Source: a virus (taxonomy: Duplodnaviria; Heunggongvirae; Uroviricota; Caudoviricetes). Taken from it: DNA of 64,000 nt. The DNA lies in the IMG/VR virus record IMGVR_UViG_3300022750_000190; one strand, written 5' to 3'. The notes under the pieces were generated by a model that did not search any database, was not told the origin of the DNA, and saw only the letters and a program-made list of their open reading frames with translations. Shown here piece after piece: positions 1-64,000 of this stretch. Position 1 is the stretch's first letter, and each line of letters opens with the position of its first letter. The translations under genes were made by a program, and so were the position numbers.

Positions 1-258
1 GTTGGTGTTTCAAAAGAAGCTCATGAAGAACTTTCCAAACTGGGTAAAGGCTCTGAAACTATTGCCGAGTTAAGCATCTTTAAATTGGCTAATGGATTGC
101 ATGCTTTTGCTACTTTTGGTGGTCAGTATTGCCTTATTAACACAGAAGATGCAGATACTTGCCGAGATTTCGTTGTTCCTTCAATTGATAATTTTCAATT
201 AATTGATAATACTTCGCCAGAAGGTGCTGTCGAAGCTATTGATGATATGGATGAATAA
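1..258 (+). CDS. 3' end of a gene running off the window start (partial, no start codon in window)
   Basis: Frame 1 is open from nt 1 to a TAA at 256-258 (86 codons). It is not in the ORF track because it has no in-window start. It ends 1 nt before the next ATG. Confidence 0.4.
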   Translation, partial: VGVSKEAHEELSKLGKGSETIAELSIFKLANGLHAFATFGGQYCLINTEDADTCRDFVVPSIDNFQLIDNTSPEGAVEAIDDMDE

Positions 259-259
259 C

Positions 260-1285
260 ATGAGCGATTCACGGAAAGAGAAAACAGCTTTTTTCTTAAT
301 CAAGAAATTTGAAATGCTCTTTCCTGAATTTGAGCATGATCTGAACATTGATGATCTTGTTGATAAACTCGACAAAATAAAATATTGCCAGATATCGGGA
401 CGTATTTTTAGAAGCTCTAACAAGAGTGATATCTATATTGTCCCTATTCTTCCATTTAATCATAAAATGCTTGTTACAATTGAGCGTGTTGCATTCATAT
501 GCAAAGATGCAAAAAGATTTTATCGTAAGATTTTTGAATACATTATTGAAAACCCAAATTCAGAAAATACTGAACAATTTCGTGATATGAAACTTATTTT
601 TAATACTACGAGAAATGTTGCTATCGAAAAAAACAATAATAAAACAAAAAATGAACAATCTGATTTTACAGATGAACCACTTGATTATGAACAGTTAATC
701 GCAAAAGCAAGCATCAAAACCTCAAATGACCTTCGTAGACAAAATTTATCAATCATCAGAAAAGAAATCGAAGAACCTTTTAAATTATTCAACTCTAGGT
801 TTCGGAATATTGAAATAGATGTATTTCCTGAATCTGTTATCAGATTTAAAATCCGAAGATGCCAGCAACGCTCCTTGGACAAAGGACTTTCTTGCAACAT
901 GACGTTTGAAAACACAAAAGATATTTTCTCAGCAACTCATTGCGCATTAACAGGCATGTTATTAGACAAAGGTCCGAATAATTCCGAACCAAAGGTTAAT
1001 ACTTTTTCCATAGACCGAATTAACAGGTTTGAAGGTTACAACATCCATAATATTATGGTTTTGTGCCATGAGGCTAATAAAATAAAAGGCAACCTTGAAA
1101 AAAGAAATTATTCAGAAAGTATTGAACAGATTACCAATATACTTCAAAAAACAAAAAAACTTGTTATTGAGCAACATCAAAGAAATCCAAATTTACAATT
1201 TACTAAAAGTAAAAAAATAAATAAAATTATTTCTGATTATGAATCTAGAAAACAAGAAGACGATAGTTGTCGTTGTGCTTTTTAA
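260..1285 (+). CDS. HNH homing-endonuclease-like protein
   Basis: C-terminal ...NRFEGYNIHNIMVLCHEANKIKGN matches the HNH pattern H-N...LC..CN..KG. ATG at 260 follows the upstream stop; the track ORF begins at TTG 203. Confidence 0.65.
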   Translation: MSDSRKEKTAFFLIKKFEMLFPEFEHDLNIDDLVDKLDKIKYCQISGRIFRSSNKSDIYIVPILPFNHKMLVTIERVAFICKDAKRFYRKIFEYIIENPNSENTEQFRDMKLIFNTTRNVAIEKNNNKTKNEQSDFTDEPLDYEQLIAKASIKTSNDLRRQNLSIIRKEIEEPFKLFNSRFRNIEIDVFPESVIRFKIRRCQQRSLDKGLSCNMTFENTKDIFSATHCALTGMLLDKGPNNSEPKVNTFSIDRINRFEGYNIHNIMVLCHEANKIKGNLEKRNYSESIEQITNILQKTKKLVIEQHQRNPNLQFTKSKKINKIISDYESRKQEDDSCRCAF

Positions 1286-1347
1286 TACTGGACAAATAAT
1301 TGTTTTTTTGATAAAATACTAACACACACCACTAGATACCAAACTAC

Positions 1348-1707
1348 ATGAAAAAGCTAAAACTTTCAGCACTACCTATTGAAACTCAACTATACCTCAA
1401 TTCAGTTTTTAATAATAAAAGTTCTCTTGAAAATAAAGAAAGCTTTACATATTGCCTTCGCATGTTTTGGATTTGCCGATTTGATAAATTTCGTGCAGAA
1501 GAAAAGAAACATTTTAATATTATCTCTACTCACTTTGTAGATGATACTTTCAAATATAATTTTGATAATGCTCCTGCTGTTCTTATCGAATGCGACAATC
1601 ACATGCGCCTTTCCAATGAAATCTTCGATTATATCTATAATATCTATTTTCCAGTAGACAAAAAATCAACATCATTGTTTTCAAAAATCAAAAAAATATT
1701 CAAATAG
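1348..1707 (+). CDS. hypothetical protein
   Basis: 119-aa ORF immediately upstream of the first tRNA promoter. Confidence 0.45.
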   Translation: MKKLKLSALPIETQLYLNSVFNNKSSLENKESFTYCLRMFWICRFDKFRAEEKKHFNIISTHFVDDTFKYNFDNAPAVLIECDNHMRLSNEIFDYIYNIYFPVDKKSTSLFSKIKKIFK

Positions 1708-1788
1708 ATGGCTCTGTTCAATCAGAACTTGTTAATCTTTCACATTAAAAATAAACGCTAAGACATTGAAAAATATCAAAAATAGTTG

Positions 1789-1817
1789 TTGACAAGCTTT
1801 GCTTCTCTTAGTAGAAT
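1789..1817 (+). promoter_or_regulatory. sigma70-like promoter TTGACA-17-TAGAAT driving tRNA-Leu
   Basis: TTGACA at 1789-1794, 17-nt spacer, TAGAAT at 1812-1817. An AAAAATAGTTG element lies upstream and recurs at the other tRNA promoters. Confidence 0.6.
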
Positions 1818-1852
1818 AGTCCCACAAAGAGAGACAAAGCTTCAAACAATAT

Positions 1853-1937
1853 GCCCGGTTGGTGAAATTGGTAGACACATGAGACTTAAAATCTCCCGCC
1901 GAAGGGTGTGCCGGTTCGAGTCCGGCACCGGGCACCA
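1853..1937 (+). tRNA. tRNA-Leu(UAA), type II, CCA encoded (copy 1 of 3)
   Basis: Hand fold: acceptor GCCCGGU/ACCGGGC, Leu-type D-arm GGTGAAATTGGTAGAC, anticodon loop CUUAAAA, long variable arm, T-loop TTCGAGT, A73 and CCA. Confidence 0.85.
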
Positions 1938-1969
1938 AATATTAATTTATTATATGCAGGGTAATATTT

Positions 1970-2167
1970 ATGGCTGGTTATATTCATACTGACATTAAAG
2001 AAATTATGGATGACGCTGCTGATCCATCAACAGGAACAGATGATGTTAAATCATGTTTTCCTTCTACTGTTGGTTGGTCAGATGAACAGTTGAAAACGCT
2101 GAATGTGCTTCTTCAATATTCTTGGAATCGTGGCTATAAATCAGCTTGCCAAGACCTTGCAGAATAA
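1970..2167 (+). CDS. hypothetical small protein
   Basis: 65-aa ORF between tRNAs with upstream AGGGTAA. Confidence 0.4.
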   Translation: MAGYIHTDIKEIMDDAADPSTGTDDVKSCFPSTVGWSDEQLKTLNVLLQYSWNRGYKSACQDLAE

Positions 2168-2173
2168 AGCAAT

Positions 2174-2250
2174 GCCCCTTTAGCTCAGTTGGTTAGAGCG
2201 TCCGACTCATAATCGGCAGGTCGTAAGTTCAAGTCTTACAAGGGGCACCA
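2174..2250 (+). tRNA. tRNA with CAU anticodon (Met or lysidine-type Ile2), CCA encoded
   Basis: Acceptor GCCCCUU/AAGGGGC, D-arm GCTCAGTTGGTTAGAGC, anticodon loop CUCAUAA, T-arm GTAAGTTCAAGTCTTAC. The TTCAAGTCC T-arm and CTCATAATCG loop resemble bacterial tRNA-Ile2. Confidence 0.8.
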
Positions 2251-2275
2251 TTGATAAATATAGAGACTATCTAAA

Positions 2276-2599
2276 ATGGCAGAGCAAGAAAAAACTCGTT
2301 TTGAATTGTTTCATGCAAAAGCCAAATCGGATATATCGGCTTATAGAGACAATTTGAGAGGCGATGGTTCATTTGAATTTATTGCACAAGTACTTCAACT
2401 TGAAAGACTTTCTCATAAAATAAACCAAAACATGCTGAGTTATTTGTTTGGTGATATTTTGGGGCGTCATTTGGCTGTAAAATTTGCTACAGATTGTAAT
2501 CGAAACTTGTTATCTTTTTTGTCTAAATTGACTGAAGAATATAGAATTTTCATTTTGTATGAACTTAAAAATAATAAAAATTTGCTTGCTTATTGCTGA
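2276..2599 (+). CDS. hypothetical protein
   Basis: 107-aa ORF between tRNA genes. Confidence 0.45.
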   Translation: MAEQEKTRFELFHAKAKSDISAYRDNLRGDGSFEFIAQVLQLERLSHKINQNMLSYLFGDILGRHLAVKFATDCNRNLLSFLSKLTEEYRIFILYELKNNKNLLAYC

Positions 2600-2606
2600 C
2601 AAAAAT

Positions 2607-2683
2607 GGTCCCTTAGCTCAGTTGGTTAGAGCGTCCGACTCATAATCGGCAGGTCGTAGGTTCAAGTCCTACAGGGACCACCA
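2607..2683 (+). tRNA. tRNA with CAU anticodon (second species), CCA encoded
   Basis: Acceptor GGUCCCU/AGGGACC, same D-arm and anticodon-arm core as 2174-2250, T-arm GTAGGTTCAAGTCCTAC. Confidence 0.8.
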
Positions 2684-2705
2684 CTATACATATAAAGAGG
2701 TTTTA

Positions 2706-2990
2706 ATGCCGAATTTTCATGCTCACTCTCTGCCTCATAATGAGAACCTTATTGATAAGAAAGTAATTGTTTATACAAAAGACAAAATGACTATCGGTAT
2801 TCTTTGTAAAGTAGACCAAGTAGTTTATGGTGTAAAATCAACATACACAGTTATTGTTGATGAGCAACAGGTTAGAGTTCAAGGTATTTTGATTCCTTAC
2901 TCTTTAACTATTGAACATGACATCAAAGTTTCACCAGAATTAGCTACGGAAAATTTTATTTTTGCTCCATTCCGTCTAGAAGATTTTTAA
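2706..2990 (+). CDS. hypothetical protein
   Basis: 94-aa ORF with AAAGAGG about 8 nt upstream of the ATG. Confidence 0.45.
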   Translation: MPNFHAHSLPHNENLIDKKVIVYTKDKMTIGILCKVDQVVYGVKSTYTVIVDEQQVRVQGILIPYSLTIEHDIKVSPELATENFIFAPFRLEDF

Positions 2991-3053
2991 AAAATATTTT
3001 CTTAATGCTAAATTATAATGCTCCAAGTGTTTGAAAAATAAGTAAAAAAGTTG

Positions 3054-3082
3054 TTGACAAGAGTTTCGAAAGACGTTAAGAT
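3054..3082 (+). promoter_or_regulatory. sigma70-like promoter TTGACA-17-TAAGAT upstream of tRNA-Ser
   Basis: TTGACA at 3054-3059 and TAAGAT at 3077-3082. It shares the upstream element GAAAAATAAGTAAAA-AGTTGTTGACAAG with the promoter at 4521. Confidence 0.55.
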
Positions 3083-3113
3083 AGTTACACAAAGCAAGAA
3101 AATGTAATAATAT

Positions 3114-3201
3114 GGATGAATGGCCGAGTGGTTTAAGGCAGCAGTCTTGAAAACTGCCGGGTGTAACAGCCCCTAGAGTTCGAATCTCTATTCATCCGCC
3201 A
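3114..3201 (+). tRNA. tRNA-Ser(UGA), type II, CCA encoded
   Basis: Acceptor GGAUGAA/UUCAUCC, anticodon stem GCAGU/ACUGC with loop CUUGAAA, long variable arm, T-arm TAGAGTTCGAATCTCTA, G73, CCA. Confidence 0.85.
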
Positions 3202-3205
3202 ATTT

Positions 3206-3291
3206 GGGAAGTAGTTTAGCGGTTAAAACATCAAGACTCCTGCAGGCTGAGTTTTGAAGATGGGACAGTTCGAATCTGTCCTTTCCCACCA
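3206..3291 (+). tRNA. atypical tRNA-like gene (extended anticodon arm; anticodon not assignable)
   Basis: Acceptor GGGAAGU/CUUUCCC, D-arm GTTTAGCGGTTAAAAC, T-arm GACAGTTCGAATCTGTC, A73 and CCA are all tRNA-like. The anticodon region folds as a 9-bp stem UCAAGACUC/GAGUUUUGA with a 9-nt loop CUGCAGGCU. Confidence 0.35.
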
Positions 3292-3428
3292 GTTATGTGG
3301 CTTAGTCAGCGACACACCTAACCAAGAGGCTTAAGACTCTAATTAGTGGTGGTCAGGATTGTTTACGCTGGCAAACTCCTTTAGCGGGGAGATCTGAGGG
3401 TTCGAGACCCTATGGCTGCGTCGAAAAT
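3292..3428 (+). other. unassigned structured segment with an orphan T-arm-like motif (GGGTTCGAGACCC)
   Basis: T-arm-like hairpin at about 3396-3413. No complementary acceptor 5' strand was found by hand within 130 nt. Confidence 0.2.
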
Positions 3429-3505
3429 TGGTATACGGCTCTGGTGAAGAGTGTGAATCGGTCACTTAATCATGTATGTAGGTTCGAGTCCTACTATACC
3501 AGCCA
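3429..3505 (+). tRNA. tRNA-like gene, 77 nt, CCA encoded; anticodon arm could not be folded by hand
   Basis: Perfect acceptor UGGUAUA/UAUACCA, D-arm GCTC-TGGTGAA-GAGT, T-arm GTAGGTTCGAGTCCTAC, G73 and CCA. The 24-nt middle gives no canonical 5-bp stem with a 7-nt loop. Confidence 0.4.
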
Positions 3506-3604
3506 GTTTTAAATGAGATGGCGGTTCAATGCCGCTTCTGGCTCTTGCAAGTTCCGGCTGGGGTTGGTAGTATAATTTGGTAATTACGCATTTAAAACAT
3601 TTTT

Positions 3605-3681
3605 GCGTCCGTAGCTCAGTTGGATAGAGCATCCGCCTTCTAAGCGGATGGCCACTGGTTCGAGTCCAGTCGGACGCACCA
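3605..3681 (+). tRNA. tRNA-Arg(UCU), CCA encoded (copy 1 of 2)
   Basis: Acceptor GCGUCCG/CGGACGC, D-arm GCTCAGTTGGATAGAGC, anticodon stem UCCGC/GCGGA with loop CUUCUAA, T-arm ACTGGTTCGAGTCCAGT, A73, CCA. Confidence 0.85.
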
Positions 3682-3710
3682 AATCTAAAATGAAGCTTTC
3701 ATAGATTATT

Positions 3711-4243
3711 TTAGACGAGTCCTTCGGGACGCTGCATTATCGTCACAAGTGTTATCCAATATGGCAACTTCTATTGGATGAACGACGATATTGTAGGTTG
3801 GAAGTTGCAAAATTCAGGATTTAAAGAACGGTAAAACCAATGCTGATATAGGTTGGTTTTGGGCTAGTCCTTCGGGGCGCTGCATTATCGCCCAAGCGTC
3901 AATCAATATGGCAACTTCTATTGATTGAACGACGATAGTGCAGTTTTGAAGTTGTGATTTTTGTTCCAAAATACGATAGAACTATGTTTTATCCAATCCT
4001 TCGGGGTGCTTAAATATTGTCAAAGTGTCAAATAACATGGCAACTTCTGTTATATGAACGATGATATTTCGGTTTGGGAGTTGCAAGATTTGATGTTGTA
4101 AAGAACGGTAAAGGCAGTGCTGATATAGACTGACTTTGGGCTAGTCCTTCGGGGCGCTGTTACAATGCCGGTGTGTCAATCAGTATGGTGTCTTCTGTTG
4201 ATTGAATGACGTTGCTAACAGTTAGGGAAGACACATTTTTTTT
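3711..4243 (+). ncRNA. tandem array of four homologous structured RNA elements of about 140 nt, organised as a duplicated dimer, ending in an intrinsic terminator
   Basis: Units begin near 3717, 3867, 3996 and 4144, each with a UUCG-capped hairpin GUCC-UUCG-GGAC. They share a long-range helix (GCUGCAUUAUCG...CGACGAUAUUG) and an internal hairpin. The 19-mer CTAGTCCTTCGGGGCGCTG is identical at 3863 and 4141. Compensatory changes keep pairing (GCAACUUC/GAAGUUGC in units 1-3 versus GUGUCUUC/GAAGACAC in unit 4). U8 tract at 4236-4243. Confidence 0.5.
4187..4243 (+). terminator. intrinsic terminator closing the structured-RNA array
   Basis: Stem GTGTCTTC...GAAGACAC with a nested CTGTT/AACAG hairpin, followed by TTTTTTTT. 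Confidence 0.5.
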
Positions 4244-4275
4244 GTTACATTATTTTGTCACGAAGAGAGGTTATT

Positions 4276-4485
4276 ATGTCATTAGTTGAATTTGGTTTGA
4301 ATACAGGTTTTAATTATCGTCTTCAAAAAGATGCTGATGCTATTAATGATAAATACAATAACAAAATCAAAAACACTTCTTTTCGTGGTGAAATTGTAAA
4401 ACTTGATACACAAAGGCGTGATGAATTAAGCAAATTGCATACTTCACATGGCAAAAAATATCAAGGTAGGGGATTCATCGAATAA
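4276..4485 (+). CDS. hypothetical small protein
   Basis: ATG at 4276 preceded by AAGAGAGG 6 nt upstream. The track ORF starts at TTG 4255. Confidence 0.45.
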   Translation: MSLVEFGLNTGFNYRLQKDADAINDKYNNKIKNTSFRGEIVKLDTQRRDELSKLHTSHGKKYQGRGFIE

Positions 4486-4520
4486 TGCTTCAAACGATTG
4501 AAAAATAAGTAAAATAGTTG

Positions 4521-4549
4521 TTGACAAGGGTGTTGCAGGACGATAGAAT
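4521..4549 (+). promoter_or_regulatory. sigma70-like promoter TTGACA-17-TAGAAT for tRNA-Leu copy 2
   Basis: TTGACA at 4521-4526 and TAGAAT at 4544-4549. The leader TAGTCACACAAAG is shared with the copies at 1819 and 30500. Confidence 0.6.
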
Positions 4550-4580
4550 AGTCACACAAAGCGAGAAGATACAAAGCAAT

Positions 4581-4665
4581 GCCCGGTTGGTGAAATTGGT
4601 AGACACATGAGACTTAAAATCTCCCGCCGAAGGGTGTGCCGGTTCGAGTCCGGCACCGGGCACCA
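4581..4665 (+). tRNA. tRNA-Leu(UAA), copy 2 (identical to 1853-1937)
   Basis: Sequence identical to copy 1. Confidence 0.85.
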
Positions 4666-4678
4666 AATGTTGTAAAAT

Positions 4679-4762
4679 GCGTATGTGGTGGAATGGCATA
4701 CACGCTAGTCTAAGAAGCTAGTGCCGAAAGGCTTGTGGGTTCGAGTCCCATTGTACGCACCA
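4679..4762 (+). tRNA. type-II tRNA, Leu-like; anticodon reads AAG in the hand fold
   Basis: Acceptor GCGUAUG/UGUACGC (two GU pairs), anticodon stem CUAGU/GCUAG with loop CUAAGAA, 13-nt variable arm UGCCGAAAGGCUU, T-arm GTGGGTTCGAGTCCCAT, A73, CCA. A34 is unusual, so the assignment is tentative. Confidence 0.55.
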
Positions 4763-4770
4763 GAAAAAGA

Positions 4771-4799
4771 TTGACGTGATAGTTTGAATGTTGTATAAT
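4771..4799 (+). promoter_or_regulatory. sigma70-like promoter TTGACG-17-TATAAT upstream of tRNA-like RNA A
   Basis: TTGACG at 4771-4776 and TATAAT at 4794-4799. Confidence 0.6.
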
Positions 4800-4819
4800 T
4801 ATCACATATTACAGAATAT

Positions 4820-4989
4820 GGGTACTACCCAACTGGATCATTTGGCGTTGTCATACGTGCAGACAACAATATATGTGTAAGTGGGGGTTAAGCGAGATAT
4901 TAGTATTTATTGTTGGATGAGACCGCACGTACTCGGAAAGCTTTAAAGAAAGTAGTAGCTTGTTGGTTCGATTCCATCAGTATCCGCCA
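4820..4989 (+). ncRNA. tRNA-like structured RNA A, about 170 nt, with tRNA acceptor stem, T-arm and CCA (insert-containing tRNA or stable RNA)
   Basis: 5' GGGUACU pairs with 3' AGUAUCC, followed by G73 and CCA. T-arm GTTGGTTCGATTCCATC, D-arm-like CCAA-CTGGATCAT-TTGG, and a 6-bp hairpin GUUGUC-AUACGUGCA-GACAAC. Homologous to 10644-10808. Confidence 0.5.
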
Positions 4990-5001
4990 GACGTTTAAAA
5001 T

Positions 5002-5078
5002 GGGCCTTTAGCTCAGTTGGTCAGAGCACTCGACTCATAATCGATTGGTCGTAGGTTCAAGTCCTACAAGGCCCACCA
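5002..5078 (+). tRNA. tRNA with CAU anticodon (third species), CCA encoded
   Basis: Acceptor GGGCCUU/AAGGCCC, U8, D-arm GCTCAGTTGGTCAGAGC, anticodon loop CUCAUAA, T-arm GTAGGTTCAAGTCCTAC. Confidence 0.8.
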
Positions 5079-5151
5079 TTTTAAAGAATACGGGAATTGA
5101 ACTGTAAAGGTTCAAGATGATCTAGCGTAGGATAGGGGCGACGATCAAAAT

Positions 5152-5236
5152 GCAAGTGTAAAGGTGCGGTAGTGTAGCCTCTGGCAGCGACGGCATCAAG
5201 TTGGTTACGGTGGTTCGAATCCATCTTCTTGCACCA
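5152..5236 (+). tRNA. tRNA-like gene of about 85 nt with canonical T-arm and CCA; 5' half not resolvable by hand
   Basis: T-arm GGTGGTTCGAATCCATC, then UUCUUGC-A-CCA. The best 5' partner, GCAAGUG, pairs at 5-6 positions. The internal GGTAGTGTAGCC looks like a D-arm. Confidence 0.3.
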
Positions 5237-5290
5237 ATGTTGTGGCGGCTTATGCCCAAACCTACTGTAAAATGGCAAAATAAGCAATAT

Positions 5291-5379
5291 GGGGAGGTAG
5301 CTCAGTTGGTCAGAGCGAATAACATAGATTCTAGAGTCTCGTTATGATGTCGGTGGTTCGAATCCACCCCTCCCCACCA
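5291..5379 (+). tRNA. atypical tRNA-like gene, 89 nt, with a perfect tRNA frame but a 17-nt insertion in the anticodon arm
   Basis: Acceptor GGGGAGG/CCUCCCC, U8, D-arm GCTCAGTTGGTCAGAGC, T-arm GGTGGTTCGAATCCACC, A73, CCA. Anticodon stem AUAAC/GUUAU encloses AUAGAUUCUAGAGUCUC. Confidence 0.4.
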
Positions 5380-5394
5380 GCTTCATGAAACAAT

Positions 5395-5470
5395 TGGCGA
5401 ATAGCTCAGTTGGTAGAGCGACGGACTGTTAATCCGTTGGTCGTAGGTTCGAGTCCTACTCCGCCAGCCA
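5395..5470 (+). tRNA. tRNA-Asn(GUU), CCA encoded
   Basis: Acceptor UGGCGAA/UCCGCCA (one mismatch), D-arm GCTCAGTTGGTAGAGC, anticodon stem ACGGA/UCCGU with loop CUGUUAA, T-arm GTAGGTTCGAGTCCTAC, G73. Confidence 0.8.
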
Positions 5471-5527
5471 AACACGGCTCAACTTGTTTAGTTGTATAAA
5501 ACACTGTTGAGTTCTTTAAACCATACC

Positions 5528-5648
5528 TTTCACGCTTCTTTATAGCGCACCAGAAAGGTTATTGATTCATGGATATTTCACGCTTTTAAGCGCACCAGAA
5601 ATATCGAAAGAGAATACTTTTCACGCTTCTTGTAGGCGCACCAGAAAA
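5528..5648 (+). repeat. three tandem copies of a mini-hairpin motif TTTCACGC-loop-GCGCACCAGAAA
   Basis: Copies at about 5528-5556, 5577-5602 and 5619-5648, each a short CGC/GCG hairpin followed by CACCAGAAA. They resemble tRNA 3' acceptor-plus-CCA ends. Confidence 0.5.
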
Positions 5649-5655
5649 GTAGTTT

Positions 5656-5731
5656 GCCGATTTAGCTCAGTTGGTAGAGCAACCGCCTTGTAAGCGGTAG
5701 GTCGTGAGTTCGAGTCCCACAATCGGCACCA
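5656..5731 (+). tRNA. tRNA-Thr(UGU), CCA encoded
   Basis: Acceptor GCCGAUU/AAUCGGC, anticodon stem ACCGC/GCGGU with loop CUUGUAA, T-arm GTGAGTTCGAGTCCCAC, A73. Confidence 0.85.
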
Positions 5732-5830
5732 GTTTTTGTATCAGCGTTGCCACCCTAAGCAAGGTGCGGAAAAAGGCTATTGGAACATAGAGGTTCGAAT
5801 CCTCGGCAGCGTTGGTGCAGAAAGTATTAA
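5732..5830 (+). other. degenerate tRNA-like segment: T-arm GAGGTTCGAATCCTC without a matching acceptor stem
   Basis: T-arm motif at about 5789-5806. The flanks carry a direct repeat CAGCGTTG rather than complementary strands. Confidence 0.25.
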
Positions 5831-5950
5831 ATGCAGTGAAGGTCTTTGTTTTGATCTTCTTTTCCATAATCCGACCCCCTCCTAGGATTTTGGATTAGTG
5901 TCCCACTGCTAAAGACCTCTTCAGTTTATCGAAGGGGCACTATTAAAATG
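5831..5950 (+). other. structured spacer with a long-range helix GAAGGUCUUU / AAAGACCUC and a nested AAUCC/GGAUU hairpin
   Basis: 5838-5847 is complementary to 5911-5919. A possible leader for the downstream tRNA-like gene. Confidence 0.25.
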
Positions 5951-6019
5951 CTAGACGCTCAGTCGGGAGCCATCGCATGTTAGCGATACAGTTAGGGTTC
6001 AAATCCCTTTTCTAGACCA
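5951..6019 (+). tRNA. short (about 69 nt) tRNA-like gene with a reduced D-arm; anticodon loop AUGUUAG (GUU-like)
   Basis: Anticodon arm AUCGC-AUGUUAG-GCGAU, T-arm AGGGTTCAAATCCCT, 3' UUUCUAG-A-CCA, acceptor 5 bp. The D region is only about 14 nt. Confidence 0.3.
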
Positions 6020-6119
6020 TACGGAAGATGTTTATACAAAAAGGATAAAAGGAATTTAATTAGTTATTATTAAAATATCCAAACTCAAAAAGTCAATAAA
6101 CTTTTAAGAGGATAATAAA

Positions 6120-6326
6120 ATGAGAACTAAATTGAAGATTTACGCAATGGATTTGGGATGGAGAGGGAGCATCATTGTTGTAGCAGAAAACATGGATGAA
6201 GCAAGGAAATTAATGGAGAATGAAGCAAACTATAAGGAATACCATGAAGGAATGGATGAGAAGGAAGAAATAACGGAACACAAAATTGCAAAAGGATTTA
6301 AATGGACGGATCACGGAGATATGTAA
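6120..6326 (+). CDS. hypothetical small protein (paralog of 6529-6714)
   Basis: RBS AAGAGGA 7 nt upstream. Shares LKIYAMDLGWRGS...EEA with 6529-6714. Confidence 0.5.
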   Translation: MRTKLKIYAMDLGWRGSIIVVAENMDEARKLMENEANYKEYHEGMDEKEEITEHKIAKGFKWTDHGDM

Positions 6327-6337
6327 TAAAAATGGAA

Positions 6338-6388
6338 CTGGTTTAACCCTGAGAGTGTATAACTGATGGGCTAAACCAGTATTTTTTT
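6338..6388 (+). terminator. intrinsic terminator
   Basis: Stem CTGGTTTA/TAAACCAG followed by TATTTTTTT. Confidence 0.6.
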
Positions 6389-6407
6389 GCCTAATGAAAA
6401 ATAATCC

Positions 6408-6436
6408 TTGCTTAAAATAGACTTGCTTAGTATAAT
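6408..6436 (+). promoter_or_regulatory. sigma70-like promoter TTGCTT-17-TATAAT
   Basis: TTGCTT at 6408-6413 and TATAAT at 6431-6436. The 15-mer TGAGAGTGTATAACT at 6456-6470 is repeated from 6350-6364. Confidence 0.45.
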
Positions 6437-6528
6437 AACCACATCAAACAGAGCATGAGAGTGTATAACTAATTGCTTGATTGACAAACCAAATGAAGAT
6501 AAAGAATAATCTAATTTGGAGAAACAAA

Positions 6529-6714
6529 ATGTTAAAATTGTATGTTGCATGTATGGGTTGGGAAGGTTCTGCTGTTGCAATTGCTCACTCGAAAGAAGAA
6601 GCAATTCAGATGATTACGGAAAATCATTATCGTTTTGGAGAAGAGCATCATAAATATGTTGAAGAGTTTCCTTTTCAACAAGGTTATGTAAATGGAGATT
6701 CAGGAGACGCATAA
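6529..6714 (+). CDS. hypothetical small protein (paralog of 6120-6326)
   Basis: ATG at 6529 with GGAGAAAC upstream. The track ORF starts at 6481 in the same frame. The stop codon TAA lies in the loop of hairpin GAGACGC-ATAA-GCGTCTC. Confidence 0.5.
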   Translation: MLKLYVACMGWEGSAVAIAHSKEEAIQMITENHYRFGEEHHKYVEEFPFQQGYVNGDSGDA

Positions 6715-6793
6715 GCGTCTCAAACTACTTTTAAAGCAGCAAATCCTTTGTAGCAAGAGCTATGGTGCAAACTAACTATAGAGGATATACAAA

Positions 6794-7096
6794 ATGACTG
6801 ATGCATATATTTTAAAAGAAGTTGAAGCCGTTACTACAATCGCTAAAAATATTTTTGGTGACATTGTTCATAAAGTCTATTATGCAGAAGTGCATTATGA
6901 CCATAGAGAAGAATCTCAAACCATCAGTATGATTGATAGACAAATAACAAGTGCTTGCAACTCAGAAAAATCGATTGACCAAGATGCAAAAACAATTATT
7001 ATTGAGTTTACAAATGGTCGAAAAGTAGTATTCTCAAACTCCGAATGGGGTAGCATGGAGGCTTTTTCTGATGATGAGTATAAAAAGATTGTTTAA
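6794..7096 (+). CDS. hypothetical protein
   Basis: 100-aa ORF with RBS GAGGAT. Confidence 0.45.
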   Translation: MTDAYILKEVEAVTTIAKNIFGDIVHKVYYAEVHYDHREESQTISMIDRQITSACNSEKSIDQDAKTIIIEFTNGRKVVFSNSEWGSMEAFSDDEYKKIV

Positions 7097-7121
7097 TTGC
7101 ATCAAACAGTTAAATTAAATC

Positions 7122-7150
7122 TTGATAACCTTGTTTCATTGTTGTATGAT
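7122..7150 (+). promoter_or_regulatory. sigma70-like promoter TTGATA-17-TATGAT upstream of the tRNA at 7319
   Basis: TTGATA at 7122-7127 and TATGAT at 7145-7150. The leader contains UUCG-capped and other hairpins. Confidence 0.45.
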
Positions 7151-7318
7151 ATGTTTCTGAAAGAGTGATGTATGCACTACTGTTGATAATCCTGAGTTAT
7201 CAATGGAACGTGCCTTGCGATGACAACTTCGGTTGTTCTGACCGCATCAGTTAGACATTGAGGCTAGTTAATAACTCTCTCTTTGTGGCTGATGTGTCAG
7301 TAGATACAATGCTCCTTT

Positions 7319-7395
7319 GGGCCTTTAGCTCAGTTGGTCAGAGCACTCGACTCATAATCGATTGGTCGTAGGTTCAAGTCCTACAAGGCCCACCA
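7319..7395 (+). tRNA. tRNA with CAU anticodon (identical to 5002-5078)
   Basis: Identical 77-nt sequence. Confidence 0.8.
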
Positions 7396-7427
7396 TCTAT
7401 AAACTCACTTATTACATAGTGAAAATC

Positions 7428-7793
7428 ATGAACAAAAAAATCACGCTTGCAAAATATGTACGTAAAGTAACTACTATTACTGCGTCCGCAAAAAACAAGT
7501 GGCAGATTAATTTAGCTGATGATGGTTCAAAATTCTCTTTTCAAACAGGAGAATACTCAAAAAATTTGAAAGTAGGTGATAAAGCCTATATTGCAAAGTT
7601 AGTTCCAACTCTTGTTGGCAAGCCTTTCTTATGGGAAATCCATGAAATCCTTCTCCCAGTCAATAAGTTTTTCTTTGAACTTTATGAGAAAGAAACAGGG
7701 AAAAACAAGCGCATGAGAGAAAAGGATCTGCTAAATCATCCACAGACTTGGTTCGTTGGGAATACATTTATTGTTGAAAAGACAAAATCTTAA
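7428..7793 (+). CDS. hypothetical protein
   Basis: ATG at 7428 downstream of the tRNA. The track ORF at 7362 starts with TTG inside the tRNA gene. Confidence 0.45.
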   Translation: MNKKITLAKYVRKVTTITASAKNKWQINLADDGSKFSFQTGEYSKNLKVGDKAYIAKLVPTLVGKPFLWEIHEILLPVNKFFFELYEKETGKNKRMREKDLLNHPQTWFVGNTFIVEKTKS

Positions 7794-7823
7794 AATCAAA
7801 TTTTAAAAATATTAGGTTAAAAA

Positions 7824-8012
7824 ATGACAGACGTAAGATACGAAATTGTTAAAACGCCAAAAGAATTAAAAACCGCAACTGGTTATCTTGGCGAATGCGC
7901 CATTTATGATCACAAAAAAGAAGTCGTATATGCAGCATCACCAGCAAATATGGTTTGTTTTATGAACGGTGGTAGTCTCTATGGTATCGCTGTAAAATAT
8001 AAACCAACTTAA
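7824..8012 (+). CDS. hypothetical small protein
   Basis: 62-aa ORF with RBS AGGTTAAAAA. Confidence 0.4.
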   Translation: MTDVRYEIVKTPKELKTATGYLGECAIYDHKKEVVYAASPANMVCFMNGGSLYGIAVKYKPT

Positions 8013-8023
8013 AGGTGAAAAAC

Positions 8024-8464
8024 ATGAAAAACACTAAAATCCCTGTATCTGCTCTTATTTCTGAACTCTCAGAGAAACCTTCTCAAAATATCCAATTACT
8101 TATTGAGACTTTTAAAAAAGCACAAGAAAATGCTTCTAAAAAGCAAGCTTTGATTATTGAAATTGATTCTGATGATGATTTCTCTGTTAATGGAAAATCA
8201 CAGTTTCGTGGCGAATACATTATTGAAAAAAGTATTTCTGAAACGTTTAAAAACGCTATAGCCGGTATTAATTTTGGCTCTGATTATCTAAGTGGAAACA
8301 GTAAGTTCGATTATTTCATTGAAGGTGTTCGTAGCAAGTATGTATTGGATTCCATCAACAATGGTCACGTTTCTTTCGGTGGTAATCAAACTTTAGATGC
8401 TTACATTAAAGAACCGACTGACACATTATATCTTGGTGATTTAGAAATTGATCTCAAGAGTTAA
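8024..8464 (+). CDS. hypothetical protein
   Basis: ATG at 8024 with AAGGTGA upstream. The track begins at GTG 8015. Confidence 0.5.
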   Translation: MKNTKIPVSALISELSEKPSQNIQLLIETFKKAQENASKKQALIIEIDSDDDFSVNGKSQFRGEYIIEKSISETFKNAIAGINFGSDYLSGNSKFDYFIEGVRSKYVLDSINNGHVSFGGNQTLDAYIKEPTDTLYLGDLEIDLKS

Positions 8465-8480
8465 TTTAAAATAAAATAAA

Positions 8481-8508
8481 AAAACCACCATAAAGTGGTT
8501 TTTATTTA
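8481..8508. terminator. bidirectional intrinsic terminator
   Basis: AAAAAACCACCATAAAGTGGTTTTTATTT sits between convergent gene blocks. Confidence 0.6.
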
Positions 8509-8515
8509 ACTAAAT

Positions 8516-8887
8516 TTAAATAACAATTTTAATATCAAGTTCGTTACTTTTAGGAATGGTTTTTAGATATAAAAGACTATTATCAATGAGTATACTGCAT
8601 GTGCAGACTTTTTCTGGATTATAGGTAACACTTGACTGAATAGATAATACTTGAAACACTACAATTTTGAAATGTTCAAGCGAAAGGTCCATCAACTCTT
8701 CTTGAATATATTTATAAAAAACTTGATCCATTTCACCAAACCTTCTTAATAGAAAGTCACCTTCATTCGTTATCCTTACATAACTGCCTTCTGGTTTGTT
8801 GTGCAAAATTTCTTTAACTAAATTTAGCAACTTAATAGATACAATTTTTCTTGCTTCAATAGAATCTTTCTCTACTTCATTTTTCAT
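8516..8887 (-). CDS. hypothetical protein
   Basis: 123-aa ORF with a GGAAA RBS on the minus strand. Confidence 0.5.
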   Translation of the reverse strand: MKNEVEKDSIEARKIVSIKLLNLVKEILHNKPEGSYVRITNEGDFLLRRFGEMDQVFYKYIQEELMDLSLEHFKIVVFQVLSIQSSVTYNPEKVCTCSILIDNSLLYLKTIPKSNELDIKIVI

Positions 8888-8944
8888 TTTTTATTTTCCA
8901 AATGGTTTTCTATTTTTTATCATTTAAGACTTAAAAATGCAAAT

Positions 8945-8964
8945 AAAAAACCACCTTTCGGTGG
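8945..8964 (-). terminator. intrinsic terminator (minus strand)
   Basis: CCACC-TTTC-GGTGG hairpin with a U-tract on the minus strand. Confidence 0.5.
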
Positions 8965-8985
8965 CTTAGTATTCTTTCAATGTCA

Positions 8986-9207
8986 TTACATCTTCGATAG
9001 CAAATCTATAATATCTTGCTTCGATTTAGGAGAAAGTCTAGCAATTTCTTCATCTCTTTCCTTTCCTCTTTTTTCCGCTTCTGGATCTATATCAGCATTC
9101 ATTGTTTCACAATATGCCAACATCTCTTCTTGTGTACTACATCCATGTCCAAGAATAGGCATGTCACCCATGTAAATAGAGCCATTAACAATTTTAAAAA
9201 TACTCAT
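8986..9207 (-). CDS. hypothetical small protein
   Basis: 73-aa ORF with RBS AGGA. Tightly packed with 9210-9659. Confidence 0.45.
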   Translation of the reverse strand: MSIFKIVNGSIYMGDMPILGHGCSTQEEMLAYCETMNADIDPEAEKRGKERDEEIARLSPKSKQDIIDLLSKM

Positions 9208-9209
9208 AA

Positions 9210-9659
9210 TTAATCCTCAATAGTGACATAATGTTCAAGCCCATTCTCATTGAAATAGGAAATATGTTCCAATTTAATGCCTTGCAGAAAATGACCATCT
9301 TCTGTTGGCATACCGTCATCGTCATCAACAAATATGAAATGTTCTTTATCATCTTTAATGAACGATACACCTTCCCCCTGACGCCATTCAATTTTATCGT
9401 ATTTACCTTCTTCTACATATTTTTCAAAATCAATATATTCACCTTGATAGCCATAACCCGTTCGTGATTTATCAATTTCTGTTTTCACAATATCAAAACA
9501 TTCAAGATAGGCTTTAAGATCTTCTTCGTTTTTAACACTGTCAATTATAAGAGGTTCTGCATAACTCCAAGCATCACGTTCGTTAACATCAGTGTAGCAA
9601 GTGCTATAATTTAAAACGAATTCATTTTTCAAACATTCAACAGGGGTAAATTTCAACAT
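9210..9659 (-). CDS. hypothetical protein
   Basis: ATG at 9659 with GAGGT 6 nt upstream. The track ORF extends to 9767. Confidence 0.5.
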   Translation of the reverse strand: MLKFTPVECLKNEFVLNYSTCYTDVNERDAWSYAEPLIIDSVKNEEDLKAYLECFDIVKTEIDKSRTGYGYQGEYIDFEKYVEEGKYDKIEWRQGEGVSFIKDDKEHFIFVDDDDGMPTEDGHFLQGIKLEHISYFNENGLEHYVTIED

Positions 9660-9766
9660 GATAAACCTCATATTTTGGTTAGACATTATAACACAAAACC
9701 TTTTCGGAATCAATAATATTCTATAGAAAACAAAGAGCGCACAAGACATCAGTGATTTTGAAATCA

Positions 9767-9795
9767 TTGATTAATAATTGAACATGTGTTATAAT
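9767..9795 (+). promoter_or_regulatory. sigma70-like promoter TTGATT-17-TATAAT in a divergent intergenic region
   Basis: TTGATT at 9767-9772 and TATAAT at 9790-9795. An imperfect inverted repeat CAGTGATTT...AAATCATTG lies immediately upstream. Confidence 0.45.
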
Positions 9796-9826
9796 CCTAC
9801 CTCGAACCAATATTGCAGGAAAAAAC

Positions 9827-10567
9827 ATGACAAACACTAAACGTCATTCTTTCAAAAAATTTGATTTTAAAGAAACAGAAAATAAACATTTTGGTTTTTC
9901 GTTTGTTAAAAAACTTGATAGCCCTTTCATCATTGATAATAATTTGATTATTGGCTACAAAACTCAAAAAATCCGCTCCAATCGTACTGGTTGTACACTA
10001 TCCAACCATATTCACAACCTGCTTATCCGAAAAATTGATAAAAATGGCAAGATTAGTAACTGGTTGCATGAAATAGAATTGAATAACTTTGAGCAGGATT
10101 TTAAAACACGCTTCTGGCAAGTCTTTAAATCCAGTAGTGATTATTTTCTATATGACCAAATTCAACTTGCAGTTGCAAAAGATATTCTGGATCAATATGA
10201 TACTGATGCACCAGATTCTATCACCTACTACATGAATGACAATAAGTATTATTGGGATATGCGTTACATGTTAAAGGCTGGGCGCGAAAACAAACGCATC
10301 GAAGCTAGACAGAATATTTTGGCTATGCAAGAACAATGGTATAAGGATGAGAATCTTTCTGCTATTTTTGATGTAGCAATGAGTGCTTCGATTTCAAGAG
10401 AGTCCAAAAATAAAGACATTAAAAAAGAAATTAAAGAAAAAGAACGTGAAATTAGAAAGATTGATAAATATTTGTCAACAGCAGTATCAATTGAATCCAC
10501 TTGGATCGAAAAAGAAGACAAACTTAAACTTGAAAAAGAATTAAGAATTCTTTACAATCAAATTTAA
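9827..10567 (+). CDS. hypothetical protein
   Basis: 246-aa ORF with a Lys/Glu-rich C-terminus. Confidence 0.5.
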   Translation: MTNTKRHSFKKFDFKETENKHFGFSFVKKLDSPFIIDNNLIIGYKTQKIRSNRTGCTLSNHIHNLLIRKIDKNGKISNWLHEIELNNFEQDFKTRFWQVFKSSSDYFLYDQIQLAVAKDILDQYDTDAPDSITYYMNDNKYYWDMRYMLKAGRENKRIEARQNILAMQEQWYKDENLSAIFDVAMSASISRESKNKDIKKEIKEKEREIRKIDKYLSTAVSIESTWIEKEDKLKLEKELRILYNQI

Positions 10568-10591
10568 TAAATTTTAAAATATATAGAATAA

Positions 10592-10622
10592 GTGTTGACA
10601 GGGAGTCAACACTATAGTATCC
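10592..10622 (+). promoter_or_regulatory. TTGACA -35 box embedded in a perfect 8-bp inverted repeat, then TATAGTATCC
   Basis: GTGTTGAC at 10592-10599 and GTCAACAC at 10605-10612. AGTATCC at 10616-10622 recurs downstream of the inverted repeat at 23829-23869. Confidence 0.4.
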
Positions 10623-10643
10623 TCGCTTTATTGAAACATATAT

Positions 10644-10808
10644 GGGCACTGTCTAACTGCGCAACTGGATTTGGATTGTACAACCAAAAGAAAGTTGCAA
10701 TTGGCGACAAACAGCGATACGAGTACTCTGCTTGGAACGTGTAAGTACAACACGGGAAGGGGAGGTGAAACTATCAAGTTGCTGGTTCGACTCCAGCAGT
10801 GTCTACCA
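10644..10808 (+). ncRNA. tRNA-like structured RNA B, about 165 nt, homolog of RNA A
   Basis: 5' GGGCACU pairs with 3' AGUGUCU then A73-CCA. C4-G69 here versus U4-A69 in RNA A is a compensatory change. T-arm GCTGGTTCGACTCCAGC. Shared blocks ATATGGGYACT, AACTGGAT and CGTGTAAGT. Confidence 0.5.
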
Positions 10809-10828
10809 ACTTTTTAAATAGGTGAATT

Positions 10829-11014
10829 ATGCATCTTAACAAAGCAAAAGCAAAAGAATATTGCGAAACTCTTGGTTATCAAATTATCGCTTATTTTGTT
10901 AATCCTCGTAATCAAGGTCAAGTTAGTTCTGTACTTGTCAATTTTTCGGAAAGTGAAAACATGAAAATTGATAGCAGAACTCTAAAACAAAGAGCGGATG
11001 TTTTCGCTTCTTAA
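10829..11014 (+). CDS. hypothetical small protein
   Basis: 61-aa ORF with RBS AGGTGA. Confidence 0.4.
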   Translation: MHLNKAKAKEYCETLGYQIIAYFVNPRNQGQVSSVLVNFSESENMKIDSRTLKQRADVFAS

Positions 11015-11028
11015 CAAAGGTAATTGTT

Positions 11029-11241
11029 ATGTTAGACTGGCAACCAATGGAAACCGTTCCATACAATATTCCTATTCTTGTTCTTCTTGAAAAAAGCAAA
11101 AATCATAGTGAACATGACTGTCGTGTCCAACATGCACTTTTCCATGAAAACATCATTACGATTGGTGATAGTTTCGTATTTGACAAGCCTAAAGCCATTG
11201 CATGGACTTATCCACCTGAAATCCCTGAACATTTGAAGTAA
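11029..11241 (+). CDS. hypothetical small protein
   Basis: 70-aa ORF with RBS AAGGTAA. Confidence 0.4.
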   Translation: MLDWQPMETVPYNIPILVLLEKSKNHSEHDCRVQHALFHENIITIGDSFVFDKPKAIAWTYPPEIPEHLK

Positions 11242-11246
11242 AACAA

Positions 11247-11307
11247 AGCCAGATATTTTTTTGGCTTTTTTACACCCATAAAAAAAGACCTTTTCAGGTC
11301 TTTTTTT
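11247..11307. terminator. two consecutive intrinsic terminators (second is bidirectional)
   Basis: AGCCA...TGGCTTTTTT, then AAAAAAGACCTTTTCAGGTCTTTTTTT. Confidence 0.6.
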
Positions 11308-11740
11308 ATTGAATGTAACGCGGAATGCCCATAAAATCGCTTGGATTTACTTTCGTTTCCTTCCATGCTCTCACTGTAGCTGACTCAGAATAATAACCGT
11401 TTGACTCTCCTAAAAATCGTAATACCACCAATCCCTTTTGAGTTGCTATTCTGTAGAATGTCCATGTATGCGAATCGTAGTATTTTGCTTCTGTATCTAT
11501 TGGGTCATCCGCATTCGAAACTTCCTCTGCCATTATTACTGGTCCTACCAACAAATCATCTAAATCACCAATGATCTCTTCTAACCAGAACCCTTCGCAG
11601 CAATCTTGCTCATGATAAAACTCGAAAACCAAACCGCATTCCGTTTTTATAAAGAACTGATCATCCTGTTTTGCTCCTTTTGTTTCCACGATTGTTTTAC
11701 CAACCAATTGTTGCAAAAGTACATTATTTTCATTGTTCAT
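11306..11740 (-). CDS. hypothetical protein
   Basis: 144-aa ORF with RBS GGAGA on the minus strand. Confidence 0.55.
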   Translation of the reverse strand: MNNENNVLLQQLVGKTIVETKGAKQDDQFFIKTECGLVFEFYHEQDCCEGFWLEEIIGDLDDLLVGPVIMAEEVSNADDPIDTEAKYYDSHTWTFYRIATQKGLVVLRFLGESNGYYSESATVRAWKETKVNPSDFMGIPRYIQ

Positions 11741-11895
11741 TTTAATTCTCCAATTAAGTATATAGAAATACTTTTCTACTTGGATTCATTTAATGAACAC
11801 GAATACTATAACAACAATATTCATTATTGTCAATTAAAACTTGCAATTTTTTTAAAACGGTTATAACATAGAAAAATACACTTAAGGTACTCAAA

Positions 11896-12759
11896 ATGTC
11901 TATCAAAATTGGAAATATGCTTTTAGAAAATAACAACCTTCTGCACAAGAACAGTATAATTGAACTTAATCACTTAAGTGAATTTAATGATTTCTTGTCT
12001 TTCACACAAAACAAAATAGTAGAAGCTATTTCGGAATTGATTGAACCCATGAATCTAAGATTGATTCGATTCAATAATGAACTACAAATCATAAAAGTAA
12101 CTGATAATGAAAATGAATATTCAGCAACTCAACATTATCTAATGTTGAACAAATACTCTCTTGATGAAAATAGAGAGAATTTTGAATCTGACCTAAACTT
12201 TATTATTGGTTACAATTTGTTAATTTATATACTTTCCCAAAAGGAAGAAAACAAACATTTAGAGTTAGATGGTATTCAAATTACACAATATATTATGTCC
12301 AAAGCTTGGACTTCTGGATTTGTAACAGAAAAACAATTTGATGAATATTATATGAGTATTTACAAACATGAAAATCGAATTAATTTATTTTATAATACAA
12401 ATTATAAAACTAAACAACCATCACCTCATACTTTGGCAAAACCAATAACATTTAATTTTGGAAATTATGATTCAATTCTTACAACAGATTATATATTTAA
12501 ATATCCACATTCTGATATTGTAGTTTTTGATGATTATATTATTTTCAACCAATACGCTCATACTCTAAAAATTAAAAATAATTCCAGTTCTCTTTTTGAA
12601 CAAATTCCTGAAGGAACTTCTATGTTTAAATATATTAATAAGTTTAGAGTAGAGAAAACAAAAATAAGACCCAAGAATACAACAAGTACATTTTCTGAAA
12701 ACTATATGATTGTTTTAAGACATCAAAATCCATCAATACCAAGAATAAGTCTTTATTAA
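11896..12759 (+). CDS. hypothetical protein
   Basis: 287-aa ORF. Confidence 0.5.
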   Translation: MSIKIGNMLLENNNLLHKNSIIELNHLSEFNDFLSFTQNKIVEAISELIEPMNLRLIRFNNELQIIKVTDNENEYSATQHYLMLNKYSLDENRENFESDLNFIIGYNLLIYILSQKEENKHLELDGIQITQYIMSKAWTSGFVTEKQFDEYYMSIYKHENRINLFYNTNYKTKQPSPHTLAKPITFNFGNYDSILTTDYIFKYPHSDIVVFDDYIIFNQYAHTLKIKNNSSSLFEQIPEGTSMFKYINKFRVEKTKIRPKNTTSTFSENYMIVLRHQNPSIPRISLY

Positions 12760-12785
12760 GCCAGATTACTCTGGCTTATTTTCAT
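12757..12785. terminator. bidirectional terminator
   Basis: GCCAGATTACTCTGGC followed by TTATTTT. Confidence 0.5.
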
Positions 12786-12996
12786 TCAAAGAAATTAAGA
12801 AAGCTTTACCTTTATCAGTTATTTCGTAACAAATGCCATGAGCATCTTCTATTCTTTTAAAGAAATCCAAACCAACAAGTTTTTCTGTAACATCTTTTGC
12901 TTCTTTGTAGTTTTTCCAAATACCATCATTTCTGCAAATGTGATGACATTTGCTCGCCGCTGAAAGAGCTAATCTATCAATTTTTCTAAGTCTCAT
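12766..12996 (-). CDS. hypothetical small protein
   Basis: 76-aa ORF with RBS AGAGA on the minus strand. Confidence 0.45.
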   Translation of the reverse strand: MRLRKIDRLALSAASKCHHICRNDGIWKNYKEAKDVTEKLVGLDFFKRIEDAHGICYEITDKGKAFLISLNENKPE

Positions 12997-13129
12997 ATTC
13001 CAATTCTCTTTGCGAAATTATAACAAATTTGCATTATTATACTTCAAAACCTTACTTTATGGCAAGATATTTTGTTGCTTTAAAATTAAAAATAGAATAC
13101 ACTACCAAGCAAATTAAAGGTATGTATAT

Positions 13130-13424
13130 TATGGATAAAAAATTTGAAGATTTAACATATTCACAGCAACTTAATATTGCTCATGAGTGGATCAACGATG
13201 ACGATATAGTATCTATTTCCGAACTATTGCTTCAAACAGATGAAATCAATCAAGAAGTCATTACTCATCCTGACTACTTGATGGCTTTACCATTAGTTAA
13301 CAAAGATCCCAATTGGAAAGATTATATGGCAGAGGCTGAATTAGACGTATGTGCTAGATGGGCTTACAAAATATATCTGCACGTTAAAGGTATTGTAGAA
13401 AAAGAAGAACAAAACAAAGGTTGA
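13130..13424 (+). CDS. hypothetical protein
   Basis: ATG at 13130 with AAAGGT 9 nt upstream. The track ORF starts at 13029 in frame. Confidence 0.4.
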
Positions 13425-13473
13425 ATTAACTGCTATAACCATGTATAATCCATAAAACATATAGAGAACAACG

Positions 13474-13980
13474 ATGAATTACACCAAAGAAGAACACAGA
13501 GAATTTCTAAAAGAACTCGTACTTAAAGAATGCGAACTAGGCTTAACTCCGAAGCCTGATTTCTCGTGGGAAATGATCTTTAAATATGAAATATTTTTAA
13601 AAAATAATCTTTTCATTTCTTCGATGGTAAGTGAAGCATTGAGTCTAGAGAAAAAACCTGAAAATTTATTCGAAATTCAAAAATTTTCCATTTTGTCAGA
13701 ACAAGATAAAGCATTCATTGAAAAATTAAAAAAAGAGTTCTACAAAACCCATAATATTAAAGAAATGACTTATGCAAAAACTCTTCCACTTATTTCTGAA
13801 TTTTTCACGAAAAATCGTGGCATTGATTTTATGTCTTTAAGCGAAGAAGAACAAAATGAAAAGCTTCGGGACGAAGATAATAATGCATATGGTCAAGAAC
13901 TTTTTGATTATCTTGGATTAACTCATATTCAATTTAAATATTTATATCAAAAAAAATCCGTTTATAAACAAGTTATTTAA
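13474..13980 (+). CDS. hypothetical protein
   Basis: 168-aa ORF. Confidence 0.5.
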   Translation: MNYTKEEHREFLKELVLKECELGLTPKPDFSWEMIFKYEIFLKNNLFISSMVSEALSLEKKPENLFEIQKFSILSEQDKAFIEKLKKEFYKTHNIKEMTYAKTLPLISEFFTKNRGIDFMSLSEEEQNEKLRDEDNNAYGQELFDYLGLTHIQFKYLYQKKSVYKQVI

Positions 13981-13992
13981 GGCGAAAATAAA

Positions 13993-15027
13993 ATGCGAAT
14001 TCTAAAAGAATATGACCGTAACGACAACGATACATATGTCGAAATTCTATCCAAAAACATGGTTCTTGATGTAGAGTCCCATATGCATCGTGACGATAAA
14101 GGTCATGTAAGCTTTTCTGTCGAAAGCAGACTTCGCGCCGAAAATAATGTTTTGCATTTTCCAAAAGCTTCTGACACTTCTTTGATCAAAATCACAGATA
14201 AAAAAATGACAACGCTTGTTCCTATGAGCCTTGTTAGTCGTTATGAACTCAATGAAAGCCAATTAACTTTCACACAAAAAACACCAATTTTCTATGACAA
14301 TAAAATCAATAAATTTGTTGTGCTTTTTGATTATCGTTTTTTACGTGACATTAAACTCAATGAACTAAATTTGGAAACTAAACAATACAAAACATATCAC
14401 AACAAAAAACAAAACGATATTATGTATTTTGGCTTGACCTTTGATTCTATGTCTGACGTAGAAGAACAATGCTCAACCGGAACACCAAAAACCGGGGCTT
14501 TGTTTGATGTTATGGAAAGTTATAAATTCTATAAAATGTCACTACAAGGTGGTGAAAAAGTTATCCTTGTTAATTTCTTAACATCTGAGAACGAACAAAT
14601 AAAAATGTTTGATTTCAAATTAGCACAATATCTTGAAAACTGTATTACTGCTCGAAGTTTTGATATTGAATATGCTGTTGCTGTCCGTTTTGACAAGCGC
14701 TATTATTTTGTTGATAAAAATGGTGATATTATTCAATCGTCTGCATTCTCCCTCGATAAAGAGAAGCAGCAAATCAATGCCGATGTTAAGGATGAAATTA
14801 GAGGTATGGGATTTTTGGTTGGACGTAAAAAACATTCTGTTTTTGTGTGCCCTTACTCAGACGAGCAATTTGCTTTAATTGAAGCCCTTAGCAAGAAAAT
14901 GAATGATATTCACACAGAATTCTCAAATCTTTTCAAAGGAGCAGCAAGCAATACTGATAGATTAGATAGCCCTATTACTTCTCTTCCAGAGAATGGCTTT
15001 ATCAAACTGATTGGAAATAATTCTTGA
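13993..15027 (+). CDS. hypothetical protein
   Basis: 344-aa ORF with RBS AAGGCGAAAA. Confidence 0.55.
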   Translation: MRILKEYDRNDNDTYVEILSKNMVLDVESHMHRDDKGHVSFSVESRLRAENNVLHFPKASDTSLIKITDKKMTTLVPMSLVSRYELNESQLTFTQKTPIFYDNKINKFVVLFDYRFLRDIKLNELNLETKQYKTYHNKKQNDIMYFGLTFDSMSDVEEQCSTGTPKTGALFDVMESYKFYKMSLQGGEKVILVNFLTSENEQIKMFDFKLAQYLENCITARSFDIEYAVAVRFDKRYYFVDKNGDIIQSSAFSLDKEKQQINADVKDEIRGMGFLVGRKKHSVFVCPYSDEQFALIEALSKKMNDIHTEFSNLFKGAASNTDRLDSPITSLPENGFIKLIGNNS

Positions 15028-15088
15028 TTTGTACGCCATTATTCATTATAATGGCGTATCTCAAACAAACACTGCTTTAGGTTAAAGA

Positions 15089-15313
15089 ATGAAAACCGAA
15101 AAAGTAATTCCTCATATTCCTTATTACATGGCTAATGGTAATAAAGTTATTCGCACTTTTGAACAACCATTTTCAGACAGAAGTGGTAATGAAGCAACTA
15201 TCACTATTGTAGAATATACTGATAAGAAAGGAAAAATGCACGATGCAGTCATTCGTGTAAAATGGCACAGCATTGAAAAAATGTTTGCTTACGTTAACAA
15301 CCTTTATAAATAG
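15089..15313 (+). CDS. hypothetical small protein
   Basis: 74-aa ORF. Confidence 0.45.
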   Translation: MKTEKVIPHIPYYMANGNKVIRTFEQPFSDRSGNEATITIVEYTDKKGKMHDAVIRVKWHSIEKMFAYVNNLYK

Positions 15314-15321
15314 AGAAAAAC

Positions 15322-15576
15322 ATGTTTAGACGAGTTGCGGATACTGCCGATTTTATTAATGCTATTATCATTGCATTGATTTTGTTATTTGTTGCTTCTG
15401 TTTTTGGTGGTGCTTTGATTGGTTTCACCATAATTTCAGTATTCAGCATAACCAAAGATTACGAACAAGTCACTTTTGCATCTTCTGTTGTATTTACAGC
15501 AGTTGCAATTATTACTGCACTTCTGTATTCTATGCGAAAAGAATTTAAAGAAGACAAAAAACTAAATAAGGTTTAA
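15322..15576 (+). CDS. small membrane protein (two hydrophobic segments)
   Basis: 84 aa with IIIALILLFVASVFGGALIGFTIISVF. Confidence 0.45.
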   Translation: MFRRVADTADFINAIIIALILLFVASVFGGALIGFTIISVFSITKDYEQVTFASSVVFTAVAIITALLYSMRKEFKEDKKLNKV

Positions 15577-15578
15577 AA

Positions 15579-16232
15579 ATGAAAATTATCTCAAAAATCA
15601 AAGACTATTATGATTACGTTGGTAAAATCTATGGCGAGGATGAAAAAATCCCTTACAATCGCCTCGATTTGAATAAAGATGAATATCTTGACATCACTAT
15701 TCCCGCGCCTTTTAAAACACGCGATCAAAAATTACATAATATGCGCGGTTATATTCAAGGTAAACATATTCACCAATTGATTGTATGTGGGCATGTATTT
15801 ACAGTAGAAAAAGAAACGTATACAAACGAGCCTTACAAACTGATTTCTCAAGAAACAATTGATTTGCTTGCTACCGATGGAAATACTTATCGCTATTTCC
15901 GCCGCAATCATAAAGATCACTATTATAAAGGCGAATTCTTGGAAGAAGCGAAAACAATGTGCAAATTGGTTGGGCACCCTGTTATTGTGTATACAGGTCG
16001 TGACCATGCAGATAATTTGACATTCTGGCGTCGTATTCCAAACTTGGGTGAAGCTGGTGTTCCTGCGTTTTTCAAACCAGAAGAAATGTTCCAGATGATT
16101 CAACAATTCATCTCTAACGAAATTCGTGAAAACCCTGATACTAAACCACCTGTTGAAGTAGAAGATAAATACAAAATCATTGGTCACGGATTTGACCTCA
16201 AAACATCTTTCCGCCATCGAAAAGAAAGCTAA
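15579..16232 (+). CDS. hypothetical protein
   Basis: 217-aa ORF with RBS AAGGTTTAAAA. Confidence 0.55.
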   Translation: MKIISKIKDYYDYVGKIYGEDEKIPYNRLDLNKDEYLDITIPAPFKTRDQKLHNMRGYIQGKHIHQLIVCGHVFTVEKETYTNEPYKLISQETIDLLATDGNTYRYFRRNHKDHYYKGEFLEEAKTMCKLVGHPVIVYTGRDHADNLTFWRRIPNLGEAGVPAFFKPEEMFQMIQQFISNEIRENPDTKPPVEVEDKYKIIGHGFDLKTSFRHRKES

Positions 16233-16246
16233 AAATTTTCATCTAA

Positions 16247-16277
16247 AAGCCCATCATTAAACATGGGCTTTTTTTTG
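16247..16277 (+). terminator. intrinsic terminator
   Basis: AGCCCAT...ATGGGCT followed by TTTTTTTT. Confidence 0.6.
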
Positions 16278-16426
16278 ATTAAAAATAACTCTATCAATAA
16301 AAATATTAATAATAAAATCCTTGTTGAATTATAAGGTTTATGCATTTTATTTAAATATCCATTTTTTTAAAACCATATTAAAAATATTTGAATTAAGTTA
16401 AAATATATAAAAATAGCAATTTCAAA

Positions 16427-17959
16427 ATGGACAATTTCGAGAAACTAAATAAAGTTAATGGCAACTTTAAATCACAGTTAGAAAATAAAAACGATTATGA
16501 ATTAACAAAAGGAATACTTTCGAACTTTGGGGATTTCATAAATAAAAATAAAACAATGCTTTATGGCATGTTGGGAACAACTGTCATGAACTTTGCCTTA
16601 TCCAGTATGCAGCCTGTTATTGCCGCACAACAAGAGCCTTCACACATTTCGCAAACAGTTAAAATATCAAATCTTGATACATTTGAAAAACAATTTTTGG
16701 ATTACAACCAGAATATAAAAATGGGGAATTCACCAAGTAGTTTGAAAGCAATTTCTTCAAATTCTTCTGTTGTCGCTCTAAACTCTGACTCTATAAAAGC
16801 AATATCAAATTTAAAAGAAGATGAATTCATCACTGTTCAAAATCCTTTTTGGTCAAACAATGTTATTCAAATGAAAAAATCTTTTAATCAACATGTAATG
16901 AAACAGAATCAGAGCTATTTTGACGATTCGACAAACAAAGGTGTTTCTCATCAACTAACACATAATAATGCTTCTTTAATGGTAGACAGTAGTGAACAAC
17001 AAATGTTTATCAACTTTACAGAAGTAAATGGATTTCTTGATAATTTTGCAGAAGCTAAAACAGAAAACGAAAGAATGGATTTAACTAAATATGTTATTTA
17101 TCATGAAGCTGCACATGGCTCAACACGTCAATCTGTAACAATGGACCCTGCATCAGCTTCAAAAATGACAGAACTTGATATGGAGTTACATTCTGACTTA
17201 TCTGCCATTATGCTTATCGGTGTAGAAACAGGAAATTTAGCAAGATTCAATTATGTAGCAGATATGATTATTAATTCTAGAATGACAACAATTCAATACG
17301 ATTTTGAACACAGTACTTCATATGGTCTTATTGAACTTAAGAAAGCTGTCAATGAGCATCCAGAATTATTAAAAATGAAAAAAGGAGATATTTCAGAGTT
17401 TTCTTACAATATTGTTAAAAAATTATCAGACAAAGATTTCTCTGCTATTCCTGAATACAATGAAATCAAAGGAGACCTAAAAAGTGATAAACAATCAATA
17501 CTAGAAGATATGAAAAATGGGAAAAATACAGAGTCAATAAATTATTTCGCAGGAAAAGTATATAACAAAGGTGTTTTTGGCTTTGATTATAAAAATTTTG
17601 ATGAAGCAAGATGGTCAAAACTTGCAGTGCGAATATCCGAAAAAATGAAAAATTCAGTAGGTTATGACGATATTCCGGCAAGCATGTTAATCAGTGTTAA
17701 AAAAGAAGTTGACAAATTAAATGTTCAAGAAGATAAGTATGCCGATATTGTTATTGGTAAAATAGTAAGTAAAATCGAAAAACAAATTGATGAAAGTCCA
17801 GTAATTGATGGAAATATGATTGCAATCGCAAAAACAAAAATCAAAATGGACTCAATGTATGAATCTTCGACAATACAAGAAATCACAAAAACTTTTAATC
17901 AAAAAAATAATAATGATTCTATTGTAAAAAGCAGCGGATTCAAAAACAATTCAATTTAA
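16427..17959 (+). CDS. HExxH-motif protein, putative secreted zinc metalloprotease
   Basis: 510-aa ORF containing VIYHEAAHG. A hydrophobic signal-like segment sits near residue 45, so the true start may be internal. Confidence 0.45.
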   Translation: MDNFEKLNKVNGNFKSQLENKNDYELTKGILSNFGDFINKNKTMLYGMLGTTVMNFALSSMQPVIAAQQEPSHISQTVKISNLDTFEKQFLDYNQNIKMGNSPSSLKAISSNSSVVALNSDSIKAISNLKEDEFITVQNPFWSNNVIQMKKSFNQHVMKQNQSYFDDSTNKGVSHQLTHNNASLMVDSSEQQMFINFTEVNGFLDNFAEAKTENERMDLTKYVIYHEAAHGSTRQSVTMDPASASKMTELDMELHSDLSAIMLIGVETGNLARFNYVADMIINSRMTTIQYDFEHSTSYGLIELKKAVNEHPELLKMKKGDISEFSYNIVKKLSDKDFSAIPEYNEIKGDLKSDKQSILEDMKNGKNTESINYFAGKVYNKGVFGFDYKNFDEARWSKLAVRISEKMKNSVGYDDIPASMLISVKKEVDKLNVQEDKYADIVIGKIVSKIEKQIDESPVIDGNMIAIAKTKIKMDSMYESSTIQEITKTFNQKNNNDSIVKSSGFKNNSI

Positions 17960-18026
17960 ACAATAAATCTTGTTAATATTAAATAATTTCTATATAGTGT
18001 TACTATATTTTTAAAAAGGAAATACT

Positions 18027-18197
18027 ATGAGCGTAGAATTGTTATACGAAAAAGCAAGATTGACATTAGGTGCGACAGAAGAAGAACGTCTTAGAAAAGC
18101 AAGAGCAAGAACTTTTATTCTTACCAGAATACTTGCCAAGCAATTCAAAGCTCAGGAAGTAACGGAAGAATTGCTTAACAAAAAATGTACTCTATAA
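18027..18197 (+). CDS. small protein, member P1 of a three-member family ending ...NKKCTL (below ORF-track cutoff)
   Basis: 56-aa ORF with RBS AAAGGAAAT. Paralogous to 19320-19490 and 22339-22512. Confidence 0.45.
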   Translation: MSVELLYEKARLTLGATEEERLRKARARTFILTRILAKQFKAQEVTEELLNKKCTL

Positions 18198-18227
18198 TTT
18201 AATGCCAAGTTTCGACTTGGCTTTAAA

Positions 18228-18982
18228 TCAACCACAAGCCCAATTAAAAACATAAATATTTTCTTCTTTATCTAATTTCTCAGAATCTTCAAGCCATTCA
18301 AATTCTTCTATAAAAATATGCCCTGTACCATCACCAGCAAATAATTCTTTCGCATTAGCTGGGAATTTCTTTCCATCATAAAAGCATCCTGCATCAATTT
18401 GAAATATAAAAGTTCCTAAATTTTCCACACCTTGTGAATAAAAAGGCCATCCGCCTAACTTGTCGCCTTGTATACAATCATATTCTTCTGTGAGTTCTAT
18501 CAATTCATCAAGATCGTATTCTTCCCCATCCAAAATCTTCTCAACATCATCTCCTTCGTATACATCTTGCTGATGAGGATAATCTTTTGTAGCTTTCCAC
18601 TCTACAATTGTTTTCTCTTTATATTTGTCTATTCCACTTTCTAATGGTTGAGAAACAAAACTGCCATTCTCAAAATTAGTTATTTTTCTAACTAAGCTAT
18701 CACTTCCATATCTCCCACCATTATACTGATAAAAAAATTGCAAAAGACCTGAACCGCCTAATTTATTTTTATATTCATCGGGAAGTGTTGATATATTTAG
18801 TTGCAAAACGCACAAAGCTGGAATTTTTTCATCATCGTCTAAACAAGGCCATTTTTCATCTTTGTTCATCCATACAGTACCAAAATACTTAGATAACAAT
18901 TCTTCTTTTTGTTCAATCGCTGTTTTTGATAATATTGGCTTATACGCTGTCTTAACAAGCTTCTTAAAAATTTTAGAACTCA
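18228..18982 (-). CDS. hypothetical protein, possibly DUF1963/YwqG-like
   Basis: ATG at 18982 with AAGAGTGA upstream. Contains GDKLGGWPFYSQG...IFQID, reminiscent of YwqG-family proteins. The call is tentative. Confidence 0.45.
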
Positions 18983-19051
18983 TATTTTCACTCTTTAATA
19001 CGTTAGTTATTAATTGATATTTTCTCATTTTAAACTTAAAACACAAGTAGA

Positions 19052-19080
19052 TTGACAGTTTTTTATAATTTTGATATTAT
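19052..19080 (+). promoter_or_regulatory. sigma70-like promoter TTGACA-17-TATTAT
   Basis: TTGACA at 19052-19057 and TATTAT at 19075-19080. Confidence 0.5.
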
Positions 19081-19102
19081 AATGACAAGAAACTAATCAA
19101 TA

Positions 19103-19306
19103 TTGAGAATATCAAACATGCTTGCATCACTTAGCTATTTCTATAATTGGCTCTTGCTTCAAATTGGATTTCAAAATCACATTGGACTCTTAGGTCAGCT
19201 TTTTGATATTTTCTTGGCATTAATTTTTGCTATCATTGTAATTTCAGTTGTCATGGCTGGCATTCAAACCAATAAAGAATCAAAAAACAAAACATTTAAA
19301 CTATAA
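19103..19306 (+). CDS. small membrane protein
   Basis: 67 aa, hydrophobic. Confidence 0.4.
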   Translation: MRISNMLASLSYFYNWLLLQIGFQNHIGLLGQLFDIFLALIFAIIVISVVMAGIQTNKESKNKTFKL

Positions 19307-19319
19307 TTAGAGAACACAT

Positions 19320-19490
19320 ATGCACACAGAAAAACTTTTTGACAAAATACGTGAACGCCTAGGCAACACCGAAGAGGTTCGTACAGCCAGAGTAAAGGAA
19401 AGAATGGAAGCACTAAATATTAAACTACAAAGACAATTAGATTCGCAAAAAATGACAGAAGAAGTACTTAACAAGAGATGCACTCTTTAA
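19320..19490 (+). CDS. small protein, family member P2 (...NKRCTL), below ORF-track cutoff
   Basis: 56-aa ORF of the same length as P1. Shares LG.TEE...TEE(L/V)LNK(K/R)CTL. Confidence 0.45.
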   Translation: MHTEKLFDKIRERLGNTEEVRTARVKERMEALNIKLQRQLDSQKMTEEVLNKRCTL

Positions 19491-19546
19491 TATTGATTAA
19501 CACCTTAAAATAAGCTATTATATTAGCAAACAGTTTAGGGTGATTT

Positions 19547-19795
19547 ATGAAAGTATATCTATTGTGGAAAAAGCATCACGAAGACGAAATTACTCAAAGT
19601 GAATTTCATGACATTCTCATTGATGTCTATACGGACAAAGTAAAAGCTGAATCAGAAAGAGAAGAACAAGAAAAGACGCTTCATGATAAATATAACAAAG
19701 CCAATGAAGCTTCTAAAACAGTTAATGATATATTAGGAGTAGACGAATTCCCTATTTCTGAATATTTCGTGGTTGAAGAAAAAGAAACAAAATAA
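19547..19795 (+). CDS. hypothetical small protein
   Basis: 82-aa ORF whose stop abuts the denV start. Confidence 0.45.
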   Translation: MKVYLLWKKHHEDEITQSEFHDILIDVYTDKVKAESEREEQEKTLHDKYNKANEASKTVNDILGVDEFPISEYFVVEEKETK

Positions 19796-19796
19796 A

Positions 19797-20225
19797 ATGA
19801 CACGTATAAATGTCTTGGAGCCATCTGAATTATACGATCAGCATCTTTTAATTGAGTTAAGAGAGCTTCCAAGACTATTTACATACATAGAGCAGCATAT
19901 GCTCTTAAATCCTGTTTATCGTGGTCCTGAGACCTATACGCTTGGTAAAGGACATGTTAAGTTTTTCTCAAATAAAGCACTTTATCTCTACAAGCGCATG
20001 TTTGCCTTACATCATGAATCATTATTGAGAAATTTCAATTTTAAATTTGATTCTGACAATTGGAATTCTCGATATAATTCAATTCCTAGTATTTTAAAAC
20101 AAGATTATTTTCCGACTTTAAATGCAATAGACATTAACCGTGAAAGAATCTTTGAAAAAGTTATCTTGCGCCCTAATTTCTATCGCTATTGTGGAAAGCT
20201 AATTGACCAAAAGATTGACTTTTGA
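19797..20225 (+). CDS. denV: pyrimidine-dimer DNA glycosylase (T4 endonuclease V homolog)
   Basis: MTRINVLEPSELYDQHLLIELRELPRLF matches the T4 EndoV N-terminus [28 protein letters not shown]. 142 aa. Confidence 0.85.
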   Translation: MTRINVLEPSELYDQHLLIELRELPRLFTYIEQHMLLNPVYRGPETYTLGKGHVKFFSNKALYLYKRMFALHHESLLRNFNFKFDSDNWNSRYNSIPSILKQDYFPTLNAIDINRERIFEKVILRPNFYRYCGKLIDQKIDF

Positions 20226-20243
20226 GTCTGATTGAGATATTAT
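20215..20243 (+). promoter_or_regulatory. sigma70-like promoter TTGACT-17-TATTAT overlapping the denV 3' end
   Basis: TTGACT at 20215-20220 and TATTAT at 20238-20243. Confidence 0.4.
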
Positions 20244-20276
20244 AATACCAATCTCACAGCAAAGACATTTATTGAT

Positions 20277-20903
20277 ATGAAGACTCTTAAAGCACATCTT
20301 GACAGCATTCTTGAAGGAACATACATGCCTTTAATTAAAGGGGATTTTGTTGCACAAGAATCTGATGTTCTTGGTGACACTTTTCAGATTTGCATGAGCT
20401 ACGACGGCGACATGCACATCTTTTCAATCCTCGATTTCATGCAAGAGAAATATACAGTTAATGATTTTGGTCATGTTGTTAATGGTCACAAATCTCTTCA
20501 ATTCTCTTTGAACGAAAAATCTCATGCTTTCAACAAATCACTTTATGTGTTAGCAGAAGCTATTCGCAGAGATAATATCAGTCGTCTTCGATTTGAACAA
20601 AAGCAAGAACGCACATCAGAACAAATCACCATTGCTTTTGACTGGATGATTGCAAATGTACACAAATTTGAAACATTAACAGAATCAAGTTATAAACGTA
20701 TTCAAGACGACAATGATGGCGATCCTGATTCTGCCATTACACTTGTGCTTAATGATGACAAAATTGAATTCCATACAAATTGTGGTGATTCATTCAGATT
20801 TCGCACTTCATGCGGTGGTGGAAGAAGCCTGCGAGTAAGAAATGCATTGATTTATCTGGCTTATGTGTCTCAAAAGCTTGAATCTTCTTCAAAATTGAGT
20901 TAA
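20277..20903 (+). CDS. hypothetical protein
   Basis: ATG at 20277 (MKTLKAHL...). The track ORF starts at 20232 in frame. Confidence 0.45.
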   Translation: MKTLKAHLDSILEGTYMPLIKGDFVAQESDVLGDTFQICMSYDGDMHIFSILDFMQEKYTVNDFGHVVNGHKSLQFSLNEKSHAFNKSLYVLAEAIRRDNISRLRFEQKQERTSEQITIAFDWMIANVHKFETLTESSYKRIQDDNDGDPDSAITLVLNDDKIEFHTNCGDSFRFRTSCGGGRSLRVRNALIYLAYVSQKLESSSKLS

Positions 20904-20921
20904 AATTGACATCCAATATCG

Positions 20922-21155
20922 GTGAAGACCATGAATAAAACAGAAATCAAAAAAGCTTTTTCAAATAGAAACAAATTGAAAAAAGAAGTCAAAATGTTGG
21001 CTGCTAAACTTTGGAAAACTAATATTTCTTCACCACAATTTGATGCTACACAAGAACGCTTAAAAACAGCACAAAAAGAATTGGAAGAACAATATCCAAT
21101 TTTCCAAAAGGCTTTAGTGCTTACCCTTTGCCCCGGAACACAGGAACCAAAATGA
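20922..21155 (+). CDS. hypothetical small protein
   Basis: 77-aa ORF. Confidence 0.45.
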   Translation: MKTMNKTEIKKAFSNRNKLKKEVKMLAAKLWKTNISSPQFDATQERLKTAQKELEEQYPIFQKALVLTLCPGTQEPK

Positions 21156-21439
21156 AAGAAATTATTATTGTAGCGATTGTCTTATACTTTGTTTATAAAG
21201 TAATGGCACCAAGCAAAGGAATGAATAAAGCAGAAGTAGCCGATTTTGTAGGCTCAACTGCTTTATCCGTTCATGCCGAATTTCTGAAAGTTTTTGAAAA
21301 ATACGAAAAAGAGCGGCAAATTGCTCTTGAAGAAAAACAACCAAATCGTGAAACAGAAGCACTTTGGACTGTTAAAAATTATTTAAAAGAATTTCCAAAT
21401 GCCGTTAACTCGGAAATAAAAAAGGCTAAAGAGCAATAA
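21152..21439 (+). CDS. small protein with N-terminal transmembrane helix (paralog of 22004-22276)
   Basis: ATG at 21152 with CAGGAACC upstream. Shares F.EYEKQR..AL with its paralog. Confidence 0.45.
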   Translation: MKEIIIVAIVLYFVYKVMAPSKGMNKAEVADFVGSTALSVHAEFLKVFEKYEKERQIALEEKQPNRETEALWTVKNYLKEFPNAVNSEIKKAKEQ

Positions 21440-21453
21440 GCTGATGGAACAGC

Positions 21454-21738
21454 TTAGCTTTGATTACAACCTTCTGATAAAATTTCATACTTTATTCCTT
21501 TTATGTTTCCTTGACTATCTTCGTAAACCATTTTTGCTGGAACCACTTCGCAATTTCCTTTCTTCTCACTCATACTAATTACATTTTTAACATCAAGATT
21601 CATGCCATATTTATATTCTTGATATTTAACTTGTGATAAGTCAACTTTTTGATCAGCTTGTGCGCTTGAAACCCCAAAGATCCCCACAAAAGCTGCTAAC
21701 ACTATACCTGATACTTCTTTTTTAATTTTAATATTCAT
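21454..21738 (-). CDS. small secreted protein with signal peptide
   Basis: Signal-like N-terminus ending SSAQA-DQK and two Cys residues. RBS GAGGA. Confidence 0.5.
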   Translation of the reverse strand: MNIKIKKEVSGIVLAAFVGIFGVSSAQADQKVDLSQVKYQEYKYGMNLDVKNVISMSEKKGNCEVVPAKMVYEDSQGNIKGIKYEILSEGCNQS

Positions 21739-22003
21739 TATTTTATCCTCTACCTAATTATTAGGTTACTAATTGTTTGTACTTTCATTATATACCCCAA
21801 AACTATTCATAAAAGAGATAATATCATTGATAATAATGATTGAAACTATTCAAAAACCTGATAATAGCTGTTTTAAAGGCTTGCAGAGACATGTTCCATT
21901 AAATGCAACAATGATTATCTTTTTGTGCAACAATTAAGTGCTTTACAGTGACGGCATTTTATACTATAATACTGACCTACACACCTCATTGAGCCATACG
22001 AAA

Positions 22004-22276
22004 ATGAAAGAAGTTATTATTTGCCTAATTATTTGCGTAACCATCGTTAATCTTAATGGCGGCATGAACAAAAAAGAATCTTTGGCTTTTGTGTCCAATG
22101 TTGCTGCTATTACACAACAGACTGTACAGAAACAGTTTGACGAGTATGAAAAACAACGTAATGAAGCTTTAGCAAATAAAGACCCTGTAAAAGAGCAGGT
22201 TGCATTTGAAGTATTTAAAAAATCACTTACTAATGTTGCTAACGACATTAAGGCTGTTAACGACAAATCTAAATAA
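22004..22276 (+). CDS. small protein with N-terminal transmembrane helix (paralog of 21152-21439)
   Basis: ATG at 22004. The track ORF starts at GTG 21938. Confidence 0.45.
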   Translation: MKEVIICLIICVTIVNLNGGMNKKESLAFVSNVAAITQQTVQKQFDEYEKQRNEALANKDPVKEQVAFEVFKKSLTNVANDIKAVNDKSK

Positions 22277-22338
22277 TAGCAATTGATTTGCAAGAATCTA
22301 TATTGTATTATTAGAAGACATAATCAATAGGTATCTCT

Positions 22339-22512
22339 ATGTCATTGCAAGCATTAATCGAACTTTCAAAAATAACAACGCTTAGTGAAGAAAGCATAGC
22401 TCTCTTGCAAGCAGCCAGAAAAAGACATGCCGAATATGATGAAAAGATAGAAAAACAAGTTCGGAACAAACATGTTGGACATGAATTACTGATGAAAACA
22501 TGTAGCATTTGA
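22339..22512 (+). CDS. small protein, family member P3 (...LLMKTCSI), below ORF-track cutoff
   Basis: 57-aa ORF with RBS AGGTA. Its C-terminus matches P1 and P2. It is preferred over the overlapping minus-strand ORF 22311-22508. Confidence 0.4.
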   Translation: MSLQALIELSKITTLSEESIALLQAARKRHAEYDEKIEKQVRNKHVGHELLMKTCSI

Positions 22513-22716
22513 AAAAATTAAAACCATCCTAAAAAACGTTAACAATTGATATTTAAAAGATTTTTTTGCAACCGAATTCTAACTCACAAATGAATAATAA
22601 AAAACCTTAGAAACACCTTATTTTAAAGGACGAAAGGTCATTTTTTGGCTTGCTAAAGTAACTTGTTTTTTCTATAATAAGTGGACACAAACAATCTACA
22701 ATCAGGTATCAAAATC

Positions 22717-22878
22717 ATGACTCTTTCACTCACAGTAAGTGCAAAAGGAAACACAAATTCAGATATTGAAGAAGTATTGAAACGTGCATATCTTGAACTC
22801 GTTCAAGGTGGTGTTTCTGAGTCTTATAAAGATGAAGAAAAAGAATTCTTTTTTGAATTATCTGGCGAAGAAGATTAA
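22717..22878 (+). CDS. small protein, possibly dodecin-like
   Basis: 53 aa (MTLSLTVSAKGNTNSDIEEVLKRA...). The pattern resembles dodecins. The family call is tentative. Confidence 0.4.
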   Translation: MTLSLTVSAKGNTNSDIEEVLKRAYLELVQGGVSESYKDEEKEFFFELSGEED

Positions 22879-22908
22879 TATCCCTCTAAAAATTAAAAGG
22901 CTTATATA

Positions 22909-23085
22909 ATGTCTCTATCTTTTGAATTTTCTGCTGTTGGCGCTACTCAATCAGACATTGAAGAAGCATTTGAAATTGCAATTCGCCAAGTACGTGAAGG
23001 CTTTAAAAGCGGTCACGACCGTGGCGATGGTCGTTCATACAGCTATGAACTCCATGGTGAAGAACAAGCTTCCAAATCAGAATAA
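22909..23085 (+). CDS. small protein, tandem paralog of 22717-22878 (not in ORF track)
   Basis: 58 aa (MSLSFEFSAVGATQSDIEEAFEIAIRQVREG...). In a different frame from track ORF 22922-23119. RBS AAAAGG. Confidence 0.4.
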   Translation: MSLSFEFSAVGATQSDIEEAFEIAIRQVREGFKSGHDRGDGRSYSYELHGEEQASKSE

Positions 23086-23096
23086 AGGCATTTATC

Positions 23097-23414
23097 ATGA
23101 TCGATTTTATCAAAAATGAATTTTCTATTAACGCCGATTTTGTTGAACAACTGAAAAACGAAATGAAAGAATATCGTTGGTATTCTGAATTCGTAGATGT
23201 TGACTCAACTGGAAAAATCGTTATTTTCGATATTTCGCACGGTTGCACAAAAGATGCTATTCAACAAGTCATTGATTTGCTAGATGACAACGGTAAGTCA
23301 TCTGTAAAACTTGATATTATAGTATCTGACAATGATGAAACGTTGTCTTACACTTTTGACAGCGAAAACAAACAAATCATTGAAAAAGTAGCATCTGGCT
23401 ATATTTGGTCTTAA
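23097..23414 (+). CDS. hypothetical protein
   Basis: 105-aa ORF. Confidence 0.45.
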   Translation: MIDFIKNEFSINADFVEQLKNEMKEYRWYSEFVDVDSTGKIVIFDISHGCTKDAIQQVIDLLDDNGKSSVKLDIIVSDNDETLSYTFDSENKQIIEKVASGYIWS

Positions 23415-23432
23415 CCTTAACGAGAATTAAAA

Positions 23433-23819
23433 ATGAAAGAATTACTCGCTATTCAGAACAACAATTTTGAATATGATTATTTAAATAAAACCGAATTCCA
23501 TAAAGTAGCAAAGGCAGAACTTCGCAGACTAGTCAAACACCTTGGTATGACTCGTGGCACTTATGATATTCGTAGCAATCTTGGTGGAGATGCTGTTGCT
23601 GGTGAAGTCATTCTTCATACCGAAAAGGTTTACCTCCAAATTATTGCAAATGGTTTGGGAGAAAAAGGACTTCGTGTAATGTACCGCACTTGTGAAGGTC
23701 GAAAAGATTATACTGGTGGAAGAAATAACTCTATTACTCTTGAAGAATTTGGAACTTCTGAATTCCGTTATAAACTAAGTAATATGTTATTTGGTTCCCT
23801 TACTGAAAAAACAATTTAA
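23433..23819 (+). CDS. hypothetical protein
   Basis: 128-aa ORF. Confidence 0.5.
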   Translation: MKELLAIQNNNFEYDYLNKTEFHKVAKAELRRLVKHLGMTRGTYDIRSNLGGDAVAGEVILHTEKVYLQIIANGLGEKGLRVMYRTCEGRKDYTGGRNNSITLEEFGTSEFRYKLSNMLFGSLTEKTI

Positions 23820-23823
23820 AATC

Positions 23824-23869
23824 TTGACATGGTGATATTAATCTGCGATGATATCACCATTAAGTATCC
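23824..23869 (+). promoter_or_regulatory. TTGACA box followed by a 10-bp perfect inverted repeat (operator or attenuator-like) and AGTATCC
   Basis: TTGACA at 23824-23829. ATGGTGATAT at 23829-23838 pairs with ATATCACCAT at 23851-23860. AGTATCC at 23863-23869. Confidence 0.4.
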
Positions 23870-23947
23870 AAAGGACTTATCAGGATATAAATAAGACAAC
23901 CACAAGTCTTTAAAAAGAGGCACTTCATTAACTATTCGGAGTGTCAA

Positions 23948-24640
23948 ATGAACATCACTTATTACACTGCTTTTATTCGCAACAATACCTCTTATTTCTG
24001 TCTGGCATCATTATCTTCTCAAATAATTGATCATCAAGTCAAATTACTGCAAGAAATTCATTTGCATGACCAACTCTCTATCCTTAAAGAAACAATAACT
24101 ACTCAATCACGAAGACATAAATCTTTACATCAGTCAGTTAAAAATAATATCAGTCATCAAGAATTCCTAAAAATCGAACATGTCAGCAATAAAGAACAAT
24201 TAGACATCTGGTTTCTTATTCAATCTGACACCTATATCCCTACTAATAACTGGGACAAATTTCTACATGAGAATGATTTACTAAAATTATGGATTGGTGG
24301 CAAGCTTCAATGTCTTATTGGAACTTCATACAAGGAAAAATCTAAACATTTAGGATACAAACAAAGTTATAGTGAGCTTTTAATGGTCTTTAGTAACTAT
24401 AAAAATATTTGGGACTTCGAAAAGTATTTTTCGGGGATTTTTGTAGAAAGGTCAGGAGATTATTCAAAATTTCATTACACCCAAGAATCTCGAATTTTAA
24501 AAATATTCTTTTATAGACTCGATCTCGCAAAATATGGAAAAATTGTACAAACTTCTGATATTTCAATGAACGATGATTGGGCAAAAGAATTTAGAACGCC
24601 TGTATACAATCAACAATTCCAATTAGTAAAATATATTTAA
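23948..24640 (+). CDS. hypothetical protein
   Basis: 230-aa ORF. Confidence 0.5.
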   Translation: MNITYYTAFIRNNTSYFCLASLSSQIIDHQVKLLQEIHLHDQLSILKETITTQSRRHKSLHQSVKNNISHQEFLKIEHVSNKEQLDIWFLIQSDTYIPTNNWDKFLHENDLLKLWIGGKLQCLIGTSYKEKSKHLGYKQSYSELLMVFSNYKNIWDFEKYFSGIFVERSGDYSKFHYTQESRILKIFFYRLDLAKYGKIVQTSDISMNDDWAKEFRTPVYNQQFQLVKYI

Positions 24641-24688
24641 TAGAAAAATAAAAATTAATCACTGTTTATTTTCCGAGATAAAGTATGC

Positions 24689-24717
24689 TTGACAATAATA
24701 CCTGTCTATAGTATACT
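24689..24717 (+). promoter_or_regulatory. sigma70-like promoter TTGACA-17-TATACT for the tRNA-Arg copy
   Basis: TTGACA at 24689-24694 and TATACT at 24712-24717. Confidence 0.5.
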
Positions 24718-24736
24718 TTCATCATTAAATAGAAAT

Positions 24737-24813
24737 GTCCGTATAGCTCAGATGGATAGAGCAACAGCCTTCTAAGCTGTGGGTCGTAGGTTCGAATCCT
24801 ACTGCGGATACCA
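24737..24813 (+). tRNA. tRNA-Arg(UCU), CCA encoded (copy 2, a distinct sequence)
   Basis: Acceptor GUCCGUA/UGCGGAU, D-arm GCTCAGATGGATAGAGC, anticodon stem ACAGC/GCUGU with loop CUUCUAA, T-arm GTAGGTTCGAATCCTAC. Confidence 0.85.
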
Positions 24814-24848
24814 CAACATATCAAAACAATAAATTGGAAAAGTAACAC

Positions 24849-25049
24849 ATGAAAACTCGCATTCGCGAAGCAACAAACGAAGAAGGTAACACACGCTACA
24901 TCTGTGAATATTTGTTTCTTTTTTTCTTTTGGAAAAATTGCAACAACAAAAAAACCAACTTCCCAAAACCAGCCTACATTAATGGCTATGTTCATCGAAC
25001 ACAAGCCGAAGAGCGTATCAAACGCTTCCTCAATGGATTAAATCGCTGA
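24849..25049 (+). CDS. hypothetical small protein
   Basis: 66-aa ORF with RBS GGAAAAG. Confidence 0.4.
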   Translation: MKTRIREATNEEGNTRYICEYLFLFFFWKNCNNKKTNFPKPAYINGYVHRTQAEERIKRFLNGLNR

Positions 25050-25166
25050 TATAGCACTCAAAACTCATAGCTTTTTAAAAGTAACCGTTTTCTTAACTGT
25101 TGCTTTTTTGTGCGTATGCTGCTATAATGCATTAAATAAACCTCTACAACTATTTGGTCGAATATC

Positions 25167-25862
25167 ATGAACGAGCCAGTCCGTATTAAAAGTTGTGAAA
25201 CATTGAAAGTATTACTGTCTGAAATTCCAAACATGATTTTACCTAAAAGTCGTGAGATTACAAATCCTGAACAAGTAACAGAAATACTGAAAGCCCTTTC
25301 AGAAGACATTCTTTTCATGCGCAAAGATCGTGAAGTCGAAATTGAATTCTTTTTTAGTGTAAAAAGATTTCATGTGACTATTGACTATGGTTATGTTCAT
25401 TTACGTAAAAATTCCGAATTAGAATTCTATTACGAATATGATTATAATGTTTCTGAAAATATGAACCGTGTTCTTTCAGATGCCATCGATTATGCTATGG
25501 AAGACCAGCATGCTCATTTCACTGAAATTGATATTGAAAAATCACGTAAATATTTCAAGCATATTGATATTCTTGATCAGTCTCTAAATATGGGAGGTTC
25601 TTTAAGCACTTATGCCAGGACAACTGTTTACAGAAATAACGTTTATGAGCAAAAAGATGTATTTGGAGCATTTGAAGTTATCAAGGCATGTAACTCAGGT
25701 AGTGTTTCACTAACACTTAAACATGATAACTTTAAAGTTATTGCTTATTATGAAGAAATTATTTTCAACTACGATGGTGTTGAGTTGAAGTTCAGACCTT
25801 CTCAAATGAAAGAAGACTCTGTTGTTTTTACAATTAAAAAACTTATTGGAACTTTTCTTTGA
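25167..25862 (+). CDS. hypothetical protein
   Basis: 231-aa ORF. Confidence 0.5.
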   Translation: MNEPVRIKSCETLKVLLSEIPNMILPKSREITNPEQVTEILKALSEDILFMRKDREVEIEFFFSVKRFHVTIDYGYVHLRKNSELEFYYEYDYNVSENMNRVLSDAIDYAMEDQHAHFTEIDIEKSRKYFKHIDILDQSLNMGGSLSTYARTTVYRNNVYEQKDVFGAFEVIKACNSGSVSLTLKHDNFKVIAYYEEIIFNYDGVELKFRPSQMKEDSVVFTIKKLIGTFL

Positions 25863-26071
25863 ATAATAAATATCTAAATGTAGGAACAATAGGGCATATT
25901 GACCATCACAATTACAATGCTTTTGCTATTAGTCAATGTGGACACAGTAGGAAATTAATTTTCTATCCGTCCCTCAATACCCCAAATCATTCAACTGCAT
26001 TTTTTACAATTGTTAAATACGTTAACGAACATGGGTTAAACAACTCTTTTTGGCGCATTAATACAAAATAA
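25859..26071 (+). CDS. hypothetical small protein
   Basis: 70-aa ORF overlapping the previous stop by 4 nt. Confidence 0.35.
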   Translation: MNNKYLNVGTIGHIDHHNYNAFAISQCGHSRKLIFYPSLNTPNHSTAFFTIVKYVNEHGLNNSFWRINTK

Positions 26072-26140
26072 GCTTTGTTTTTCAAAGTTTTTATGATAAA
26101 ATCATCACCATCGAAAACATTCATTATCTAGGCTATTAAG

Positions 26141-26464
26141 ATGACTTCAACTACATCAGAATCGTCCACTCTGGAATCACTTTCTAATGATGAATACGAG
26201 CTTCTTGCAAAAGAGGTTGCAGACTTCATTGCAGAACATGATGTTTCAACATTGGATTATATGCATCACCAGCATCATCATAGTGGCGACATTTTTATTC
26301 GATTGGCTGGATACAGTAGAAAAAGAGCACATACTCTTGCATTCAATGTTCTAAACCATCATAAAAAAGAATGGGCACAAATGGTCACTGACGAACAGTT
26401 CTGTGATTATGTTTTATCCTTTTTGTGTGGCAATGGTATGGAAGTTGAGTGGGAGAATTCATAA
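26141..26464 (+). CDS. hypothetical protein
   Basis: 107-aa ORF containing a His-rich stretch HHQHHHSGD. Confidence 0.5.
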   Translation: MTSTTSESSTLESLSNDEYELLAKEVADFIAEHDVSTLDYMHHQHHHSGDIFIRLAGYSRKRAHTLAFNVLNHHKKEWAQMVTDEQFCDYVLSFLCGNGMEVEWENS

Positions 26465-26745
26465 TGAAAAAATTAATCAAATCACTTTTTCGAAAAGTAT
26501 TTCCTGAACCAACAGAAGAGCAACTTCTTGAAAAAACTTTTAAACTTTTGAACTCTCTTAAAAATCTAGAAAGTAAAGTAGATAACTATGAGCGTTACAA
26601 ACGCTTTTATAATGATGTTAAATCATGTGAAGATTTAATTGAGTCTGTCAAATCAATTCCACATGGAAAAAGAAGACCACTTCTTAATGTAACTATTGCA
26701 TTTATTAATCTTCATAAAAGTATTCACACATATTTTAGACGGTAA
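26464..26745 (+). CDS. hypothetical protein
   Basis: ATG at 26464 overlaps the upstream stop (ATGA). Confidence 0.45.
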   Translation: MKKLIKSLFRKVFPEPTEEQLLEKTFKLLNSLKNLESKVDNYERYKRFYNDVKSCEDLIESVKSIPHGKRRPLLNVTIAFINLHKSIHTYFRR

Positions 26746-26812
26746 TTTTTTCGTTTACTTTAATTGATAATTTGCTATATTGATAACATACAAATCATAA
26801 CAGGATTACAAT

Positions 26813-27139
26813 ATGCAAGCTATTCGTGATGTACAGTCTTTTGAACATGCAAGTATGACACTTTCACTATGCCTTCTCTATCTTCAACAAGAAAAATTAA
26901 ACATTGAAACAGCCGTCACAGAAGTCATCAACGTCATTAATATTTCAAGTGGCATTCTTGACTTAAGTCCTGATGACTCAATGCTTAGAAAAATCACTAA
27001 AAATTTAACAAAAGTTGGTAATCTTTACCTTTTCAACCCACAAGATAAACTACTTGAAACACCCGAAAATGATACTTTATATCAAATTCGTTATAATTTA
27101 AGAATTGCCATTGATTACATTACCAAAAACTATGTTTAA
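26813..27139 (+). CDS. hypothetical protein
   Basis: 108-aa ORF with RBS AGGAT. Confidence 0.45.
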   Translation: MQAIRDVQSFEHASMTLSLCLLYLQQEKLNIETAVTEVINVINISSGILDLSPDDSMLRKITKNLTKVGNLYLFNPQDKLLETPENDTLYQIRYNLRIAIDYITKNYV

Positions 27140-27240
27140 TGAACTCGATGGCTTTTGGCATATTTTGATTGAAAGAAATATTGCCTTTTAAACTTATGCT
27201 TGGTATAATATGGCTCTACAAATCCAGAAGATAATATATT

Positions 27241-27558
27241 ATGAGTCGTATCAAACATCCCTTTCCAGAAGCCTTGGTTAACGAATGCTCTGTTATTTAC
27301 ACTTCAAAAGAAACAAGAGCAAACAAGTTTACAATTTCGCCATCACAAAAAGAAATCAGAGTAAAACTCTCTTTACATAATACTGCCGAACAAAATGAAC
27401 TATACAAAAATGCAGTAGCAGCTTTTGTTTCTTCAAACTCTGATAGGAATATAATTTCCTCTCATCGGGGAAGGATTTTTATCAAAGATAATGCTGTCAA
27501 AATCCATGTTCAACCTCAATATTTTGCAAGTTGCATTAGCTTCACATACCACGAATAA
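27241..27558 (+). CDS. hypothetical protein
   Basis: 105-aa ORF. Confidence 0.45.
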   Translation: MSRIKHPFPEALVNECSVIYTSKETRANKFTISPSQKEIRVKLSLHNTAEQNELYKNAVAAFVSSNSDRNIISSHRGRIFIKDNAVKIHVQPQYFASCISFTYHE

Positions 27559-27632
27559 TGATTGACTGTATAGCCAAATTACACTATAATGTGTCAATGA
27601 AATCAATTACTTCACATTAAGTGGTGATAGAA

Positions 27633-28043
27633 ATGCCTTTTGAAATCTCAACAGATAAAAAACTAATCGCAGAAAGCGAACAATTCTATCGCAAAAATAT
27701 AAATTCAATTCGCCTTTTCTATCGCCCACTGAATGACCTCATTCCTTTTTTGTTCAAAAGCAAAATAGAAACCTTCTACGAAAAATCTGACCTTTTCTTT
27801 CAGATTCGTGATGAGAAAAGCAAGGCTTTGCATAATCGTATTTCTTATGCTTATGCGACAGAAGATTATGACACCAACGCCCTTTATCATTACCATTTTA
27901 AAATTGATGGTAAAATTCATGTTTACAGTATTGTTGAACTCGATATGTATGGCATAATCGACGCAGCTAATAAAATCAAAAAACAATTGCTAGAAAACAA
28001 AAAAGCCAATACAAAGAATAATGTTTTACAGTTCAAAAGATAA
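27633..28043 (+). CDS. hypothetical protein
   Basis: ATG at 27633 (MPFEIST). The track ORF starts at 27621. Confidence 0.45.
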   Translation: MPFEISTDKKLIAESEQFYRKNINSIRLFYRPLNDLIPFLFKSKIETFYEKSDLFFQIRDEKSKALHNRISYAYATEDYDTNALYHYHFKIDGKIHVYSIVELDMYGIIDAANKIKKQLLENKKANTKNNVLQFKR

Positions 28044-28107
28044 TTACATATTTACTTTCTGTATCCATGATGTTACAATTTAACCATCTATTTAAAAGAG
28101 AAAACAA

Positions 28108-28812
28108 ATGAAAAATTGGTTTAAAAATTTATTTTCGACAAGTGCCATTGTCATTAGTGGTAGTGTTGTGATGGGAGATGTTGTTGTTGGCAACTCTAAT
28201 GTTTCTGCCGGTTCTTTTAATTCTAATGATTTAAAAAATCTTGGTAGCGTTATTTCACAAACACGAGACGTAACAGCATTTAATAAAATCGATACAAGTG
28301 GTGTTATTGATGTTCAATTTATTCAAGGAGAAAAACTTTCCTTGGTTGTTGAAGCACAAGAAGGAGTCCTCAACAAAATCAAAACAAATGTTGAAAATGG
28401 AACTCTTGTTATCACTACTGAAAACAATTTCTTTTCAAACAAAAAATCTGTTATCAAAGTAACCTCACCTTCTCCATTGACTCACATTAAGAACAAAGGC
28501 GTGGGTGACTTTAAAGCTTCTGGTATTAAGACAACTAATTTAGAATTGGATTTTAGCGGTACTGGTGATTTAACCCTAGAAGGACAGGCAGAGTCAGCTT
28601 CTTTAACTATCAAGGGTGTTGGTGATGTAAATGCTAAAAAATTCAGCGTGAAAAACATGGAAATAAATTCAAATGGCACAGGTGATATATCCCTAAAAGT
28701 AACAGAAACTATCTCTGGTACTATTAAAGGTGTTGGTGATACAGATGTATATGGTAGCCCAAGAAATTCTGGACTAAAATCGAAAGGTGTTGGTGATCTT
28801 GAGTTTCATTGA
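28108..28812 (+). CDS. secreted beta-helix repeat protein, possibly DUF2807 / adhesin head-domain-like
   Basis: N-terminal signal-like segment and repeated KGVGD / GTGD units at roughly 20-aa intervals. The family call is tentative. Confidence 0.5.
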   Translation: MKNWFKNLFSTSAIVISGSVVMGDVVVGNSNVSAGSFNSNDLKNLGSVISQTRDVTAFNKIDTSGVIDVQFIQGEKLSLVVEAQEGVLNKIKTNVENGTLVITTENNFFSNKKSVIKVTSPSPLTHIKNKGVGDFKASGIKTTNLELDFSGTGDLTLEGQAESASLTIKGVGDVNAKKFSVKNMEINSNGTGDISLKVTETISGTIKGVGDTDVYGSPRNSGLKSKGVGDLEFH

Positions 28813-28846
28813 TTTCTAAAAATATTAAAATTCAATAGGTTTTTAA

Positions 28847-29176
28847 ATGACATTATCACTATCACAAAGCCAAACAATTACTCTTCTTAATATTATCAAG
28901 GGTAAAATTTCCATCATTCAGGATTACCCTGAAATCAAGGATCATATTAATTTAGAAACCTATTGTAACTTTATCTCCCTAGCGACAAATAATACAAATA
29001 ACTATACGCCTTCTGTTGTCATCAATAGTGATTTTATTGATAACTTCACTACCGATGAATTCAATGCCATTCTAGCTGAAATTGAAGACGAAATTAAAGA
29101 AACAATTGATGACTCTTATCTTTTGCATATTCAAACTATAAGAAATTATTGGCTTTCAATGTTTACCTATATGTAA
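28847..29176 (+). CDS. hypothetical protein
   Basis: 109-aa ORF. Confidence 0.45.
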   Translation: MTLSLSQSQTITLLNIIKGKISIIQDYPEIKDHINLETYCNFISLATNNTNNYTPSVVINSDFIDNFTTDEFNAILAEIEDEIKETIDDSYLLHIQTIRNYWLSMFTYM

Positions 29177-29244
29177 TTTTTTTGTATAATATTTATAGGT
29201 TAATTTTTTAATTAATATAACTTATCTCCAATGGAGTATCTGGA

Positions 29245-29520
29245 ATGAACATATATAAAGAAGGTTCTTTTTACACACTTTCAGTTGACTATTACCACAA
29301 AATCACTTTGCGGTGTACATACAGTCATGATGGTTTTTCATATTTTATTGATAATCAAGAAATTAATTATAAAGAAAATATCAAAACTAAAAAACTATAC
29401 AAATTTAATAGTCAATATCAAAGTTGGGATACTATTGAAAACACGATAAAACATTTGGCTGAAAACGAATCTTCTTTTCGCCAACCATTCAATATGCATA
29501 TGGAATTCAAAGGCGATTAA
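29245..29520 (+). CDS. hypothetical small protein
   Basis: 91-aa ORF. Confidence 0.4.
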   Translation: MNIYKEGSFYTLSVDYYHKITLRCTYSHDGFSYFIDNQEINYKENIKTKKLYKFNSQYQSWDTIENTIKHLAENESSFRQPFNMHMEFKGD

Positions 29521-29609
29521 ATAGCTGAAATCAAACAAAACAGTTGAGTTATGAAGCGAGTCTCTGTATAATTCAACATATACCCTATTTATTATCTATA
29601 GAGCGCCCC

Positions 29610-30464
29610 ATGTCTAGATTTCTCGTTATTGTTATTGGTGAACATCCAGAAATGCAGTTAACTCAATATTCCTCTTTCGAAAGTGTTGAATTTCGAAACA
29701 AGTATCTTAAGTTGACTGATGAAACCCAAAAAGCAAAATCTGAATATGACTTTAACATTCATAGTTCTTTAAATGAGCACATGCTTCATTACTGCAGTGA
29801 ACTTGGCGCACGCAAACTTGATAGTTTTGGTTCCCCTGACTTTGTTGGTCTCCACCGTAATGGCTATTACACATTAGACAGCAATGGTAACGTCAATCTT
29901 ATCATGAGTCGTTACAACCCCACTAGTGAATGTTGTCACTTTGAAATGGGTGGTGGTTGGGCTGGCTTTTATTATGTCAAACCTAATAAAAATGGGATTG
30001 AAGTTGGCAAAAACCGTGAAGGGACACCTCTTCCTAGACCTCGCACTGCTGATCGCTTGCTTAAAGGTTCTATTGACTTTGAAAAGATGAATAAAGAATC
30101 GGGTATTTCAGCAGAATATCGTTATGATACTTATGTTTCAATGAAAGAAAAACATGGTAATACAAATTCTAAAGAATTTAAAAATGATTTTTCCATGTTC
30201 CTTCATAATCAAAATTGCTTTCCAATTTTTAATATTGATGAATATGAAGTACCCAAAGAAACATTTATTCGTCATCGACAACTTCAAAATATCAGTGCAT
30301 TCGCCTTTATTAAAGATGGCGTATGGCATGAGCATGAGAAACCACAATGGATACCAGATGCCAAGATTCCGTTAACAGAATTGGAATGGCTAGAACAAAC
30401 TTGGTCAATCATTGATGCATTATCTGATAATACACAAATTTCTGTTTTTGAATGTCTTTGTTAA
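29610..30464 (+). CDS. hypothetical protein
   Basis: ATG at 29610 (MSRFLVIVIGEHPEMQ). The track ORF starts at 29544 in frame. Confidence 0.5.
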   Translation: MSRFLVIVIGEHPEMQLTQYSSFESVEFRNKYLKLTDETQKAKSEYDFNIHSSLNEHMLHYCSELGARKLDSFGSPDFVGLHRNGYYTLDSNGNVNLIMSRYNPTSECCHFEMGGGWAGFYYVKPNKNGIEVGKNREGTPLPRPRTADRLLKGSIDFEKMNKESGISAEYRYDTYVSMKEKHGNTNSKEFKNDFSMFLHNQNCFPIFNIDEYEVPKETFIRHRQLQNISAFAFIKDGVWHEHEKPQWIPDAKIPLTELEWLEQTWSIIDALSDNTQISVFECLC

Positions 30465-30470
30465 AAACCT

Positions 30471-30499
30471 TTGACTATATATCTTTTTCTAGTTATTAT
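30471..30499 (+). promoter_or_regulatory. sigma70-like promoter TTGACT-17-TATTAT for tRNA-Leu copy 3
   Basis: TTGACT at 30471-30476 and TATTAT at 30494-30499. Leader TAGTCACACAAA. Confidence 0.5.
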
Positions 30500-30510
30500 A
30501 GTCACACAAA

Positions 30511-30595
30511 GCCCGGTTGGTGAAATTGGTAGACACATGAGACTTAAAATCTCCCGCCGAAAGGTGTGCCGGTTCGAGTCCGGCACCGGGCACCA
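30511..30595 (+). tRNA. tRNA-Leu(UAA), copy 3 (one substitution in the variable arm)
   Basis: Identical to 1853-1937 except CCGAAAGG versus CCGAAGGG. Confidence 0.85.
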
Positions 30596-30621
30596 TCTTA
30601 AACAAACACAAAGGTTTCATC

Positions 30622-31047
30622 ATGGATAAAATCACTTCTGAACATTTGGCTCAACTTCGTGACCTCGAACGTTATTTCGATGACCATGTTACCAAAATGA
30701 ATTACAATATTCGAAATTATGCTCGTGACCATATTGGAGAGCGTAACAAAATGCTGGATGAAAATAGGGAAAATTTTCATAAATGCAAAGCAGCAATTAG
30801 AAAGTTTTCTTTGAACTTCGAAAACTTTTATGCTTTGCCACAAGTTCCTAGTGAACCACACACCAATGAAGAATCCGAAATCTTGCAATATGCATTTTCG
30901 ATTCGTATTAAACAACTTGAAGCTGATTTGCAATATCTTATGGGTATGACTAACGAAAAGAAGGTATTTGCAGTTTGCGAAAAAGATTTGACTGATATGA
31001 AAAATTTGGCAAAAGAATTCAAAGAATTCATGCACTCAAATAGCTGA
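30622..31047 (+). CDS. hypothetical protein
   Basis: 141-aa ORF with RBS AAAGG. The overlapping minus-strand ORFs are rejected. Confidence 0.5.
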   Translation: MDKITSEHLAQLRDLERYFDDHVTKMNYNIRNYARDHIGERNKMLDENRENFHKCKAAIRKFSLNFENFYALPQVPSEPHTNEESEILQYAFSIRIKQLEADLQYLMGMTNEKKVFAVCEKDLTDMKNLAKEFKEFMHSNS

Positions 31048-31125
31048 TTAGTGTGTACCACCAAATCCCTTTATTAAAAAGGGATTTTTTGTTTTAAAAT
31101 TAAATATATAAGAGGACAATAGAAA

Positions 31126-31377
31126 ATGAAATCAGAATTAATTGAGTTAGTTAACTCAAAATACAACAAATGCAAAAGCTTTCAGGATTCAAAACGCACT
31201 GATTACAATGTGTTTCCAAAAGATCTTGAAAAAGCCACTTTAATCATTGAAGAACTTAAACCATTTTTAGTAGATGAATCCATTACAACAATTAACATGT
31301 CCGTTAGATATGAAATTGATGATTACAAAATTCAAATACTTTTTAGCGTCCCGTTTGGATATAAAGAAATAAATTAA
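31126..31377 (+). CDS. hypothetical small protein
   Basis: 83-aa ORF with RBS AAGAGGA. Confidence 0.45.
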   Translation: MKSELIELVNSKYNKCKSFQDSKRTDYNVFPKDLEKATLIIEELKPFLVDESITTINMSVRYEIDDYKIQILFSVPFGYKEIN

Positions 31378-31390
31378 TATATAATTCAAA

Positions 31391-31420
31391 AAGCCCTGAC
31401 ATATGTTGGGGCTTTTTTTT
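31391..31420 (+). terminator. intrinsic terminator
   Basis: AGCCC...GGGGCT followed by TTTTTTTT. Confidence 0.55.
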
Positions 31421-31601
31421 GCCCATAATTTAACCCTCAATTTTAAAATTTAAATATGTGTACTATAATATTTTCCTTTCATTTTAAAAATATTCCTTGC
31501 ATTTAAAAACACATAAGAATACAATTCGCGAAATCTAAACCATTGGAAGACGGAAATACATGATAGACCTAAATAAAAATAACCCGGAGAGAGAAAAAAA
31601 T

Positions 31602-32465
31602 ATGAGTATAAAAAAAATTGCTGCACTTGTAATTGCTGCTATTATAAGCCTTTTGCTTTTAATTATAATTTTCGATAGTGCATACACTGTTGATGAGGGT
31701 GAAAGAGGCATTATTCTTCGAAATGGTAAAGCCATTGGTGTAGCAGAACCCGGCTTGAACTTTAAAGCCCCTATTGTTGACCGCATTAAAACTATCAGCG
31801 TTCGTAGCTATACTGCTAAATATGATAAATTGCAAGCATATAGTAAAGACCAGCAACCAGCAGACTTGCGTGTTTCTGTAACTTACCGTGTTCCACCTAC
31901 CGAAGTAGTTGATCTTTACAGCACTTACTCTACTGTTGAAGGTATCACTGACCGTAGCATAAACCGTCAAGTTCCAACACAAGTAGAAAACGTTTTCGGT
32001 CAATACACCGCTATATCCGCAGTACAAAATCGTGCAAAACTTGTTGCTGATTTGGGCGTAGCCGTTAAAAACTCAATTACTGGTCCTATCTTCATTGAAA
32101 GCATACAGATTGAAAACATTGATTTCTCTAAAGCCTACGAAAAGTCTGTTGAAGACCGTATGAAAGCCGAAGTAGATGTTCAAACTCAGAATCAAAACTG
32201 GGAAAAGGAAAAAGTTTCTGCTAACATTGAAGTAACAAAAGCAGAAGCTGCTGCAAAAGTTAAAATTGCTGGTGCAGAAGCAGATGCTAAATCCATCAAA
32301 CTTCGTGGTGAAGCAGAGGCAGAAGCCATTAAAGCAAGAGCAGCAGCATTGGCACAAAACGAAAACCTTGTTGAGTTGACCAAAGCTGAACGTTGGAATG
32401 GTGTTCTGCCAACAACTATGCTCCCTAACACTGCAATGCCTTATTTTGAAGTTAACAAAAAATAA
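31602..32465 (+). CDS. SPFH / band-7 (prohibitin, HflK/C-like) membrane protein
   Basis: N-terminal transmembrane helix, then DEGERGIILRNGKAIGVAEPGLNFKAPIVDRIKTISVRSY and an Ala/Glu/Lys-rich coiled C-terminus. RBS GGAGAGAG. Confidence 0.65.
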   Translation: MSIKKIAALVIAAIISLLLLIIIFDSAYTVDEGERGIILRNGKAIGVAEPGLNFKAPIVDRIKTISVRSYTAKYDKLQAYSKDQQPADLRVSVTYRVPPTEVVDLYSTYSTVEGITDRSINRQVPTQVENVFGQYTAISAVQNRAKLVADLGVAVKNSITGPIFIESIQIENIDFSKAYEKSVEDRMKAEVDVQTQNQNWEKEKVSANIEVTKAEAAAKVKIAGAEADAKSIKLRGEAEAEAIKARAAALAQNENLVELTKAERWNGVLPTTMLPNTAMPYFEVNKK

Positions 32466-32481
32466 GAATATTTAAACAATT

Positions 32482-32510
32482 AAGTCCTCCTTTGTTGGAG
32501 GATTTTTTTT
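32482..32510 (+). terminator. intrinsic terminator
   Basis: AAGTCCTCC-TTTGTT-GGAGGATT followed by TTTTTTT. Confidence 0.65.
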
Positions 32511-32589
32511 GCATAAAATTCTAGCATTCAATAGATTTATCTGTTATAATCGAGTAAATCAAAATAAACCTCATAAATAGGAATAAGTT

Positions 32590-33012
32590 ATGAATTACAA
32601 AGCACTAATAGTTTTAGCTTCTGCACTCTTACTAAATGCTTGTGGACCTACGCCACAGGATATTGTTAGTAATAACGCTGTATCAGAACGAAATTTGTCC
32701 AATCCTGAAACTATTGGCAAAACGCCTGATGGTCAAATTGTAAAACGTGCAATTGTTAAATATCAGTGTGATTCTTGTGGTAGTTCTACAAGTCATTTTG
32801 TGTATTTTGTTGGCAGCGTAAAAAGTGATAATTATCCTGTTCAATCTGGAAAAACATCTTATAATCATGTTGATGTTACACTTCCCGAGAACCCTACTGC
32901 CGAAGATATTTTGAAAAAGGCAAAAGAAATTCAAGATCAACAAAAGCAAAGAGACGAAGAAGAATTTAAACGTCTTTGTAAAGAACTAAATAAACCAACT
33001 TGTAACCTTTAA
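32590..33012 (+). CDS. lipoprotein (paralog of 33029-33670)
   Basis: Signal plus lipobox-like LLNAC. Shares DGQ.VKR...KY.C...HFVY(F/Y)VG with its neighbour. Confidence 0.5.
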   Translation: MNYKALIVLASALLLNACGPTPQDIVSNNAVSERNLSNPETIGKTPDGQIVKRAIVKYQCDSCGSSTSHFVYFVGSVKSDNYPVQSGKTSYNHVDVTLPENPTAEDILKKAKEIQDQQKQRDEEEFKRLCKELNKPTCNL

Positions 33013-33028
33013 TTAAAAAGGATTAATT

Positions 33029-33670
33029 ATGAAAAATAAAATTTTTAAAACTCCTGCTGTTTTGGTATTTGCCTTATGTGCTATTTTTATTCAAGGTTGC
33101 CAAAAAACACCAGAAGATATTCAGAAAGAAATTGATAAAGACAATCTTGTTACAGAACAGAATAAAGAAAGTATTAAACAACCTGTTGTTATGGGAACAA
33201 CTGTTGATGGGCAAGAAATAAAGAGAATTCATTTTAAATATAAGTGTAAAACTAGTGATAGTTGCTACAGCACTGTAGACCATTTTGTTTATTATGTAGG
33301 TAATTCGGTTAGTGATAATCGTGAAGTCCGAATAGCCAAAAGTGTATATAATAACGTTGAAGTTTCTCTTGGTACTAAGCCAACCCCTGAACAAGTGATT
33401 GCAGAAGGAGAAAGAATTAAAAAAGAAATTGAAGATTCTGAACGCAAAGAACTCAAAAGACTCAGCCATAAATATAATTACGATGAATGTGGTAAAAGTA
33501 TGCCTGAATTTGTTTTACCTGAAAATCCGACAATAGAACAGCAAACTTATTCTTTAGCTTATGAACAAGCTCAAAAAGCAAGAGAAGCATGTATTCATGA
33601 ACATGAAGAATATGAAAAAGCAAAAAAAGACTTGGAAGCCGAAAAAGCTAAATTAAAAAAGGAATCTTAA
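33029..33670 (+). CDS. lipoprotein (paralog of 32590-33012)
   Basis: Signal plus lipobox IQGC and a C-terminal Lys/Glu coiled region. Confidence 0.5.
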   Translation: MKNKIFKTPAVLVFALCAIFIQGCQKTPEDIQKEIDKDNLVTEQNKESIKQPVVMGTTVDGQEIKRIHFKYKCKTSDSCYSTVDHFVYYVGNSVSDNREVRIAKSVYNNVEVSLGTKPTPEQVIAEGERIKKEIEDSERKELKRLSHKYNYDECGKSMPEFVLPENPTIEQQTYSLAYEQAQKAREACIHEHEEYEKAKKDLEAEKAKLKKES

Positions 33671-33671
33671 C

Positions 33672-34667
33672 ATGGCAATAATTCTAACAGGCGATAGACC
33701 AACAGGTTCCCTTCATTTAGGGCATTATATCGGCTCGCTTCGAAATCGTGTGGCGTTGCAACACGAACACACTCAATATCTGTTAATTGCCGATAATCAA
33801 GCATTAACAGATAACATGGGAAATCCCATGAAAGTTCGTGATAATATCATTGAAGTTGCAAAAGACTACCTTGCTTCTGGCATTGAACCAACTAAAACAA
33901 CTATTGCTATTCAATCTTTGCTCCCTGCAATTGCTGAATTAACTCTTTTGTATATGAACTTTGTTACTGTTTCTCGTTTAGAACGAAACCCAACAATTCG
34001 TGATGAAATCAAGTCAAGAAACTTTGGTCGTGATATTCCAGCAGGGTTCCTTGCTTATCCTGTTGCACAAGCAGCCGATATAACAGCATTTAAAGCCTCT
34101 TTAGTGCCTGTTGGTGAAGATCAAGCTCCATTGATTGAACAAGCTAACGAAGTTGTTAAAAAGGTTAACAGACAAGCTGAAAAAGAAATTCTTCCCGAAA
34201 TTACTGCTTTGATTCCAACCATTGGTAGACTTCCAAGTCTTGATGGGAAATCAAAAATGAGTAAATCTTTAGGTAATACAATCAATCTTTATTCCAGTAA
34301 TGACGAAATTACCAAAGCTGTTCGAGCTATGTTTACTGACCCAACTCATATTAAAGTATCAGATCCGGGGAAAGTTGATGGCAACGTAGTATTTACTTAC
34401 TTAGACGCTTTTGATACGAATCTTGAAGAACTTAATGCTTTGAAAGAACATTATATTCGTGGTGGACTTGGCGATTCCGTTATCAAGAAAAGGCTAACAG
34501 AGATCTTAATTGAAACATTAACTCCTATTCGTGAAAAAAGACTTCAATTGAATAATGAACACGAATATGTTCTTAGTGTATTAAAACAAGGGACAGACAT
34601 TGCAAGAGAAGTAACTCAAACCAATTTAAATGAAATCAAAAGACATTTAAATATGTTTTCTTTTTGA
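33672..34667 (+). CDS. trpS: tryptophanyl-tRNA synthetase
   Basis: HIGH-type motif TGDRPTGSLHLGHY, VPVGEDQ, YPVAQAADI and KMSKS, collinear with bacterial TrpRS. 331 aa. Confidence 0.85.
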   Translation: MAIILTGDRPTGSLHLGHYIGSLRNRVALQHEHTQYLLIADNQALTDNMGNPMKVRDNIIEVAKDYLASGIEPTKTTIAIQSLLPAIAELTLLYMNFVTVSRLERNPTIRDEIKSRNFGRDIPAGFLAYPVAQAADITAFKASLVPVGEDQAPLIEQANEVVKKVNRQAEKEILPEITALIPTIGRLPSLDGKSKMSKSLGNTINLYSSNDEITKAVRAMFTDPTHIKVSDPGKVDGNVVFTYLDAFDTNLEELNALKEHYIRGGLGDSVIKKRLTEILIETLTPIREKRLQLNNEHEYVLSVLKQGTDIAREVTQTNLNEIKRHLNMFSF

Positions 34668-34693
34668 TTCAACCAACTTACAGGGAAAATATT

Positions 34694-35254
34694 ATGGGAT
34701 ATACAACTGATTTTTATGGCACTTTTAAAATCACACCAGCTTTAAAAGAAGAGCATAAAGAATATTTACTTGCATTTTCTGATAGCAGAAGAATGAAGCG
34801 TAATGCTCAAAAATGTGAATCACTTCATGATCCTATTAGATTGGCAGTTGAACTCCCTGTTGGCATAGAAGGTGAGTTCGTTGTATCACAAACTGGATAT
34901 GATGACAAATCAATTATTGAACGCAATAGTCCATCTTCAACTCAACCGGGGCTTTGGTGTCAATGGATTCCCAATGATGAAGGCACTGAACTAAAATGGA
35001 ATGGTGCTGAAAAATTCTATGCTTATATAGAATGGCTTGACTATCTTCATACGAAGTTATTTAAACCATGGGGCTACACTTTGGAAGGGATGGTTAAATG
35101 GCGAGGCGAAGATCATGATGATACTGGTAGAATTACTTTCAAAGATAATATATTAAGTCACCAAACTCAAAAGCAACGTGATGATTTACTGGATGAATTT
35201 CTTGAAAAACAAGAAACTGAAAAACCTTCTATTGACTTAAAGAAAAGAGACTAA
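34694..35254 (+). CDS. hypothetical protein, paralog family X (member 1 of 3)
   Basis: MGYTTDF.G.F.ITP.LKEEHK.YL...QPGLWCQW.P...G..L.W.GAEKFY.YIEWL.YL. ATG at 34694 with RBS AGGGAAAA. Confidence 0.5.
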   Translation: MGYTTDFYGTFKITPALKEEHKEYLLAFSDSRRMKRNAQKCESLHDPIRLAVELPVGIEGEFVVSQTGYDDKSIIERNSPSSTQPGLWCQWIPNDEGTELKWNGAEKFYAYIEWLDYLHTKLFKPWGYTLEGMVKWRGEDHDDTGRITFKDNILSHQTQKQRDDLLDEFLEKQETEKPSIDLKKRD

Positions 35255-35259
35255 ATATT

Positions 35260-36456
35260 ATGTTTTTTGAACACTTAAAATTAGAAAAAGAAGATTTCAA
35301 AGATTTCTTAGTATCTAAGAAATTGGAAGTTATTGAATTGACTATCAGAGAGGATTACTTTTCTTTTTCAAACACGAAACAAAATGGTCATTTTATTATC
35401 GCTAATGGCCCACTTGATAAATTACTAGGCTTCATTTTCTCTAATTTCACAAAGCCCCAATTTCGAGAAATGATGGTTAACATTGAACAGCTTCTATCAC
35501 TCGCTAATAACGAAGTTTCTTTTGATGGCTTATACAAAAAGACTACATTAACTTTTATATTTGAAGGTGATAAAATCAGTATGATGATAGACAAAGTTCT
35601 TCATATACTCATTGATAATACTGACACTGTTAATTTCTCATTATCTGGTATTGAATTTTCTTTTAAAAGAAACTCTAAATTTGGTGAGTTTTTAAATCTT
35701 ATACAACAAAAAACAAAAGAACTTTTTGAAAGTACTTACCATCTTGATTACACAATTGAAAATGCATCCAAGATAAAAGCGCTTATTAACACTCAATACA
35801 ACCTTAATGCCCCAAAATACAATTCAGCTATCGATCATAAATATGATCAAAATAAAGTAGCCCAATATATGAATGATAACTATGTTGGTGTTATGCTTTC
35901 TTCTGTCATAAATATGAATGAACCATTGAATTCATTAGTTACCAAACCAACGGTTGATATGTCAAGAAAAGTTAATCATAATGGTAAATTCTCAGGAACT
36001 GAACGCATTACATTTCCAGTAAATCACATTAATGAAACTGAAACACTATTAGACCATATTTTAATTAATGAATGGTCAAAGAAAACAGTTCAAATGATTA
36101 AGTCAATGACCGCATATCAAACTGCAATTAATGACCTAGATATTCGTCATGTTTCTTTTTTTATGCCTAAATTATTAGATGAAAAAAAAGATATTGAACG
36201 TTTTGAGCTATTCAGTATAGTTTCTGACTCAGTATCTTATGGCAATAATCAACAAAGTTTTAAAATTATTTTTGGTTTAAGTGTTCATATTCAAATTAAA
36301 GATGGCACTGCAATTGTTTATGATTCCAAATTTAAAACTTTAGATGAAGCTTATACTGACTTTATTGAATTTTTTAGAAAAAAAGTTACGAAAAAGTTGC
36401 CTAATAAGAAAATAGACACAGAAACTTTAAAATTATTAAACTTGAAAAGCATTTAA
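35260..36456 (+). CDS. hypothetical protein
   Basis: 398-aa ORF between TrpRS and the ThyA-family gene. Confidence 0.5.
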   Translation: MFFEHLKLEKEDFKDFLVSKKLEVIELTIREDYFSFSNTKQNGHFIIANGPLDKLLGFIFSNFTKPQFREMMVNIEQLLSLANNEVSFDGLYKKTTLTFIFEGDKISMMIDKVLHILIDNTDTVNFSLSGIEFSFKRNSKFGEFLNLIQQKTKELFESTYHLDYTIENASKIKALINTQYNLNAPKYNSAIDHKYDQNKVAQYMNDNYVGVMLSSVINMNEPLNSLVTKPTVDMSRKVNHNGKFSGTERITFPVNHINETETLLDHILINEWSKKTVQMIKSMTAYQTAINDLDIRHVSFFMPKLLDEKKDIERFELFSIVSDSVSYGNNQQSFKIIFGLSVHIQIKDGTAIVYDSKFKTLDEAYTDFIEFFRKKVTKKLPNKKIDTETLKLLNLKSI

Positions 36457-36466
36457 CAACTAACAC

Positions 36467-36507
36467 CAGCTTTTTAAAATTTACAGAGCTAAAAAGCTGT
36501 CTTTTAA
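36467..36507 (+). terminator. terminator-like inverted repeat
   Basis: CAGCTTTTTA...TAAAAAGCTG followed by TCTTTTAAT. Confidence 0.4.
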
Positions 36508-36734
36508 TAAACTGTTGGTGAACCTTTTTAAAAATAATAAAAATAATTTTTTTTAATCAAAAACATTCAAACAGGATGAATAAAAATGCATTGATATATT
36601 TTTATTTAATAATATATGATTGTTTAAAACCCCAAAACACTCAAAACAGAACTTTTTGCAGCAATCAAAAATATCTGCTTTTTTGAGGAAAATATATACA
36701 AAAACTTAATGTTATTATTTTTTATATAAATAAA

Positions 36735-37667
36735 ATGAATGATATGCAACCTTTTCACGAAACCTATAAACAATTATTAAAAGACTTACTAGAATCCGAT
36801 GTTGAAATGAACAATAGAACTGGCGTTAACATAAAAGTTAGTGATACTCCTATTTCTTTCAATGTTGACTTATCAGATGGAGTATTACCTACAATTGGAG
36901 TAAGAAAAACATTCCCAAAGAGTGCCGCAGCAGAAGTTGCTTGGTTTATTAGTGGAGAACAAGATGTTTCATTTATTAAAATGTATGCTCCAATGTGGGA
37001 TAAATTTTCTGAAACCATAAAAAAAGATGATGCTGAAATAGAAGGCGTTTTAGCTGCTTATGGATACAGATGGAGAAATCACTTTGGAAGAGATCAATTA
37101 ACTGATGCTGTTGAAGCATTGAAAAAAGATCCTAGTAATCGAAGAATTTATATCTCTGCTTGGGATGCTGCAACTGATGGCTTGCTTGAAGAGGGTCAAT
37201 CAAATGTTCCATGTCCAGTAGGATTCACTCTAAGCATTGTGAAAGGTAAACTTAATTCTGCTGTTATGCTTCGTTCTTCTGATGTCTTTGTAGGGCTACC
37301 ATATGATGTTATGGGGCATTCTTTATTGATGGATTCGATTGCTAAAACATTAAACGTTGATTTAGGAATCATGCACACTACATTAGCACACCCTCATCTA
37401 TATCAATTCCACTGGAAAATGGCTGAACAATGTTTAAATAATGATATTAAAATACCTGCATTACAAATGCCTCATTGGAGTTTAGAAGAAATAGAAAATA
37501 AACCTAATGAGTATGTAGAAAAAATAAGACAAGATTCACTAAAACACGAATGGCCTGAATACAATCCCAAACCTTTTGTTGTTGATAAAAAAGATGACGC
37601 TCAAAAAGAACAGTTAAATGAATTAATCAAAAAACCAGCTAAAAAACAAACGCCCAAATTTAGTTGA
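36735..37667 (+). CDS. ThyA-family enzyme (thymidylate synthase / dNMP hydroxymethylase or methylase family) with Asp at the ThyA Asn177-equivalent position
   Basis: NNRTGVN, VPCPVGF (catalytic Cys region) and LRSSDVFVGLPYDVMGH align to ThyA RSCDVFLGLPFN, with the final Asn replaced by Asp as in T4 dCMP hydroxymethylase (RSNDVVFGFRND). Confidence 0.7.
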   Translation: MNDMQPFHETYKQLLKDLLESDVEMNNRTGVNIKVSDTPISFNVDLSDGVLPTIGVRKTFPKSAAAEVAWFISGEQDVSFIKMYAPMWDKFSETIKKDDAEIEGVLAAYGYRWRNHFGRDQLTDAVEALKKDPSNRRIYISAWDAATDGLLEEGQSNVPCPVGFTLSIVKGKLNSAVMLRSSDVFVGLPYDVMGHSLLMDSIAKTLNVDLGIMHTTLAHPHLYQFHWKMAEQCLNNDIKIPALQMPHWSLEEIENKPNEYVEKIRQDSLKHEWPEYNPKPFVVDKKDDAQKEQLNELIKKPAKKQTPKFS

Positions 37668-37719
37668 CTATATATTGTTTTTTCGTGTATAATTCCCATT
37701 CATTTAATGGTATTAAAAT

Positions 37720-38229
37720 ATGGGATATACAACTGATTTTGAAGGTTCTTTTCAAATAACACCAACTTTGAAAGAAGAACACAAACAATATTTGATTACT
37801 TTTTCTAAAAAAAGAAGAATGAAACGTGACTCCATTAAATGTGAAGCATTTAATGACCCCATTCGTCAGGCAGTCGAACTTCCCATTGGCATTGAAGGTG
37901 AGTTTACTGTTTTTGGTGATGAAGATTTGTTTTCTAATGATTCATCGATTATTGACCATAATCTCCCATCCCCTACACAACCCGGTCTTTGGTGCCAATG
38001 GATTCCCATGGAAGATGGAAATGCTTTAGTATGGGATGGCGCTCAAAATTTTTACAATTACATTGAATGGCTTGAATATTTAAAGACAAGTTTCTTTGAA
38101 CCTTGGGGTTATACCTTGTCAGGCACAATGAAATGGAATGGACAAGGTTATAATGACACAGGAACCATCACTGTTGATAACAACATCATTACTACTAAAA
38201 AGGGCTGGAACTATGGGATACACAACTGA
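37720..38229 (+). CDS. hypothetical protein, paralog family X (member 2)
   Basis: Same motif set as 34694-35254. Confidence 0.5.
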   Translation: MGYTTDFEGSFQITPTLKEEHKQYLITFSKKRRMKRDSIKCEAFNDPIRQAVELPIGIEGEFTVFGDEDLFSNDSSIIDHNLPSPTQPGLWCQWIPMEDGNALVWDGAQNFYNYIEWLEYLKTSFFEPWGYTLSGTMKWNGQGYNDTGTITVDNNIITTKKGWNYGIHN

Positions 38230-38749
38230 TTTCGAAGGTTCTTTTAAAATAACACCTACTTTAAAAGAAGAGCATAAATTATATTTAAATACATTCTCTG
38301 AAACACGTAGAATGCAACGTGATTCTACAATATGTGAGACTTTTCCAGATCCCATTCGTTTAGCAGTGGCTTTACCTATTGGCGTTGAGGGAGAGTTTAC
38401 AGTCTTTGGTGCTGGTTTTTATGGTCAAGATGACGACAAGTCGATCTTAAACCATAACAAACCACCTGAAACACAACCGGGGCTTTGGTGTAAATGGGTT
38501 CCAAATGAGGATGGAACTCATTTAGAATGGAATGGTGCTGAGAAATTCTATGACTATATTGAGTGGCTAGATTATCTTCACTCTAATTTCTTTAAACCTT
38601 GGGGTTATTCTTTATCAGGTAGTGTGTCATGGAATGGCGAAGACACTAATGATACTGGTGTAATCACCTTTAATGAAAACGTTTTAAGTAGCATGAGCGA
38701 TAAAGAACTTCGTAAACTTTCAAATGTCAACTTGACGAAAAAGGATTAA
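38213..38749 (+). CDS. hypothetical protein, paralog family X (member 3)
   Basis: ATG at 38213 overlaps the 3' end of member 2 by 17 nt in another frame. The track ORF starts at 38138. Confidence 0.5.
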   Translation: MGYTTDFEGSFKITPTLKEEHKLYLNTFSETRRMQRDSTICETFPDPIRLAVALPIGVEGEFTVFGAGFYGQDDDKSILNHNKPPETQPGLWCKWVPNEDGTHLEWNGAEKFYDYIEWLDYLHSNFFKPWGYSLSGSVSWNGEDTNDTGVITFNENVLSSMSDKELRKLSNVNLTKKD

Positions 38750-38754
38750 TTCTA

Positions 38755-39000
38755 ATGAAAATATCTTGGACAAAAGATGAACAAAATCTTATTAATTTAA
38801 GTATATTCTATGCACTTAAAAATCCAGTCAATGAAAAAACATCTGTTGATTTTTTAGGCGCAAATAGACCTAATATCGACATTAAAGAACTACCAAATGG
38901 AACAATCATTCTGACTGTTCTTGATAATCCAAAAGATGATACTGTTGCTATTTCAGAGAACAAGGATAGTCCTACTAAACCAACTACCTCAAAAGGTTAA
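38755..39000 (+). CDS. hypothetical small protein
   Basis: 81-aa ORF. Confidence 0.4.
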   Translation: MKISWTKDEQNLINLSIFYALKNPVNEKTSVDFLGANRPNIDIKELPNGTIILTVLDNPKDDTVAISENKDSPTKPTTSKG

Positions 39001-39005
39001 AAATA

Positions 39006-39797
39006 ATGGAAAATATTAATAAAGTTATCCAACATTATAAAATGAATGAAAGAGAAAACTTTGAAAAAACTGTTGTTGACCATTTGAATAATAAGGCATC
39101 CTTGATTAAGCTTTTAAATAATAAATGCGTTAGGTTTTTTGAAATTGCTGATGAGCTTAAAAATGATCGAGAGTTATCTCTTTTGGCAGTCAAGAAAGAT
39201 GGAACCAATTTTAAATATATTAATTCAGAATTTCAAAAAGATAGAGAAATCATTGTCGCAGCTATAAAATATCGACATGCAGACTTTGACTATATCCATA
39301 AACATATTCCAAGCGAAATCCTTAATGAACGCGAAATTGCTGAATATATTTTAAAGCATGGTTTCGACACTCTTAAATATTTAGATCCAAATTATGCTGA
39401 TGATAAAGATCTACTTCTTAAACTGAAAGTCGTAGCATTAGAATCAATGTCCGAACGATTGAAAAAAGATCGAGAAATTGTTTTGTATTGTGTTTCTGAG
39501 TTAGGAAATAAATTACAATTTGCAAGTACTGACTTGCAAGATGATTACGATGTTGTATTAACAGCCGTCAAAAATGAAGGGAATGCTTTGAAATACGCTT
39601 CTGAGCGATTAAGAACAGACCCTAAAATTGTAAAAGCAGCTATTCGTAATGAATGGGATGCAGCTAGTCATATGTCAGATGAAGCCCGCTCCAATAAAGA
39701 CATTATATTATATGCCATAAAAAAGGATTTTAATAATCTAGAATATGCAAGCCCGGAACTTCAAGAATATTACACAAAGAATCCTATCAACTGGTAG
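39006..39797 (+). CDS. DUF4116-type repeat protein
   Basis: Repeated units DRE(L/I)...A(V/I)K..G.(A/N)(L/F)KY(A/I).(S).(E)L(Q/R).D.(E/K)(I/V)V..A(V/I). Confidence 0.5.
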   Translation: MENINKVIQHYKMNERENFEKTVVDHLNNKASLIKLLNNKCVRFFEIADELKNDRELSLLAVKKDGTNFKYINSEFQKDREIIVAAIKYRHADFDYIHKHIPSEILNEREIAEYILKHGFDTLKYLDPNYADDKDLLLKLKVVALESMSERLKKDREIVLYCVSELGNKLQFASTDLQDDYDVVLTAVKNEGNALKYASERLRTDPKIVKAAIRNEWDAASHMSDEARSNKDIILYAIKKDFNNLEYASPELQEYYTKNPINW

Positions 39798-39815
39798 GAT
39801 TCTTTGCTAGTAATA

Positions 39816-40565
39816 TTAATCGTCCAAGCAATCTGTTGCAGCAAACAACTGGAACAGATGACGATTAACTCTACACAACATTGGATAGTTTTCCAATGCA
39901 TTTTCACAAGACCAATCTTCACCATCATATTTGTCTTGTTTAACACTCAGGAGATAGCCATCATCCCTAGCGTCTTTGTATCGGAAATGAGCATTTGAAT
40001 TGACATTCTCAATGTCTGAAAGCCAATTCCAGCTTCTAATCGACTTCATTTTCGCTGGTTGCATTTTTGTATCAACCAGATAACGGATATGAACTTCATG
40101 TGTTGTCAAATCAAGTGTATCAAAACCACCTTCTTCTTTTTCGAAAAACCTTTTGCGATTATTAATGTCGATTTTAATTACATAGGTAAAATACTCAGTA
40201 GCGCTCAAAAGAACAATACATTCGGGCGTATTTACCATGATAGCAGTGTATTCTTCATCGTAGTATTCATCGAATGGATTCTTTTTATCATGCTCATTTT
40301 TAATAAGCCAATCACACAGTTTCAAAATCTGAGGTGTCAACGCTTTGACTTCGTGAGCCGCATATTGCGCCATCATCCAGTTAATGCCGTTATTCAAAAA
40401 GCCATCTGTTCGACTAGAAAAATTCTCATGAGCAATTTCACCCATAATTTGTGGAAGCAGATGAACACTTTCAATGCCAGTGTCAGCAATGGCTTTGCGA
40501 ATTGCTGCTTTACCATCAACAAGTTTACGCTCTTGTTCTTTCATTTGCTTTTCAAGATCGGACAT
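39816..40565 (-). CDS. hypothetical protein (paralog of 40706-41467)
   Basis: Shares LP(Q/K)I(M/L)G..., CDWL..N.HDK.NP..., (Y/G)(T/S)AIM(V/I)N with its neighbour. RBS GAGAA. Confidence 0.5.
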   Translation of the reverse strand: MSDLEKQMKEQERKLVDGKAAIRKAIADTGIESVHLLPQIMGEIAHENFSSRTDGFLNNGINWMMAQYAAHEVKALTPQILKLCDWLIKNEHDKKNPFDEYYDEEYTAIMVNTPECIVLLSATEYFTYVIKIDINNRKRFFEKEEGGFDTLDLTTHEVHIRYLVDTKMQPAKMKSIRSWNWLSDIENVNSNAHFRYKDARDDGYLLSVKQDKYDGEDWSCENALENYPMLCRVNRHLFQLFAATDCLDD

Positions 40566-40705
40566 GATTATTTCTCAGTTTGGAAATCGGATTGAATGTT
40601 AGTAGGTAATACTATTTAATTGAAGAGATTATACACTATAATAATGCCTTTGACAAGAAAAAAAGCCCATCATCAGATAGGCTTCAATTTTCAAATATAT
40701 CGATT

Positions 40706-41467
40706 TTACTGATTTTCTTGTTCGTAAATTTTGTTCAATAAATCAACATTAACATGTCGAAGCATGTTCAAATTTTTATAAGCAGAGGAAGTTTTCCAGA
40801 GATCTTCTGATACTGGTTGCTGAACTGTACTTACAACATATCCTTCGTCCCTAAAATCATTAGATTTAAATAATTTAGCTTTGATTTCTTTTTTGTCTGA
40901 CAACCATTCCAAAGATTCGAAAGGAATCATTTCATAATCTTCTTTTTCCACTTCAATAGGGCATTCTATTGTGCGAACATGAATACCATAACAAGTAAAA
41001 TCAGTTGGATCTTTATCATCTCCAATATAGAATTTATGCTGGCTTTTATCAATTTTCACAATGTAACTGAAATCATCAGTTCCATTTAGCAAAACGGTCA
41101 TATCTGAATCGTTAATCATGATAGCCGAATAACCAGAGTTATGAAAATCAGTGTAAGGATTGGTTTTATCATGACCATTACTGGAAAGCCAATCGCAATA
41201 ACCAATAATTTTAGGAAGCAACTTTTTCATTTCCAAGGTGACGACTTCATCAATCACCCATTCAAAAGTATTACTCAGCAAACAACTTTCGCCTTTGTAA
41301 TGATTTTGAATAACACCACCTAAAATTTTAGGTAGGATCAAAGCACTCGAAGCGTCATTATCAGAAATAAATTTTTCAAATCCTTTAATACTATTTTCAA
41401 TCATTTCTTCATCAGAGATATAGTCCACGATTTTACCTTTTATTTTGGATACCAGAATGAGATTCAC
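40706..41467 (-). CDS. hypothetical protein (paralog of 39816-40565)
   Basis: Track start is GTG at 41467. An internal ATG (MIENS...) is an alternative start. Confidence 0.45.
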   Translation of the reverse strand: MNLILVSKIKGKIVDYISDEEMIENSIKGFEKFISDNDASSALILPKILGGVIQNHYKGESCLLSNTFEWVIDEVVTLEMKKLLPKIIGYCDWLSSNGHDKTNPYTDFHNSGYSAIMINDSDMTVLLNGTDDFSYIVKIDKSQHKFYIGDDKDPTDFTCYGIHVRTIECPIEVEKEDYEMIPFESLEWLSDKKEIKAKLFKSNDFRDEGYVVSTVQQPVSEDLWKTSSAYKNLNMLRHVNVDLLNKIYEQENQ

Positions 41468-41579
41468 ATTATACGATAATTGCTCTCAAAAAGTCAATCT
41501 GAACCACATGAAATTCTAATAGACAGACCTTCTCACTTGGTATACAATAATGTCTTCTCATAAACTAGGAATATAAAAA

Positions 41580-41867
41580 ATGTTAATTATCGGTTTGATT
41601 TTGTTTTTTGCATTATTAACAATCTATAGTTGTTATAAAATTTACAAAATTATTAAAACTATAGAACTTACTCATTCTGATTATAATAAAGGAATCATTT
41701 ATATGCTCCTGAGTTCTATTGCATTATTCATTCCATTAATGTTACATTTCCATGGTAATATTCCAGCATATGTTGTAGCAATTTGTGTGGCAAACAATTG
41801 GGCTTGCATTCTTCTTGCAGCAATTCTTGCTATTAAATATGATTCGTCTAAAAACTTTGCGAAATAA
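41580..41867 (+). CDS. small membrane protein
   Basis: 95 aa with three hydrophobic segments. Confidence 0.4.
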   Translation: MLIIGLILFFALLTIYSCYKIYKIIKTIELTHSDYNKGIIYMLLSSIALFIPLMLHFHGNIPAYVVAICVANNWACILLAAILAIKYDSSKNFAK

Positions 41868-41873
41868 AAGCAA

Positions 41874-41900
41874 TAAAGCACTCCTAGGAGTGCTTTAAAT
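41874..41900. terminator. bidirectional terminator hairpin
   Basis: AAAGCACT-CCTAGG-AGTGCTTT flanked by A- and T-rich runs between convergent genes. Confidence 0.5.
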
Positions 41901-41905
41901 TGGTT

Positions 41906-42385
41906 TCAATCTCTTTCTATAGAATAGTCGTCAAGGTTAAAATCATCTTCATCTAAACCAGCTTCTATTCTCCTGCGCTCATTTTCTTCCAAAAATTCTG
42001 TAAATGTATCACAACGCATACCGATTTCAGTTTCGTCTGACCATATAATAAAAAATCCTAAACCATTTTCTCTTGCATCATAAATCAAATAAGAATCATT
42101 TTCTGCAAACAATGGAATCCATTTACGTAATGGAAGGTTTCTTTTTATATCAAGCTCCCAATATCCAAGAATATCATCAACATGCTCATTCCAGTTTTCA
42201 ATAAGCTCGAAGTTAGGAATATCATATTCTTCGGCTGACATTAACTCAGACACCGGAAACCATGTTGCTCCATTTTTAGATAGAAACTCTTTATCCTCAC
42301 CAAGATACTCTAAATAATCTTGTGGCAACTTTATATCTAATTCCTTCTCTTTTTGTTTTACTATTTTCTTGAATTCTGCGTTCAT
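41906..42385 (-). CDS. hypothetical acidic protein
   Basis: 159 aa with RBS GGGAA on the minus strand. Confidence 0.5.
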   Translation of the reverse strand: MNAEFKKIVKQKEKELDIKLPQDYLEYLGEDKEFLSKNGATWFPVSELMSAEEYDIPNFELIENWNEHVDDILGYWELDIKRNLPLRKWIPLFAENDSYLIYDARENGLGFFIIWSDETEIGMRCDTFTEFLEENERRRIEAGLDEDDFNLDDYSIERD

Positions 42386-42598
42386 TTTTTCCCTTCTAAT
42401 TTTTAAAAATTGTACATAATTAAATACAAGAATTTGCTATTAATAAAAATATTTTAAATAAATACACTTACAAACCATAAAAAACTTAAAATAATCGATT
42501 AATTGTACCAATAATTAGTGCTCAAAGCAAATATTTCAATTGATTTTGAAAACCAATCAAGTATAATCTAACACACAACATTATAAGGAGTTTACATC

Positions 42599-42952
42599 AT
42601 GGCTATAGATCAAAATCCACTCTACAAAGTAGGTGATAAAATTGAATACATATTTAATGCTCCCTTGAAAGAAGGGCTTAGCTATAGGCACAATGTCTGG
42701 TATCCCGGTGAAATTACTGCCCATTCTACTGATTCTTCAACATCCGTTAAATTCATTGATGACAATGGCGATGAGAAAGAATCAACAACTTATTATAATG
42801 ATTTCATGGGCGGCTATGAATCAATCAAATTGATTATCACACCAGAAGAACTTGAAAAAAGACGCTTGGAATGGCTTGCTGAGCATATTGCTATTGCAAA
42901 AGAAGCCTATGAAGACCGTGTAGAATTCTTGAATTCAATCAAATTTTCTTAA
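42599..42952 (+). CDS. hypothetical protein
   Basis: 117-aa ORF with RBS AAGGAG. Confidence 0.5.
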   Translation: MAIDQNPLYKVGDKIEYIFNAPLKEGLSYRHNVWYPGEITAHSTDSSTSVKFIDDNGDEKESTTYYNDFMGGYESIKLIITPEELEKRRLEWLAEHIAIAKEAYEDRVEFLNSIKFS

Positions 42953-43017
42953 TACAACGATTAATAGCTTGCGAAAAAACTATATTTCAGATATAATCAT
43001 CGCATATTAAATCATTA

Positions 43018-43665
43018 GTGATAGTCTTCATGAAATTACATATTATTTCAAAAACGATAGCTAAATCATTGGGTATGAAATTTTATTTCACAGGTGTCGC
43101 TTGCATTAATGGTGGTATAGGGCTTCGAGCAGTAAACAGTAGCCGCTGCAGATGTTCTATATGCTTATTAAAACATAGTGAAATTGAAAGACAACACAAC
43201 AAAACCAATAAAAGAATTTTAACTGTTGAACAAAAAGAAAGAAAAAGTGCCACAAACAAAATTTATCGCGAAAAAAACATTGATATTATAAAAGAAAAAA
43301 AACGCACATGGAAAATTGAAAACCCCGAGAAAATCAAACAACAAAGGTTTGATTACCATAAACGTAATCCTCATCTGGCAAGAGCAAAACGCGCACTACG
43401 CCGTGCCACTTTAAAAAATAGAACTCCACTCTGGTTTGGTGAGTTTGATAAATTTGTGATAAATGAAGCTGCCCATCTTTGTGAAATCCGTAAAGTTGCA
43501 ACAGGTTTTGATTGGCAAGTAGATCACATGTTTCCTTTGCAAGCAAAAAAGGTTAGCGGACTTCATTGTGGTATCAATATGCAAGTTATTCCACGGGTTT
43601 TGAACACTTCCAAATCTAATCGAATGATTTTCACAGAACCCTTTGAATGGCTCAAATCCTTTTAA
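43018..43665 (+). CDS. HNH endonuclease-like protein
   Basis: C-terminal WQVDHMFPLQAKKVSGLHCGINMQVIPRVLNTSKSN fits the H-N-H/N pattern, with an N-terminal Cys cluster. The true start may be an internal ATG. Confidence 0.55.
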   Translation: MIVFMKLHIISKTIAKSLGMKFYFTGVACINGGIGLRAVNSSRCRCSICLLKHSEIERQHNKTNKRILTVEQKERKSATNKIYREKNIDIIKEKKRTWKIENPEKIKQQRFDYHKRNPHLARAKRALRRATLKNRTPLWFGEFDKFVINEAAHLCEIRKVATGFDWQVDHMFPLQAKKVSGLHCGINMQVIPRVLNTSKSNRMIFTEPFEWLKSF

Positions 43666-43732
43666 AAAAACACTTGATAATATTTTTGCGATTCAGTATA
43701 ATGAGTTAGCCCACTAAAAAGAGAGGCTAAAA

Positions 43733-44029
43733 ATGAAACCAATCTCCAAAGCTGATGTTGAAAATGCTCTTGACGAACGTGAATTCCCTGACTTTGTTAT
43801 CCAAGCGTTTAACGAATGTATCATGGAAGCCCGCATTAAAAACTCTAAAGACGTCATGCAAGACGATGTTGTTAAACGCATCGAAAAACTTGGCAATGTA
43901 TCTCGCAACTCCATCTTTGAAAATCACTGGCTTGATGTAGAGCGTCATTATCGCAATGCTGGTTGGAAAGTGAGTCACCACAAACCTGACTATAACGAAT
44001 CTGGAAAATCATATTTCCATTTCAGTTAA
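43733..44029 (+). CDS. hypothetical protein
   Basis: 98-aa ORF with RBS AGAGAGG. Confidence 0.45.
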   Translation: MKPISKADVENALDEREFPDFVIQAFNECIMEARIKNSKDVMQDDVVKRIEKLGNVSRNSIFENHWLDVERHYRNAGWKVSHHKPDYNESGKSYFHFS

Positions 44030-44046
44030 TTCTTTGAAACAATAAA

Positions 44047-44082
44047 AACAACCCCAATCTTTCTAGACTGAGGTTGTTTTTT
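44047..44082. terminator. intrinsic terminator between convergent genes
   Basis: CAACC...GGTTG followed by TTTTTT. Confidence 0.5.
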
Positions 44083-44086
44083 GATT

Positions 44087-44410
44087 TTAATTTGTAAAAG
44101 GCAGTCGTGCCAAAATGCAACGAGTATTTTCAGGATAACGGCGATTCTCAATTTTGTTAATGAACACTTGATCGTGGTAGCAAATGCCAACAGAGTCATT
44201 ATGCCAATGCACTGTGTAATTACGACCTTCCAACATAGCAGGAGTCAAGCCTCTAAAACTACCACATAGATTCCCACCGCCAAGTGTAGCAAAACTTTCT
44301 TGCCAAACATGGATGCTGTGATATGCTTTCATATCATCATGGTTTTCGAACAACCATTCAAGGCATTCTTTTGCAGAATTCCATTCGTAATGTTTTACAT
44401 GTATGCTCAT
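44087..44410 (-). CDS. hypothetical protein
   Basis: 107 aa with RBS AGAGAA on the minus strand. Confidence 0.45.
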   Translation of the reverse strand: MSIHVKHYEWNSAKECLEWLFENHDDMKAYHSIHVWQESFATLGGGNLCGSFRGLTPAMLEGRNYTVHWHNDSVGICYHDQVFINKIENRRYPENTRCILARLPFTN

Positions 44411-44545
44411 GACGTTCTCTTTTGAGAGGTGTTTAAGATGAGTAATCTTATCACAATGGAGTTAAATGGTCAACAAAAAACCTATTGCATCATCCATTTA
44501 ATGCTGTTATTATAGTGTGATATATCATTTCATGGGAATATTTTA

Positions 44546-45151
44546 ATGACCACAAATACTTCAAAAATCATTTCTTTACTTGTTAAGGAAAAATGCTTTA
44601 CAGAAAGAAAGGATGATCTTGGTTATATTGATTCTGGTTCTAATCACTATTTTGAAATGATGCTTAACAAATTAAAGGATTCTGATTATTTTAATAGTTC
44701 AAAGCGTCAATTAACTGAATTAAAACCCTATTTTAATTCAAGTGAAGAACTTTTGGAATATTATGAATTTTTAATGAACTCAATTCACATGGATGAAATC
44801 AAAAGAATAGTAACTTCTATTTTTTCGCATTGTGATTTAATTCATGATGAGATGCATGTTGTATTGATTAAGGCCAAGTATCACCCCAATGAAGCAACAG
44901 GAAGACAAACTTTTATTAAAGATGTTAATAATAAAATTGAACGAATCAGATTGATAATTTCAGGATATAACACGCTCCAAAATCCTGAACATATTCATTT
45001 TGAAATAAAAGGTCTTAAAAGTATTTTTAAAGCAAATAACTTTTTTAACATTGTAATTGATAGATTAGCAGATTCTATATACGAAGACACAAAAACTTTG
45101 TTTAGTCACAAAAAATCAATGTTAAATCATAACGAAGAAAAAGCCTCGTAA
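44546..45151 (+). CDS. hypothetical protein
   Basis: 201 aa. The stop codon TAA sits in the GTAA loop of hairpin AAGCCTC-GTAA-GAGGCTT. Confidence 0.5.
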   Translation: MTTNTSKIISLLVKEKCFTERKDDLGYIDSGSNHYFEMMLNKLKDSDYFNSSKRQLTELKPYFNSSEELLEYYEFLMNSIHMDEIKRIVTSIFSHCDLIHDEMHVVLIKAKYHPNEATGRQTFIKDVNNKIERIRLIISGYNTLQNPEHIHFEIKGLKSIFKANNFFNIVIDRLADSIYEDTKTLFSHKKSMLNHNEEKAS

Positions 45152-45165
45152 GAGGCTTTATATTT
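45141..45165. terminator. bidirectional terminator hairpin containing the stop codon of 44546-45151 in its loop
   Basis: AAGCCTC GTAA GAGGCTT followed by TATATTTT. Confidence 0.5.
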
Positions 45166-45538
45166 TAAATTCAATCGTTATATTATCTTTAGAACTATCA
45201 TCACATTTTGTTACTATTTCAACAACTTTCATACTTTCAAGTTCTTTAGAATTAACAACTATTTTTGACCAATTTTTATCTTTTTGATAACGAATTATAT
45301 TTGCACATCTTTCTTTTGTATCAACAGTTACTGTTACAATTTTATTATCACCATCTTTAAAAGATTCATGTTTTTGATTAATTTCATTGGTCAAAGATTT
45401 AGTTTCTTTAGATTCTATATAGCTATTAGAAATAGCAACGATTGTTGCCACAATCATAACGAACCCCATTAAAAATATTGCTGGTTCTAAAGGATTCAAA
45501 CAAAACTCCCCTTTTATTTTTTTTGAAAATATTTTCAT
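45158..45538 (-). CDS. secreted or membrane-anchored small protein
   Basis: 126 aa with a hydrophobic N-terminus. RBS GAGGT on the minus strand. Confidence 0.45.
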   Translation of the reverse strand: MKIFSKKIKGEFCLNPLEPAIFLMGFVMIVATIVAISNSYIESKETKSLTNEINQKHESFKDGDNKIVTVTVDTKERCANIIRYQKDKNWSKIVVNSKELESMKVVEIVTKCDDSSKDNITIEFKI

Positions 45539-45727
45539 TTTTTAAAACCTCAATTTAATTCAAAATAGCATTTCAATCCAAAAATACAATAATATTACTA
45601 GACAAAATTAAACTAATATAGTATAGTGCTACTCATATATCAAAGGATAAAAAAAATGTATTTCAAATATAAACAAAAGGTAATCATTGACAAATATTAA
45701 GCCGTCTAACTTAATAGGAGTCAATAC

Positions 45728-46381
45728 ATGAAAAATAATAAACTTCACCTTGTTGCAAAAGGTGGGCTTGTTGAAAGTTTTAAAAATAAAGAAGAAGCCT
45801 TCGAGATGTTGGGTTCTGATTTTATTAAAAAGTACGTTGGTTTTGAGCTTCGTGTTCTTAATTACGATTCTTACAATACCAGAAGGTTCTTGCAGGAAAC
45901 ATCATCTTACATCAATAATAAATGGATGAATGATGGTAAAAAACGATATGGCGAAGTTTTTAAAGATCTTTTCCCTTATTACGAACATTTGAGTTATTAT
46001 GGCTCTTATATGTTGATTAATGATTTCAATCAGAAATTTTGTATCGTTGATTTCAAGGATCTTCTTATTCACGAAAGAAGGACACAAAAAAGTAATAGCT
46101 ATTCTGACCGAAAGAAGAAATTTTGGAACGGTAATGGCTCTGTTCCGGGAACTGGTGTCCGTAACTCTAAAGCCGGATGGTCCAATACTGTTTACAAACG
46201 TCCTAAAACAATATCTGGATTGAGAAGTTCTTTTGATGTTTTTGACGATGAATATGACATCCAAGAACCTTCGGTTAGAAATAAGATGAAATTGGTTATT
46301 CGAGATGTTTGGGACGAAATTCCTAGAACTGATTGTAAAATCAATAACTGGAAAAGATACCGCAAGCAACAATACAAATAA
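45728..46381 (+). CDS. hypothetical protein
   Basis: 217-aa ORF with RBS TAGGAG. Confidence 0.5.
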   Translation: MKNNKLHLVAKGGLVESFKNKEEAFEMLGSDFIKKYVGFELRVLNYDSYNTRRFLQETSSYINNKWMNDGKKRYGEVFKDLFPYYEHLSYYGSYMLINDFNQKFCIVDFKDLLIHERRTQKSNSYSDRKKKFWNGNGSVPGTGVRNSKAGWSNTVYKRPKTISGLRSSFDVFDDEYDIQEPSVRNKMKLVIRDVWDEIPRTDCKINNWKRYRKQQYK

Positions 46382-46405
46382 GGCTCTTCGGAGCCTTTTT
46401 CTATT
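46381..46405 (+). terminator. intrinsic terminator
   Basis: GGCTCTTCGGAGCC followed by TTTTT. Confidence 0.55.
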
Positions 46406-46470
46406 ACTTGTTGACTTTTATTGGGTATCAACGTAAAATCAAATATTAATAAATCAGAACGATAAAAAAA

Positions 46471-47022
46471 ATGAACCAAACTTCAAACATCGTAAAAACA
46501 AAACGCCAACACAACAAACCTGTTGTGAGCCGTGGTGTTTCCCTCACTCGATGGGGAGGTTTGAATATCGTTAAGCAAAAAGGTAACTTTGGTAACGACA
46601 CATTCCATTCTGCACCAGAACGCTATGGTTTCTATGCATTCGTGTTCCCTTATATTGATCTCTTTTTGATTGGTAGCACCAAAATCAAAGAATTCAAAGA
46701 ACACACCAAAAAAGATTTCCATGCTGTTGATGGTTATATCTGGACTCATTTAAAGCCAAGAAACGTAAGCGATATTGTCGAAGTTCGTAACAGTTGGTAC
46801 AAGATACATGTTTCCACTTTAAACAAAGTGCTTCAAAAGGCTTTTGCAGATGATTGCGCTCATTGCCAAACTAGTTATTTCTTTGAAGACAATGAAACTC
46901 GAACTCCGTATAAAGGTCGAGAAGGTATTGAACCTAAAGTGGTACGATTGAATCCATACAGTATTGTTAGCATTGACCACTTGGAAGTCTTTGTTTGTCG
47001 AGACACTGTAATTTCCTCTTAA
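46471..47022 (+). CDS. hypothetical protein
   Basis: 183-aa ORF. Confidence 0.5.
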   Translation: MNQTSNIVKTKRQHNKPVVSRGVSLTRWGGLNIVKQKGNFGNDTFHSAPERYGFYAFVFPYIDLFLIGSTKIKEFKEHTKKDFHAVDGYIWTHLKPRNVSDIVEVRNSWYKIHVSTLNKVLQKAFADDCAHCQTSYFFEDNETRTPYKGREGIEPKVVRLNPYSIVSIDHLEVFVCRDTVISS

Positions 47023-47042
47023 TTTAAAATAAGGTATTAAAA

Positions 47043-47231
47043 ATGACGCTATATTTTGGTGATGGTATTGGTGATGATCCACCAGTTGTAAATCGTGATA
47101 AAACCTTTACAGATGATGGTTATATGGTTGTTGGTGGACAACTCATTGACCTGAACAAAGATACAAAACCTAAAAGCAAAGAAAATGCTTCAACTCATCA
47201 TTTCACTGATGACGATTGGCGTTACTCTTAA
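47043..47231 (+). CDS. hypothetical small protein
   Basis: 62-aa ORF with RBS AAGGT. Confidence 0.35.
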   Translation: MTLYFGDGIGDDPPVVNRDKTFTDDGYMVVGGQLIDLNKDTKPKSKENASTHHFTDDDWRYS

Positions 47232-47308
47232 AAAATCGCCTTCATCTTTATTGACCATTACGCCTGTTTGCTGTTATAATTAGTCTCTTATCTAATTGGA
47301 GCTTCACC

Positions 47309-47803
47309 ATGAACCAACTTACATCCTTGTTTAAAACCTTGGAATCCATGAAGCTTCATGTTCGCTCTGAAATTCCCTCTATTAATGATATTAAGCTGCT
47401 GATTGCTACGGATCATAAAAGTCTTGCGGCTCATCATATTCGCAAACATATTCACTATCATATGACTTTTAATAAAATTCCTGAATCAAGCCATCAAATT
47501 CAGATCTTGAATTTGATTCACAATATTGTCATTGATGAAGCTATTGAGCATGAAAAAGAATATTTCGATAGTCTTTTCGAACTCATTCGTGAGAATAAAG
47601 ATCTTTCGCCTATCCTTAAATATCATGAATTCAAAGAACATGGTTATAAATTAGATGACCCTGATCATTATGACAAATTTGTCAAAATGGGAAAAACTCT
47701 TAACAATAAAGATTTCAAAAACAAAGAACTTTTCATTTTCTTTTGTGCTAAAATTCTTGAAACCCATGACAACATCAAAAAGCTTAAATCTCAATATATC
47801 TAA
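47309..47803 (+). CDS. hypothetical protein
   Basis: 164-aa ORF with RBS GGAG. Confidence 0.5.
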   Translation: MNQLTSLFKTLESMKLHVRSEIPSINDIKLLIATDHKSLAAHHIRKHIHYHMTFNKIPESSHQIQILNLIHNIVIDEAIEHEKEYFDSLFELIRENKDLSPILKYHEFKEHGYKLDDPDHYDKFVKMGKTLNNKDFKNKELFIFFCAKILETHDNIKKLKSQYI

Positions 47804-47818
47804 AGTTTAAGTTTAATA

Positions 47819-47850
47819 AAAAAGCCACTTGATAGTGGCTTTTTTTTATT
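47819..47850. terminator. bidirectional intrinsic terminator
   Basis: AAAAAGCCACTTGATAGTGGCTTTTTTTT. Confidence 0.6.
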
Positions 47851-48568
47851 TCTTAATATTATATCTCTCATCATATCCTAATAGACCAAGTTCATAAAAA
47901 GAATAACCAAAAAATACATTTAAGTTTGCATTGTTATTGCCATTTATTGACTCTAATTCCTCTAGTTTTTCTTTTGGCAAATTAAGAAACTCGTAATTAA
48001 AATTAGGTAACGATTTTTTAATAAATTCCAAAATTAATTTTGCGAACATTTCGATACTTTCGAATTCTTCGTTGTCATTAACATATTCTAAAACATTTAT
48101 ACCAAATGCAGAAAATAAATCTTTATGATTTTGCTCTAAAGTTGTTTCATTAAAATCAGAGAAAAAAGGGATTTTGTCTTTTTCATTTTTTTCAACACGA
48201 TCAAAATATATACCAGATGTTAAACATGATTTTTTATATGCTTCTTGAATTTCAAATAATAACTTATTTGTATTTACTGCTATATTCATGCAATATCCAT
48301 GACCATCATAATCATCTTCATCCCAATCACCGATATTTAATATATACGTATTTTCATACAACTTATTAATATCGCTATTTTTCTCAGCATTCAAGGCTTG
48401 ATCAATACATTCATGATAATTATCTCCTTGAAAAAGTTTTTCTTTATTTGTAATCTTACATGAATATTGTAGACAATACATTTTGTTTCTTTCATTTTTG
48501 AGTTCAAAACTAAATTTTGGGCTATTATCAAAAACCCAAGCTAAACGTTCTCTATCTGTATAAATCAT
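47846..48568 (-). CDS. hypothetical protein
   Basis: 240 aa with RBS GAGAA on the minus strand. Confidence 0.5.
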   Translation of the reverse strand: MIYTDRERLAWVFDNSPKFSFELKNERNKMYCLQYSCKITNKEKLFQGDNYHECIDQALNAEKNSDINKLYENTYILNIGDWDEDDYDGHGYCMNIAVNTNKLLFEIQEAYKKSCLTSGIYFDRVEKNEKDKIPFFSDFNETTLEQNHKDLFSAFGINVLEYVNDNEEFESIEMFAKLILEFIKKSLPNFNYEFLNLPKEKLEELESINGNNNANLNVFFGYSFYELGLLGYDERYNIKK

Positions 48569-48732
48569 TATTTATTCTCTTTTAAATGGTTATAGAAATT
48601 GCATTCTAACAAGAATACGCCTAACTAATATTTAATACAAGTATTTTTTCGCCTGAAAAACATAAAAAGCTTGCAAGAAACCAGTTTTTACTGTATAATC
48701 CTATCTTAATTCAAACAGAATGGTGTCAAAAA

Positions 48733-49347
48733 ATGACTAATCCAACTCTCAAACTGACCTACAAAGAAGTCGAAAACCTCATCAATAATCGTTTTGATGA
48801 TGAACGCTTTGAAGTCACTTTCGATGACATTCCTATGTACCATAAAGATCACGTTATTGCGAAAGGTGAGACTCATAGGGACTACACCGAAGATGATGGG
48901 CGTGAATTCCGTTGGTTCATTTTCATTGATAAAGTAACTGGTCTTGAACATCATATCAACTACACTTATCACAAAGATTGGCCAAATGATATTTTTGATA
49001 TTCCAGATTCTATTGAAGTTGTAGAAAAGAAAGAAGAATCTGACATTTATGTGGCACCAAAACCAGTTGTTGAGCCAGAAATTATTCTTTCGCCAGAAGC
49101 ACAAGCTGATAAAGACTTGTGGAATCGCTACCTTGCTGTTGAAGCAGAATGCATTGCAGTTGCTCCAAAAGAAAAGTTGAAAGTTCCTTCTGCAACTATT
49201 AAGGAAATTCTCGCTTTTTTGAAAACTCAGAAATTTAATGGATATCAACTTCGTGCTGTTATTATTCCTGTATGCATTGAGTACAAACTAGAACATGCTT
49301 CTTTCTGGAAGTGGATTCAAGTTAAACGTAAAGTATGGGTGGCATAA
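48733..49347 (+). CDS. hypothetical protein
   Basis: 204-aa ORF. Confidence 0.5.
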   Translation: MTNPTLKLTYKEVENLINNRFDDERFEVTFDDIPMYHKDHVIAKGETHRDYTEDDGREFRWFIFIDKVTGLEHHINYTYHKDWPNDIFDIPDSIEVVEKKEESDIYVAPKPVVEPEIILSPEAQADKDLWNRYLAVEAECIAVAPKEKLKVPSATIKEILAFLKTQKFNGYQLRAVIIPVCIEYKLEHASFWKWIQVKRKVWVA

Positions 49348-49348
49348 T

Positions 49349-49903
49349 ATGATACATAATATTAAAAATATTCACTTTACAGGCGACCTTTATTTCAGAG
49401 ATAAAATCCTTGCTGTTCAAAGGGGTTTTGAAAATGTAAAAGATATGGAAATTGAAATCATTCGTAAGTGGAACGAGAAAGTCAAACCTGATGATACTGT
49501 TTATATTATGGGTGGGTTTTGTTCTATTATTAAAGGTGCAACTCAATCATATATTAATTTGATTGGCGAATTAAATGGAAAGAAACATTTTATCCTTAGT
49601 TCAAGGGATGCAATTCCTACCTTTGAAAAAATTATGGAGAATTCCACTCTTAATATTAAAAGTGTTTCCCAATACAAAGAAATAATGATTGGAAAGCAAA
49701 ATTTTGTAATGATGCATTATCCTTTAATGGATTGGAGAGGCAAAAAAACTGATAAAACCATTAGAGGTTCTATTCATCTTCATGTTGGACCAATTGATGA
49801 AAATCAAGAAGAATACCGCTTCAATGTTTCTTATCACAAAAACAATAAGATTTTAAGCGCAGAAGACATTTGGAAGAAATGCAATAATAGCAATCAAAAA
49901 TAG
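49349..49903 (+). CDS. hypothetical protein, possibly a metallophosphoesterase-like fold
   Basis: ATG at 49349, 1 nt after the upstream stop. Weak GDL...GG...HLH pattern. Low confidence in function. Confidence 0.45.
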   Translation: MIHNIKNIHFTGDLYFRDKILAVQRGFENVKDMEIEIIRKWNEKVKPDDTVYIMGGFCSIIKGATQSYINLIGELNGKKHFILSSRDAIPTFEKIMENSTLNIKSVSQYKEIMIGKQNFVMMHYPLMDWRGKKTDKTIRGSIHLHVGPIDENQEEYRFNVSYHKNNKILSAEDIWKKCNNSNQK

Positions 49904-49972
49904 TGGCTCCTTGCCACTTATCTGTAATTTAATTTAATAATTGCAAGTATCTTTTAATAGTGTCAAAGTGAT

Positions 49973-50665
49973 ATGACGTATCACGGAGACACTATCATGT
50001 TTAGCTTTTTCAAAACCATCATTAAACTACTTTCTTTATCTTCTTTACTAATATTAAGTGCATGCAATGGCATTGTAAATATTGGTGATCCAAAAGAAGC
50101 TGTTGGATATGAGCCTGTATATTCAGGGTTTCCACTTCCTTACCTGTTTACAGCGTCTCTGGTTCAATGGAACGAAGATTATGCAGTATCTGCTCAACAT
50201 ACTCCTTTCTTGGACAACGTTGAATATAGATGCAGCACAGGCTGTGATTTAGTATTCATTAAACACAAAGCAACAGGAGTTATTCCAAAATGGAGATATT
50301 CTATTATCAATGAAAAAATATCTGCTTATGGAAACACTTCATTTTATGTGACAGCAAAAACTGATGGTGTAGTTTTAAAAACACGATTCATACAAGAATC
50401 TTCAAACAATAATAAAACAATAAAAGAATATTACAAAATAACCAGTAACTCTACTGCAAAAGGCATGTCTGGTGGTCCCGTATATGCTAGTGATGGTCAA
50501 GTTGTTGGTATAACATTAGGCTTTGTAAATAAAACACTTATGAGTGATTCCCAAATGAATTGGGCACCAGAAATAAAACAATATCCACAACTATCTTATA
50601 TGTTGCAAACTGAAATTATAGACAGAGAATGGAAAAAATTTCAAAAGAATAAAAATAAAATTTAA
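49973..50665 (+). CDS. lipoprotein trypsin-like (S1) serine protease
   Basis: Signal plus lipobox LILSAC, SAQHT (TAAHC-like) and GMSGGPV (GDSGGP-like) motifs. An alternative start is ATG 49997. Confidence 0.55.
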   Translation: MTYHGDTIMFSFFKTIIKLLSLSSLLILSACNGIVNIGDPKEAVGYEPVYSGFPLPYLFTASLVQWNEDYAVSAQHTPFLDNVEYRCSTGCDLVFIKHKATGVIPKWRYSIINEKISAYGNTSFYVTAKTDGVVLKTRFIQESSNNNKTIKEYYKITSNSTAKGMSGGPVYASDGQVVGITLGFVNKTLMSDSQMNWAPEIKQYPQLSYMLQTEIIDREWKKFQKNKNKI

Positions 50666-50725
50666 TTAAAGACTTGCAAACAAGATTTATTTAAAATATA
50701 ATCGTCACTTTATAAGAGGCTTTTT

Positions 50726-51439
50726 ATGAGTGATGCATTTTTTGATGACGATGAAAACGAACAGGATATTGTTGAGATAAAACTTGTAATGCCAGCAGCA
50801 TTAATTAGTGAATTCACAACAGTATATAAAGTTGGGGGAGAACAAGATTTTGAATTGAGAAATAAGATACCTTCTTATTCAAAAGTAAAAGGTGTATCCG
50901 TTTCAGTTAAAAACGAATTCAACGAGCCTGTAAAATTCCTTATATCCAGAACAATAGATATTGTCCCTTATCATACTCCATTACGTATTGATTACGAAAA
51001 TTGGGTTGATGGAATATATGACATATTGGAACGATTCGAAGACATTGCAGAACAACTTGAATCTATTCAAGAATCTGGTGATGAAGAAAAAATCAAAACA
51101 TTCTCTGAATACAAAATATCTCTTATTGTCCCACTGTGTTACATAGATAGTGGTAAGTCTGTTTGCCTTGAAAGAGGAACAAGAATATATACAGTATATA
51201 AAGGAACACCTAATAAAAAGAGACCATACGAACTCAATAAAATAAAAGCCGAAATCAATCTTGATGAAACAGGTTTGAAAAAGTTTGAAATACCAGCCGA
51301 TAGCGTTTTCTTAGTTAGCGATACAAATGTCCACATGAAAAGAAATGAAGACTTTGTGAAAATTGAAAAAACAGTAAGTGAAATTGATGATTTGATTTCA
51401 ATTGCACAGAATTTTATTGATCATAACGAATCTAAATAA
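50726..51439 (+). CDS. hypothetical protein
   Basis: 237-aa ORF. Confidence 0.5.
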   Translation: MSDAFFDDDENEQDIVEIKLVMPAALISEFTTVYKVGGEQDFELRNKIPSYSKVKGVSVSVKNEFNEPVKFLISRTIDIVPYHTPLRIDYENWVDGIYDILERFEDIAEQLESIQESGDEEKIKTFSEYKISLIVPLCYIDSGKSVCLERGTRIYTVYKGTPNKKRPYELNKIKAEINLDETGLKKFEIPADSVFLVSDTNVHMKRNEDFVKIEKTVSEIDDLISIAQNFIDHNESK

Positions 51440-51467
51440 TATAATTTAATTTAAAGGGGGAAAAGAA

Positions 51468-51623
51468 ATGAATAACGATACGCTTAAAAATAACAATCAC
51501 AGTGAATCAGTAGCTCTCGTAGCACTTCTGACAATAGGTTCTATGGAAGCCGCACAAGGCAAGTATTGCACTTCACAAGAGTTGAAAGAACGCTTGAAAC
51601 AACGGTTTAATTCACAAAGATAA
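51468..51623 (+). CDS. small protein (51 aa, below ORF-track cutoff)
   Basis: Strong RBS AAAGGGGGAAAAGAA immediately upstream of the ATG. Confidence 0.4.
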   Translation: MNNDTLKNNNHSESVALVALLTIGSMEAAQGKYCTSQELKERLKQRFNSQR

Positions 51624-51688
51624 TAGTTTACAACCTATTCTATTTTCAGTACAATAGGTTCTATACTTCAAAACTTAGGAACAAAATC

Positions 51689-51835
51689 ATGACATTCGAT
51701 ATTAAAGGTATTCTTGAAAATATCAAATCAAAACAAATCGATTCAAAAGCTCATTATGTTATGATACTTCCTGATAATTCAGGCAAATTGACACTTAATG
51801 ATATTAATAATTTCGTAAACGCTTTGCAAAAATGA
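51689..51835 (+). CDS. small protein (48 aa, below ORF-track cutoff)
   Basis: RBS AGGAACAAAATC. Preceded by an 8-bp inverted repeat AACCTATT...AATAGGTT. Confidence 0.35.
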   Translation: MTFDIKGILENIKSKQIDSKAHYVMILPDNSGKLTLNDINNFVNALQK

Positions 51836-51861
51836 ATAATTTAATATAACGGTTTAATATT

Positions 51862-52323
51862 ATGCATAAAATTGATAGTGTCACAGATAAAGCTGTTAAA
51901 GGTATGAGAGTTATCTATACAGGTATTAATGGCACATCAAGAGATAGAGCTAAATTCTCACAAGCAGAAGATATTACAATATTCGATATTCTTACTATTT
52001 ATGATGTTTATCGTTTTGAAAATGAAACCCTTCTTCATTGCCTTGAAACAACACAGATGCACAATGCTAATTTGTTTGTAGAAGCTACTGCATTTTTCAA
52101 TAAATCTTTCACTGTTGGTCAATCGGTTGTTTACCATGGTAAAACTAAATTCGATAGCCAGAAAAGGGCAATTGAAGATCTTGGGGTAGTCCGTGGTGAT
52201 ACATTGGTTGTTTCACGAGTTGTCGCAAACCCTACTTCTGTAAGTTTGGAATTTGAAGGCATCATGGATCTTCATAATGGTCTCATGTTCTGCGACTATA
52301 GCTTGTGGTTTACACCAAATTAA
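51862..52323 (+). CDS. hypothetical protein
   Basis: 153-aa ORF. Confidence 0.5.
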   Translation: MHKIDSVTDKAVKGMRVIYTGINGTSRDRAKFSQAEDITIFDILTIYDVYRFENETLLHCLETTQMHNANLFVEATAFFNKSFTVGQSVVYHGKTKFDSQKRAIEDLGVVRGDTLVVSRVVANPTSVSLEFEGIMDLHNGLMFCDYSLWFTPN

Positions 52324-52355
52324 AAACTATAAAAGAATACTTTAATTACATTAAT

Positions 52356-52760
52356 ATGAGTTTAAAAAAAATGAAACTAAAAACGAGCATTATTAATGAT
52401 TTCTCTGACGCTATCACCGTAAAAATTGAAAAATTAGAAAATCAAAAAGAATCAGTCTTGAAAATTGCAAGTAGCGCATCTAATCCCGCTGTCATCGATA
52501 ACTATGATCATAAAATCTTATTACTTCTGCGTTTTAAAGATATTATAGAAAGTGCAGAAAACAATATTAATTTGATTAAAAATATCAATAAAGAAGAATA
52601 TGATTCTGGCATTAATGCAATTGAAGAATTCATTGAAGACATTAGAAAAGAATCTTTCGCTCAACAAATTAAGAACCCAGCCCTATCAAAAGAAATCAAT
52701 CTTGTTTATTTTGATGTTAAAAAATCTCTTGAAAGATTTGTTGACTACTATTCAAAATAA
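52356..52760 (+). CDS. hypothetical protein
   Basis: Internal ATG (MSLKKMKLK). The track ORF at 52305 overlaps the upstream gene. Confidence 0.4.
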   Translation: MSLKKMKLKTSIINDFSDAITVKIEKLENQKESVLKIASSASNPAVIDNYDHKILLLLRFKDIIESAENNINLIKNINKEEYDSGINAIEEFIEDIRKESFAQQIKNPALSKEINLVYFDVKKSLERFVDYYSK

Positions 52761-52784
52761 CCTTATATATTAAAAGAGTACAAA

Positions 52785-52967
52785 ATGACGGATAATATTA
52801 AGTGGAAAAAAGTTGAAACAGAAAACAATGATTTTCTTTGTAAAAAATGCAAATCAAACGATTTGAAATACCACGAAGAAGAAAGCTTTTGTGGTAGCTG
52901 GGATTTTTTTGTATACCATTGTAACTCTTGTGGCTATTCTTGGAAAAGTGAAGGAATAGATTCTTAA
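52785..52967 (+). CDS. zinc-ribbon small protein
   Basis: CKKC...CNSC Cys pairs. Confidence 0.5.
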   Translation: MTDNIKWKKVETENNDFLCKKCKSNDLKYHEEESFCGSWDFFVYHCNSCGYSWKSEGIDS

Positions 52968-53371
52968 CTCACTGTGTTAAAAATCATTTTCTCAGTTTTT
53001 GTTGATGAGACTCTTTCTAGAGTTAACTCTTTTTCTTTTGTGTCAACTATATTCCAACCAAAAAACAATAATTTGGCTAAAGTGTCCTTTTGTTCTTCGT
53101 TGAAAACAATATTAGAATAATTTGAATTTAAGTATTCTTTTGCATCTTCATTGTTTTTGAATTTCCATTTCTTTTGGATTTTTGATAGTGATTCTTTTCT
53201 GCTGAAAGTTCCATTTAAAATCATTATTATTAATATAAAAATCGCAGGAGCAATTAGACCTAAAAAAGTCATCGTTGAAAAAGTCTGATTTCTAACGCTT
53301 CCATATAGTGAAAATGCAAATGCTATTACGCTAGTAATAGACGCGAAATAAAAAAGTAAGCCAATAAACAT
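52964..53371 (-). CDS. membrane protein
   Basis: 135 aa with two N-terminal hydrophobic segments. Confidence 0.45.
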   Translation of the reverse strand: MFIGLLFYFASITSVIAFAFSLYGSVRNQTFSTMTFLGLIAPAIFILIIMILNGTFSRKESLSKIQKKWKFKNNEDAKEYLNSNYSNIVFNEEQKDTLAKLLFFGWNIVDTKEKELTLERVSSTKTEKMIFNTVS

Positions 53372-53495
53372 TTTAATTTTCCATTTTTGATAACTTCAGT
53401 GTAATCTATTTTTCTGAACATTAAAATATTTGTTGCGTCTTTTCCTTGTTTCTTGTATAATAAGGCATCTTCCATAGACACAGGGTTTAAAAAAC

Positions 53496-53993
53496 ATGGG
53501 TACTTTCTTCAATAACGCTGTTAAAAGCTATCAAGAAATGGCTAATTACATTATTAAAGATGCTTCTCAAAAGATTGTTGCAAAAGCGTTGGTTGGTCGC
53601 GAATTCTATGTGGCTTATGAATTCGTTGACAAAGAAGAAAAAACGCAGACCGGCATTTGTCTTTTCCTGATGACTTGCATAAAAGGCGAGTATGGCTATA
53701 AACCAATTGGTGAAGAATCCCATCCTTACTACTATTCTTGCCCTGAGCGCATTTTGAAACTTAGTACTCAGACTTGCGAAAGCAGCACTTTGTGGCGTGC
53801 AAAATGCCGCGAAAACATTCGTCGCAAAGCTGGATGGTCTGATTTTGTTGCTTCTTTGACTCCCGGTCAAGTTATGCAGAAGATTGAAGGTGGTGAACTC
53901 AACTTCTTGTTCGCTATCGACAAACGAAATATCGCCTGCAAAACTCCAGAAGGTAAAACCTTCCGCTATAATTTCAAAGATTTTGCCTATTAA
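53496..53993 (+). CDS. hypothetical protein
   Basis: 165 aa. The overlapping minus ORF 53487-53870 is rejected. Confidence 0.5.
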   Translation: MGTFFNNAVKSYQEMANYIIKDASQKIVAKALVGREFYVAYEFVDKEEKTQTGICLFLMTCIKGEYGYKPIGEESHPYYYSCPERILKLSTQTCESSTLWRAKCRENIRRKAGWSDFVASLTPGQVMQKIEGGELNFLFAIDKRNIACKTPEGKTFRYNFKDFAY

Positions 53994-54109
53994 TTAATAT
54001 TAAAGGATATAATCATATATCCTTTTTTTATAAAAAAATACTTGACATCAACTATTAATTTAATATAAGCTATCCTGTTAAATCAAATTTACTAATTTAA
54101 GGTATAAAA

Positions 54110-54757
54110 ATGAAAACCGTTGAACAAATTAAAGAATCCATTCTCAAGCACGAAGCAGTATTGGCTTATCTGCAATCTCAACGGATGCCTTTTGTTAAAA
54201 ATTTAACGATTGAGCACGAATATCGTGAAGAGCTTTCTTACAATGTAGTTGAAATCTTTAAAGACTTGACTCCGACAGAATTAGGTCAAGAAGAGATGCT
54301 TCTTCGTGATGAGATTGTGCAACGTATTGAAATTTTGAATGCTGCAATAGAAAAGAAGATCACTACTTCTTGCCTTCACAATCGTGATTTGGATAACAAA
54401 ATTAATAAGCTTAAACAAGCTTTCAAAGAAGAATTGTCAGATGTTTCTGAAATCGCTCTTTCTTCTAGAATGGATATCACAATGAAAAACATTGAAAAGG
54501 TTGACAGAGAGCATTTCATCAATGCTTATCTGGCTCTTGGTATCACTCATTACAATTTCACCAATGACAAACATTCTCTGTATTACAATCCTGAAAAATT
54601 TCACTTCAACACATTGAAAGAAGATATTTTCAAATCTGTGCCACTCGCTATCCAAAAGAAATACCCATCTTTTGTTGCTAAAATCCAAAATCAGAAACTA
54701 AATACCAGACCAACATCAAATACTCAACTTTTTGAAGTTGTTTTTGCGCGAAAATAA
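54110..54757 (+). CDS. hypothetical protein
   Basis: 215 aa with RBS AAGGTA. Confidence 0.5.
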   Translation: MKTVEQIKESILKHEAVLAYLQSQRMPFVKNLTIEHEYREELSYNVVEIFKDLTPTELGQEEMLLRDEIVQRIEILNAAIEKKITTSCLHNRDLDNKINKLKQAFKEELSDVSEIALSSRMDITMKNIEKVDREHFINAYLALGITHYNFTNDKHSLYYNPEKFHFNTLKEDIFKSVPLAIQKKYPSFVAKIQNQKLNTRPTSNTQLFEVVFARK

Positions 54758-54769
54758 TAATTAAGGTAC

Positions 54770-54797
54770 AAAAAAAGGAGCCGAGGCTCCTTTTTAA
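54770..54797. terminator. bidirectional intrinsic terminator
   Basis: AAAAAAGGAGCCGAGGCTCCTTTTT. Confidence 0.65.
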
Positions 54798-54808
54798 TAT
54801 TTTCGTTA

Positions 54809-55168
54809 TTACAAATAGGCAATAACACTTCTATCAGATTTCATTTCTACAACATTCGCCTTAAAAACAGCTTGGTCTGTGTTTTCTTTGTTTACAAATG
54901 AACTGTATTTATATGGATTGTAGGTTACTTTAATATTTTCTGAGACAGGAAAAGCTGCATCTTTTCTTAAAAATCCAACTACACCAGCATGAACAACTTT
55001 ACGCTTGTTTTTAATAACAAACTGACGCTGTTTCTCAGAAACCTTAAATTCACAACTTTCTAAAACTACATGCGTGGCATGAGCCATAATAAGACCACGT
55101 TTCGGACCTTGCAAAGCCTTAACAGACCAGACGCCTTTCGTTAGATTCCAATATACGAAAACTTTCAT
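54809..55168 (-). CDS. hypothetical protein
   Basis: 119 aa with RBS GAGAA on the minus strand. Confidence 0.5.
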   Translation of the reverse strand: MKVFVYWNLTKGVWSVKALQGPKRGLIMAHATHVVLESCEFKVSEKQRQFVIKNKRKVVHAGVVGFLRKDAAFPVSENIKVTYNPYKYSSFVNKENTDQAVFKANVVEMKSDRSVIAYL

Positions 55169-55320
55169 TTTTCGTTCTCATTTGTATTCAATTGGCTTGA
55201 TTATACTTTAATACTGATATTTTGTCTATCAATAGTTTTTTGTATCTTAAACAATAGCTTGCGAAAAATTAAAATGAAGTCTATAATAACAACACAGTAT
55301 ATAGACAGAAGGAATAAAAA

Positions 55321-55743
55321 ATGACCACAAGAGAAGAACAAAAAACACAACGTCGATTGGATGCAGCCAATGACTTCATGAAAGAACTAAACGATATTGG
55401 TGGATATTTTAACTTTGCAGAAGTTTCTAAATATCTTGAAATGTCTTATGATGAAGTTAATAGCCTTGTCAGTAAAAGAGTAATTCTTGCCTTCACTTTG
55501 AACGATGAACATATTTTCCCAAAATTTCAATTCCAAGCTAATCAGGTTATTGAAAAATACGGCACTTTGCTTCCTCTCTTCAATGTTAGCAATCTAACTG
55601 CTACATCATTCATGATGACTGGCTACATTAAACGCAAAGATAAAGATGTTGTTTACTATGAAGCCATGAAAGACATCAATGATGAAGAATTTGAATTCAT
55701 TAAACGTGATGCAAGTCTTTTCGGCATTCACATTGCTAACTAA
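55321..55743 (+). CDS. hypothetical protein
   Basis: 140 aa with RBS AAGGAA. Confidence 0.5.
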   Translation: MTTREEQKTQRRLDAANDFMKELNDIGGYFNFAEVSKYLEMSYDEVNSLVSKRVILAFTLNDEHIFPKFQFQANQVIEKYGTLLPLFNVSNLTATSFMMTGYIKRKDKDVVYYEAMKDINDEEFEFIKRDASLFGIHIAN

Positions 55744-55777
55744 TTAACTTAAAATCACACTATAGGAAATAAAAAAC

Positions 55778-56281
55778 ATGAACAACATTAACATTTCTAC
55801 AACAGTAAAAGCTTTTAAAGAATTGCTTGTTATTGATAACGATCTTAATCTATTGGATAAACTCCAACATTTGGATGATATCCAAGCACATTTCGAACTA
55901 AATGATTTTAAAACAGCACTTGAACTTGAAAAAAGCCTAAGTTTCAGCTTCTATAAAAGCGAAGATAAAGCAGAAAAAGAATTCAAGTATATTCTTAAAA
56001 ACCAGATTCTGAATGCTCATATTCGTTATCTGGAAAAAGAAATCATTGAATTTAATGTTATGGCTCTTTCATTATTGCCAACTAATGTTAGAACACAAGG
56101 TATTTTCACAGAAGACAAACTCATTAAAGATCTTGATTATTTAAGTCTTGTTATAACACGAATCAGTAATGACCATTTTGCACTTAAAGATGCGATCATC
56201 CACTTGTTCGATTTGTCTATTAAACGAACCAAAGAAATCAAGAGTCTCAAAAAAGACTTGGCAGAAGTTCAGCACGATTAA
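55778..56281 (+). CDS. hypothetical protein
   Basis: 167 aa with RBS AGGAAATAAAAA. Confidence 0.5.
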   Translation: MNNINISTTVKAFKELLVIDNDLNLLDKLQHLDDIQAHFELNDFKTALELEKSLSFSFYKSEDKAEKEFKYILKNQILNAHIRYLEKEIIEFNVMALSLLPTNVRTQGIFTEDKLIKDLDYLSLVITRISNDHFALKDAIIHLFDLSIKRTKEIKSLKKDLAEVQHD

Positions 56282-56368
56282 TCTTTCGCAGAATAAAGGT
56301 AGACATGCTCTACCTTTATTGGTATAATTACCTCATATTGATACCACACAACTATTAGGTAATACATC

Positions 56369-56569
56369 ATGTTGAAAGATATTTTTGATTGTGAAACCAA
56401 GCCAAAACCTATGCAAGAAAACTGGCTGCGTGTTATGGCTCTTATGCCTGAACTCAAAGGCCAGTTAGGTGGCGAAGTAAACGAACATGATGTTCAACTT
56501 TCTGCTGATGCAAAAGAAGTTATGTCCGAGCATCACATTCAATTGCATACTCATCAACGTTCAATTTAA
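56369..56569 (+). CDS. hypothetical small protein
   Basis: 66-aa ORF. Confidence 0.4.
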   Translation: MLKDIFDCETKPKPMQENWLRVMALMPELKGQLGGEVNEHDVQLSADAKEVMSEHHIQLHTHQRSI

Positions 56570-56584
56570 TAAGGAGCGTATTTA

Positions 56585-57007
56585 ATGACTATTCATGAAG
56601 ATGATCGTTTGAACTATTTGGAAGAAGAACACAACAAAAAAGAATTACAAAAAAATCTTGAACAAGAAAATCTGAAAAAAGCGCTATTGATTACGAAAAA
56701 AATCAATGTGTCAACAGAAATTGCTATGGTTCATCATGAACTTAGTGGTAGCATCGAAGGTGCTATCGAATACCTTCAGAAAAAACTTCAAGAAGCAAAT
56801 GAAAAAGGTGTAAAATACAAACTTGATTATCGTAAAGAATATGGATATTATAATGACCATTATGATGTAATTGGACTTGTTGAAGTTCGTGAAGAAACGG
56901 ATGAAGAATTTAAATTTAGAGTTCAAAAAGATCTCGAACAAAAAGCTACCGCAGTAGAACAACGTCGTTTACAATTTGAACAACTCAGCAAAGAATTTGG
57001 CAATTAA
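56585..57007 (+). CDS. hypothetical protein
   Basis: 140 aa with RBS AAGGAG. Confidence 0.5.
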   Translation: MTIHEDDRLNYLEEEHNKKELQKNLEQENLKKALLITKKINVSTEIAMVHHELSGSIEGAIEYLQKKLQEANEKGVKYKLDYRKEYGYYNDHYDVIGLVEVREETDEEFKFRVQKDLEQKATAVEQRRLQFEQLSKEFGN

Positions 57008-57022
57008 TAAAAAGGTGTAAAT

Positions 57023-57301
57023 ATGTCATATACTGACTATACGAAAGAAGAATTGGAAAGCATGAGTACTGTCATGCTCATGAGTCTTCTAAATTCGGCA
57101 AGAGCACAAATTTCAATCGGAACAAGAAATCTTGAACCTGATTGTGAAGTCTCGAAAGTTATTTCTGAGGTGTGTGTCGAACCCTTCAAAAAATTCGCCA
57201 CTCAACTTAAAGAAGTGCTAAGTACAAGAGAACACATCCCAAACAAAGAAGAACGTCGAGCTATTCGGCAACAGAAACAAAAAGAAAAACAAAGCCGCTA
57301 G
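57023..57301 (+). CDS. hypothetical protein
   Basis: 92 aa with RBS AAGGTG. The stop codon TAG lies in the loop of terminator AGCCGC-TAGTCAA-GCGGCT. Confidence 0.45.
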   Translation: MSYTDYTKEELESMSTVMLMSLLNSARAQISIGTRNLEPDCEVSKVISEVCVEPFKKFATQLKEVLSTREHIPNKEERRAIRQQKQKEKQSR

Positions 57302-57316
57302 TCAAGCGGCTTTTTC
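57293..57316. terminator. bidirectional terminator with a stop codon in the loop
   Basis: AGCCGC TAGTCAA GCGGCT followed by TTTTT. Confidence 0.55.
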
Positions 57317-57565
57317 TTATTTTAAAAAATTATAACCAGAAATATCTCTCATTTCAGGAGCTATTTCTTTTAATCTTTTAACACTTGAAAAATCTTTTAT
57401 CTTTTTATCAAAAAGAGGTTTATTTTCCTTAGTCAAAAGCAATTCTTTAAGATCCATGCTATTTATGAAATAAAGATTTCCATATTGCTCAAAAAAACGT
57501 CCTTTAATATTGTCTTCTGAATCCACAAATCTTCTTACTGTAACAATGTTGTCATTCATACCCAA
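57317..57565 (-). CDS. hypothetical small protein
   Basis: 82 aa with RBS GAGGT on the minus strand. Confidence 0.45.
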   Translation of the reverse strand: MGMNDNIVTVRRFVDSEDNIKGRFFEQYGNLYFINSMDLKELLLTKENKPLFDKKIKDFSSVKRLKEIAPEMRDISGYNFLK

Positions 57566-57665
57566 ACCTCAACTTATTAATTCAATTATACCACTGAGTA
57601 TATAGACATTCTAGTTACAGTCTAGTATAATCGAATACCTTTAATCCGATTATAGAGAATCTTCC

Positions 57666-58667
57666 ATGTCTGAAAATAATTACGCATCTTTTTTTGAATT
57701 CTTTTTGCAAAATATTGACAAAATAAAGAAAATTCCAGAAGATTTTCAAATGAAACTTACTATTTTTGAACCAGACTTTGATAATACAAATTATCCAATT
57801 GTCCAAGAAGCGTGTAAACGTCTTGACCTTATCTCATCAGCTATTCTTAATGAGTACAAAAAACTTATTACTGATATGATCATTGATGACTCACATAATT
57901 CTGGCATTGACAATGGCAATAAAGTTGGCTCACGCTACAACCATGACATTGAAGGCAGAATTCCTGATTTTCTTAATCAATTGATTTCTAAAAATCCAGA
58001 CATCAGTGCTGAAAAGCTTGCAGAGAAATTTACGCTTCAATTCTATTTCTGGACTGATTGTTATTGCTGTGCGAAACGATATCCAATGCATGTCAACTTG
58101 TTAAAAAACACTATCTCTTCTCTTGTTATTGATGATCTAGATAAATGTGAATATCCACAAGGCATTAAAGACCAAAAATATTCATTTACTGTGAAAAGTG
58201 GAAAATTAATTATCGCAAATGATTTTCGTGAGCTTTTTGGTAAAGATAATTTCAAACAATGGGCACATAATAAAACAGGTCAACGCCAAACTGTCAATAC
58301 TGGTTATGGTTCAACCCTCTACACTCAATATTACATGGAAAAGGGGCTTATCTATATTCGTACAGGTGACAGTTCCCCATCATTGCAGATAAGCAGTGAC
58401 AAAAACTCTTTAGCTATTGCTTGTGGAAAGCTGAAAGGTTATGAAAAAGTGAACAGTGTTTGTACTGACTTATGGGCAGTTCAGGCTCTGGACTATGATC
58501 ACTTTGTCGAATTATGTGGAGATTCAGATATTGATGAAATGATTAAAGAGTTTAATGCTTTTATTGTTGATGTTAAAAATGGTCAGTATGAGATTATTGA
58601 CCACAATAAATATCCAGCCAAAAAAGAGTATTATCATTTTGCAACGTTTAATTTAATTTCTAAATAA
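57666..58667 (+). CDS. hypothetical protein
   Basis: 333-aa ORF. Confidence 0.5.
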   Translation: MSENNYASFFEFFLQNIDKIKKIPEDFQMKLTIFEPDFDNTNYPIVQEACKRLDLISSAILNEYKKLITDMIIDDSHNSGIDNGNKVGSRYNHDIEGRIPDFLNQLISKNPDISAEKLAEKFTLQFYFWTDCYCCAKRYPMHVNLLKNTISSLVIDDLDKCEYPQGIKDQKYSFTVKSGKLIIANDFRELFGKDNFKQWAHNKTGQRQTVNTGYGSTLYTQYYMEKGLIYIRTGDSSPSLQISSDKNSLAIACGKLKGYEKVNSVCTDLWAVQALDYDHFVELCGDSDIDEMIKEFNAFIVDVKNGQYEIIDHNKYPAKKEYYHFATFNLISK

Positions 58668-58680
58668 GCTCAAAACATTG

Positions 58681-58709
58681 TTGACAAAAATGAGGTTTCG
58701 TACTATAAT
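58681..58709 (+). promoter_or_regulatory. sigma70 consensus promoter TTGACA-17-TATAAT upstream of the ArfA-like ORF
   Basis: TTGACA at 58681-58686 and TATAAT at 58704-58709. Confidence 0.6.
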
Positions 58710-58744
58710 AACAACATCAAATCAACGAAGATAGGGTTGCAATC

Positions 58745-58876
58745 ATGGCACACGCAAATCGCAGTAAGGTTCTCCAAGTGGTTCGTGAAGACCGTCTTTT
58801 CAGTCACAAGGTTGAGAAACCAAAGGCTGGCAAAGGCTCTTACAGCCGTAAAGGGCGTCAAGAAAAGCACTGGTAA
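58745..58876 (+). CDS. arfA: ArfA-like alternative ribosome-rescue factor, 43 aa (not in ORF track)
   Basis: MAHANRSKVLQVVREDRLFSHKVEKPKAGKGSYSRKGRQEKHW matches, as best I recall it, E. coli ArfA (...[28 protein letters not shown]...). Weak SD AGGG. Confidence 0.55.
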   Translation: MAHANRSKVLQVVREDRLFSHKVEKPKAGKGSYSRKGRQEKHW

Positions 58877-58887
58877 CAGTGCTTTTT
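58865..58887 (+). terminator. intrinsic terminator whose GTAA loop contains the arfA-like stop codon
   Basis: AAGCACTG GTAA CAGTGCTT followed by TTTT. TAA is at 58874-58876. Confidence 0.6.
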
Positions 58888-58903
58888 CGTCTTGAGGTTA
58901 AAA

Positions 58904-59194
58904 ATGACAATAAGAGAAAACCTTACCCTTACACACAAAACTTATATCAGTCTCCCTAAAAGCTATTGGGATAAATTTTCAACTGCAGATGTTGATTCTC
59001 TTTTAGAAAAGCTTTTTGAGTCCGAAACGTTTCTCAAAAAGAACATCACAAAACAAAACTGCAATGATTATATTGAGCATGTCCAAATTGTTGCAAAAAT
59101 ACTAAAGGAAAAAGTCAATATGCTTAGTCTCGCTGACCATATTGAAAGCTATGGTGTTGTCGTTGGCACTACATGCCTTAAAATCTTACGTTGA
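58904..59194 (+). CDS. hypothetical protein
   Basis: ATG at 58904 with GAGGT upstream. The track ORF begins at TTG 58892. Confidence 0.45.
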   Translation: MTIRENLTLTHKTYISLPKSYWDKFSTADVDSLLEKLFESETFLKKNITKQNCNDYIEHVQIVAKILKEKVNMLSLADHIESYGVVVGTTCLKILR

Positions 59195-59203
59195 GATCCC
59201 CAC

Positions 59204-59599
59204 ATGCATCCTAAAGACCTTATTCTTTGTCAAGCACATGGTTCAGAAGAACCTGAGTACGAACGCTGGCAACCAGAATATGGCATCGACAACTTCGTAA
59301 AAACAGAATTTACTTGTGGTGCTTGCCACTATCTTGCCTATGCACTTCACAAACATACAGGATGGGCTATCTACTCTGTTGGTGAAGAACACTATTATGT
59401 CATCAATAATGATGGTAAGGCTGTTGACATATATGGCGTAAGACCGACTCAATATGCACCCACTAAATATGATATTGATCAAAAACAATCAACTCAGCCT
59501 TCAATAGTTGAAAGTATCGAAGATGTTTCTGATAATGATTACTATCTATGGGCTGAAAAAATAATCAAAAACTTTCCAAATTATTTTGGCATTAAATAG
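59204..59599 (+). CDS. hypothetical protein
   Basis: 131-aa ORF. Confidence 0.5.
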   Translation: MHPKDLILCQAHGSEEPEYERWQPEYGIDNFVKTEFTCGACHYLAYALHKHTGWAIYSVGEEHYYVINNDGKAVDIYGVRPTQYAPTKYDIDQKQSTQPSIVESIEDVSDNDYYLWAEKIIKNFPNYFGIK

Positions 59600-59659
59600 T
59601 TGTAATTCTATTTGTCTGATGATATAATCCAATGACATGTATCTATTGGATTATATCTT

Positions 59660-60064
59660 ATGAATATCGCAAAACAAAAATCTGATGTTCTTTTTTACCT
59701 CACAAAAGAACTTAACAATGTTCACACTTTTGCAAAAGAACATGAAAATGTAATTGCACAATATCACGTTATCGATTTTTGGGAAAAGTGGGACGGCGCA
59801 TTCAAAAAAGAAAACAATGGTAATTTCTACGAATTTGCCTTGGAACTCTTTGACCTTGCAAATGCAAGGGCTTCTGATACTATCAAACTTTATTTTGATC
59901 ATAAAGATTTCCCATTGGATTATGATGAGAAAGATTCAAGTCATGCTTTGTATATCTTGGCAAAAGGTGAATTTAATGGTCAAGAATATTTCGTAAAAGC
60001 TACATCTGAACACAAATACCACAATGACAATTATGTCTTTGATAAAACAATGCATAGAGAATAA
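59660..60064 (+). CDS. hypothetical protein
   Basis: 134 aa. The overlapping minus ORF is rejected. Confidence 0.5.
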   Translation: MNIAKQKSDVLFYLTKELNNVHTFAKEHENVIAQYHVIDFWEKWDGAFKKENNGNFYEFALELFDLANARASDTIKLYFDHKDFPLDYDEKDSSHALYILAKGEFNGQEYFVKATSEHKYHNDNYVFDKTMHRE

Positions 60065-60066
60065 TT

Positions 60067-60483
60067 ATGAGCAGAAAAGACCGTAGTAAGTTTAAAGGTG
60101 ATTTAAAGAACCCTATTCAACCTCTTTATCAAGATGAAAATGGCACTTTACGATTTAAGTCAAATGCTATTGTAGAATATCTACTTGATAATGGCAAAAT
60201 CGATCTAAATCAAATCGCAGCAATGGATTTCACCCAAAATGATAGAGAACAATTTAGTCAACTGCATGGTTATAGTTTAGGTGGCTTTGGAGAACTAAGC
60301 TCAACAAGTAATGAAACTTATTATGCTGCTGTAAAAATGCATGAAAATCCTGAAATGAACGAATTGCAAGCTCGTTATGATTCGCTGCTAGAACAATTCG
60401 AGAGCCTTAAAAATGCACTTCAAGAACCCATGAGACTTTTGGCAGAAGTTGCTAATGATCATGAACTTGACATTGAAGAGTAA
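60067..60483 (+). CDS. hypothetical protein
   Basis: 138-aa ORF. Confidence 0.5.
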   Translation: MSRKDRSKFKGDLKNPIQPLYQDENGTLRFKSNAIVEYLLDNGKIDLNQIAAMDFTQNDREQFSQLHGYSLGGFGELSSTSNETYYAAVKMHENPEMNELQARYDSLLEQFESLKNALQEPMRLLAEVANDHELDIEE

Positions 60484-60489
60484 TTCATA

Positions 60490-61221
60490 ATGAATATCAA
60501 ACCTGAAAATATTCAACATAATAAGGATTATGTTGGACACCAATTAAAAGATAATATATATCGTTTTAGAAATGAATATATTTTGAAATCTAAATTACGT
60601 TTGTTATTGTCCAATTATGAACCTAAATTTCATACCACTCATATAAATTCAATAGATAATCTTGAAAGTTATAAAAAACATTTGTATATGCAAGAATCTG
60701 TAATGTGGACTATTACGTTACTTAATAATAATCAAAAAAATCATGTTACTAGATTAAAATCACTTATTAGTCGCATAAGTGATGCGCCTTCATCTGAGAG
60801 AAAAGATACAAGAGAAAATGTTAAAAATGAAACAATGCATGATTTTTGTGATTTTATTCAAATGAATCTTTTCTTTTTCCAAAATATATTAATGCTAGAG
60901 AAAGATAAATCAATTATTTCTGAATATCTAGATAATTTAGATAACATATTGATATTTAACACCTCTTTTATTGAAGATATTGAAAAAACACAAAACGAAC
61001 TTCACACTATTTTCATTCCAATGTTAAATGATATGAATGTGTTAAAAAATGTTTCAGATTCTAAATTATATTTTGAATTTATAGGAAACATGTTTACAAA
61101 ACATTCTGCATTTATTCAAACTCTGCATGATCAGTATTTTGAAAAAATCAGAAATAATATTCAACAAATAGTGAAAGCAATCGAACCCAAAAAATCGTTG
61201 CCGAAGTCTGTTTATAATTAA
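60490..61221 (+). CDS. hypothetical protein
   Basis: 243-aa ORF. Confidence 0.5.
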   Translation: MNIKPENIQHNKDYVGHQLKDNIYRFRNEYILKSKLRLLLSNYEPKFHTTHINSIDNLESYKKHLYMQESVMWTITLLNNNQKNHVTRLKSLISRISDAPSSERKDTRENVKNETMHDFCDFIQMNLFFFQNILMLEKDKSIISEYLDNLDNILIFNTSFIEDIEKTQNELHTIFIPMLNDMNVLKNVSDSKLYFEFIGNMFTKHSAFIQTLHDQYFEKIRNNIQQIVKAIEPKKSLPKSVYN

Positions 61222-61576
61222 TTTAATAATCAAAATTTATTAAATTCATAAAAATTCCTTACTGTATAAGGGATTCTTCTTATATACAGACCAGTGGCGC
61301 TACTCAAAAATAGCCATTAAGTATAATATAACTATAAACACCAATCTTTTAATAGGTTACACATGAAAGTTGAACAGAAAAAAAGTTCTAGCAGTCAATC
61401 TCAAATAGCTATAAACCCTTTAACTAAATGGCTTAGTCCCAATGAATGTTATGCACTCAAAGGAAGCAAAAAAGAAGAAACAAAACACTGATTAATATTT
61501 TACTTTTTGTTAATTAATTGACTAATTTTAAATAACTATATACAATAGAAATTCTATTTAAAAGGTATTAATTAAT

Positions 61577-62107
61577 ATGGCTAGTATTCAATATTTCCCA
61601 CCCATTTCAAAATCAGAATTCGATTCATTAGGTACAGAAGAAAACAGCGTTAAAGAACAAAAACGCATTCTAAAACTTATTGATGACCGCCTTAGCTATG
61701 TTTACCCCTATTTATGCTCGCTTACTGGCAATGAACTTGACTGGTTTGATTTTGATAATGCCCCTGAATGTCATAATGGTGATCCAGAAAGAGGCGAATT
61801 TGATTATGAATTGTATTCAGAAAATATCACTTTAATCAGAAGTGTTAAAAATTTCATGTATAAAGGTCAATCTCTTAATATATATAATTATTCTGTCCCA
61901 TCAAAATTTATGTATGAAGAAATTAATGAAGATGAAGTAAAACAATTGATTCAAGACGAAAAAGACAGCATTGATAAAAAACATCAAGAAGAACATGATA
62001 AAAAATTAGCAATCAAAGTTAATAGAGAAAAGCTTATAGCTTCGATTGAATCAAAACTAACAAAAGAAGAACTTGGTATTATCGAATTCAAGAAGGTTAA
62101 ACCATGA
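61577..62107 (+). CDS. hypothetical protein
   Basis: 176 aa. Preceded by about 350 nt of ORF-poor AT-rich sequence. Confidence 0.5.
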   Translation: MASIQYFPPISKSEFDSLGTEENSVKEQKRILKLIDDRLSYVYPYLCSLTGNELDWFDFDNAPECHNGDPERGEFDYELYSENITLIRSVKNFMYKGQSLNIYNYSVPSKFMYEEINEDEVKQLIQDEKDSIDKKHQEEHDKKLAIKVNREKLIASIESKLTKEELGIIEFKKVKP

Positions 62108-62757
62108 GTAAAGTATACCCAGTAATTCATTACAAAGACGATGAAACCACAATATCAGAAGCTATTAAAGCAAGTGATGCTGGTGCTGATGGCGTTTTTC
62201 TTATTTCACATATCGGTCATAATGAACGTCTTATTCCATTGGCAGTAGAAATAAAAGAAAAGCTGAAAATTGAAGTAGGTCTTAACTTTTTAGGTGAAAA
62301 TGTTTTATATACAGCACAAATAGTTCGCGAAAATAATCTTGATATGGTTTGGGCAGATTATTGCGGAGTTTCATCAGAAGGTCTTGAATATGAAGGGCAT
62401 GATCTTGCTGATTGGTCTTGCTTGAATGAACATATTAAAGTATTCGCCTCTGTTGCATTCAAATATCAAGGCTTTGAGCCTAGTCCGAGTTTAGCTGCAT
62501 CAGAAGCTCTTAAAGCTGGTTTTATACCTACTACAAGCGGTTCTGGAACAGGTTCTGCTCCATCGATTGATAAGATACGTGATATGTCTGTTGCTGCACA
62601 AGGAACCCTTGCTGTTGCCAGTGGCATGACATGTGACAACATAAACGAATTTAAACCTTATTTATCTCACATCCTTGTTGCAACTGGTGTATCTGATGAT
62701 GAATATCATTTTAATATCGAAAAATTGAGAACTTTTATTGCATTAGCGCATTCTTAA
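62104..62757 (+). CDS. TIM-barrel-like protein, possibly BtpA/SgcQ-family or related phosphate-binding barrel
   Basis: PVIHYKDDETT...GADGVFLISHIG and a C-terminal Gly-rich phosphate-binding-like stretch TTSGSGTGSAP...LAVASGMT. The call is tentative. Confidence 0.4.
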   Translation: MSKVYPVIHYKDDETTISEAIKASDAGADGVFLISHIGHNERLIPLAVEIKEKLKIEVGLNFLGENVLYTAQIVRENNLDMVWADYCGVSSEGLEYEGHDLADWSCLNEHIKVFASVAFKYQGFEPSPSLAASEALKAGFIPTTSGSGTGSAPSIDKIRDMSVAAQGTLAVASGMTCDNINEFKPYLSHILVATGVSDDEYHFNIEKLRTFIALAHS

Positions 62758-62825
62758 AATTTTGTTTACATCTACTTGATCTCATGATATAATCAACACC
62801 ACTTTTAAACAAAGGCGTATAAAGT

Positions 62826-63131
62826 ATGTCTCGGCAAATAGAAATCTCAATCAAATTTATCGAAATTAAAGAAAGAAATTCAGAAGAAAGCTCATGCTAT
62901 GTCGAAGTTATTGATGATACAGGTGACGGAACTTATGTCTACTATCCTTTAGCTGACACTTGGGAGCAAGTAAAAAAAGAATACCCTACATTCAATGATG
63001 TCCTAACAAGTGTTGGTCAGGTTTATGAGTTCGACTGCGAACCAAAAGACTTTATTGTAAAGGCTTGCAGTGGTCATGAAGGATTGTATGATGTAGTTGT
63101 CAAAGCAAAAAAATCGAGAAAGAAAAAATGA
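62826..63131 (+). CDS. hypothetical protein
   Basis: 101-aa ORF. Confidence 0.45.
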   Translation: MSRQIEISIKFIEIKERNSEESSCYVEVIDDTGDGTYVYYPLADTWEQVKKEYPTFNDVLTSVGQVYEFDCEPKDFIVKACSGHEGLYDVVVKAKKSRKKK

Positions 63132-63364
63132 ATAAAATTATTTTAGTTACAAATGAAGATGGAGATTACGAAGCTTTGTACCTTAATGGCAACATTATTG
63201 TTCAAGGTTCTTCTGTTCCTCGTTTTGAGTTGACAGACACAATGTCTAAAAATCAACCATATGAATACGAGACACATGAAGTAACAGCAGACTGGATTGA
63301 AGACTTCGGTGGAAACTACCCTGATAGCCTTCTGGATATTCCACAAGACGCATACACAGACTAA
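63128..63364 (+). CDS. hypothetical small protein
   Basis: 78 aa overlapping the upstream stop (ATGA). Confidence 0.45.
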   Translation: MNKIILVTNEDGDYEALYLNGNIIVQGSSVPRFELTDTMSKNQPYEYETHEVTADWIEDFGGNYPDSLLDIPQDAYTD

Positions 63365-63378
63365 CCTAGGAATTAAAA

Positions 63379-63993
63379 ATGACATCGCATCCATTACCAG
63401 CAAAAGGCAAAGGCAGCAAAAATATCAACATGGCTCGCAATGTGGGTATTGCTATTGCTAAAAGTTATTTTGAAGATATGCTCGATCCTGAAATGCAAGG
63501 ATTCATGTTTAGCTGGGATGACGAACGTATCCCAATGGTTGAGTCTAATCTTTTTATGTATTACAGGGCTATTCCCAAAAACCTTGATGAACTCAAAATC
63601 ATTGCTCATGATGCAGCGAAAATCGAATTCAACAATTTGAAAGAAGAATACTTAAAAACCCATGAAAAATTACCACTTAATGTTTTTTCAGACGAAGAGT
63701 CTATTTCTCGTTTTGTTTCACTTTTAACTCGAAATCATATTAATCTTTCCCAATCAAAATTTTATGCAGAAAAAGAGAAAGCAGGAATCAAGATTACACA
63801 AGAAAATTGGAAAACATTTTATCTTGATGAAGTCACAGTTGAAACCTTGCGGGAATCTGCTATTCAACGTTCAGAAAAGGTATTCAACCAAAAGAATACA
63901 TCCGATATTGTTAAAGATGAAGTCATGAAACAAGTCAATATTTATTATGACAACATTACTGATTTGGAATCTATGCTTTATACTTCAAAATAG
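63379..63993 (+). CDS. hypothetical protein
   Basis: 204-aa ORF with RBS AGGAAT. Confidence 0.5.
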   Translation: MTSHPLPAKGKGSKNINMARNVGIAIAKSYFEDMLDPEMQGFMFSWDDERIPMVESNLFMYYRAIPKNLDELKIIAHDAAKIEFNNLKEEYLKTHEKLPLNVFSDEESISRFVSLLTRNHINLSQSKFYAEKEKAGIKITQENWKTFYLDEVTVETLRESAIQRSEKVFNQKNTSDIVKDEVMKQVNIYYDNITDLESMLYTSK

Positions 63994-64000
63994 AAATAAT

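Follow-up and report, generated by a model that had tools for sequence, protein, structure and literature searches.

What is a gene that keeps almost every part of a tRNA and carries, in place of the anticodon arm, a longer hairpin? This question is raised by a tRNA-shaped gene, hereafter termed E1, in the tRNA array of a phage genome. The stretch of DNA analyzed here (the window) comprises 64,000 nucleotides and forms part of a 604,209-bp phage contig (k141_1005676) from an ENA metagenome, with a GC content of about 32%. In addition to numerous small ORFs of unknown function, it encodes an HNH endonuclease, a bacterial-type TrpRS, thymidylate synthase, a T4 endonuclease V-like glycosylase, and a phage L5 gp82 domain, a gene set that has the profile of a huge phage. 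An independent run (SRR7968055) matches the window with 100% identity over positions 3622 to 4608, and the phage is also present at 100% identity in ERZ27228643.

The gene and its parts are as follows:

3205-3291, + strand: E1, the tRNA-shaped gene, with the sequence UGGGAAGUAGUUUAGCGGUUAAAACAUCAAGACUCCUGCAGGCUGAGUUUUGAAGAUGGGACAGUUCGAAUCUGUCCUUUCCCACCA
3206-3211, + strand: 5´ strand of the acceptor, GGGAAG, which pairs with positions 3282-3287 (UUUCCC); the G3211·U3282 pair is weak
3214-3229, + strand: D arm, GUUU / AGCGGUUA / AAAC, with A14, G18, G19, and A21
3231-3257, + strand: central arm replacing the anticodon arm, with 9 bp (eight Watson-Crick pairs plus G3235·U3253) and a 9-nt loop
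3240-3248, + strand: the 9-nt loop CUGCAGGCU, which contains the palindrome CUGCAG; together with C3239 the palindrome becomes CCUGCAGG
3263-3281, + strand: T arm, GGACAG / UUCGAAU / CUGUCC, with 6 bp including G3263-C3281 and a canonical 5-bp core (3264-3268 / 3276-3280)
3288-3291, + strand: discriminator A and encoded CCA

The mature RNA is likely the 86 nucleotides from G3206 to A3291; U3205 is able to pair with A3288. The Rfam tRNA model (RF00005) matches positions 3205 to 3288 with 37.3 bits, compared to a gathering score of 29, and the canonical tRNAs of the window score 49 to 74 bits with this model. Its alignment places all arms and assigns a 10-nt excess to the anticodon loop (19 nt where 9 are expected). 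Likewise, the MFE and centroid folds are both cloverleafs, and all nine pairs of the central arm, formed between UCAAGACUC (3231-3239) and GAGUUUUGA (3249-3257), have probabilities of 0.87 to 0.998. An earlier note on this DNA had described a tRNA frame with a 9-bp arm and a 9-nt loop, and had put the central region about 10 nt over the length of a normal anticodon arm. Both statements are borne out by these models. When the central 33 nt of E1 are shuffled, a 9-bp helix exactly at the position of the anticodon stem arises in a fraction of 1.6e-4, and if a 5-bp stem is taken as given, four further stacked pairs arise in 2.8% of the central-region shuffles.

The acceptor, which the earlier note had grouped with the canonical parts of the molecule, is the one part for which that description does not hold. 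In the usual 7/5 register the seventh acceptor pair is a U3212·C3281 mismatch, and thus the expected 7-bp acceptor on a 5-bp T stem is not formed. The thermodynamic and covariance models instead pair G3263 with C3281 (probability 0.996), which moves the junction by 1 to 2 bp, and U3212 and A3213 occupy positions 8 and 9. The acceptor/T stack nevertheless stays 12 bp long (G3206:C3287 to G3268:C3276), split roughly 6/6 with 5 to 6 bp in the acceptor and 6 to 7 bp in the T stem. The register proposed by ARAGORN (U3205·C3287, G3211-C3281) has a probability of about zero in the thermodynamic model. For the D arm, the T arm, A73, and CCA the canonical description is correct, and the nucleotides of the elbow and core are all present (U8, A14, G18G19, A21, G53-C61, T54-Psi55-C56, A58, A73, and CCA). 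With approximately 25 of 25 pairs intact and the core kept, E1 lacks the spread-out lesions in helices and core that characterize a neutral tRNA pseudogene, and in this it differs from its neighbors E2 and E3 (below). The same result would be expected, however, of a pseudogene of very recent origin. At most 69% of its sequence is identical to any tRNA of the window, and no Rfam match to tmRNA or YrlA lies over it at E <= 10. Compared to canonical tRNA, then, E1 has the acceptor, D arm, T arm, elbow, discriminator, and CCA in common, and differs by a central arm of 27 nt rather than 17, by the lack of a 7-nt loop, and by the shifted acceptor/T junction.

A decoding arm is defined by a 5-bp stem, a 7-nt loop, U33, and a purine at position 37, whereas E1 has 9 bp and a loop of 9 nt. 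Because a stem of this length should put the loop about 4 bp past the anticodon position, as judged from tRNA geometry, we firmly conclude that E1, as modeled, cannot read codons. Hidden canonical folds do not change this picture. The earlier note had stated that a standard 7-nt loop found by covariance models would refute its fold; the covariance model finds no such loop, and ARAGORN obtains one solely through an 8-nt intron. With its default settings this program does not call E1; calls appear only in intron mode, as tRNA-Arg(CCU) with the loop CUCCUGC and the intron AGGCUGAG inserted after position 38/39, or at a lowered threshold, as tRNA-Gln(CUG), in conflict with the former label. When all contiguous 10-nt deletions were enumerated, none yielded a 17-nt arm of 5 bp and 7 nt with U33. 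Plausible loops arise from two 8-nt deletions, CUCCUGC from one and CUCUGAG from the other (the removal of CCUGCAGG), and in each case the stem has 6 bp. The hints of isotype are equally mixed, in that U1/GGG and CUG point to Gln, the D loop AGCGGUUA and GCA point to Cys, and ARAGORN points to Arg. The identity rules established for ArgRS lead one to expect A20 in a tRNA-Arg, and this nucleotide is absent from E1 despite the label.

The array in which E1 lies spans 1.8 to 7.4 kb and includes 12 tRNAs called by ARAGORN, on the same strand as E1. The features that bear most closely on its expression and surroundings are these:

203-1285: HNH endonuclease gene
3054-3082, + strand: sigma-70-type promoter TTGACA-17-TAAGAT, predicted to drive the tRNA-Ser/E1 transcription unit
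3114-3201, + strand: canonical tRNA-Ser(UGA) with a CCA end (56.4 bits), the upstream neighbor of E1, predicted to be co-transcribed with it

The placement of E1 directly after tRNA-Ser, as previously described, is confirmed, with only 3 to 4 nt between the CCA of tRNA-Ser(UGA) and E1 behind this promoter. The promoter itself sits within a conserved module of about 89 nt, of which the array has three copies (starting at 1750, 3015, and 4482), and no terminator-like site occurs before position 5838. We regard it as firm that E1 derives from a tRNA and sits in a tRNA operon. The tRNA-Leu duplicates of the array are 99% identical and the tRNA-Met duplicates 100%, whereas their promoter flanks are only 63 to 82% identical, which demonstrates that neutral sequence in the array diverges. 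The window uses the standard genetic code, and no stop recoding improves the lengths of its ORFs. Thus, a role for E1 in stop-codon recoding or suppression was rejected.

Three explanations would make E1 something other than a mimic or a relic of a tRNA, and in our judgment none is probable. E1 might be an insert-bearing tRNA from which 8 to 10 nt are removed, or whose arm is remodeled, to yield tRNA-Arg(CCU) or tRNA-Gln(CUG). This proposal draws on the intron-mode call of ARAGORN, on the well-formed loop CUCUGAG with the anticodon CUG that is kept when CCUGCAGG is taken out, and on the pairing of the extra bases with the anticodon loop. Intron-containing pre-tRNAs of archaea and eukaryotes similarly have extra bases beside the anticodon, whose pairing with the loop makes the helix longer. 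E1, however, has no bulge-helix-bulge motif, the proposed 3´ cut would fall inside a continuous helix, and the promoters are of the bacterial type. Any group I intron (at least about 200 nt) exceeds the insert 20-fold in size, intron and ribozyme families give no match at E <= 10, and the 89 ORFs of the window, which covers 64 kb of the 604-kb contig, include no RNA ligase, RtcB, Pnkp, or splicing endonuclease. Moreover, in either product the anticodon stem would be 6 bp long and the variable loop 6 nt, and the most similar element of the array, at 5291 to 5379, gives no canonical loop by contiguous deletion. We consider this explanation very improbable, and it is the least supported of the three options offered in the earlier note, the other two being a pseudo-tRNA and a mimic or decoy.

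Even less credible is that E1 decodes by means of an enlarged loop of 9 nt, reading for example with GCA after U3241 or serving as a frameshift-type decoder. Suppressor tRNAs with loops of 8 and 9 nt exist, and the start of the loop (C-U-GCA-G) fits the pattern Y32-U33-NNN-R37. Against this, the 9-bp stem would hold the loop about 4 bp too far from the elbow for the ribosomal A-site, the window bears no sign of stop-codon recoding, and ARAGORN rejects the gene by default. A third explanation, which we find improbable though less so than the preceding two, is that E1 is a processing signal, a tRNA body that supplies sites for RNase P and 3´-end cleavage to a polycistronic transcript and has no role in trans. 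The tRNA cluster of T4 yields dimeric precursors whose processing is interdependent. In keeping with such a role, E1 follows tRNA-Ser after a spacer of 3 to 4 nt in one transcription unit without a terminator, and its canonical parts are just those that processing enzymes recognize. Yet tRNA-Ser has processing determinants of its own, and neither a full D arm nor a long, perfect central helix would be necessary for this purpose.

E1 is not the sole aberrant tRNA-shaped element in the window, because at least eight others accompany it in the array:

3349-3423: E2, with a 6-nt loop and a T-stem mismatch, and without CCA; it looks degraded
3429-3505: E3 (30.5 bits), whose U1-A72/G73/CCA frame is closest to tRNA-Asn (at 5395); its arm is disrupted and it looks degraded
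5166-5236, 5744-5816, and about 5941-6008: three further aberrant tRNA-shaped elements
4820-4989 and 10644-10808: two RNAs of about 165 nt with tRNA-like ends, G3·U70, and CCA
5291-5379, + strand: a sibling of E1 with the same architecture, comprising a perfect 7/5 tRNA frame, A73, and CCA

E2 begins after a spacer of 57 nt from E1. An identification of the two RNAs of about 165 nt as tmRNA was considered and is unsupported by ARAGORN and Rfam. The element at 5291 to 5379 is the closest to E1 in the window, and the covariance model again assigns its excess to the anticodon loop (19 nt compared to 7). Its central arm of 29 nt is a near-palindrome that folds into 5 bp, an internal loop, another 5 bp, and a CUAG loop. 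No contiguous deletion in this element produces a canonical loop, and the tRNA-Met label given by ARAGORN requires A at position 33. A GANTC/GAGTC site motif common to the hairpins was also considered and dismissed, as its counts equal the expectation.

Comparison with orthologous loci, which had been suggested as a way to judge E1, yielded no such locus in the collections searched. BLAST searches of GenBank phages (50,697 records for E1 alone, and also with positions 3000-3700 and 1-25000 as queries) returned generic tRNA matches at most and nothing significant for E1. Three exact or gapped DNA patterns taken from E1 or its tRNA-Ser neighbor had no match in IMG/VR, and a pattern built on the D and T loops, with the gap widened, gave 17 matches in JGI metagenomes, none of them an E1 homolog. 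The promoter-module pattern of the tRNA operon is absent from IMG/VR and from GTDB genomes. Protein searches with neighboring ORFs revealed no related genome with an E1 locus, and a spurious-frame query across E2 and E3, designed to catch fragmentary contigs, had no match. An apparent relative, "Acinetobacter phage MD-2021a", was discarded because it is actually a mislabeled bacterial assembly. The ORF at 2706 to 2990 has one homolog, 65% identical, on contigs of 934 bp, which stop short of any E1 position; the relative that carries it is present in ERR15812191, SRR33317134, and SRR18365525. In this relative (contigs of about 1 kb), a tRNA-Met follows the homolog of the ORF, replacing the promoter, tRNA-Ser, and E1.

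Analogues, rather than orthologs, are found in other phages. Pseudomonas phage Milchi, which was reached via the element at 5291 to 5379, has a tRNA array with small ORFs, an HNH gene, and three genes annotated as tRNA-OTHER. The first has a frame like that of 5291 to 5379 and a central 6-bp hairpin with a GCAA cap, the second has a 32-nt central arm, and the third has a 13-nt loop. Between Milchi and its fellow Otagovirus Astolliot, the second and third are 97.8% and 98.7% identical, whereas the flanking spacers are 56 to 75% identical and rich in indels. The canonical tRNAs are 85 to 100% identical, with the exception of the tRNA-Asn beside the HNH gene, which does not align (45%). Among the differences in the first tRNA-OTHER gene are a compensatory change of G-C to A-U, a change of GCAA to GUAA that keeps the GNRA loop, and a re-paired T stem. 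On these alignments, the Otagovirus tRNA-OTHER genes are conserved islands amid diverged spacers. Like E1, they are tRNA frames (79 to 93 nt) with central arms that are not anticodon arms, located within a tRNA array. The third ends in CUUUCCC-ACCA and the second has AGGCUGA in its central arm, both as in E1, although these matches are short and could be due to chance. Unlike E1, the Otagovirus genes have clean 7/5 frames, and they exhibit no BLAST homology to it. Reciprocal searches with the Milchi elements returned Milchi and Astolliot alone.

A similar arrangement is present in KVP40, where an element named tRNA-Pseudo-4 or tRNA-OTHER, with homologs in Schizotequatrovirus and in Cronobacter phage S13, lies in a tRNA cluster and has a structured insert in place of the anticodon loop. 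Its frame includes a 7-bp acceptor, a D arm, a T arm, A73, and CCA, and an anticodon stem closes the insert. An invariant AAAGA/UCUUU stem surrounds about 56 nt in 12 of 12 aligned phages, and the T stem covaries; these helices were read by eye, the automatic structure from RNAalifold being unreliable. The insert of about 56 nt forms several hairpins, in contrast to the 10 nt and the one continuous helix of E1, and the frame is nearer to that of 5291 to 5379 than to that of E1. The rnaC and rnaD genes of T4, which encode the stable RNAs known as species 1 and 2, also resemble E1, in that they are non-decoding and lie in a phage tRNA cluster, on the same strand and directly after a tRNA (tRNA-Arg). 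The rnaC RNA has a T arm (CCGGG-UUCGAAU-CCCGG) and acceptor-like pairing of its ends. These RNAs differ from E1 in their lengths of 139 and 119 nt and their large central inserts, they are without a canonical D arm or an encoded CCA, and they have no sequence similarity to it. To our knowledge, no function has been assigned to either of these T4 RNAs in 50 years. An element termed tRNA-Und in a Vibrio phage likewise has an E1-like layout. As in these phage-cluster tRNA-like RNAs generally, E1 is located among tRNAs, retains the acceptor and T arm, and has a central region that is not an anticodon arm. It therefore fits the group known from T4 species 1 and 2, the KVP40 pseudo-tRNAs, and the tRNA-OTHER genes by architecture and location, and not by sequence homology.

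We tentatively favor the hypothesis that E1 is a processed, CCA-ended, non-decoding mimic of tRNA, to which we give somewhat less than an even chance. In this scheme, E1 and tRNA-Ser(UGA) would be transcribed together from the promoter at 3054 to 3082. Because the acceptor/T stack, the D/T elbow, the discriminator, and CCA are intact, host RNase P, 3´ trimming, and CCA repair would most likely release a stable tRNA-shaped RNA of about 86 nt. The closed 9-bp helix and 9-nt loop are predicted to make codon reading impossible, and so the RNA would act through its tRNA body. In this capacity it may tie up proteins that recognize the shape of tRNA, for example defense nucleases or tRNA-modifying enzymes. 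Alternatively, E1 might be a carrier that keeps its central hairpin stably expressed, as a module. This latter use would recall engineered tRNA scaffolds and the non-aminoacylated, tRNA-like vtRNAs of murine gammaherpesvirus 68, in which a tRNA body secures correct processing as well as stability, and the anticodon arm has been exchanged or does not matter. These are artificial systems or belong to a eukaryotic virus, however, and the hairpin of E1 is at most a putative cargo.

The maintenance of E1 as a mimic is judged from its structure, its sibling, and its analogues, and the same observations must be weighed against a rival that is quite possible, if on balance doubtful: that E1 is a young pseudogene. 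In such a case, an inverted duplication, produced by a template switch in a quasi-palindromic anticodon stem-loop, would have closed the loop into a longer helix, and one base would have been lost from the A-run of the acceptor. The RNA would still be transcribed and perhaps processed, but would be functionless and destined to decay or be deleted. Because an inverted duplication in an anticodon hairpin creates extra pairing without any selection, the long helix of E1 could be a mere by-product of this event. The sequence of the arm accords with such an origin, as the extra bases, AGG-CUG-AG, correspond to the neighboring CUCCU in reverse complement with CUG set in between, and the whole arm consists of 24 nt that form a near-perfect palindrome (UCAAGACUCCUG followed by CAGGAGU[U/C]UUGA) and 3 additional nt (CUG). 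The arm at 5291 to 5379 is also a near-palindrome, with no designed loop. Furthermore, the array appears to be in active duplication and turnover, given its near-identical copies of tRNA-Met and tRNA-Leu and the nearby HNH endonuclease gene, and its order differs in the sole relative found. Degradation is visible in both immediate neighbors, E2 and E3, of which the latter resembles the tRNA-Asn at 5395. The one-base imbalance of the acceptor (GGGAAG compared to CUUUCCC) looks like a lesion, whereas each of the conserved analogues has a clean 7/5 frame. Two further points weigh against a mimic, namely that the fold of the whole molecule reaches a z-score of only -1.66 relative to shuffles, and that no ortholog was detected in GenBank phages, IMG/VR, JGI contigs (by pattern scan), or GTDB genomes.

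The pseudogene explanation has difficulties of its own. No contiguous 10-nt deletion restores a 5-bp/7-nt arm with U33, the 8-nt removals leave a 6-bp stem, and E1 does not have the A20 that a tRNA-Arg ancestor should have provided. The insert aside, no helix is broken, although the 71 kb analyzed for a parent contain no close one. For maintenance of the mimic we count the intact helices and core of E1 despite its low identity to every tRNA within reach, the presence of a sibling of the same design, and comparable genes that are conserved in three other phage lineages. The conservation of architecturally similar elements in those phages argues against a pseudogene and makes the mimic somewhat more likely. 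For E1 itself the two readings are inseparable, since no collection searched holds an ortholog.

Phage tRNA arrays are now viewed as a counter-defense against immune systems that cleave tRNAs, and the labels "pseudo" and "tRNA-OTHER" are routinely used to dismiss the tRNA look-alikes that they contain. E1 is a very clean case, which keeps all the parts that tRNA-processing and tRNA-binding proteins recognize and loses the decoding part alone. By itself it would not surprise a phage genomicist. It is the pattern, with frames kept, decoding arms replaced, and conserved islands elsewhere, that makes a function as decoy or scaffold testable. Should such RNAs be functional mimics, a class of small RNAs in phages would have been overlooked, and the role of T4 species 1 and 2 could be approached through them. 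Should E1 be only a fresh pseudogene, it documents a mutational route, that of inverted duplication inside an anticodon hairpin, in a fast-turning array.

We think it rather unlikely, though worth stating, that E1, the element at 5291 to 5379, the two RNAs of about 165 nt, and the Otagovirus, KVP40-like, and T4-like counterparts form a single class, in which a closed hairpin or structured insert replaces the cleavable anticodon loop. Members of this class could serve as uncleavable decoys for host defense nucleases that target tRNA or for toxins that bind it, or as natural scaffolds that deliver effector hairpins, and in either case the T4 species 1 and 2 RNAs would gain a function. Among the elements compared here, the 10-nt self-paired extension of E1, which forms one uninterrupted helix, is the smallest insert.

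E1, the tRNA-shaped gene whose anticodon arm is replaced by a 9-bp arm with a 9-nt loop, is one of several aberrant tRNA-shaped elements in the tRNA array. The features of the window that bear on this array, its duplication and the possible host of the phage are as follows.

Structured RNAs, repeats and associated features in the window
203-1285: HNH endonuclease gene
1750-1838, 3015-3103 and 4482-4570: conserved promoter module of ~89 nt
3349-3423: E2, aberrant tRNA-like element directly 3′ of E1; anticodon loop of 6 nt, a mismatch in the T stem, CCA absent
3429-3505: E3, aberrant tRNA-like element downstream of E1 with E2, scoring 30.5 bits as an Rfam tRNA
3721-4240: tandem repeat, 4 units of ~130-150 nt, 63-78% identical
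4820-4989 and 10644-10808: paralogous RNA pair, ~165 nt each, with acceptor and T arms resembling those of a tRNA, plus G3·U70 and CCA
5166-5236, 5744-5816 and ~5941-6008: partial tRNA-like elements in which the acceptor is paired and a T arm is present, two of the three with CCA
5523-5650: three short repeats, 3′ end ...GCGCACCAGAAA
33672-34667: bacterial-type tryptophanyl-tRNA synthetase (TrpRS), 65% identical to Acinetobacter TrpRS

The frame of E3 (U1-A72, G73, CCA) is nearest to that of the tRNA-Asn at 5395, and its arm is disrupted. In E1 itself, UCAAGACU (3231-3238), on the 5′ strand of the extended arm, matches exactly the reverse complement of AGUCUUGA (3143-3150), a stretch of the anticodon stem-loop of the adjoining tRNA-Ser that includes its UGA anticodon. 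By a rough estimate, the chance of any 8-mer complementarity of this kind is ~0.025.

Further along the array, the 89-nt element at 5291-5379, labelled tRNA-Met(CAT) by ARAGORN, is in fact a perfect tRNA frame in which a 19-nt insert that pairs with itself, with UCUAGA at its apex, takes the place of the anticodon loop. Its frame resembles those of tRNA-OTHER #1 of Pseudomonas phage Milchi (74% identity) and of KVP40 pseudo-tRNA-4. Milchi and Astolliot each have three tRNA-OTHER genes whose central arms are not anticodon arms, and these genes, unannotated in the Astolliot record, form conserved islands (98% identity vs 56-75% in the spacers). KVP40 pseudo-tRNAs 5 and 4 lie in tandem (L027:1286-1532) and are conserved across Schizotequatrovirus (loci L030-L040), where the records variously annotate them as tRNA-Asn, Phe, Cys or Ser, as 'hypothetical protein' or not at all.

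The paralogous ~165-nt RNAs could correspond to T4 rnaC or to the KVP40 pseudo-tRNAs. Compensatory differences distinguish one copy from the other, and the copy at 10644-10808 is preceded by its own promoter (TTGACA-17-TAGTAT). Neither ARAGORN at default settings nor Rfam identified either copy as a tmRNA. The tandem repeats at 3721-4240, flanked by a tRNA-Arg and a 69-aa ORF, look like a repeated structured RNA in which every unit begins UCCUUCGGGG(C)GCUG..., and an Rfam search with them gave no match. Each repeat at 5523-5650 consists of a small hairpin followed by CACCA, resembling an acceptor minihelix. The partial elements have non-canonical D and anticodon regions.

Each of three tRNA sub-operons is preceded by the promoter module (TTGAAAAATA...GTTGTTGACAAG-N17-TAGAAT/TAAGAT-AGTnnCACAAAG), with no further copy in the window. 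Several tRNA genes are also repeated: tRNA-Leu(UAA) in three identical or near-identical copies (1853, 4581 and 30511) and a tRNA-Met twice with the same sequence (5002 and 7319), all with diverged flanks, and tRNA-Arg(UCU) in two diverged copies (3605 and 24737). Together with the HNH gene, these repeats are consistent with segmental duplication of the array that is still under way.

The TrpRS is a hint that the host may be a relative of the Moraxellaceae. The GenBank entry 'Acinetobacter phage MD-2021a' (CAKLQH020000005.1) was set aside as a mislabelled bacterial assembly that includes rne, rluC, hemN and other such genes. On the contig of the sole relative found for the window phage, a gene resembling tRNA-Gln(UUG), its acceptor stem mismatched at two positions (L002:417-494), takes the position occupied in the window by a tRNA-Met.

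Among the metagenome contigs from the pattern scan, GOLLD RNAs and a tmRNA adjoin tRNA arrays (collectively L016:2076-2477, L021:5150-5630 and L016:4073-4467). Contigs L006, L014 and L021 have in common a conserved RNA that resembles a tRNA fragment and contains an 8-bp hairpin marked by compensatory changes.

Follow-up and report, generated by a model that had tools for sequence, protein, structure and literature searches.

A predicted pseudoknotted RNA, present in four tandem copies at the 3' end of a phage tRNA cluster

Introduction

Phage tRNA islands repeatedly host abundant structured RNAs of unexplained role, including T4 RNA C and D, GOLLD and ROOL; the two T4 RNAs were reportedly described decades ago. 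In the phage DNA studied here (a 64,000-nt stretch, called the window throughout), a tRNA gene cluster is followed on the + strand by four homologous segments, raising the question of what these segments encode, whether they act as RNA at all, and what they might do for the phage. The window is part of a 604,209-bp metagenome contig (ENA ERZ27228643 k141_1005676). It has a GC content of about 32%, many small ORFs and at least 14 tRNA genes, and it carries a tryptophanyl-tRNA synthetase (33672-34667) and a thymidylate synthase; one of its small ORFs has homologues on contigs of 0.81, 0.88 and 1.06 Mb. We infer that the source is a giant-phage-like element of an uncultivated lineage, and this is not used for any structural conclusion below.

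Results

Four homologous units form a duplicated dimer

The sequence-only reading of this locus had proposed a tandem array of four homologous structured units within the tRNA transcription unit, and both a repeat search and an alignment agree with it. The repeat search returned a single family of four 96-nt direct copies starting at 3721, 3868, 3997 and 4145, and the alignment places the unit cores on the + strand at 3716-3812, 3864-3959, 3993-4088 and 4141-4235. Units start 148, 129 and 148 nt apart (147, 129 and 148 nt by the repeat search). Of the roughly 140 nt first ascribed to each unit, only about 96 nt is conserved core and the remainder is linker. Core identity between units is 60-80%.

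The units alternate in length: a long unit (core plus a linker of ~52 nt) precedes a short one, and the pair is duplicated. A second-order repeat of 122 nt (3813-3934 versus 4090-4211, 78% identity) bears out the earlier description of the array as a 2x2 duplicated dimer; the identical stretch common to units 2 and 4, first given as a 19-mer, is in fact a 25-mer (3858-3882, repeated at 4135-4159). A covariance model of the units (R1) found only these four in the window, with scores of 100.2, 109.1, 96.1 and 88.8 bits for units 1 to 4, and the motif pattern TCCTTCGGG-N-ATGGNNNCTTCT-N-TGAA matched only the four units in 64 kb, where shuffled sequences gave an expectation of 0. At the start of unit 1, a 17-mer resembles the 3' end of the upstream tRNA-Arg (76%).

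Each unit is predicted to form three helices and a loop-tail pseudoknot

The fold begins with P1, a 4-bp hairpin closed by a UUCG loop (cUUCGg), and continues directly into P2, a 13-bp helix preceded by a G.U pair that abuts P1. P2 encloses P3, a hairpin of 10-12 bp, across a purine-rich bulge of 3-4 nt that is found on the 5' strand only. P3 is capped by a 10-nt apical loop (L3), and a 3' tail starts 3-5 nt beyond the base of P2. In unit 1, P1 pairs 3719-3722 with 3727-3730, P2 pairs 3732-3744 with 3784-3796 and P3 pairs 3749-3761 with 3772-3783. These three helices match the UUCG hairpin, long-range helix and internal hairpin that had been seen before; the long-range helix measures 13 bp. 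The corresponding segments are 3867-3870/3875-3878, 3880-3892/3931-3943 and 3896-3908/3919-3930 in unit 2; 3996-3999/4004-4007, 4009-4021/4060-4072 and 4025-4037/4048-4059 in unit 3; and 4144-4147/4152-4155, 4157-4169/4208-4221 and 4173-4185/4196-4207 in unit 4.

L3 of unit 1 (3762-3771, UGGCAACUUC) contains 8 nt (3764-3771) complementary to the 3' tail GAAGUUGC (3801-3808). The compensatory exchange of GCAACUUC/GAAGUUGC for GUGUCUUC/GAAGACAC had been listed as a pairing kept by compensatory substitution; the pairing itself holds up, but it joins loop to tail, so that the predicted GCAACUUC/GAAGUUGC helix is a pseudoknot and not a nested stem. The same arrangement recurs in unit 2 (L3 3909-3918, of which 3911-3918 faces tail 3948-3955), in unit 3 (L3 4038-4047, 4040-4047 facing 4077-4084) and, with altered specificity, in unit 4 (L3 4186-4195), where 4188-4195 (GUGUCUUC) faces 4227-4234 (GAAGACAC). 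Four loop motifs are invariant or strongly conserved: UCCUUCGGG, AUGG, CUUCU and UGAAYGA.

Covariation supports the fold on one strand

We examined this model in an alignment of 11 distinct units: the four of the window, four of the sister strain L003 and three of the sister strain L007. In this set, 94.3% of the 407 cells pair, compared with 30-50% in controls that shift the 3' partners by 1-3 columns, and 14 of the 37 pairs have changed on both sides, in keeping with the compensatory substitutions noted earlier; the sample covers one lineage with three strain-level variants, so many of these changes may reflect few events together with gene conversion between units. None of 500 shuffles reached the observed covariation score, and RNAalifold, run without knowledge of the drawn model, independently recovered P1, P2 and P3. 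For the pseudoknot, pairing is complete (88 of 88 cells across the 11 units), and all of its covariation comes from one block in the unit 4 lineage, where three neighbouring pairs changed together; this counts as one evolutionary event, though one that takes six coordinated substitutions. Unit 1 of L003 is only 73% identical to its window counterpart and has P2 and P3 largely rewritten, yet every helix still forms; this unit looks like a chimera of units 1 and 4.

Folded alone, units 3 and 4 are no better than shuffled sequence (z = +0.24 and -0.21), and folding of the whole array is uninformative because the similar units cross-pair.

The helices contain 51 G.U cells and 15 A.C cells, an excess which indicates that the folded strand is the + strand, the same as that of the tRNAs. 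This strand bias bears directly on whether the repeats work as DNA, for instance as origin iterons or as recombination or packaging sites. Four direct repeats in an intergenic position would suit such an element; however, pairing is strand-specific, variation tracks RNA helices and not a protein-binding consensus, and units of about 100-150 bp are far longer than iterons, so that we consider a DNA-level role highly improbable.

A coding role was hard to sustain. The array had been said to lack any ORF; only tiny ORFs of 34-51 aa overlap it, all on the minus strand, and the units differ by 1-nt indels. One candidate that we rejected is a mini-ORF in each unit, with an AUG in L3, five codons and a UGA or UAA stop (MATSIG*, MATSID*, MATSVI* and MVSSVD*): it has no Shine-Dalgarno sequence, residues 5-6 are unconserved and the tail covaries with the codons. 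The units combine compensated helices on one strand with the absence of a coding signal, the pattern by which a structured non-coding RNA is recognised, and we consider it very probable that they are a genuine pseudoknotted non-coding RNA family on the + strand.

The pseudoknot may form within a unit by folding P2 back along P3

Stacked end to end, P2 and P3 would make a rod of about 25 bp, roughly 70 Å long, and the linker to the tail is too short to reach the loop at its far end. With the tail this near the base of P2, pairing in cis requires P2 to be folded back alongside P3. In such a model, P2 would hinge at the one-sided bulge and lie next to P3, giving two parallel, side-by-side coaxial stacks, P1/P2 and P3/pseudoknot. 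The helices are nearly matched in length (13 bp for P2, 12 bp for P3) and these lengths are kept in all 11 units; matched lengths and a one-sided bulge both fit the fold-back geometry.

Alternatively, loop and tail could pair between molecules or between units, a possibility that sequence alone does not separate from pairing in cis. Taken further, intermolecular pairing, alone or alongside pairing in cis, could build defined RNA-only oligomers, a miniature and modular version of the GOLLD and ROOL cages in which unit 4 would serve as an orthogonal address; a related idea is that the array is a high-copy sponge for a host immune or tRNA-directed factor or for a signalling nucleotide. We regard this pair of ideas as speculative, with odds well on the low side. 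If either were true, the array would define a class of RNA new to phages, one with a counter-defence or an architectural function.

The array is conserved between strains like the tRNAs

We compared the window with strain L003 feature by feature. The tRNAs are 98-100% identical at the nucleotide level, unit 2 is 99%, unit 3 98% and the three linkers 96-100% identical; unit 4 is 93% identical and the flanking ORFs 82-93%. Unit 1 apart, the array is therefore conserved in the manner of a structural RNA, as the tRNAs are, and not in that of spacer, a pattern that speaks for purifying selection. All four units are present in each of the six contigs carrying the array (6/6), which come from at least six samples, and R1 found the four units and no others in each sister strain.

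These figures weigh on the view that the units are neutral or decaying repeats, such as duplicated tRNA-derived junk or trailer sequence. The likeness of the start of unit 1 to the tRNA-Arg 3' end (17-mer, 76%) and the restriction of the family to one lineage would agree with such an origin. Against this, the array is as well conserved between strains as the tRNAs and better than the ORFs, and units that have diverged to 60% identity retain all four helices through compensatory changes. The neutral reading is already disfavoured on these grounds, and we give it very little weight.

Database searches place the family in a single phage lineage

Rfam 15 (4227 models, including tRNA, tmRNA, riboswitches, ribozymes, GOLLD, ROOL, Y RNA and T-box) contains no match to the array. 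At the Rfam gathering thresholds, only tRNAs reach score in the whole window, and relaxing the search of 3200-5300 to E<=10 gave the array one chance-level match, to the sR4 snoRNA (14.4 bits, where the gathering score is 50). That the array might be a new family, one of the options raised by the sequence-only reading, agrees with this outcome, since no Rfam family matches it beyond chance even at E<=10.

The companion suggestion of a ribozyme-like family found no support. Small self-cleaving ribozymes are known from phage tRNA regions, and units that are pseudoknotted, tandem and endowed with invariant junction nucleotides could be imagined as ribozymes that cleave themselves, or as modules that process the tRNA precursor or the array into unit-length RNAs. 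No Rfam ribozyme family is matched at E<=10, however, whether hammerhead, twister, twister-sister, pistol, hatchet, HDV-like or hairpin; we could map the fold to no known ribozyme architecture, no catalytic-core signature is recognisable and no conserved candidate cleavage site is evident. Ribozyme or processing activity is accordingly an unlikely explanation in our view, though a better one than neutral drift.

Other searches led back to the same lineage. A blastn search of the array against 50,697 GenBank phage records returned nothing significant, and the one IMG/VR match to a strict motif pattern fell within a tail-fibre gene and is put down to chance. With a looser pattern there were 29 matches among JGI metagenomes, 19 among GTDB genomes and none in IMG/VR, counts near the roughly 25-30 estimated beforehand as the chance expectation; all were single matches and none passed R1. 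Two more IMG/VR patterns, with the L3 loop free or with P1 free, gave 15 and 42 chance matches respectively, none of which passed R1. Searches with the downstream ORF led to the sister strains only, and the 94-aa and 69-aa ORFs have no relatives in IMG/VR. The 107-aa and HNH-like ORFs do lead to more distant relatives, on contigs of up to 1.06 Mb, where the 10-kb flanks that we fetched hold neither tRNAs nor the array. By these searches the RNA family is new and so far confined to one lineage.

We also considered whether the units are tRNAs or tRNA-like RNAs. Neither ARAGORN nor the Rfam tRNA model calls them, and they have no T-loop motif (GTTCRANYC) and no cloverleaf. Two further candidates were set aside: a K-turn at the P2/P3 junction, whose sequence departs from the K-turn consensus, and anticodon-loop mimicry, which is unconvincing because the L3 bases CUUCU(A) that equal C32-A37 of tRNA-Arg(UCU) take part in the pseudoknot and a match of 5-6 nt carries no significance.

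The array probably forms the 3' part of a tRNA transcript

A strong sigma-70-type promoter on the + strand (3054-3082, TTGACA-17-TAAGAT, 10/12 match) lies upstream of the tRNA cluster, with five or more tRNA or tRNA-like genes between it and the array. The last canonical one is tRNA-Arg(UCU) (3605-3681, + strand), called by ARAGORN and scoring 74.3 bits with the Rfam tRNA model. A promoter and terminator scan of the + strand found no terminator-like site and no stronger promoter from 3082 to 4236, the next strong promoter being at 4521, where a near-identical promoter block recurs (4521-4549). The 3054-3082 promoter most likely drives the genes from tRNA-Ser to tRNA-Arg plus the array. Most simply, then, the array would be the 3' part of a ~1.2-kb transcript shared with tRNA-Ser, tRNA-Arg(UCU) and two or three aberrant tRNA-like genes.

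This predicted transcript probably stops at a U8 tract (4236-4243, + strand), located one base after the 3' strand of the unit 4 pseudoknot; in L003, the tract directly follows the tail. The array had been described as ending in a U8 terminator. The tract is indeed present, but a scan for hairpins with loops of 3-8 nt found no canonical hairpin before it, and the only helix that abuts it is the loop-tail helix of unit 4 (8-10 bp, with 31 nt between its strands). We infer that this helix is the terminator stem.

Beyond the tract lies a 69-aa ORF (4276-4485, + strand) that has an RBS (GAGAGG); the interval 4243-4276 contains no promoter that would serve it alone. It adjoins the array in all strains, but is poorly conserved (86.8% nucleotide identity with 13 gap positions against L003, where its N-terminus is frameshifted), and it has no Pfam, PHROGs or PADLOC match. 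Being less conserved, frameshifted and without a family, this ORF argues against the array being merely its leader.

A regulatory leader nevertheless deserves a full hearing. The units could be sensors in an attenuator or riboswitch-like device, with the unit 4 loop-tail helix at U8 gating read-through into the 69-aa ORF, which has an RBS and lacks its own promoter. In support, the unit 4 pseudoknot is the only helix abutting the tract and has its own loop-tail specificity, and L3 starts with an invariant UGG that recalls the UGGN with which T-boxes pair to the NCCA ends of tRNAs. However, an expression platform is missing from units 1-3, identity between strains is 93-100% for the array against 86.8% for an ORF that belongs to no family and whose N-terminus is frameshifted in L003, and the Rfam T-box and riboswitch models do not match; a tRNA operon closed by four aptamers would, to our knowledge, be unprecedented. 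An attenuator is thus improbable, if somewhat less so than a ribozyme.

The same succession of repeats, U-tract and ORF with an RBS reproduces the ToxIN layout, in which pseudoknotted RNA repeats, a terminator and a toxin gene make up a type III toxin-antitoxin system. ToxI consists of tandem direct repeats, near-identical and about 34-40 nt long, that fold into pseudoknots; a terminator and an ORF come after them. The window units, by comparison, are 129-148 nt long and 60-80% identical to each other, whereas ToxI repeats are near-identical and 36 nt long; none of the PADLOC models, ToxN and AbiQ included, matches the 69-aa ORF, whose frame is shifted in sister strains. We see hardly any case for an antitoxin array. 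Among the rivals, the attenuator ranks first, followed by ribozyme or processing modules and then by neutral repeats, with the type III antitoxin and the DNA-level element level in last place.

Discussion

The array is best read as a real, lineage-restricted family of predicted structured RNAs, in line with those embedded in other phage tRNA islands. As to its function, we favour a trans-acting role. Transcription would yield the array as the 3' portion of the tRNA precursor, with the unit 4 loop-tail helix and U8 acting as terminator; the units would accumulate as nuclease-resistant RNAs, protected by their 5' hairpin and 3' pseudoknot, and act stoichiometrically in trans, as decoy or scaffold for a partner such as a host RNA-binding or tRNA-directed factor. 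Units of this kind would be a functional analogue of T4 RNA C and D and of other RNAs from phage tRNA islands. The transcript is a prediction from sequence, as are its ends, its stability and its termination at U8, and the decoy or scaffold role is argued from copy number, conservation and context; we put the probability of the whole account, that of a stable, four-copy, pseudoknotted and trans-acting RNA released from the 3' part of a tRNA precursor, at roughly 0.55.

We propose a decoy or scaffold because the RNA is present in four copies, is conserved like the tRNAs, linkers included, and displays invariant single-stranded motifs, and because its predicted ends (5' hairpin, 3' pseudoknot) should resist exonucleases and it would be co-expressed with tRNAs. 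The same features are harder to reconcile with a cis regulator or a catalyst.

The closest positional parallel is phage T4. In the T4 annotation, the tRNA cluster ends with tRNA-Arg, rnaD (119 nt) and rnaC (139 nt), all on the tRNA strand, so that in both phages small RNAs (predicted ones in the window) directly follow tRNA-Arg at the 3' end of the cluster and on its strand. The likeness goes no further: T4 has two such RNAs and the window four units with a loop-to-tail pseudoknot, and the 3' end of rnaC is a tRNA-like T-arm and acceptor, neither of which the window units have. We rejected homology to rnaC and rnaD, as the best R1 overlap in the T4 tRNA region, searched with filters off, scores 4.3-4.7 bits (E>5). 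The proposal that the array is the counterpart of the T4 species 1 and 2 RNAs consequently keeps its position and loses its similarity (R1 at most 4.7 bits), and the units may at best be analogues of RNA C and D by position, not counterparts by descent. The roles of the two T4 RNAs are themselves still unknown (PMC3014915; PMC12685909).

GOLLD and ROOL are phage RNAs of unknown function found near tRNA islands, and they self-assemble through intermolecular contacts (PMC12286853). Like the array as we predict it, they are phage-encoded, pseudoknot-rich, non-coding, abundant and typically located beside tRNA islands. They are, however, 5-8 times larger and single-copy, their Rfam models do not match the array, and where they self-assemble, oligomerisation of the window units is only a possibility.

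Several better understood RNAs share single traits with the units. ToxI arrays also consist of tandem pseudoknot units followed by a U-tract and an ORF, but their 36-nt repeats contrast with units of 129-148 nt, and the window array has no ToxN-like gene and lies inside a tRNA operon. In HLout (hairpin-loop-to-3'-tail) pseudoknot aptamers, such as preQ1-II-type riboswitches whose fold overlaps an expression platform, an apical loop likewise pairs with a downstream tail, and the unit 4 helix abuts a U-tract; unlike these riboswitches, the array has no Rfam riboswitch match and no conserved regulated gene, and three of its four units have no expression platform. Finally, the phi29 pRNA has two complementary segments that covary and pair between molecules to build a ring. 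It resembles the units in being a small phage RNA with covarying complementary segments, but its fold and genomic context are unrelated, and intermolecular pairing of the window units is only a possibility.

To the tRNA-island RNAs the array adds a small member, with a well-defined predicted fold, a clear pseudoknot and a natural experiment in the form of four diverged copies, one with swapped pseudoknot specificity. At ~96 nt, the unit is easy to synthesise, probe and image, and may thus offer a tractable handle on tRNA-linked RNAs; its value is bounded by the restriction of the array to one uncultivated giant-phage lineage.

Outside the unit cores, two weaker structural candidates emerged. 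The first is an AU-rich leader hairpin (UCUAAAAU...AUUUUAGA, 3684-3715, + strand) between tRNA-Arg and unit 1, suggested by its sequence and by the minimum free energy fold of the array and 91% identical in L003; the evidence for it is weak. The second, the 9-bp linker hairpin P4, occurs on the + strand in linker 1 (3833-3860) and again in linker 3 (4110-4137) with a conserved loop, GCUGAUAUAG; 90% of its cells are paired and two pairs have changed on both sides between the linkers, which gives it modest support. Linker 2 (3960-3992, + strand) is a short, truncated version of linkers 1 and 3 and is 97% identical in L003.

The 3' end of the array may hold a more general interest, as a candidate case of a pseudoknot helix used as a transcription terminator stem. 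Unit 2, the other short unit, is directly followed by a degenerate U5 run, which fits an ancestral dimer-plus-terminator gene that was later duplicated.

A short reading frame within the RNA units

Each of the four pseudoknotted units of the array contains, in frame, a mini-ORF (window 3762-3782 and its equivalents) that starts with an AUG in L3, the apical loop of hairpin P3, and continues for five codons to a UGA, the stop being UAA in unit 1 of the sister strain L007. The encoded peptides read MATSIG, MATSID, MATSVI and MVSSVD. Because the mini-ORFs of the units lack a Shine-Dalgarno sequence and their residues are not conserved, this frame probably arises incidentally from the structure of the RNA.

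Organization and variation of the tRNA island

A promoter cassette is repeated at 3036-3082 and 4501-4549 (+), and also at 1789-1817. It consists of a conserved block, GAAAAATAAGTAAAAnnGTTGTTGACAAG, with TTGACA-17-TAAGAT/TAGAAT, and stands at the head of successive tRNA sub-operons. Between tRNA-Met and the promoter, the window strain carries a 94-aa ORF (2706-2990, +) that is missing in the sister strain L003 (281 gap positions in the window/L003 comparison), as is the tRNA at 3429-3502. Insertions and deletions alter the tRNA island from strain to strain; the array is constant at four units.

Two resemblances were seen at the borders of the array. The start of unit 1 (3716-3732, CGAGTCCTTCGGGACGC) matches the 3' end of tRNA-Arg (3661-3677, CGAGTCCAGTCGGACGC) at 76%, and the 16 nt ahead of unit 1 (3697-3712) match the 16 nt past unit 4 (4241-4256) at 81%. 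Both may be traces of the origin of the array, or may have arisen by chance.

Immediately upstream of the island lies an HNH/endonuclease VII-like ORF (203-1285, +) that matches PHROG 3118, 3322 and 1035, with weak similarity to a 'decoy of host sigma70' family. This ORF recalls the homing endonuclease gene segB of T4, which in that phage sits within the tRNA cluster.

Unusual tRNAs and a tRNA-like RNA

Several tRNA or tRNA-like genes of the window, all on the + strand, have outsized anticodon arms or loops, or additional arms: 3205-3288 (anticodon stem of 9 bp, loop of 9 nt), 3290-3428 (140 nt, with a T-arm), 5152-5233, which belongs to the same group by its oversized anticodon arm or loop or extra arm, and a 'tRNA-Met' of 89 nt with a 17-nt loop insert (5291-5379). 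These four genes are 98-100% identical between strains. A further tRNA-like RNA of ~170 nt (4820-4988, +), called by neither ARAGORN nor Rfam, combines an acceptor stem, GGGUACU/AGUAUCC, that includes a G3.U70 wobble with a T-arm (GGUUCGAUUCC), a GCCA 3' end and a large insert of ~100 nt. The stretch that contains it (4763-5001) is 97.9% identical between the window and L003, a tRNA-level conservation, and the RNA may be tmRNA-like or T4 species-1-like.

Relatives on very large contigs

The 107-aa ORF at 2276-2599 has homologues at 63-70% aa identity in more distant relatives (L037, L039 and P0007); the contigs that carry them measure 876,603 bp, 809,879 bp and 1,059,787 bp. On L039, a gene for the RNA ligase RtcB adjoins the homologue of a window ORF, which, taken with the aberrant tRNA genes, hints at unusual tRNA processing or repair. 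The gene content of these contigs looks phage-like (NrdD, SspB, RtcB, a phage ProQ-like protein and numerous small ORFs). The largest phage genome known to us is ~735 kb, a size that these 0.81-1.06-Mb contigs would exceed if they are phages.

Follow-up and report, generated by a model that had tools for sequence, protein, structure and literature searches.

Two related phage RNAs that combine a tRNA-like acceptor end with two long hairpins

A 604-kb metagenomic contig, probably that of a giant phage, carries two related RNAs of approximately 165 to 170 nt, both of which start and end like a tRNA. What kind of RNA are they, if they are not tRNAs? The initial annotation of the window (the whole stretch of 64,000 nucleotides analysed here) described two homologous tRNA-like RNAs, each behind its own promoter and each with a covarying acceptor stem, and offered several identities: an insert- or intron-containing tRNA gene, a T4-like stable RNA, or a tRNA mimic or decoy. 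We consider it likely, taking the following points as one explanation, that the two loci belong as paralogs to a family of phage "expanded tRNA-like" RNAs not described before, and that each RNA would fold as a four-way junction in which the acceptor stem runs straight into the T-arm, forming the "top half" of a tRNA together with N73-CCA. The parts of the copy within the tRNA array (type A) and of the second copy (type B) are the following:

4771-4799, plus strand: sigma-70-like promoter of type A, with TTGACG (4771-4776), a 17-nt spacer and TATAAT (4794-4799)
4820-4826, plus strand: 5' strand of the type A acceptor stem, GGGUACU, with 4979-4985 as its partner
4827-4888, plus strand: type A hairpin I, whose base helix, ACCC/GGGU, is continuous with the acceptor stem
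4889-4962, plus strand: type A hairpin II, with the apical loop ACCGCACGUA (4922-4931)
4962-4978, plus strand: type A T-arm, GUUGG-UUCGAUU-CCAUC, with a conserved U.U at 50:64
4979-4989, plus strand: type A acceptor 3' end, consisting of AGUAUCC (4979-4985), discriminator G and CCA (4987-4989)
10595-10623, plus strand: sigma-70-like promoter of type B, with TTGACA (10595-10600), a 17-nt spacer and TATCCT
10644-10650, plus strand: 5' strand of the type B acceptor stem, GGGCACU, which pairs with AGUGUCU
10653-10704, plus strand: type B hairpin I, the hairpin itself spanning 10661-10698, with a GGA/AGAA internal loop
10716-10775, plus strand: type B hairpin II, with AGUA (10722-10725) opposite GAAA (10767-10770)
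10781-10797, plus strand: type B T-arm, GCUGG-UUCGACU-CCAGC
10798-10808, plus strand: type B acceptor 3' end, consisting of AGUGUCU, discriminator A and CCA (10806-10808)

Type A RNAs are 169-171 nt long (4820-4989 for the window copy) and the type B RNA is 165 nt long (10644-10808). Sigma-70-like elements precede both copies, in agreement with the annotated promoters. The type A promoter matches the consensus at 11 of 12 positions and is kept in the relatives L051 and L062; its leader ends in ...AUAU, with approximately 13-14 nt between promoter and G1. In the relative L058, the -10 element of the type B promoter reads TATAAT. An inverted repeat at 10591-10613 overlaps the -35 element of the type B promoter. 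The AUAU/GGG(U/C)ACU start, the T-arm, the 7-nt 3' strand, the discriminator and CCA were likewise seen in both window copies as described. Type A sits between tRNA-Leu and tRNA-Met, and the latter starts 12 nt downstream, which is the spacing between neighbouring tRNAs of the array. Type B is located 3.2 kb past the last tRNA of the array, and an open reading frame with a Shine-Dalgarno sequence begins 21 nt after it (10829), with no terminator between the two.

Relatives were reached by synteny with a 246-aa gene and a DUF7448 gene and were detected by nhmmer and an architecture scan, the sources all being metagenomic assemblies. This yielded a family of 13 distinct members in related metagenomic phage contigs. 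The type A and type B subfamily profiles match each other (E = 2.6e-5 and 1.9e-4), and because this cross-detection is colinear, the two copies are homologous, as had been proposed. Type A genes are duplicated in tandem in L062-L064. Across the lineages that keep the arms of the RNA, the syntenic protein is only 52-59% identical. The RNA was absent from DUF7448 loci of greater distance (L234-L239), and DNA pattern scans of IMG/VR, JGI metagenome contigs and GTDB genomes returned adjacent ordinary tRNAs or chance matches only, with zero family members. When both RNAs were compared with 50,697 phage records by blastn, only T-arm-sized matches were obtained; a match in Vibrio phage D51, labelled "tmRNA SsrA", was rejected as an annotation artefact spanning several tRNAs. 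The 246-aa protein had no match in Pfam, PHROG or PDB sequences, and its AlphaFold model (pLDDT 82) had no Foldseek match in PDB or BFVD (best E ~0.08). Searches of 40 window open reading frames against Pfam, and of 20 of these against PHROG, identified TrpRS, thymidylate synthase, SPFH, DUF families and an HNH endonuclease, and gave no clue to a partner of the RNA among the scanned neighbours.

A lone heptamer match, such as the one seen within each window copy, is weak evidence for an acceptor stem: by our own estimate, a partner for a 7-mer, with G-U tolerated, is expected within 280 nt in about 29% of cases. Support for the stem rests on the homologs for this reason. In a background scan, 16 "long-only" signatures were counted in approximately 1.6 Mb of unrelated viral DNA. 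Among the homologs, 100% of the cells of the 7-bp stem are paired (13 of 13 sequences), as compared with 27-49% in slid controls, and the acceptor-like pairing is thus conserved, as the initial annotation would have it. Three pairs (4:69, 5:68 and 6:67) are altered on both sides and three on one side; the first of these is the annotated switch from U-A in the type A window copy to C-G in the type B window copy. Position 3:70 is G.U in six members, A-U in four and G-C in three. The stem is joined by a T-arm with a 5-bp T-stem and a UUCRANY T-loop, and the U.U at 50:64 is kept in type A. The discriminator differs among members (G, A or U). CCA is encoded in all lineages except L061/L233, which has U-CC(C/U)A, so that the annotated CCA ending holds for the window copies and is not universal in the family. 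The variable discriminator, the variable first three pairs and the inexact CCA in one lineage argue against a single fixed protein-recognition code at the acceptor end.

Between the two strands of the acceptor stem, the initial annotation had placed an insert of about 90-100 nt within a tRNA. The homologs point to a different arrangement: the D-arm and the anticodon arm are absent, and they are replaced by two long irregular hairpins, hairpin I of approximately 38-62 nt and hairpin II of approximately 60-75 nt. In the type A model, 96.0% of cells are paired (slid controls, 30-46%) and 14 pairs are changed on both sides; in the type B model, 95.3% are paired (slid controls, 33-48%) and seven pairs are changed on both sides. 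None of the 500 shuffles for type A, and none of the 500 for type B, matched the observed paired percentage, both-side changes and covariation score. Taken singly, the sequences have minimum free energy z-scores that do not stand out (+0.14 and -1.19).

Purine-rich internal loops are conserved in both hairpins: hairpin I has GGA/GAA, and hairpin II has AGUA/GAA, a candidate bulged-G module. Type A hairpin I consists of the internal loop GGAU/GUGUAA, two covarying helices and the 9-nt apical loop AUACGUGCA (4853-4861), and its distal helices show both-side changes in six of 11 pairs. The candidate module of type A hairpin II is formed by AGUA (4902-4905) opposite GAAA (4948-4951). Type B hairpin I ends in the 9-nt apical loop AUUGUACAA (10675-10683) and might be enclosed by a 4-bp helix of CUAA (10653-10656) with UUGG (10701-10704), which is invariant and so lies beyond covariation testing. 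The apical stem-loop of type B hairpin II is CGUGU-AAGUACA-ACACG, with the loop at 10743-10749. The two-arm architecture, the AGUA/GAA motif and the loop-loop complementarity considered below go beyond the initial annotation, and two blocks that it took to be shared have to be read differently. CGTGTAAGT is non-homologous between the copies: copy 1 has it in the internal loop of hairpin I, on the 3' side, and copy 2 in the tip of hairpin II. Its UAA is not conserved in type B. AACUGGAU is indeed homologous; it is not D-loop-like, being made up of the base of hairpin I plus the GGA internal loop. A hand-drawn cloverleaf with a CCAA/UUGG D-stem, an "anticodon" hairpin and a giant variable arm was also discarded, as L062-L064 do not have that D-stem and the covariation-based RNAalifold fold instead supports a long hairpin I closed by ACCC/GGGU.

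The apical loops of the two hairpins are mutually complementary, and we propose an intramolecular contact between them. In type A, loops I and II share a 7-bp Watson-Crick run (UACGUGC at 4854-4860 with GCACGUA at 4925-4931; P ~7e-4 to 9e-4). In type B they are complementary over 5-6 bp (5 bp, 10677-10681 with 10745-10749, at P ~0.013-0.06), and there a palindromic GUAC core common to both loops inflates the apparent complementarity and equally permits intermolecular pairing. The energies of the kissing duplexes range from -5.4 to -10.8 kcal/mol overall (-10.8 for the window type A copy, -5.9 for the window type B copy). In a joint alignment of types A and B, two kissing pairs switch, from C-G (n=7) to U-A (n=5) and from G-C (n=7) to A-U (n=6), and the remaining three are invariant. 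In L061, the register of the helix is moved by one position and 5 bp are kept. As the kissing nucleotides are invariant within each subfamily, the covariation of this helix rests on the two pairs that differ between A and B and on the one register shift.

Could these RNAs nevertheless be tRNAs or charged relatives of tRNAs? Like canonical and class II tRNAs, they have an acceptor stem, a T-arm, a discriminator and CCA (with the exception of L061/L233) and are placed in a tRNA operon; unlike these, they have no D-arm, no anticodon arm and no anticodon, and the arms that replace them measure 38-75 nt. Instead of a 5-bp anticodon stem with a 7-nt loop, there are apical loops of 7-10 nt, and the length lies outside the 70-95 nt of a tRNA. 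With no anticodon, the RNAs are unable to decode. Model searches gave no tRNA or intron either: ARAGORN made no call on either RNA, and Rfam, its tRNA, tmRNA and group I intron models included, had no hit in the two regions, whether at gathering thresholds or at E<=10. It is extremely improbable, then, that either locus is an insert- or intron-containing gene spliced to a normal tRNA of approximately 75 nt. Such a gene would be favoured only by the termini, which resemble those of a tRNA, by the surplus of about 95 nt and by the CCAA/UUGG, which can be drawn as a D-stem in the window copy only and is not kept in L062-L064. An insert would have neither a D-arm nor an anticodon arm at its sides, and the supposed insert consists of conserved, covarying helices, some of which pair with the would-be exon (ACCC with GGGU), without any group I or other intron signature in Rfam.

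Another candidate is an aminoacylated tRNA-like RNA. An aminoacyl-tRNA synthetase would charge the acceptor-T-CCA module, the arms standing in for the anticodon half, and the RNA would serve in translation-related chemistry, either in a mini-tmRNA-like ribosome rescue or as an amino-acid donor for a non-ribosomal transferase. The perfect 7-bp acceptor stem, canonical T-loop and encoded CCA resemble those of the real tRNAs of this genome; G3.U70 and a CUGGAU block occur in both window copies, the latter recalling the D-loop of E. coli tmRNA; and the phage encodes a TrpRS, with type A having the discriminator G73 that is typical of bacterial tRNA-Trp. We nonetheless regard this explanation as quite unlikely, as 3:70 is G.U, G-C or A-U, so that the Ala/tmRNA identity pair is not conserved, the discriminator may be G, A or U, the U.U mismatch at T-stem position 50:64 is kept in type A, and one lineage has no exact CCA. 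The specific candidate of a mini-tmRNA, with G3.U70, the CUGGAU block and a tag open reading frame ending in GUG-UAA, was rejected because none of these features is conserved in the homologs. Type B relatives do not have the putative stop, its place being taken by GUGUCAGU or GUGCAAGU (GUGUCA or GUGCAA), and the candidate GUG-UAA stands at non-homologous positions in types A and B, leaving no conserved tag frame. The RNAs do share with tmRNA (SsrA) the acceptor stem, the T-arm, CCA, the lack of an anticodon arm, and non-tRNA structure with long-range pairings between its halves, but they are about half as long, and neither ARAGORN nor Rfam called a tmRNA. YrlA RNA, which also occurs in some phages, is another non-coding RNA that mimics the T-arm/acceptor region of tRNA. 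Its termini form a Ro60-binding stem and its tRNA-like module is internal, whereas here the termini are the acceptor stem; the YrlA model (RF02553), suggested earlier as a check, scored 13.2 bits against a threshold of 69 bits, the match being confined to the T-arm.

Of the initial proposals, the T4-like stable RNA is the best match, by architecture only: T4 species 1 RNA (rnaC) is an architectural analogue and not a family member. It is phage-encoded, in or beside a tRNA array, and its 7-position terminal stem leads straight into a canonical T-arm (CCGGG-UUCGAAU-CCCGG in T4). Its long hairpin I is closed by a short helix that continues the terminal stem, and with a second hairpin ahead of the T-arm the RNA forms a four-way junction. 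The apical loops of rnaC are likewise invariant and mutually complementary (UUGACG with CGUCAA in T4), and their closing stems covary; this complementary-loop criterion for the rnaC type was derived in the present analysis. A model of rnaC from five homologs has 94.5% of its cells paired, with 19 compensatory pairs. The four-way plan and the complementary loops are thus common to both, but similarity in sequence is not, as nhmmer in both directions gave only T-arm-level matches (E > 0.01), nor is CCA, which rnaC does not encode. Further differences are that rnaC is 139 nt long, as compared with 165-171 nt here, its terminal stem has two U.U mismatches, it has neither AGUA/GAA nor GGA/GAA internal loops at equivalent places, and it has no promoter of its own immediately upstream, lying 6 nt downstream of rnaD, itself after tRNA-Arg. 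The literature describes RNAC as a late, expressed RNA without a known role (PMC3014915, PMC9697503).

Most likely, then, judging from sequence and its comparison, the two phage RNAs would be non-decoding, tRNA-like stable RNAs matured by tRNA-processing enzymes. We envisage that: transcription of each RNA would start at its own promoter and give a leader of approximately 13-20 nt; RNase P would cut at G1, where the context is favourable (U at -1, G at +1 and a 3' RCCA); the 3' end would be trimmed or repaired by the normal tRNA 3'-end and CCA machinery; and the RNA would accumulate as a stable species, as T4 species 1 RNA does. The minihelix-CCA module might then serve both as a handle for maturation and stability and as the part shown to tRNA-binding proteins, while the arms, locked by loop-loop pairing, would bar the RNA from decoding and bear specific binding surfaces. 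The acceptor/T half of tRNA is the part of the molecule recognised by RNase P, the CCA-adding enzyme, EF-Tu and many toxins, and phage tRNA clusters are under re-examination as counter-defence arsenals. Our leading guess, put forward tentatively, is that the RNAs act as a non-decoding tRNA mimic or decoy, a role compatible with their anatomy. The factor to be titrated or recruited would be one that recognises the acceptor-T-CCA half, for example a host defence or toxin-type enzyme acting at tRNA ends.

The same fold could be put to other uses. If the apical loops paired between molecules instead of within one, the RNA would self-assemble into dimers or higher-order assemblies and the tRNA-like end would be needed only for processing, an explanation that differs from the preferred one solely in how the loops are used. 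Type B loop I contains a perfect 8-nt palindrome, UUGUACAA, GUAC is present in both type B loops and ACGU lies within the type A loops, and the genes of L062-L064 are tandem duplicates. Moreover, covariation-predicted kissing loops of ROOL and GOLLD RNAs, also near phage tRNA islands, proved to be quaternary contacts (PMC12286853). However, the type A complementarity runs 3 bp past the palindromic core as a true reverse complement, as predicted for pairing between two different loops, and the two arms are comparable in length, which is compatible with an intramolecular contact; we therefore hold self-assembly to be unlikely. ROOL and GOLLD are themselves phage-encoded structured RNAs beside tRNA genes with conserved kissing-loop contacts (PMC12286853), but they are 3 to 5 times larger and have no terminal acceptor/T/CCA module, and Rfam gave no match to them here. 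Very unlikely, in our estimation, is a cis-acting element, that is, an RNase P or 3'-end processing signal or a stabiliser within a longer transcript that controls downstream genes, as opposed to a free trans-acting RNA. The context of several members would suit such a role: the type B open reading frame already mentioned, the Shine-Dalgarno open reading frames that follow the tandem type A copies of L062-L064 within 20-40 nt with no terminator, GGTGAA...ATG approximately 30 nt after the copies in L063/L064, and the window type A copy directly upstream of tRNA-Met. Nevertheless, a plain tRNA or minihelix would suffice as a processing signal, the downstream context varies by member (a tRNA or different open reading frames), and arms of approximately 130 nt with covarying helices, invariant loops and internal motifs are kept across lineages whose syntenic protein has diverged to the extent given above.

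As non-decoding, tRNA-like RNAs, the two copies belong to a kind of gene that escapes notice: tRNA look-alikes of this sort in phage tRNA clusters are passed over by tRNAscan-type tools, ARAGORN and Rfam. The family offers a covariation-supported structure in which the half of the tRNA seen by processing enzymes and toxins is kept and the decoding half is discarded. It is conceivable, although we are doubtful, that the megaphage RNAs and T4 species 1 RNA make up one widespread and overlooked architectural class, which would subvert or evade host factors at the acceptor-CCA end of tRNA or take part in RNA particle assembly. To our knowledge, T4 RNA C, an abundant RNA, has been without a known function since the 1970s, that is, for 50 years. 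If there is such a class, comparative data and a perfect version with CCA would come from the megaphage family, and the role of T4 RNA C would become directly testable; T4 genetics and the megaphage comparisons could be joined to find a shared function. That unrelated phages have one design in common suggests selection for a single function, either convergent or very ancient. The gene rnaC, for which Rfam has no model, was present in 748 T4-like records and is unannotated in most of them.

The initial annotation described two tRNA-like RNAs, copy 1 (hereafter type A, window positions 4820-4989) and copy 2 (type B, 10644-10808), and a re-reading of the sequence agrees exactly with the features claimed for both elements.

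Features of the two RNA loci (window coordinates; read from the sequence unless otherwise indicated)
4771-4776 and 4794-4799, + strand: near-consensus sigma-70-type promoter of copy 1, TTGACG and TATAAT with a 17-nt spacer (11/12 matches)
From 4820, + strand: 5' end of copy 1, GGGUACU, after a leader ending AUAU
4902-4905 with 4948-4951, + strand: AGUA with GAA(A), hairpin II of type A (from the alignment)
4962-4978, + strand: T-arm of copy 1, GUUGG-UUCGAUU-CCAUC
To 4989, + strand: 3' end of copy 1, consisting of the AGUAUCC strand, discriminator G and CCA
10595-10623, + strand: promoter of copy 2, TTGACA-17-TATCCT
From 10644, + strand: 5' end of copy 2, GGGCACU
10722-10725 with 10767-10770, + strand: AGUA with GAA(A), hairpin II of type B (from the alignment)
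To 10808, + strand: 3' end of copy 2, consisting of the T-arm GCUGG-UUCGACU-CCAGC, AGUGUCU, discriminator A and CCA

A tRNA-Met gene starts 12 nt past copy 1, which is the spacing between the other tRNAs of the array as called by ARAGORN. This program called 14 ordinary tRNAs in the window, with neither RNA element among them, and Rfam 15 at gathering thresholds returned tRNAs only. When the two RNA regions were searched at E<=10, the matches were noise, including a T-arm-limited YrlA match of 13 bits against a cutoff of 69 bits. An inverted repeat, AGTGTTGAC...GTCAACACT (10591-10613), overlaps the -35 element of the type B promoter and is also kept in the related contigs L051, L054, L057 and L058; a similar repeat is found at the type A promoter of contig L062. 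This repeat could be an operator.

Pattern scans of IMG/VR, JGI metagenome contigs and GTDB genomes yielded only adjacent ordinary tRNAs or chance matches, and sensitive blastn against 50,697 phage records yielded no family members. Homologs were reached by synteny, using relatives (52-98% identity) of the 246-aa protein encoded immediately upstream of copy 2, which has no recognisable family or fold; one further contig with a homologous RNA was reached via a neighbouring DUF7448 gene. The RNAs were then recovered on the syntenic contigs by a simple architecture scan and nhmmer, giving 13 distinct sequences. Type A RNAs (169-171 nt) are present in the window, in L051/L052 and in L062-L064, each of the latter three carrying two diverged copies in tandem, 16 nt apart (around 5223-5582), with a single promoter ahead of the pair and an ORF with a Shine-Dalgarno sequence behind it. 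Type B RNAs (165 nt) are present in the window, L051-L053, L054, L057, L058-L060 and L061/L233. The type A and type B profiles match each other colinearly (nhmmer, E = 2.6e-5 and 1.9e-4), which makes the copies of the window diverged paralogs within a single family. At least two genomes, that of the window and L051, carry both types together, and both paralogs are conserved across lineages in which the identity of the syntenic protein falls to 52-59%. Neither Rfam nor the deposited phage records nor the scanned IMG/VR, JGI and GTDB collections contain the family, and no published description of it was found; so far, it is confined to one phage clade.

A lone heptamer match is weak evidence for an acceptor stem. 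By our own estimate, a G-U-tolerant partner for a heptamer is expected by chance within 280 nt about 29% of the time, and 16 "long-only" signatures, mostly AT-rich or arising from adjacent tRNAs, turned up in about 1.6 Mb of unrelated viral DNA. Among the 13 homologs, the acceptor stem is paired in 100% of cells (base pair by sequence entries of the alignment) versus 27-49% when the partner positions are slid. At pair 4:69 (tRNA numbering), 7 sequences have U-A and 6 have C-G; pairs 5:68 and 6:67 switch on both sides in two sequences each, and pairs 1:72, 2:71 and 3:70 vary on one side. With complete pairing and changes on both sides, the acceptor pairing is real, bearing out the covarying stem proposed in the initial annotation.

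The suggestion that some 95 nt are inserted at the anticodon and variable region of a tRNA did not survive the comparison, as this region folds into two long hairpins, and neither a D-arm nor an anticodon arm is present in the comparative structure of either type. For type A (7 sequences, RNAalifold plus explicit pair counting), the fold is a four-way junction of acceptor stem, hairpin I, hairpin II and T-arm. The base helix of hairpin I, ACCC/GGGU, runs straight on from the acceptor 5' strand; above it come an internal loop (GGAU/GUGKAA), two covarying helices and, at the tip, a loop of 9 nt, AUACGUGCA. Three helices separated by internal loops make up hairpin II, which ends in the apical loop ACCGCACGUA. 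Pairing is seen in 96.0% of cells versus 30-46% in slid controls, 14 pairs have changed on both sides, and none of 500 shuffles came up to the real alignment in paired cells, in both-side changes or in covariation score. The same plan holds for type B (6 sequences, the diverged L061 among them), with 95.3% of cells paired versus 33-48% when slid and 7 compensatory pairs; its hairpin I is interrupted by a GGA/NGAA internal loop and capped by a loop of 9 nt, AUUGUACAA, and the tip of its hairpin II is CGUGU-AAGUACA-ACACG. A hand-drawn D-stem, CCAA/UUGG, was ruled out, as it is not conserved in L062-L064.

Two sequence blocks had been reported as shared by the copies. One of them, AACUGGAU, is homologous and corresponds to the base of hairpin I plus the GGA loop, whereas the other, CGUGUAAGU, is a coincidence: it belongs to different structural elements in the two types and is variable within type B. 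In either type, one hairpin II helix carries AGUA on its 5' side and GAA(A) opposite, on its 3' side, and the AGUA/GAA positions are among the few internal positions invariant in all 13 sequences. They fit the consensus of the bulged-G (sarcin-ricin or loop E) module and are a candidate docking site for protein or RNA. Hairpin I, too, has a conserved purine-rich internal loop, in which GGA faces GAA.

The apical loops of the two hairpins are complementary to each other. In type A, loops I (U-ACGU-GC) and II (GC-ACGU-A) are reverse complements of each other, the run of pairs being 7 bp long in the window copy and 5 bp long in L062; in type B, UGUAC of loop I and GUACA of loop II form 5 bp, or 6 when the closing A is counted. 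Tested against second loops that were shuffled or random, the longest Watson-Crick run gives a P of ~7e-4 to 9e-4 in type A and of 0.013-0.06 in type B, and the loop-loop duplex energies are -10.8, -8.5, -5.9 and -5.4 kcal/mol. In a joint MAFFT alignment of both types, the loops fall in one register; two of the five core kissing pairs switch on both sides between the types (C-G in 7 sequences versus U-A in 5, and G-C in 7 versus A-U in 6), and three are invariant. L061 and L233 have lost one terminal pair and gained one at the opposite end, keeping 5 bp. The covariation is modest because the loops are invariant within each subfamily, and loops I and II of type B have a common palindromic core, so that the pairing could occur either within one molecule, as a kissing contact closing the arms into a ring, or between molecules. 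Kissing loops deduced from covariation in the phage-associated ROOL and GOLLD RNAs proved to be contacts between chains (PMC12286853).

Phage tRNA-like stable RNAs encoded in tRNA clusters have been known since the 1970s. The T4 tRNA cluster ends with rnaC (species 1 RNA, 139 nt; 1409-1547 of the T4 sequence L188). Its 7-position terminal stem, which bears two U.U mismatches, abuts a canonical T-arm; a long hairpin I is closed by a short AGG/CCU helix continuous with the terminal stem, and a second hairpin stands ahead of the T-arm. The MFE z-score of rnaC is -4.6. There is no Rfam model for rnaC, and its homologs occur in 748 T4-like records, mostly unannotated. An alignment of T4 with four diverged homologs (L229-L232) gave 94.5% of cells paired versus 39-47% when slid and 19 compensatory pairs, that is, a covarying four-way-junction fold. 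Its 6-nt apical loops, UUGACG in hairpin I and CGUCAA in hairpin II, are perfectly complementary (chance probability ~2e-4 to 6e-3; duplex -7.5 kcal/mol) and invariant, while their closing stems covary. The whole architectural plan, complementary loops included, is thus common to rnaC and the window RNAs. However, nhmmer detected no sequence similarity between rnaC and the megaphage RNAs, and rnaC is shorter and has no encoded CCA. Of the identities proposed in the initial annotation, the T4-like one fits best, in architecture only: because the plan is shared without sequence similarity, the window RNAs are an architectural analogue of T4 RNA C and not members of its family. Reviews and a 2022 omics study describe (late) expression of T4 RNAC and RNAD, whose roles they give as unknown (PMC3014915, PMC9697503).

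Other identities were rejected. Both window copies have G3.U70, as expected for tmRNA, but across the family 3:70 is G.U, A-U or G-C and the discriminator varies between G, A and U; the homologs conserve neither a reading frame nor a stop codon, and ARAGORN and the Rfam models are silent. An intron- or insert-containing tRNA is contradicted by the "insert" pairing with the "exon", by the lack of exons able to make a cloverleaf and by the absence of an intron signature in Rfam. YrlA has the wrong topology and scored far under threshold. A deposited "tmRNA SsrA" feature of Vibrio phage D51 (L048, OZ196642.1; 2766-3200) is an artefact of annotation, covering several ordinary tRNAs. Upstream of it (1843-2005) is a 163-nt element with an acceptor stem GGCGGAG/CUCCGCU, A and CCA, a weak T-arm and a CAU anticodon-like arm, called by neither ARAGORN nor Rfam.

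The processing context is favourable for RNase P, with U at -1 in most members, G at +1 and 3' RCCA in most. Transcription would yield a leader of about 13-20 nt, RNase P would cut at G1, host enzymes would trim the 3' end or repair CCA, and the RNA would accumulate as a stable species, like T4 RNA C. The type B lineage of L061 (2547-2712) and L233 (6506-6673, minus strand) encodes U-CCCA or U-CCUA and not N-CCA, and hence would need CCA repair; its exact CCA may be made post-transcriptionally or be dispensable. We regard this account of architecture and biogenesis, taken as a whole, as probable.

What the RNAs do can be proposed only tentatively, from their anatomy. As non-decoding tRNA mimics, they would use the minihelix-CCA as a handle for maturation and stability and as a surface offered to tRNA-binding proteins, while the locked arms would bar them from decoding and bear the specific docking motifs. 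Most plausibly, they would titrate or recruit a factor that recognises the tRNA acceptor end, for example a defence or toxin enzyme of the host that targets tRNA 3' ends. The variable discriminator and first base pairs count against a fixed recognition code, and the neighbourhood contains no evident partner gene. Assembly between molecules through the palindromic loops appears unlikely, and aminoacylation for a translation-related role more doubtful still. ORFs begin within 20-40 nt after type B and the tandem type A copies, as a cis-acting processing element for the following ORFs would have it, although we give this explanation the least credence of the three. The family provides a covariation-backed structure of a phage tRNA-like RNA, reveals a loop-loop contact common to T4 RNA C and opens a route to testing an old open question about the latter, which should interest RNA and phage biologists.

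The window (~32% G+C, phage-like) is part of a 604,209-bp metagenomic contig (ENA ERZ27228643 k141_1005676), a size that would fit a megaphage, with no phage hallmark genes identified in the window. It has no close relative among the 50,697 deposited phage records. Its genes include an HNH endonuclease, TrpRS and thymidylate synthase, the remainder encoding mostly unknown proteins; TrpRS is 65% identical to copies in Acinetobacter-labelled records, a weak hint at an Acinetobacter host. On related contigs, an RNA ligase gene (PF09414; L057 513-1121, L058 554-1162) lies 2-3 kb from the type B RNA, and another contig carries a gene for a Tpt1/KptA RNA 2'-phosphotransferase (L055 4812-5366), which hints that RNA-repair functions cluster in the region around this RNA. 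On a more distant contig (L236 5774-12169), the DUF7448 gene adjoins Cas3-like and Cas7fv-like genes, suggesting a type I-F-variant CRISPR module.

The tRNA array has further peculiarities. A 77-nt cloverleaf-like gene (3429-3505) has an acceptor stem UGGUAUA/UAUACCA, discriminator G, CCA, a D-arm and a good T-arm, with an "anticodon" arm of just a 4-bp stem and 5-nt loop; it was missed by ARAGORN and Rfam, has no counterpart in the close relative L051, and may be another non-decoding tRNA look-alike or a decaying pseudogene. An 87-nt non-canonical tRNA (3205-3291; Rfam just 37 bits, uncalled by ARAGORN) has an MFE fold with a 9-bp stem and 9-nt loop at the anticodon position. The tRNA-gene spacer at 3746-4211 contains direct repeats (a 62-nt unit three times and a 122-nt unit twice), and a repeated promoter block of ~90 nt (TTGACA...TAGAAT or TAAGAT; 1750-1838, 3015-3103 and 4482-4570) stands ahead of three tRNA sub-operons. 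There are three near-identical tRNA-Leu(UAA) genes, and one tRNA(CAU) gene occurs twice in identical form. Downstream of the TrpRS gene are diverged direct repeats of 200-260 nt (34678-35158, 37704-38193 and 38197-38689; 67-76% identity), which overlap ORFs and are probably paralogous gene duplications.
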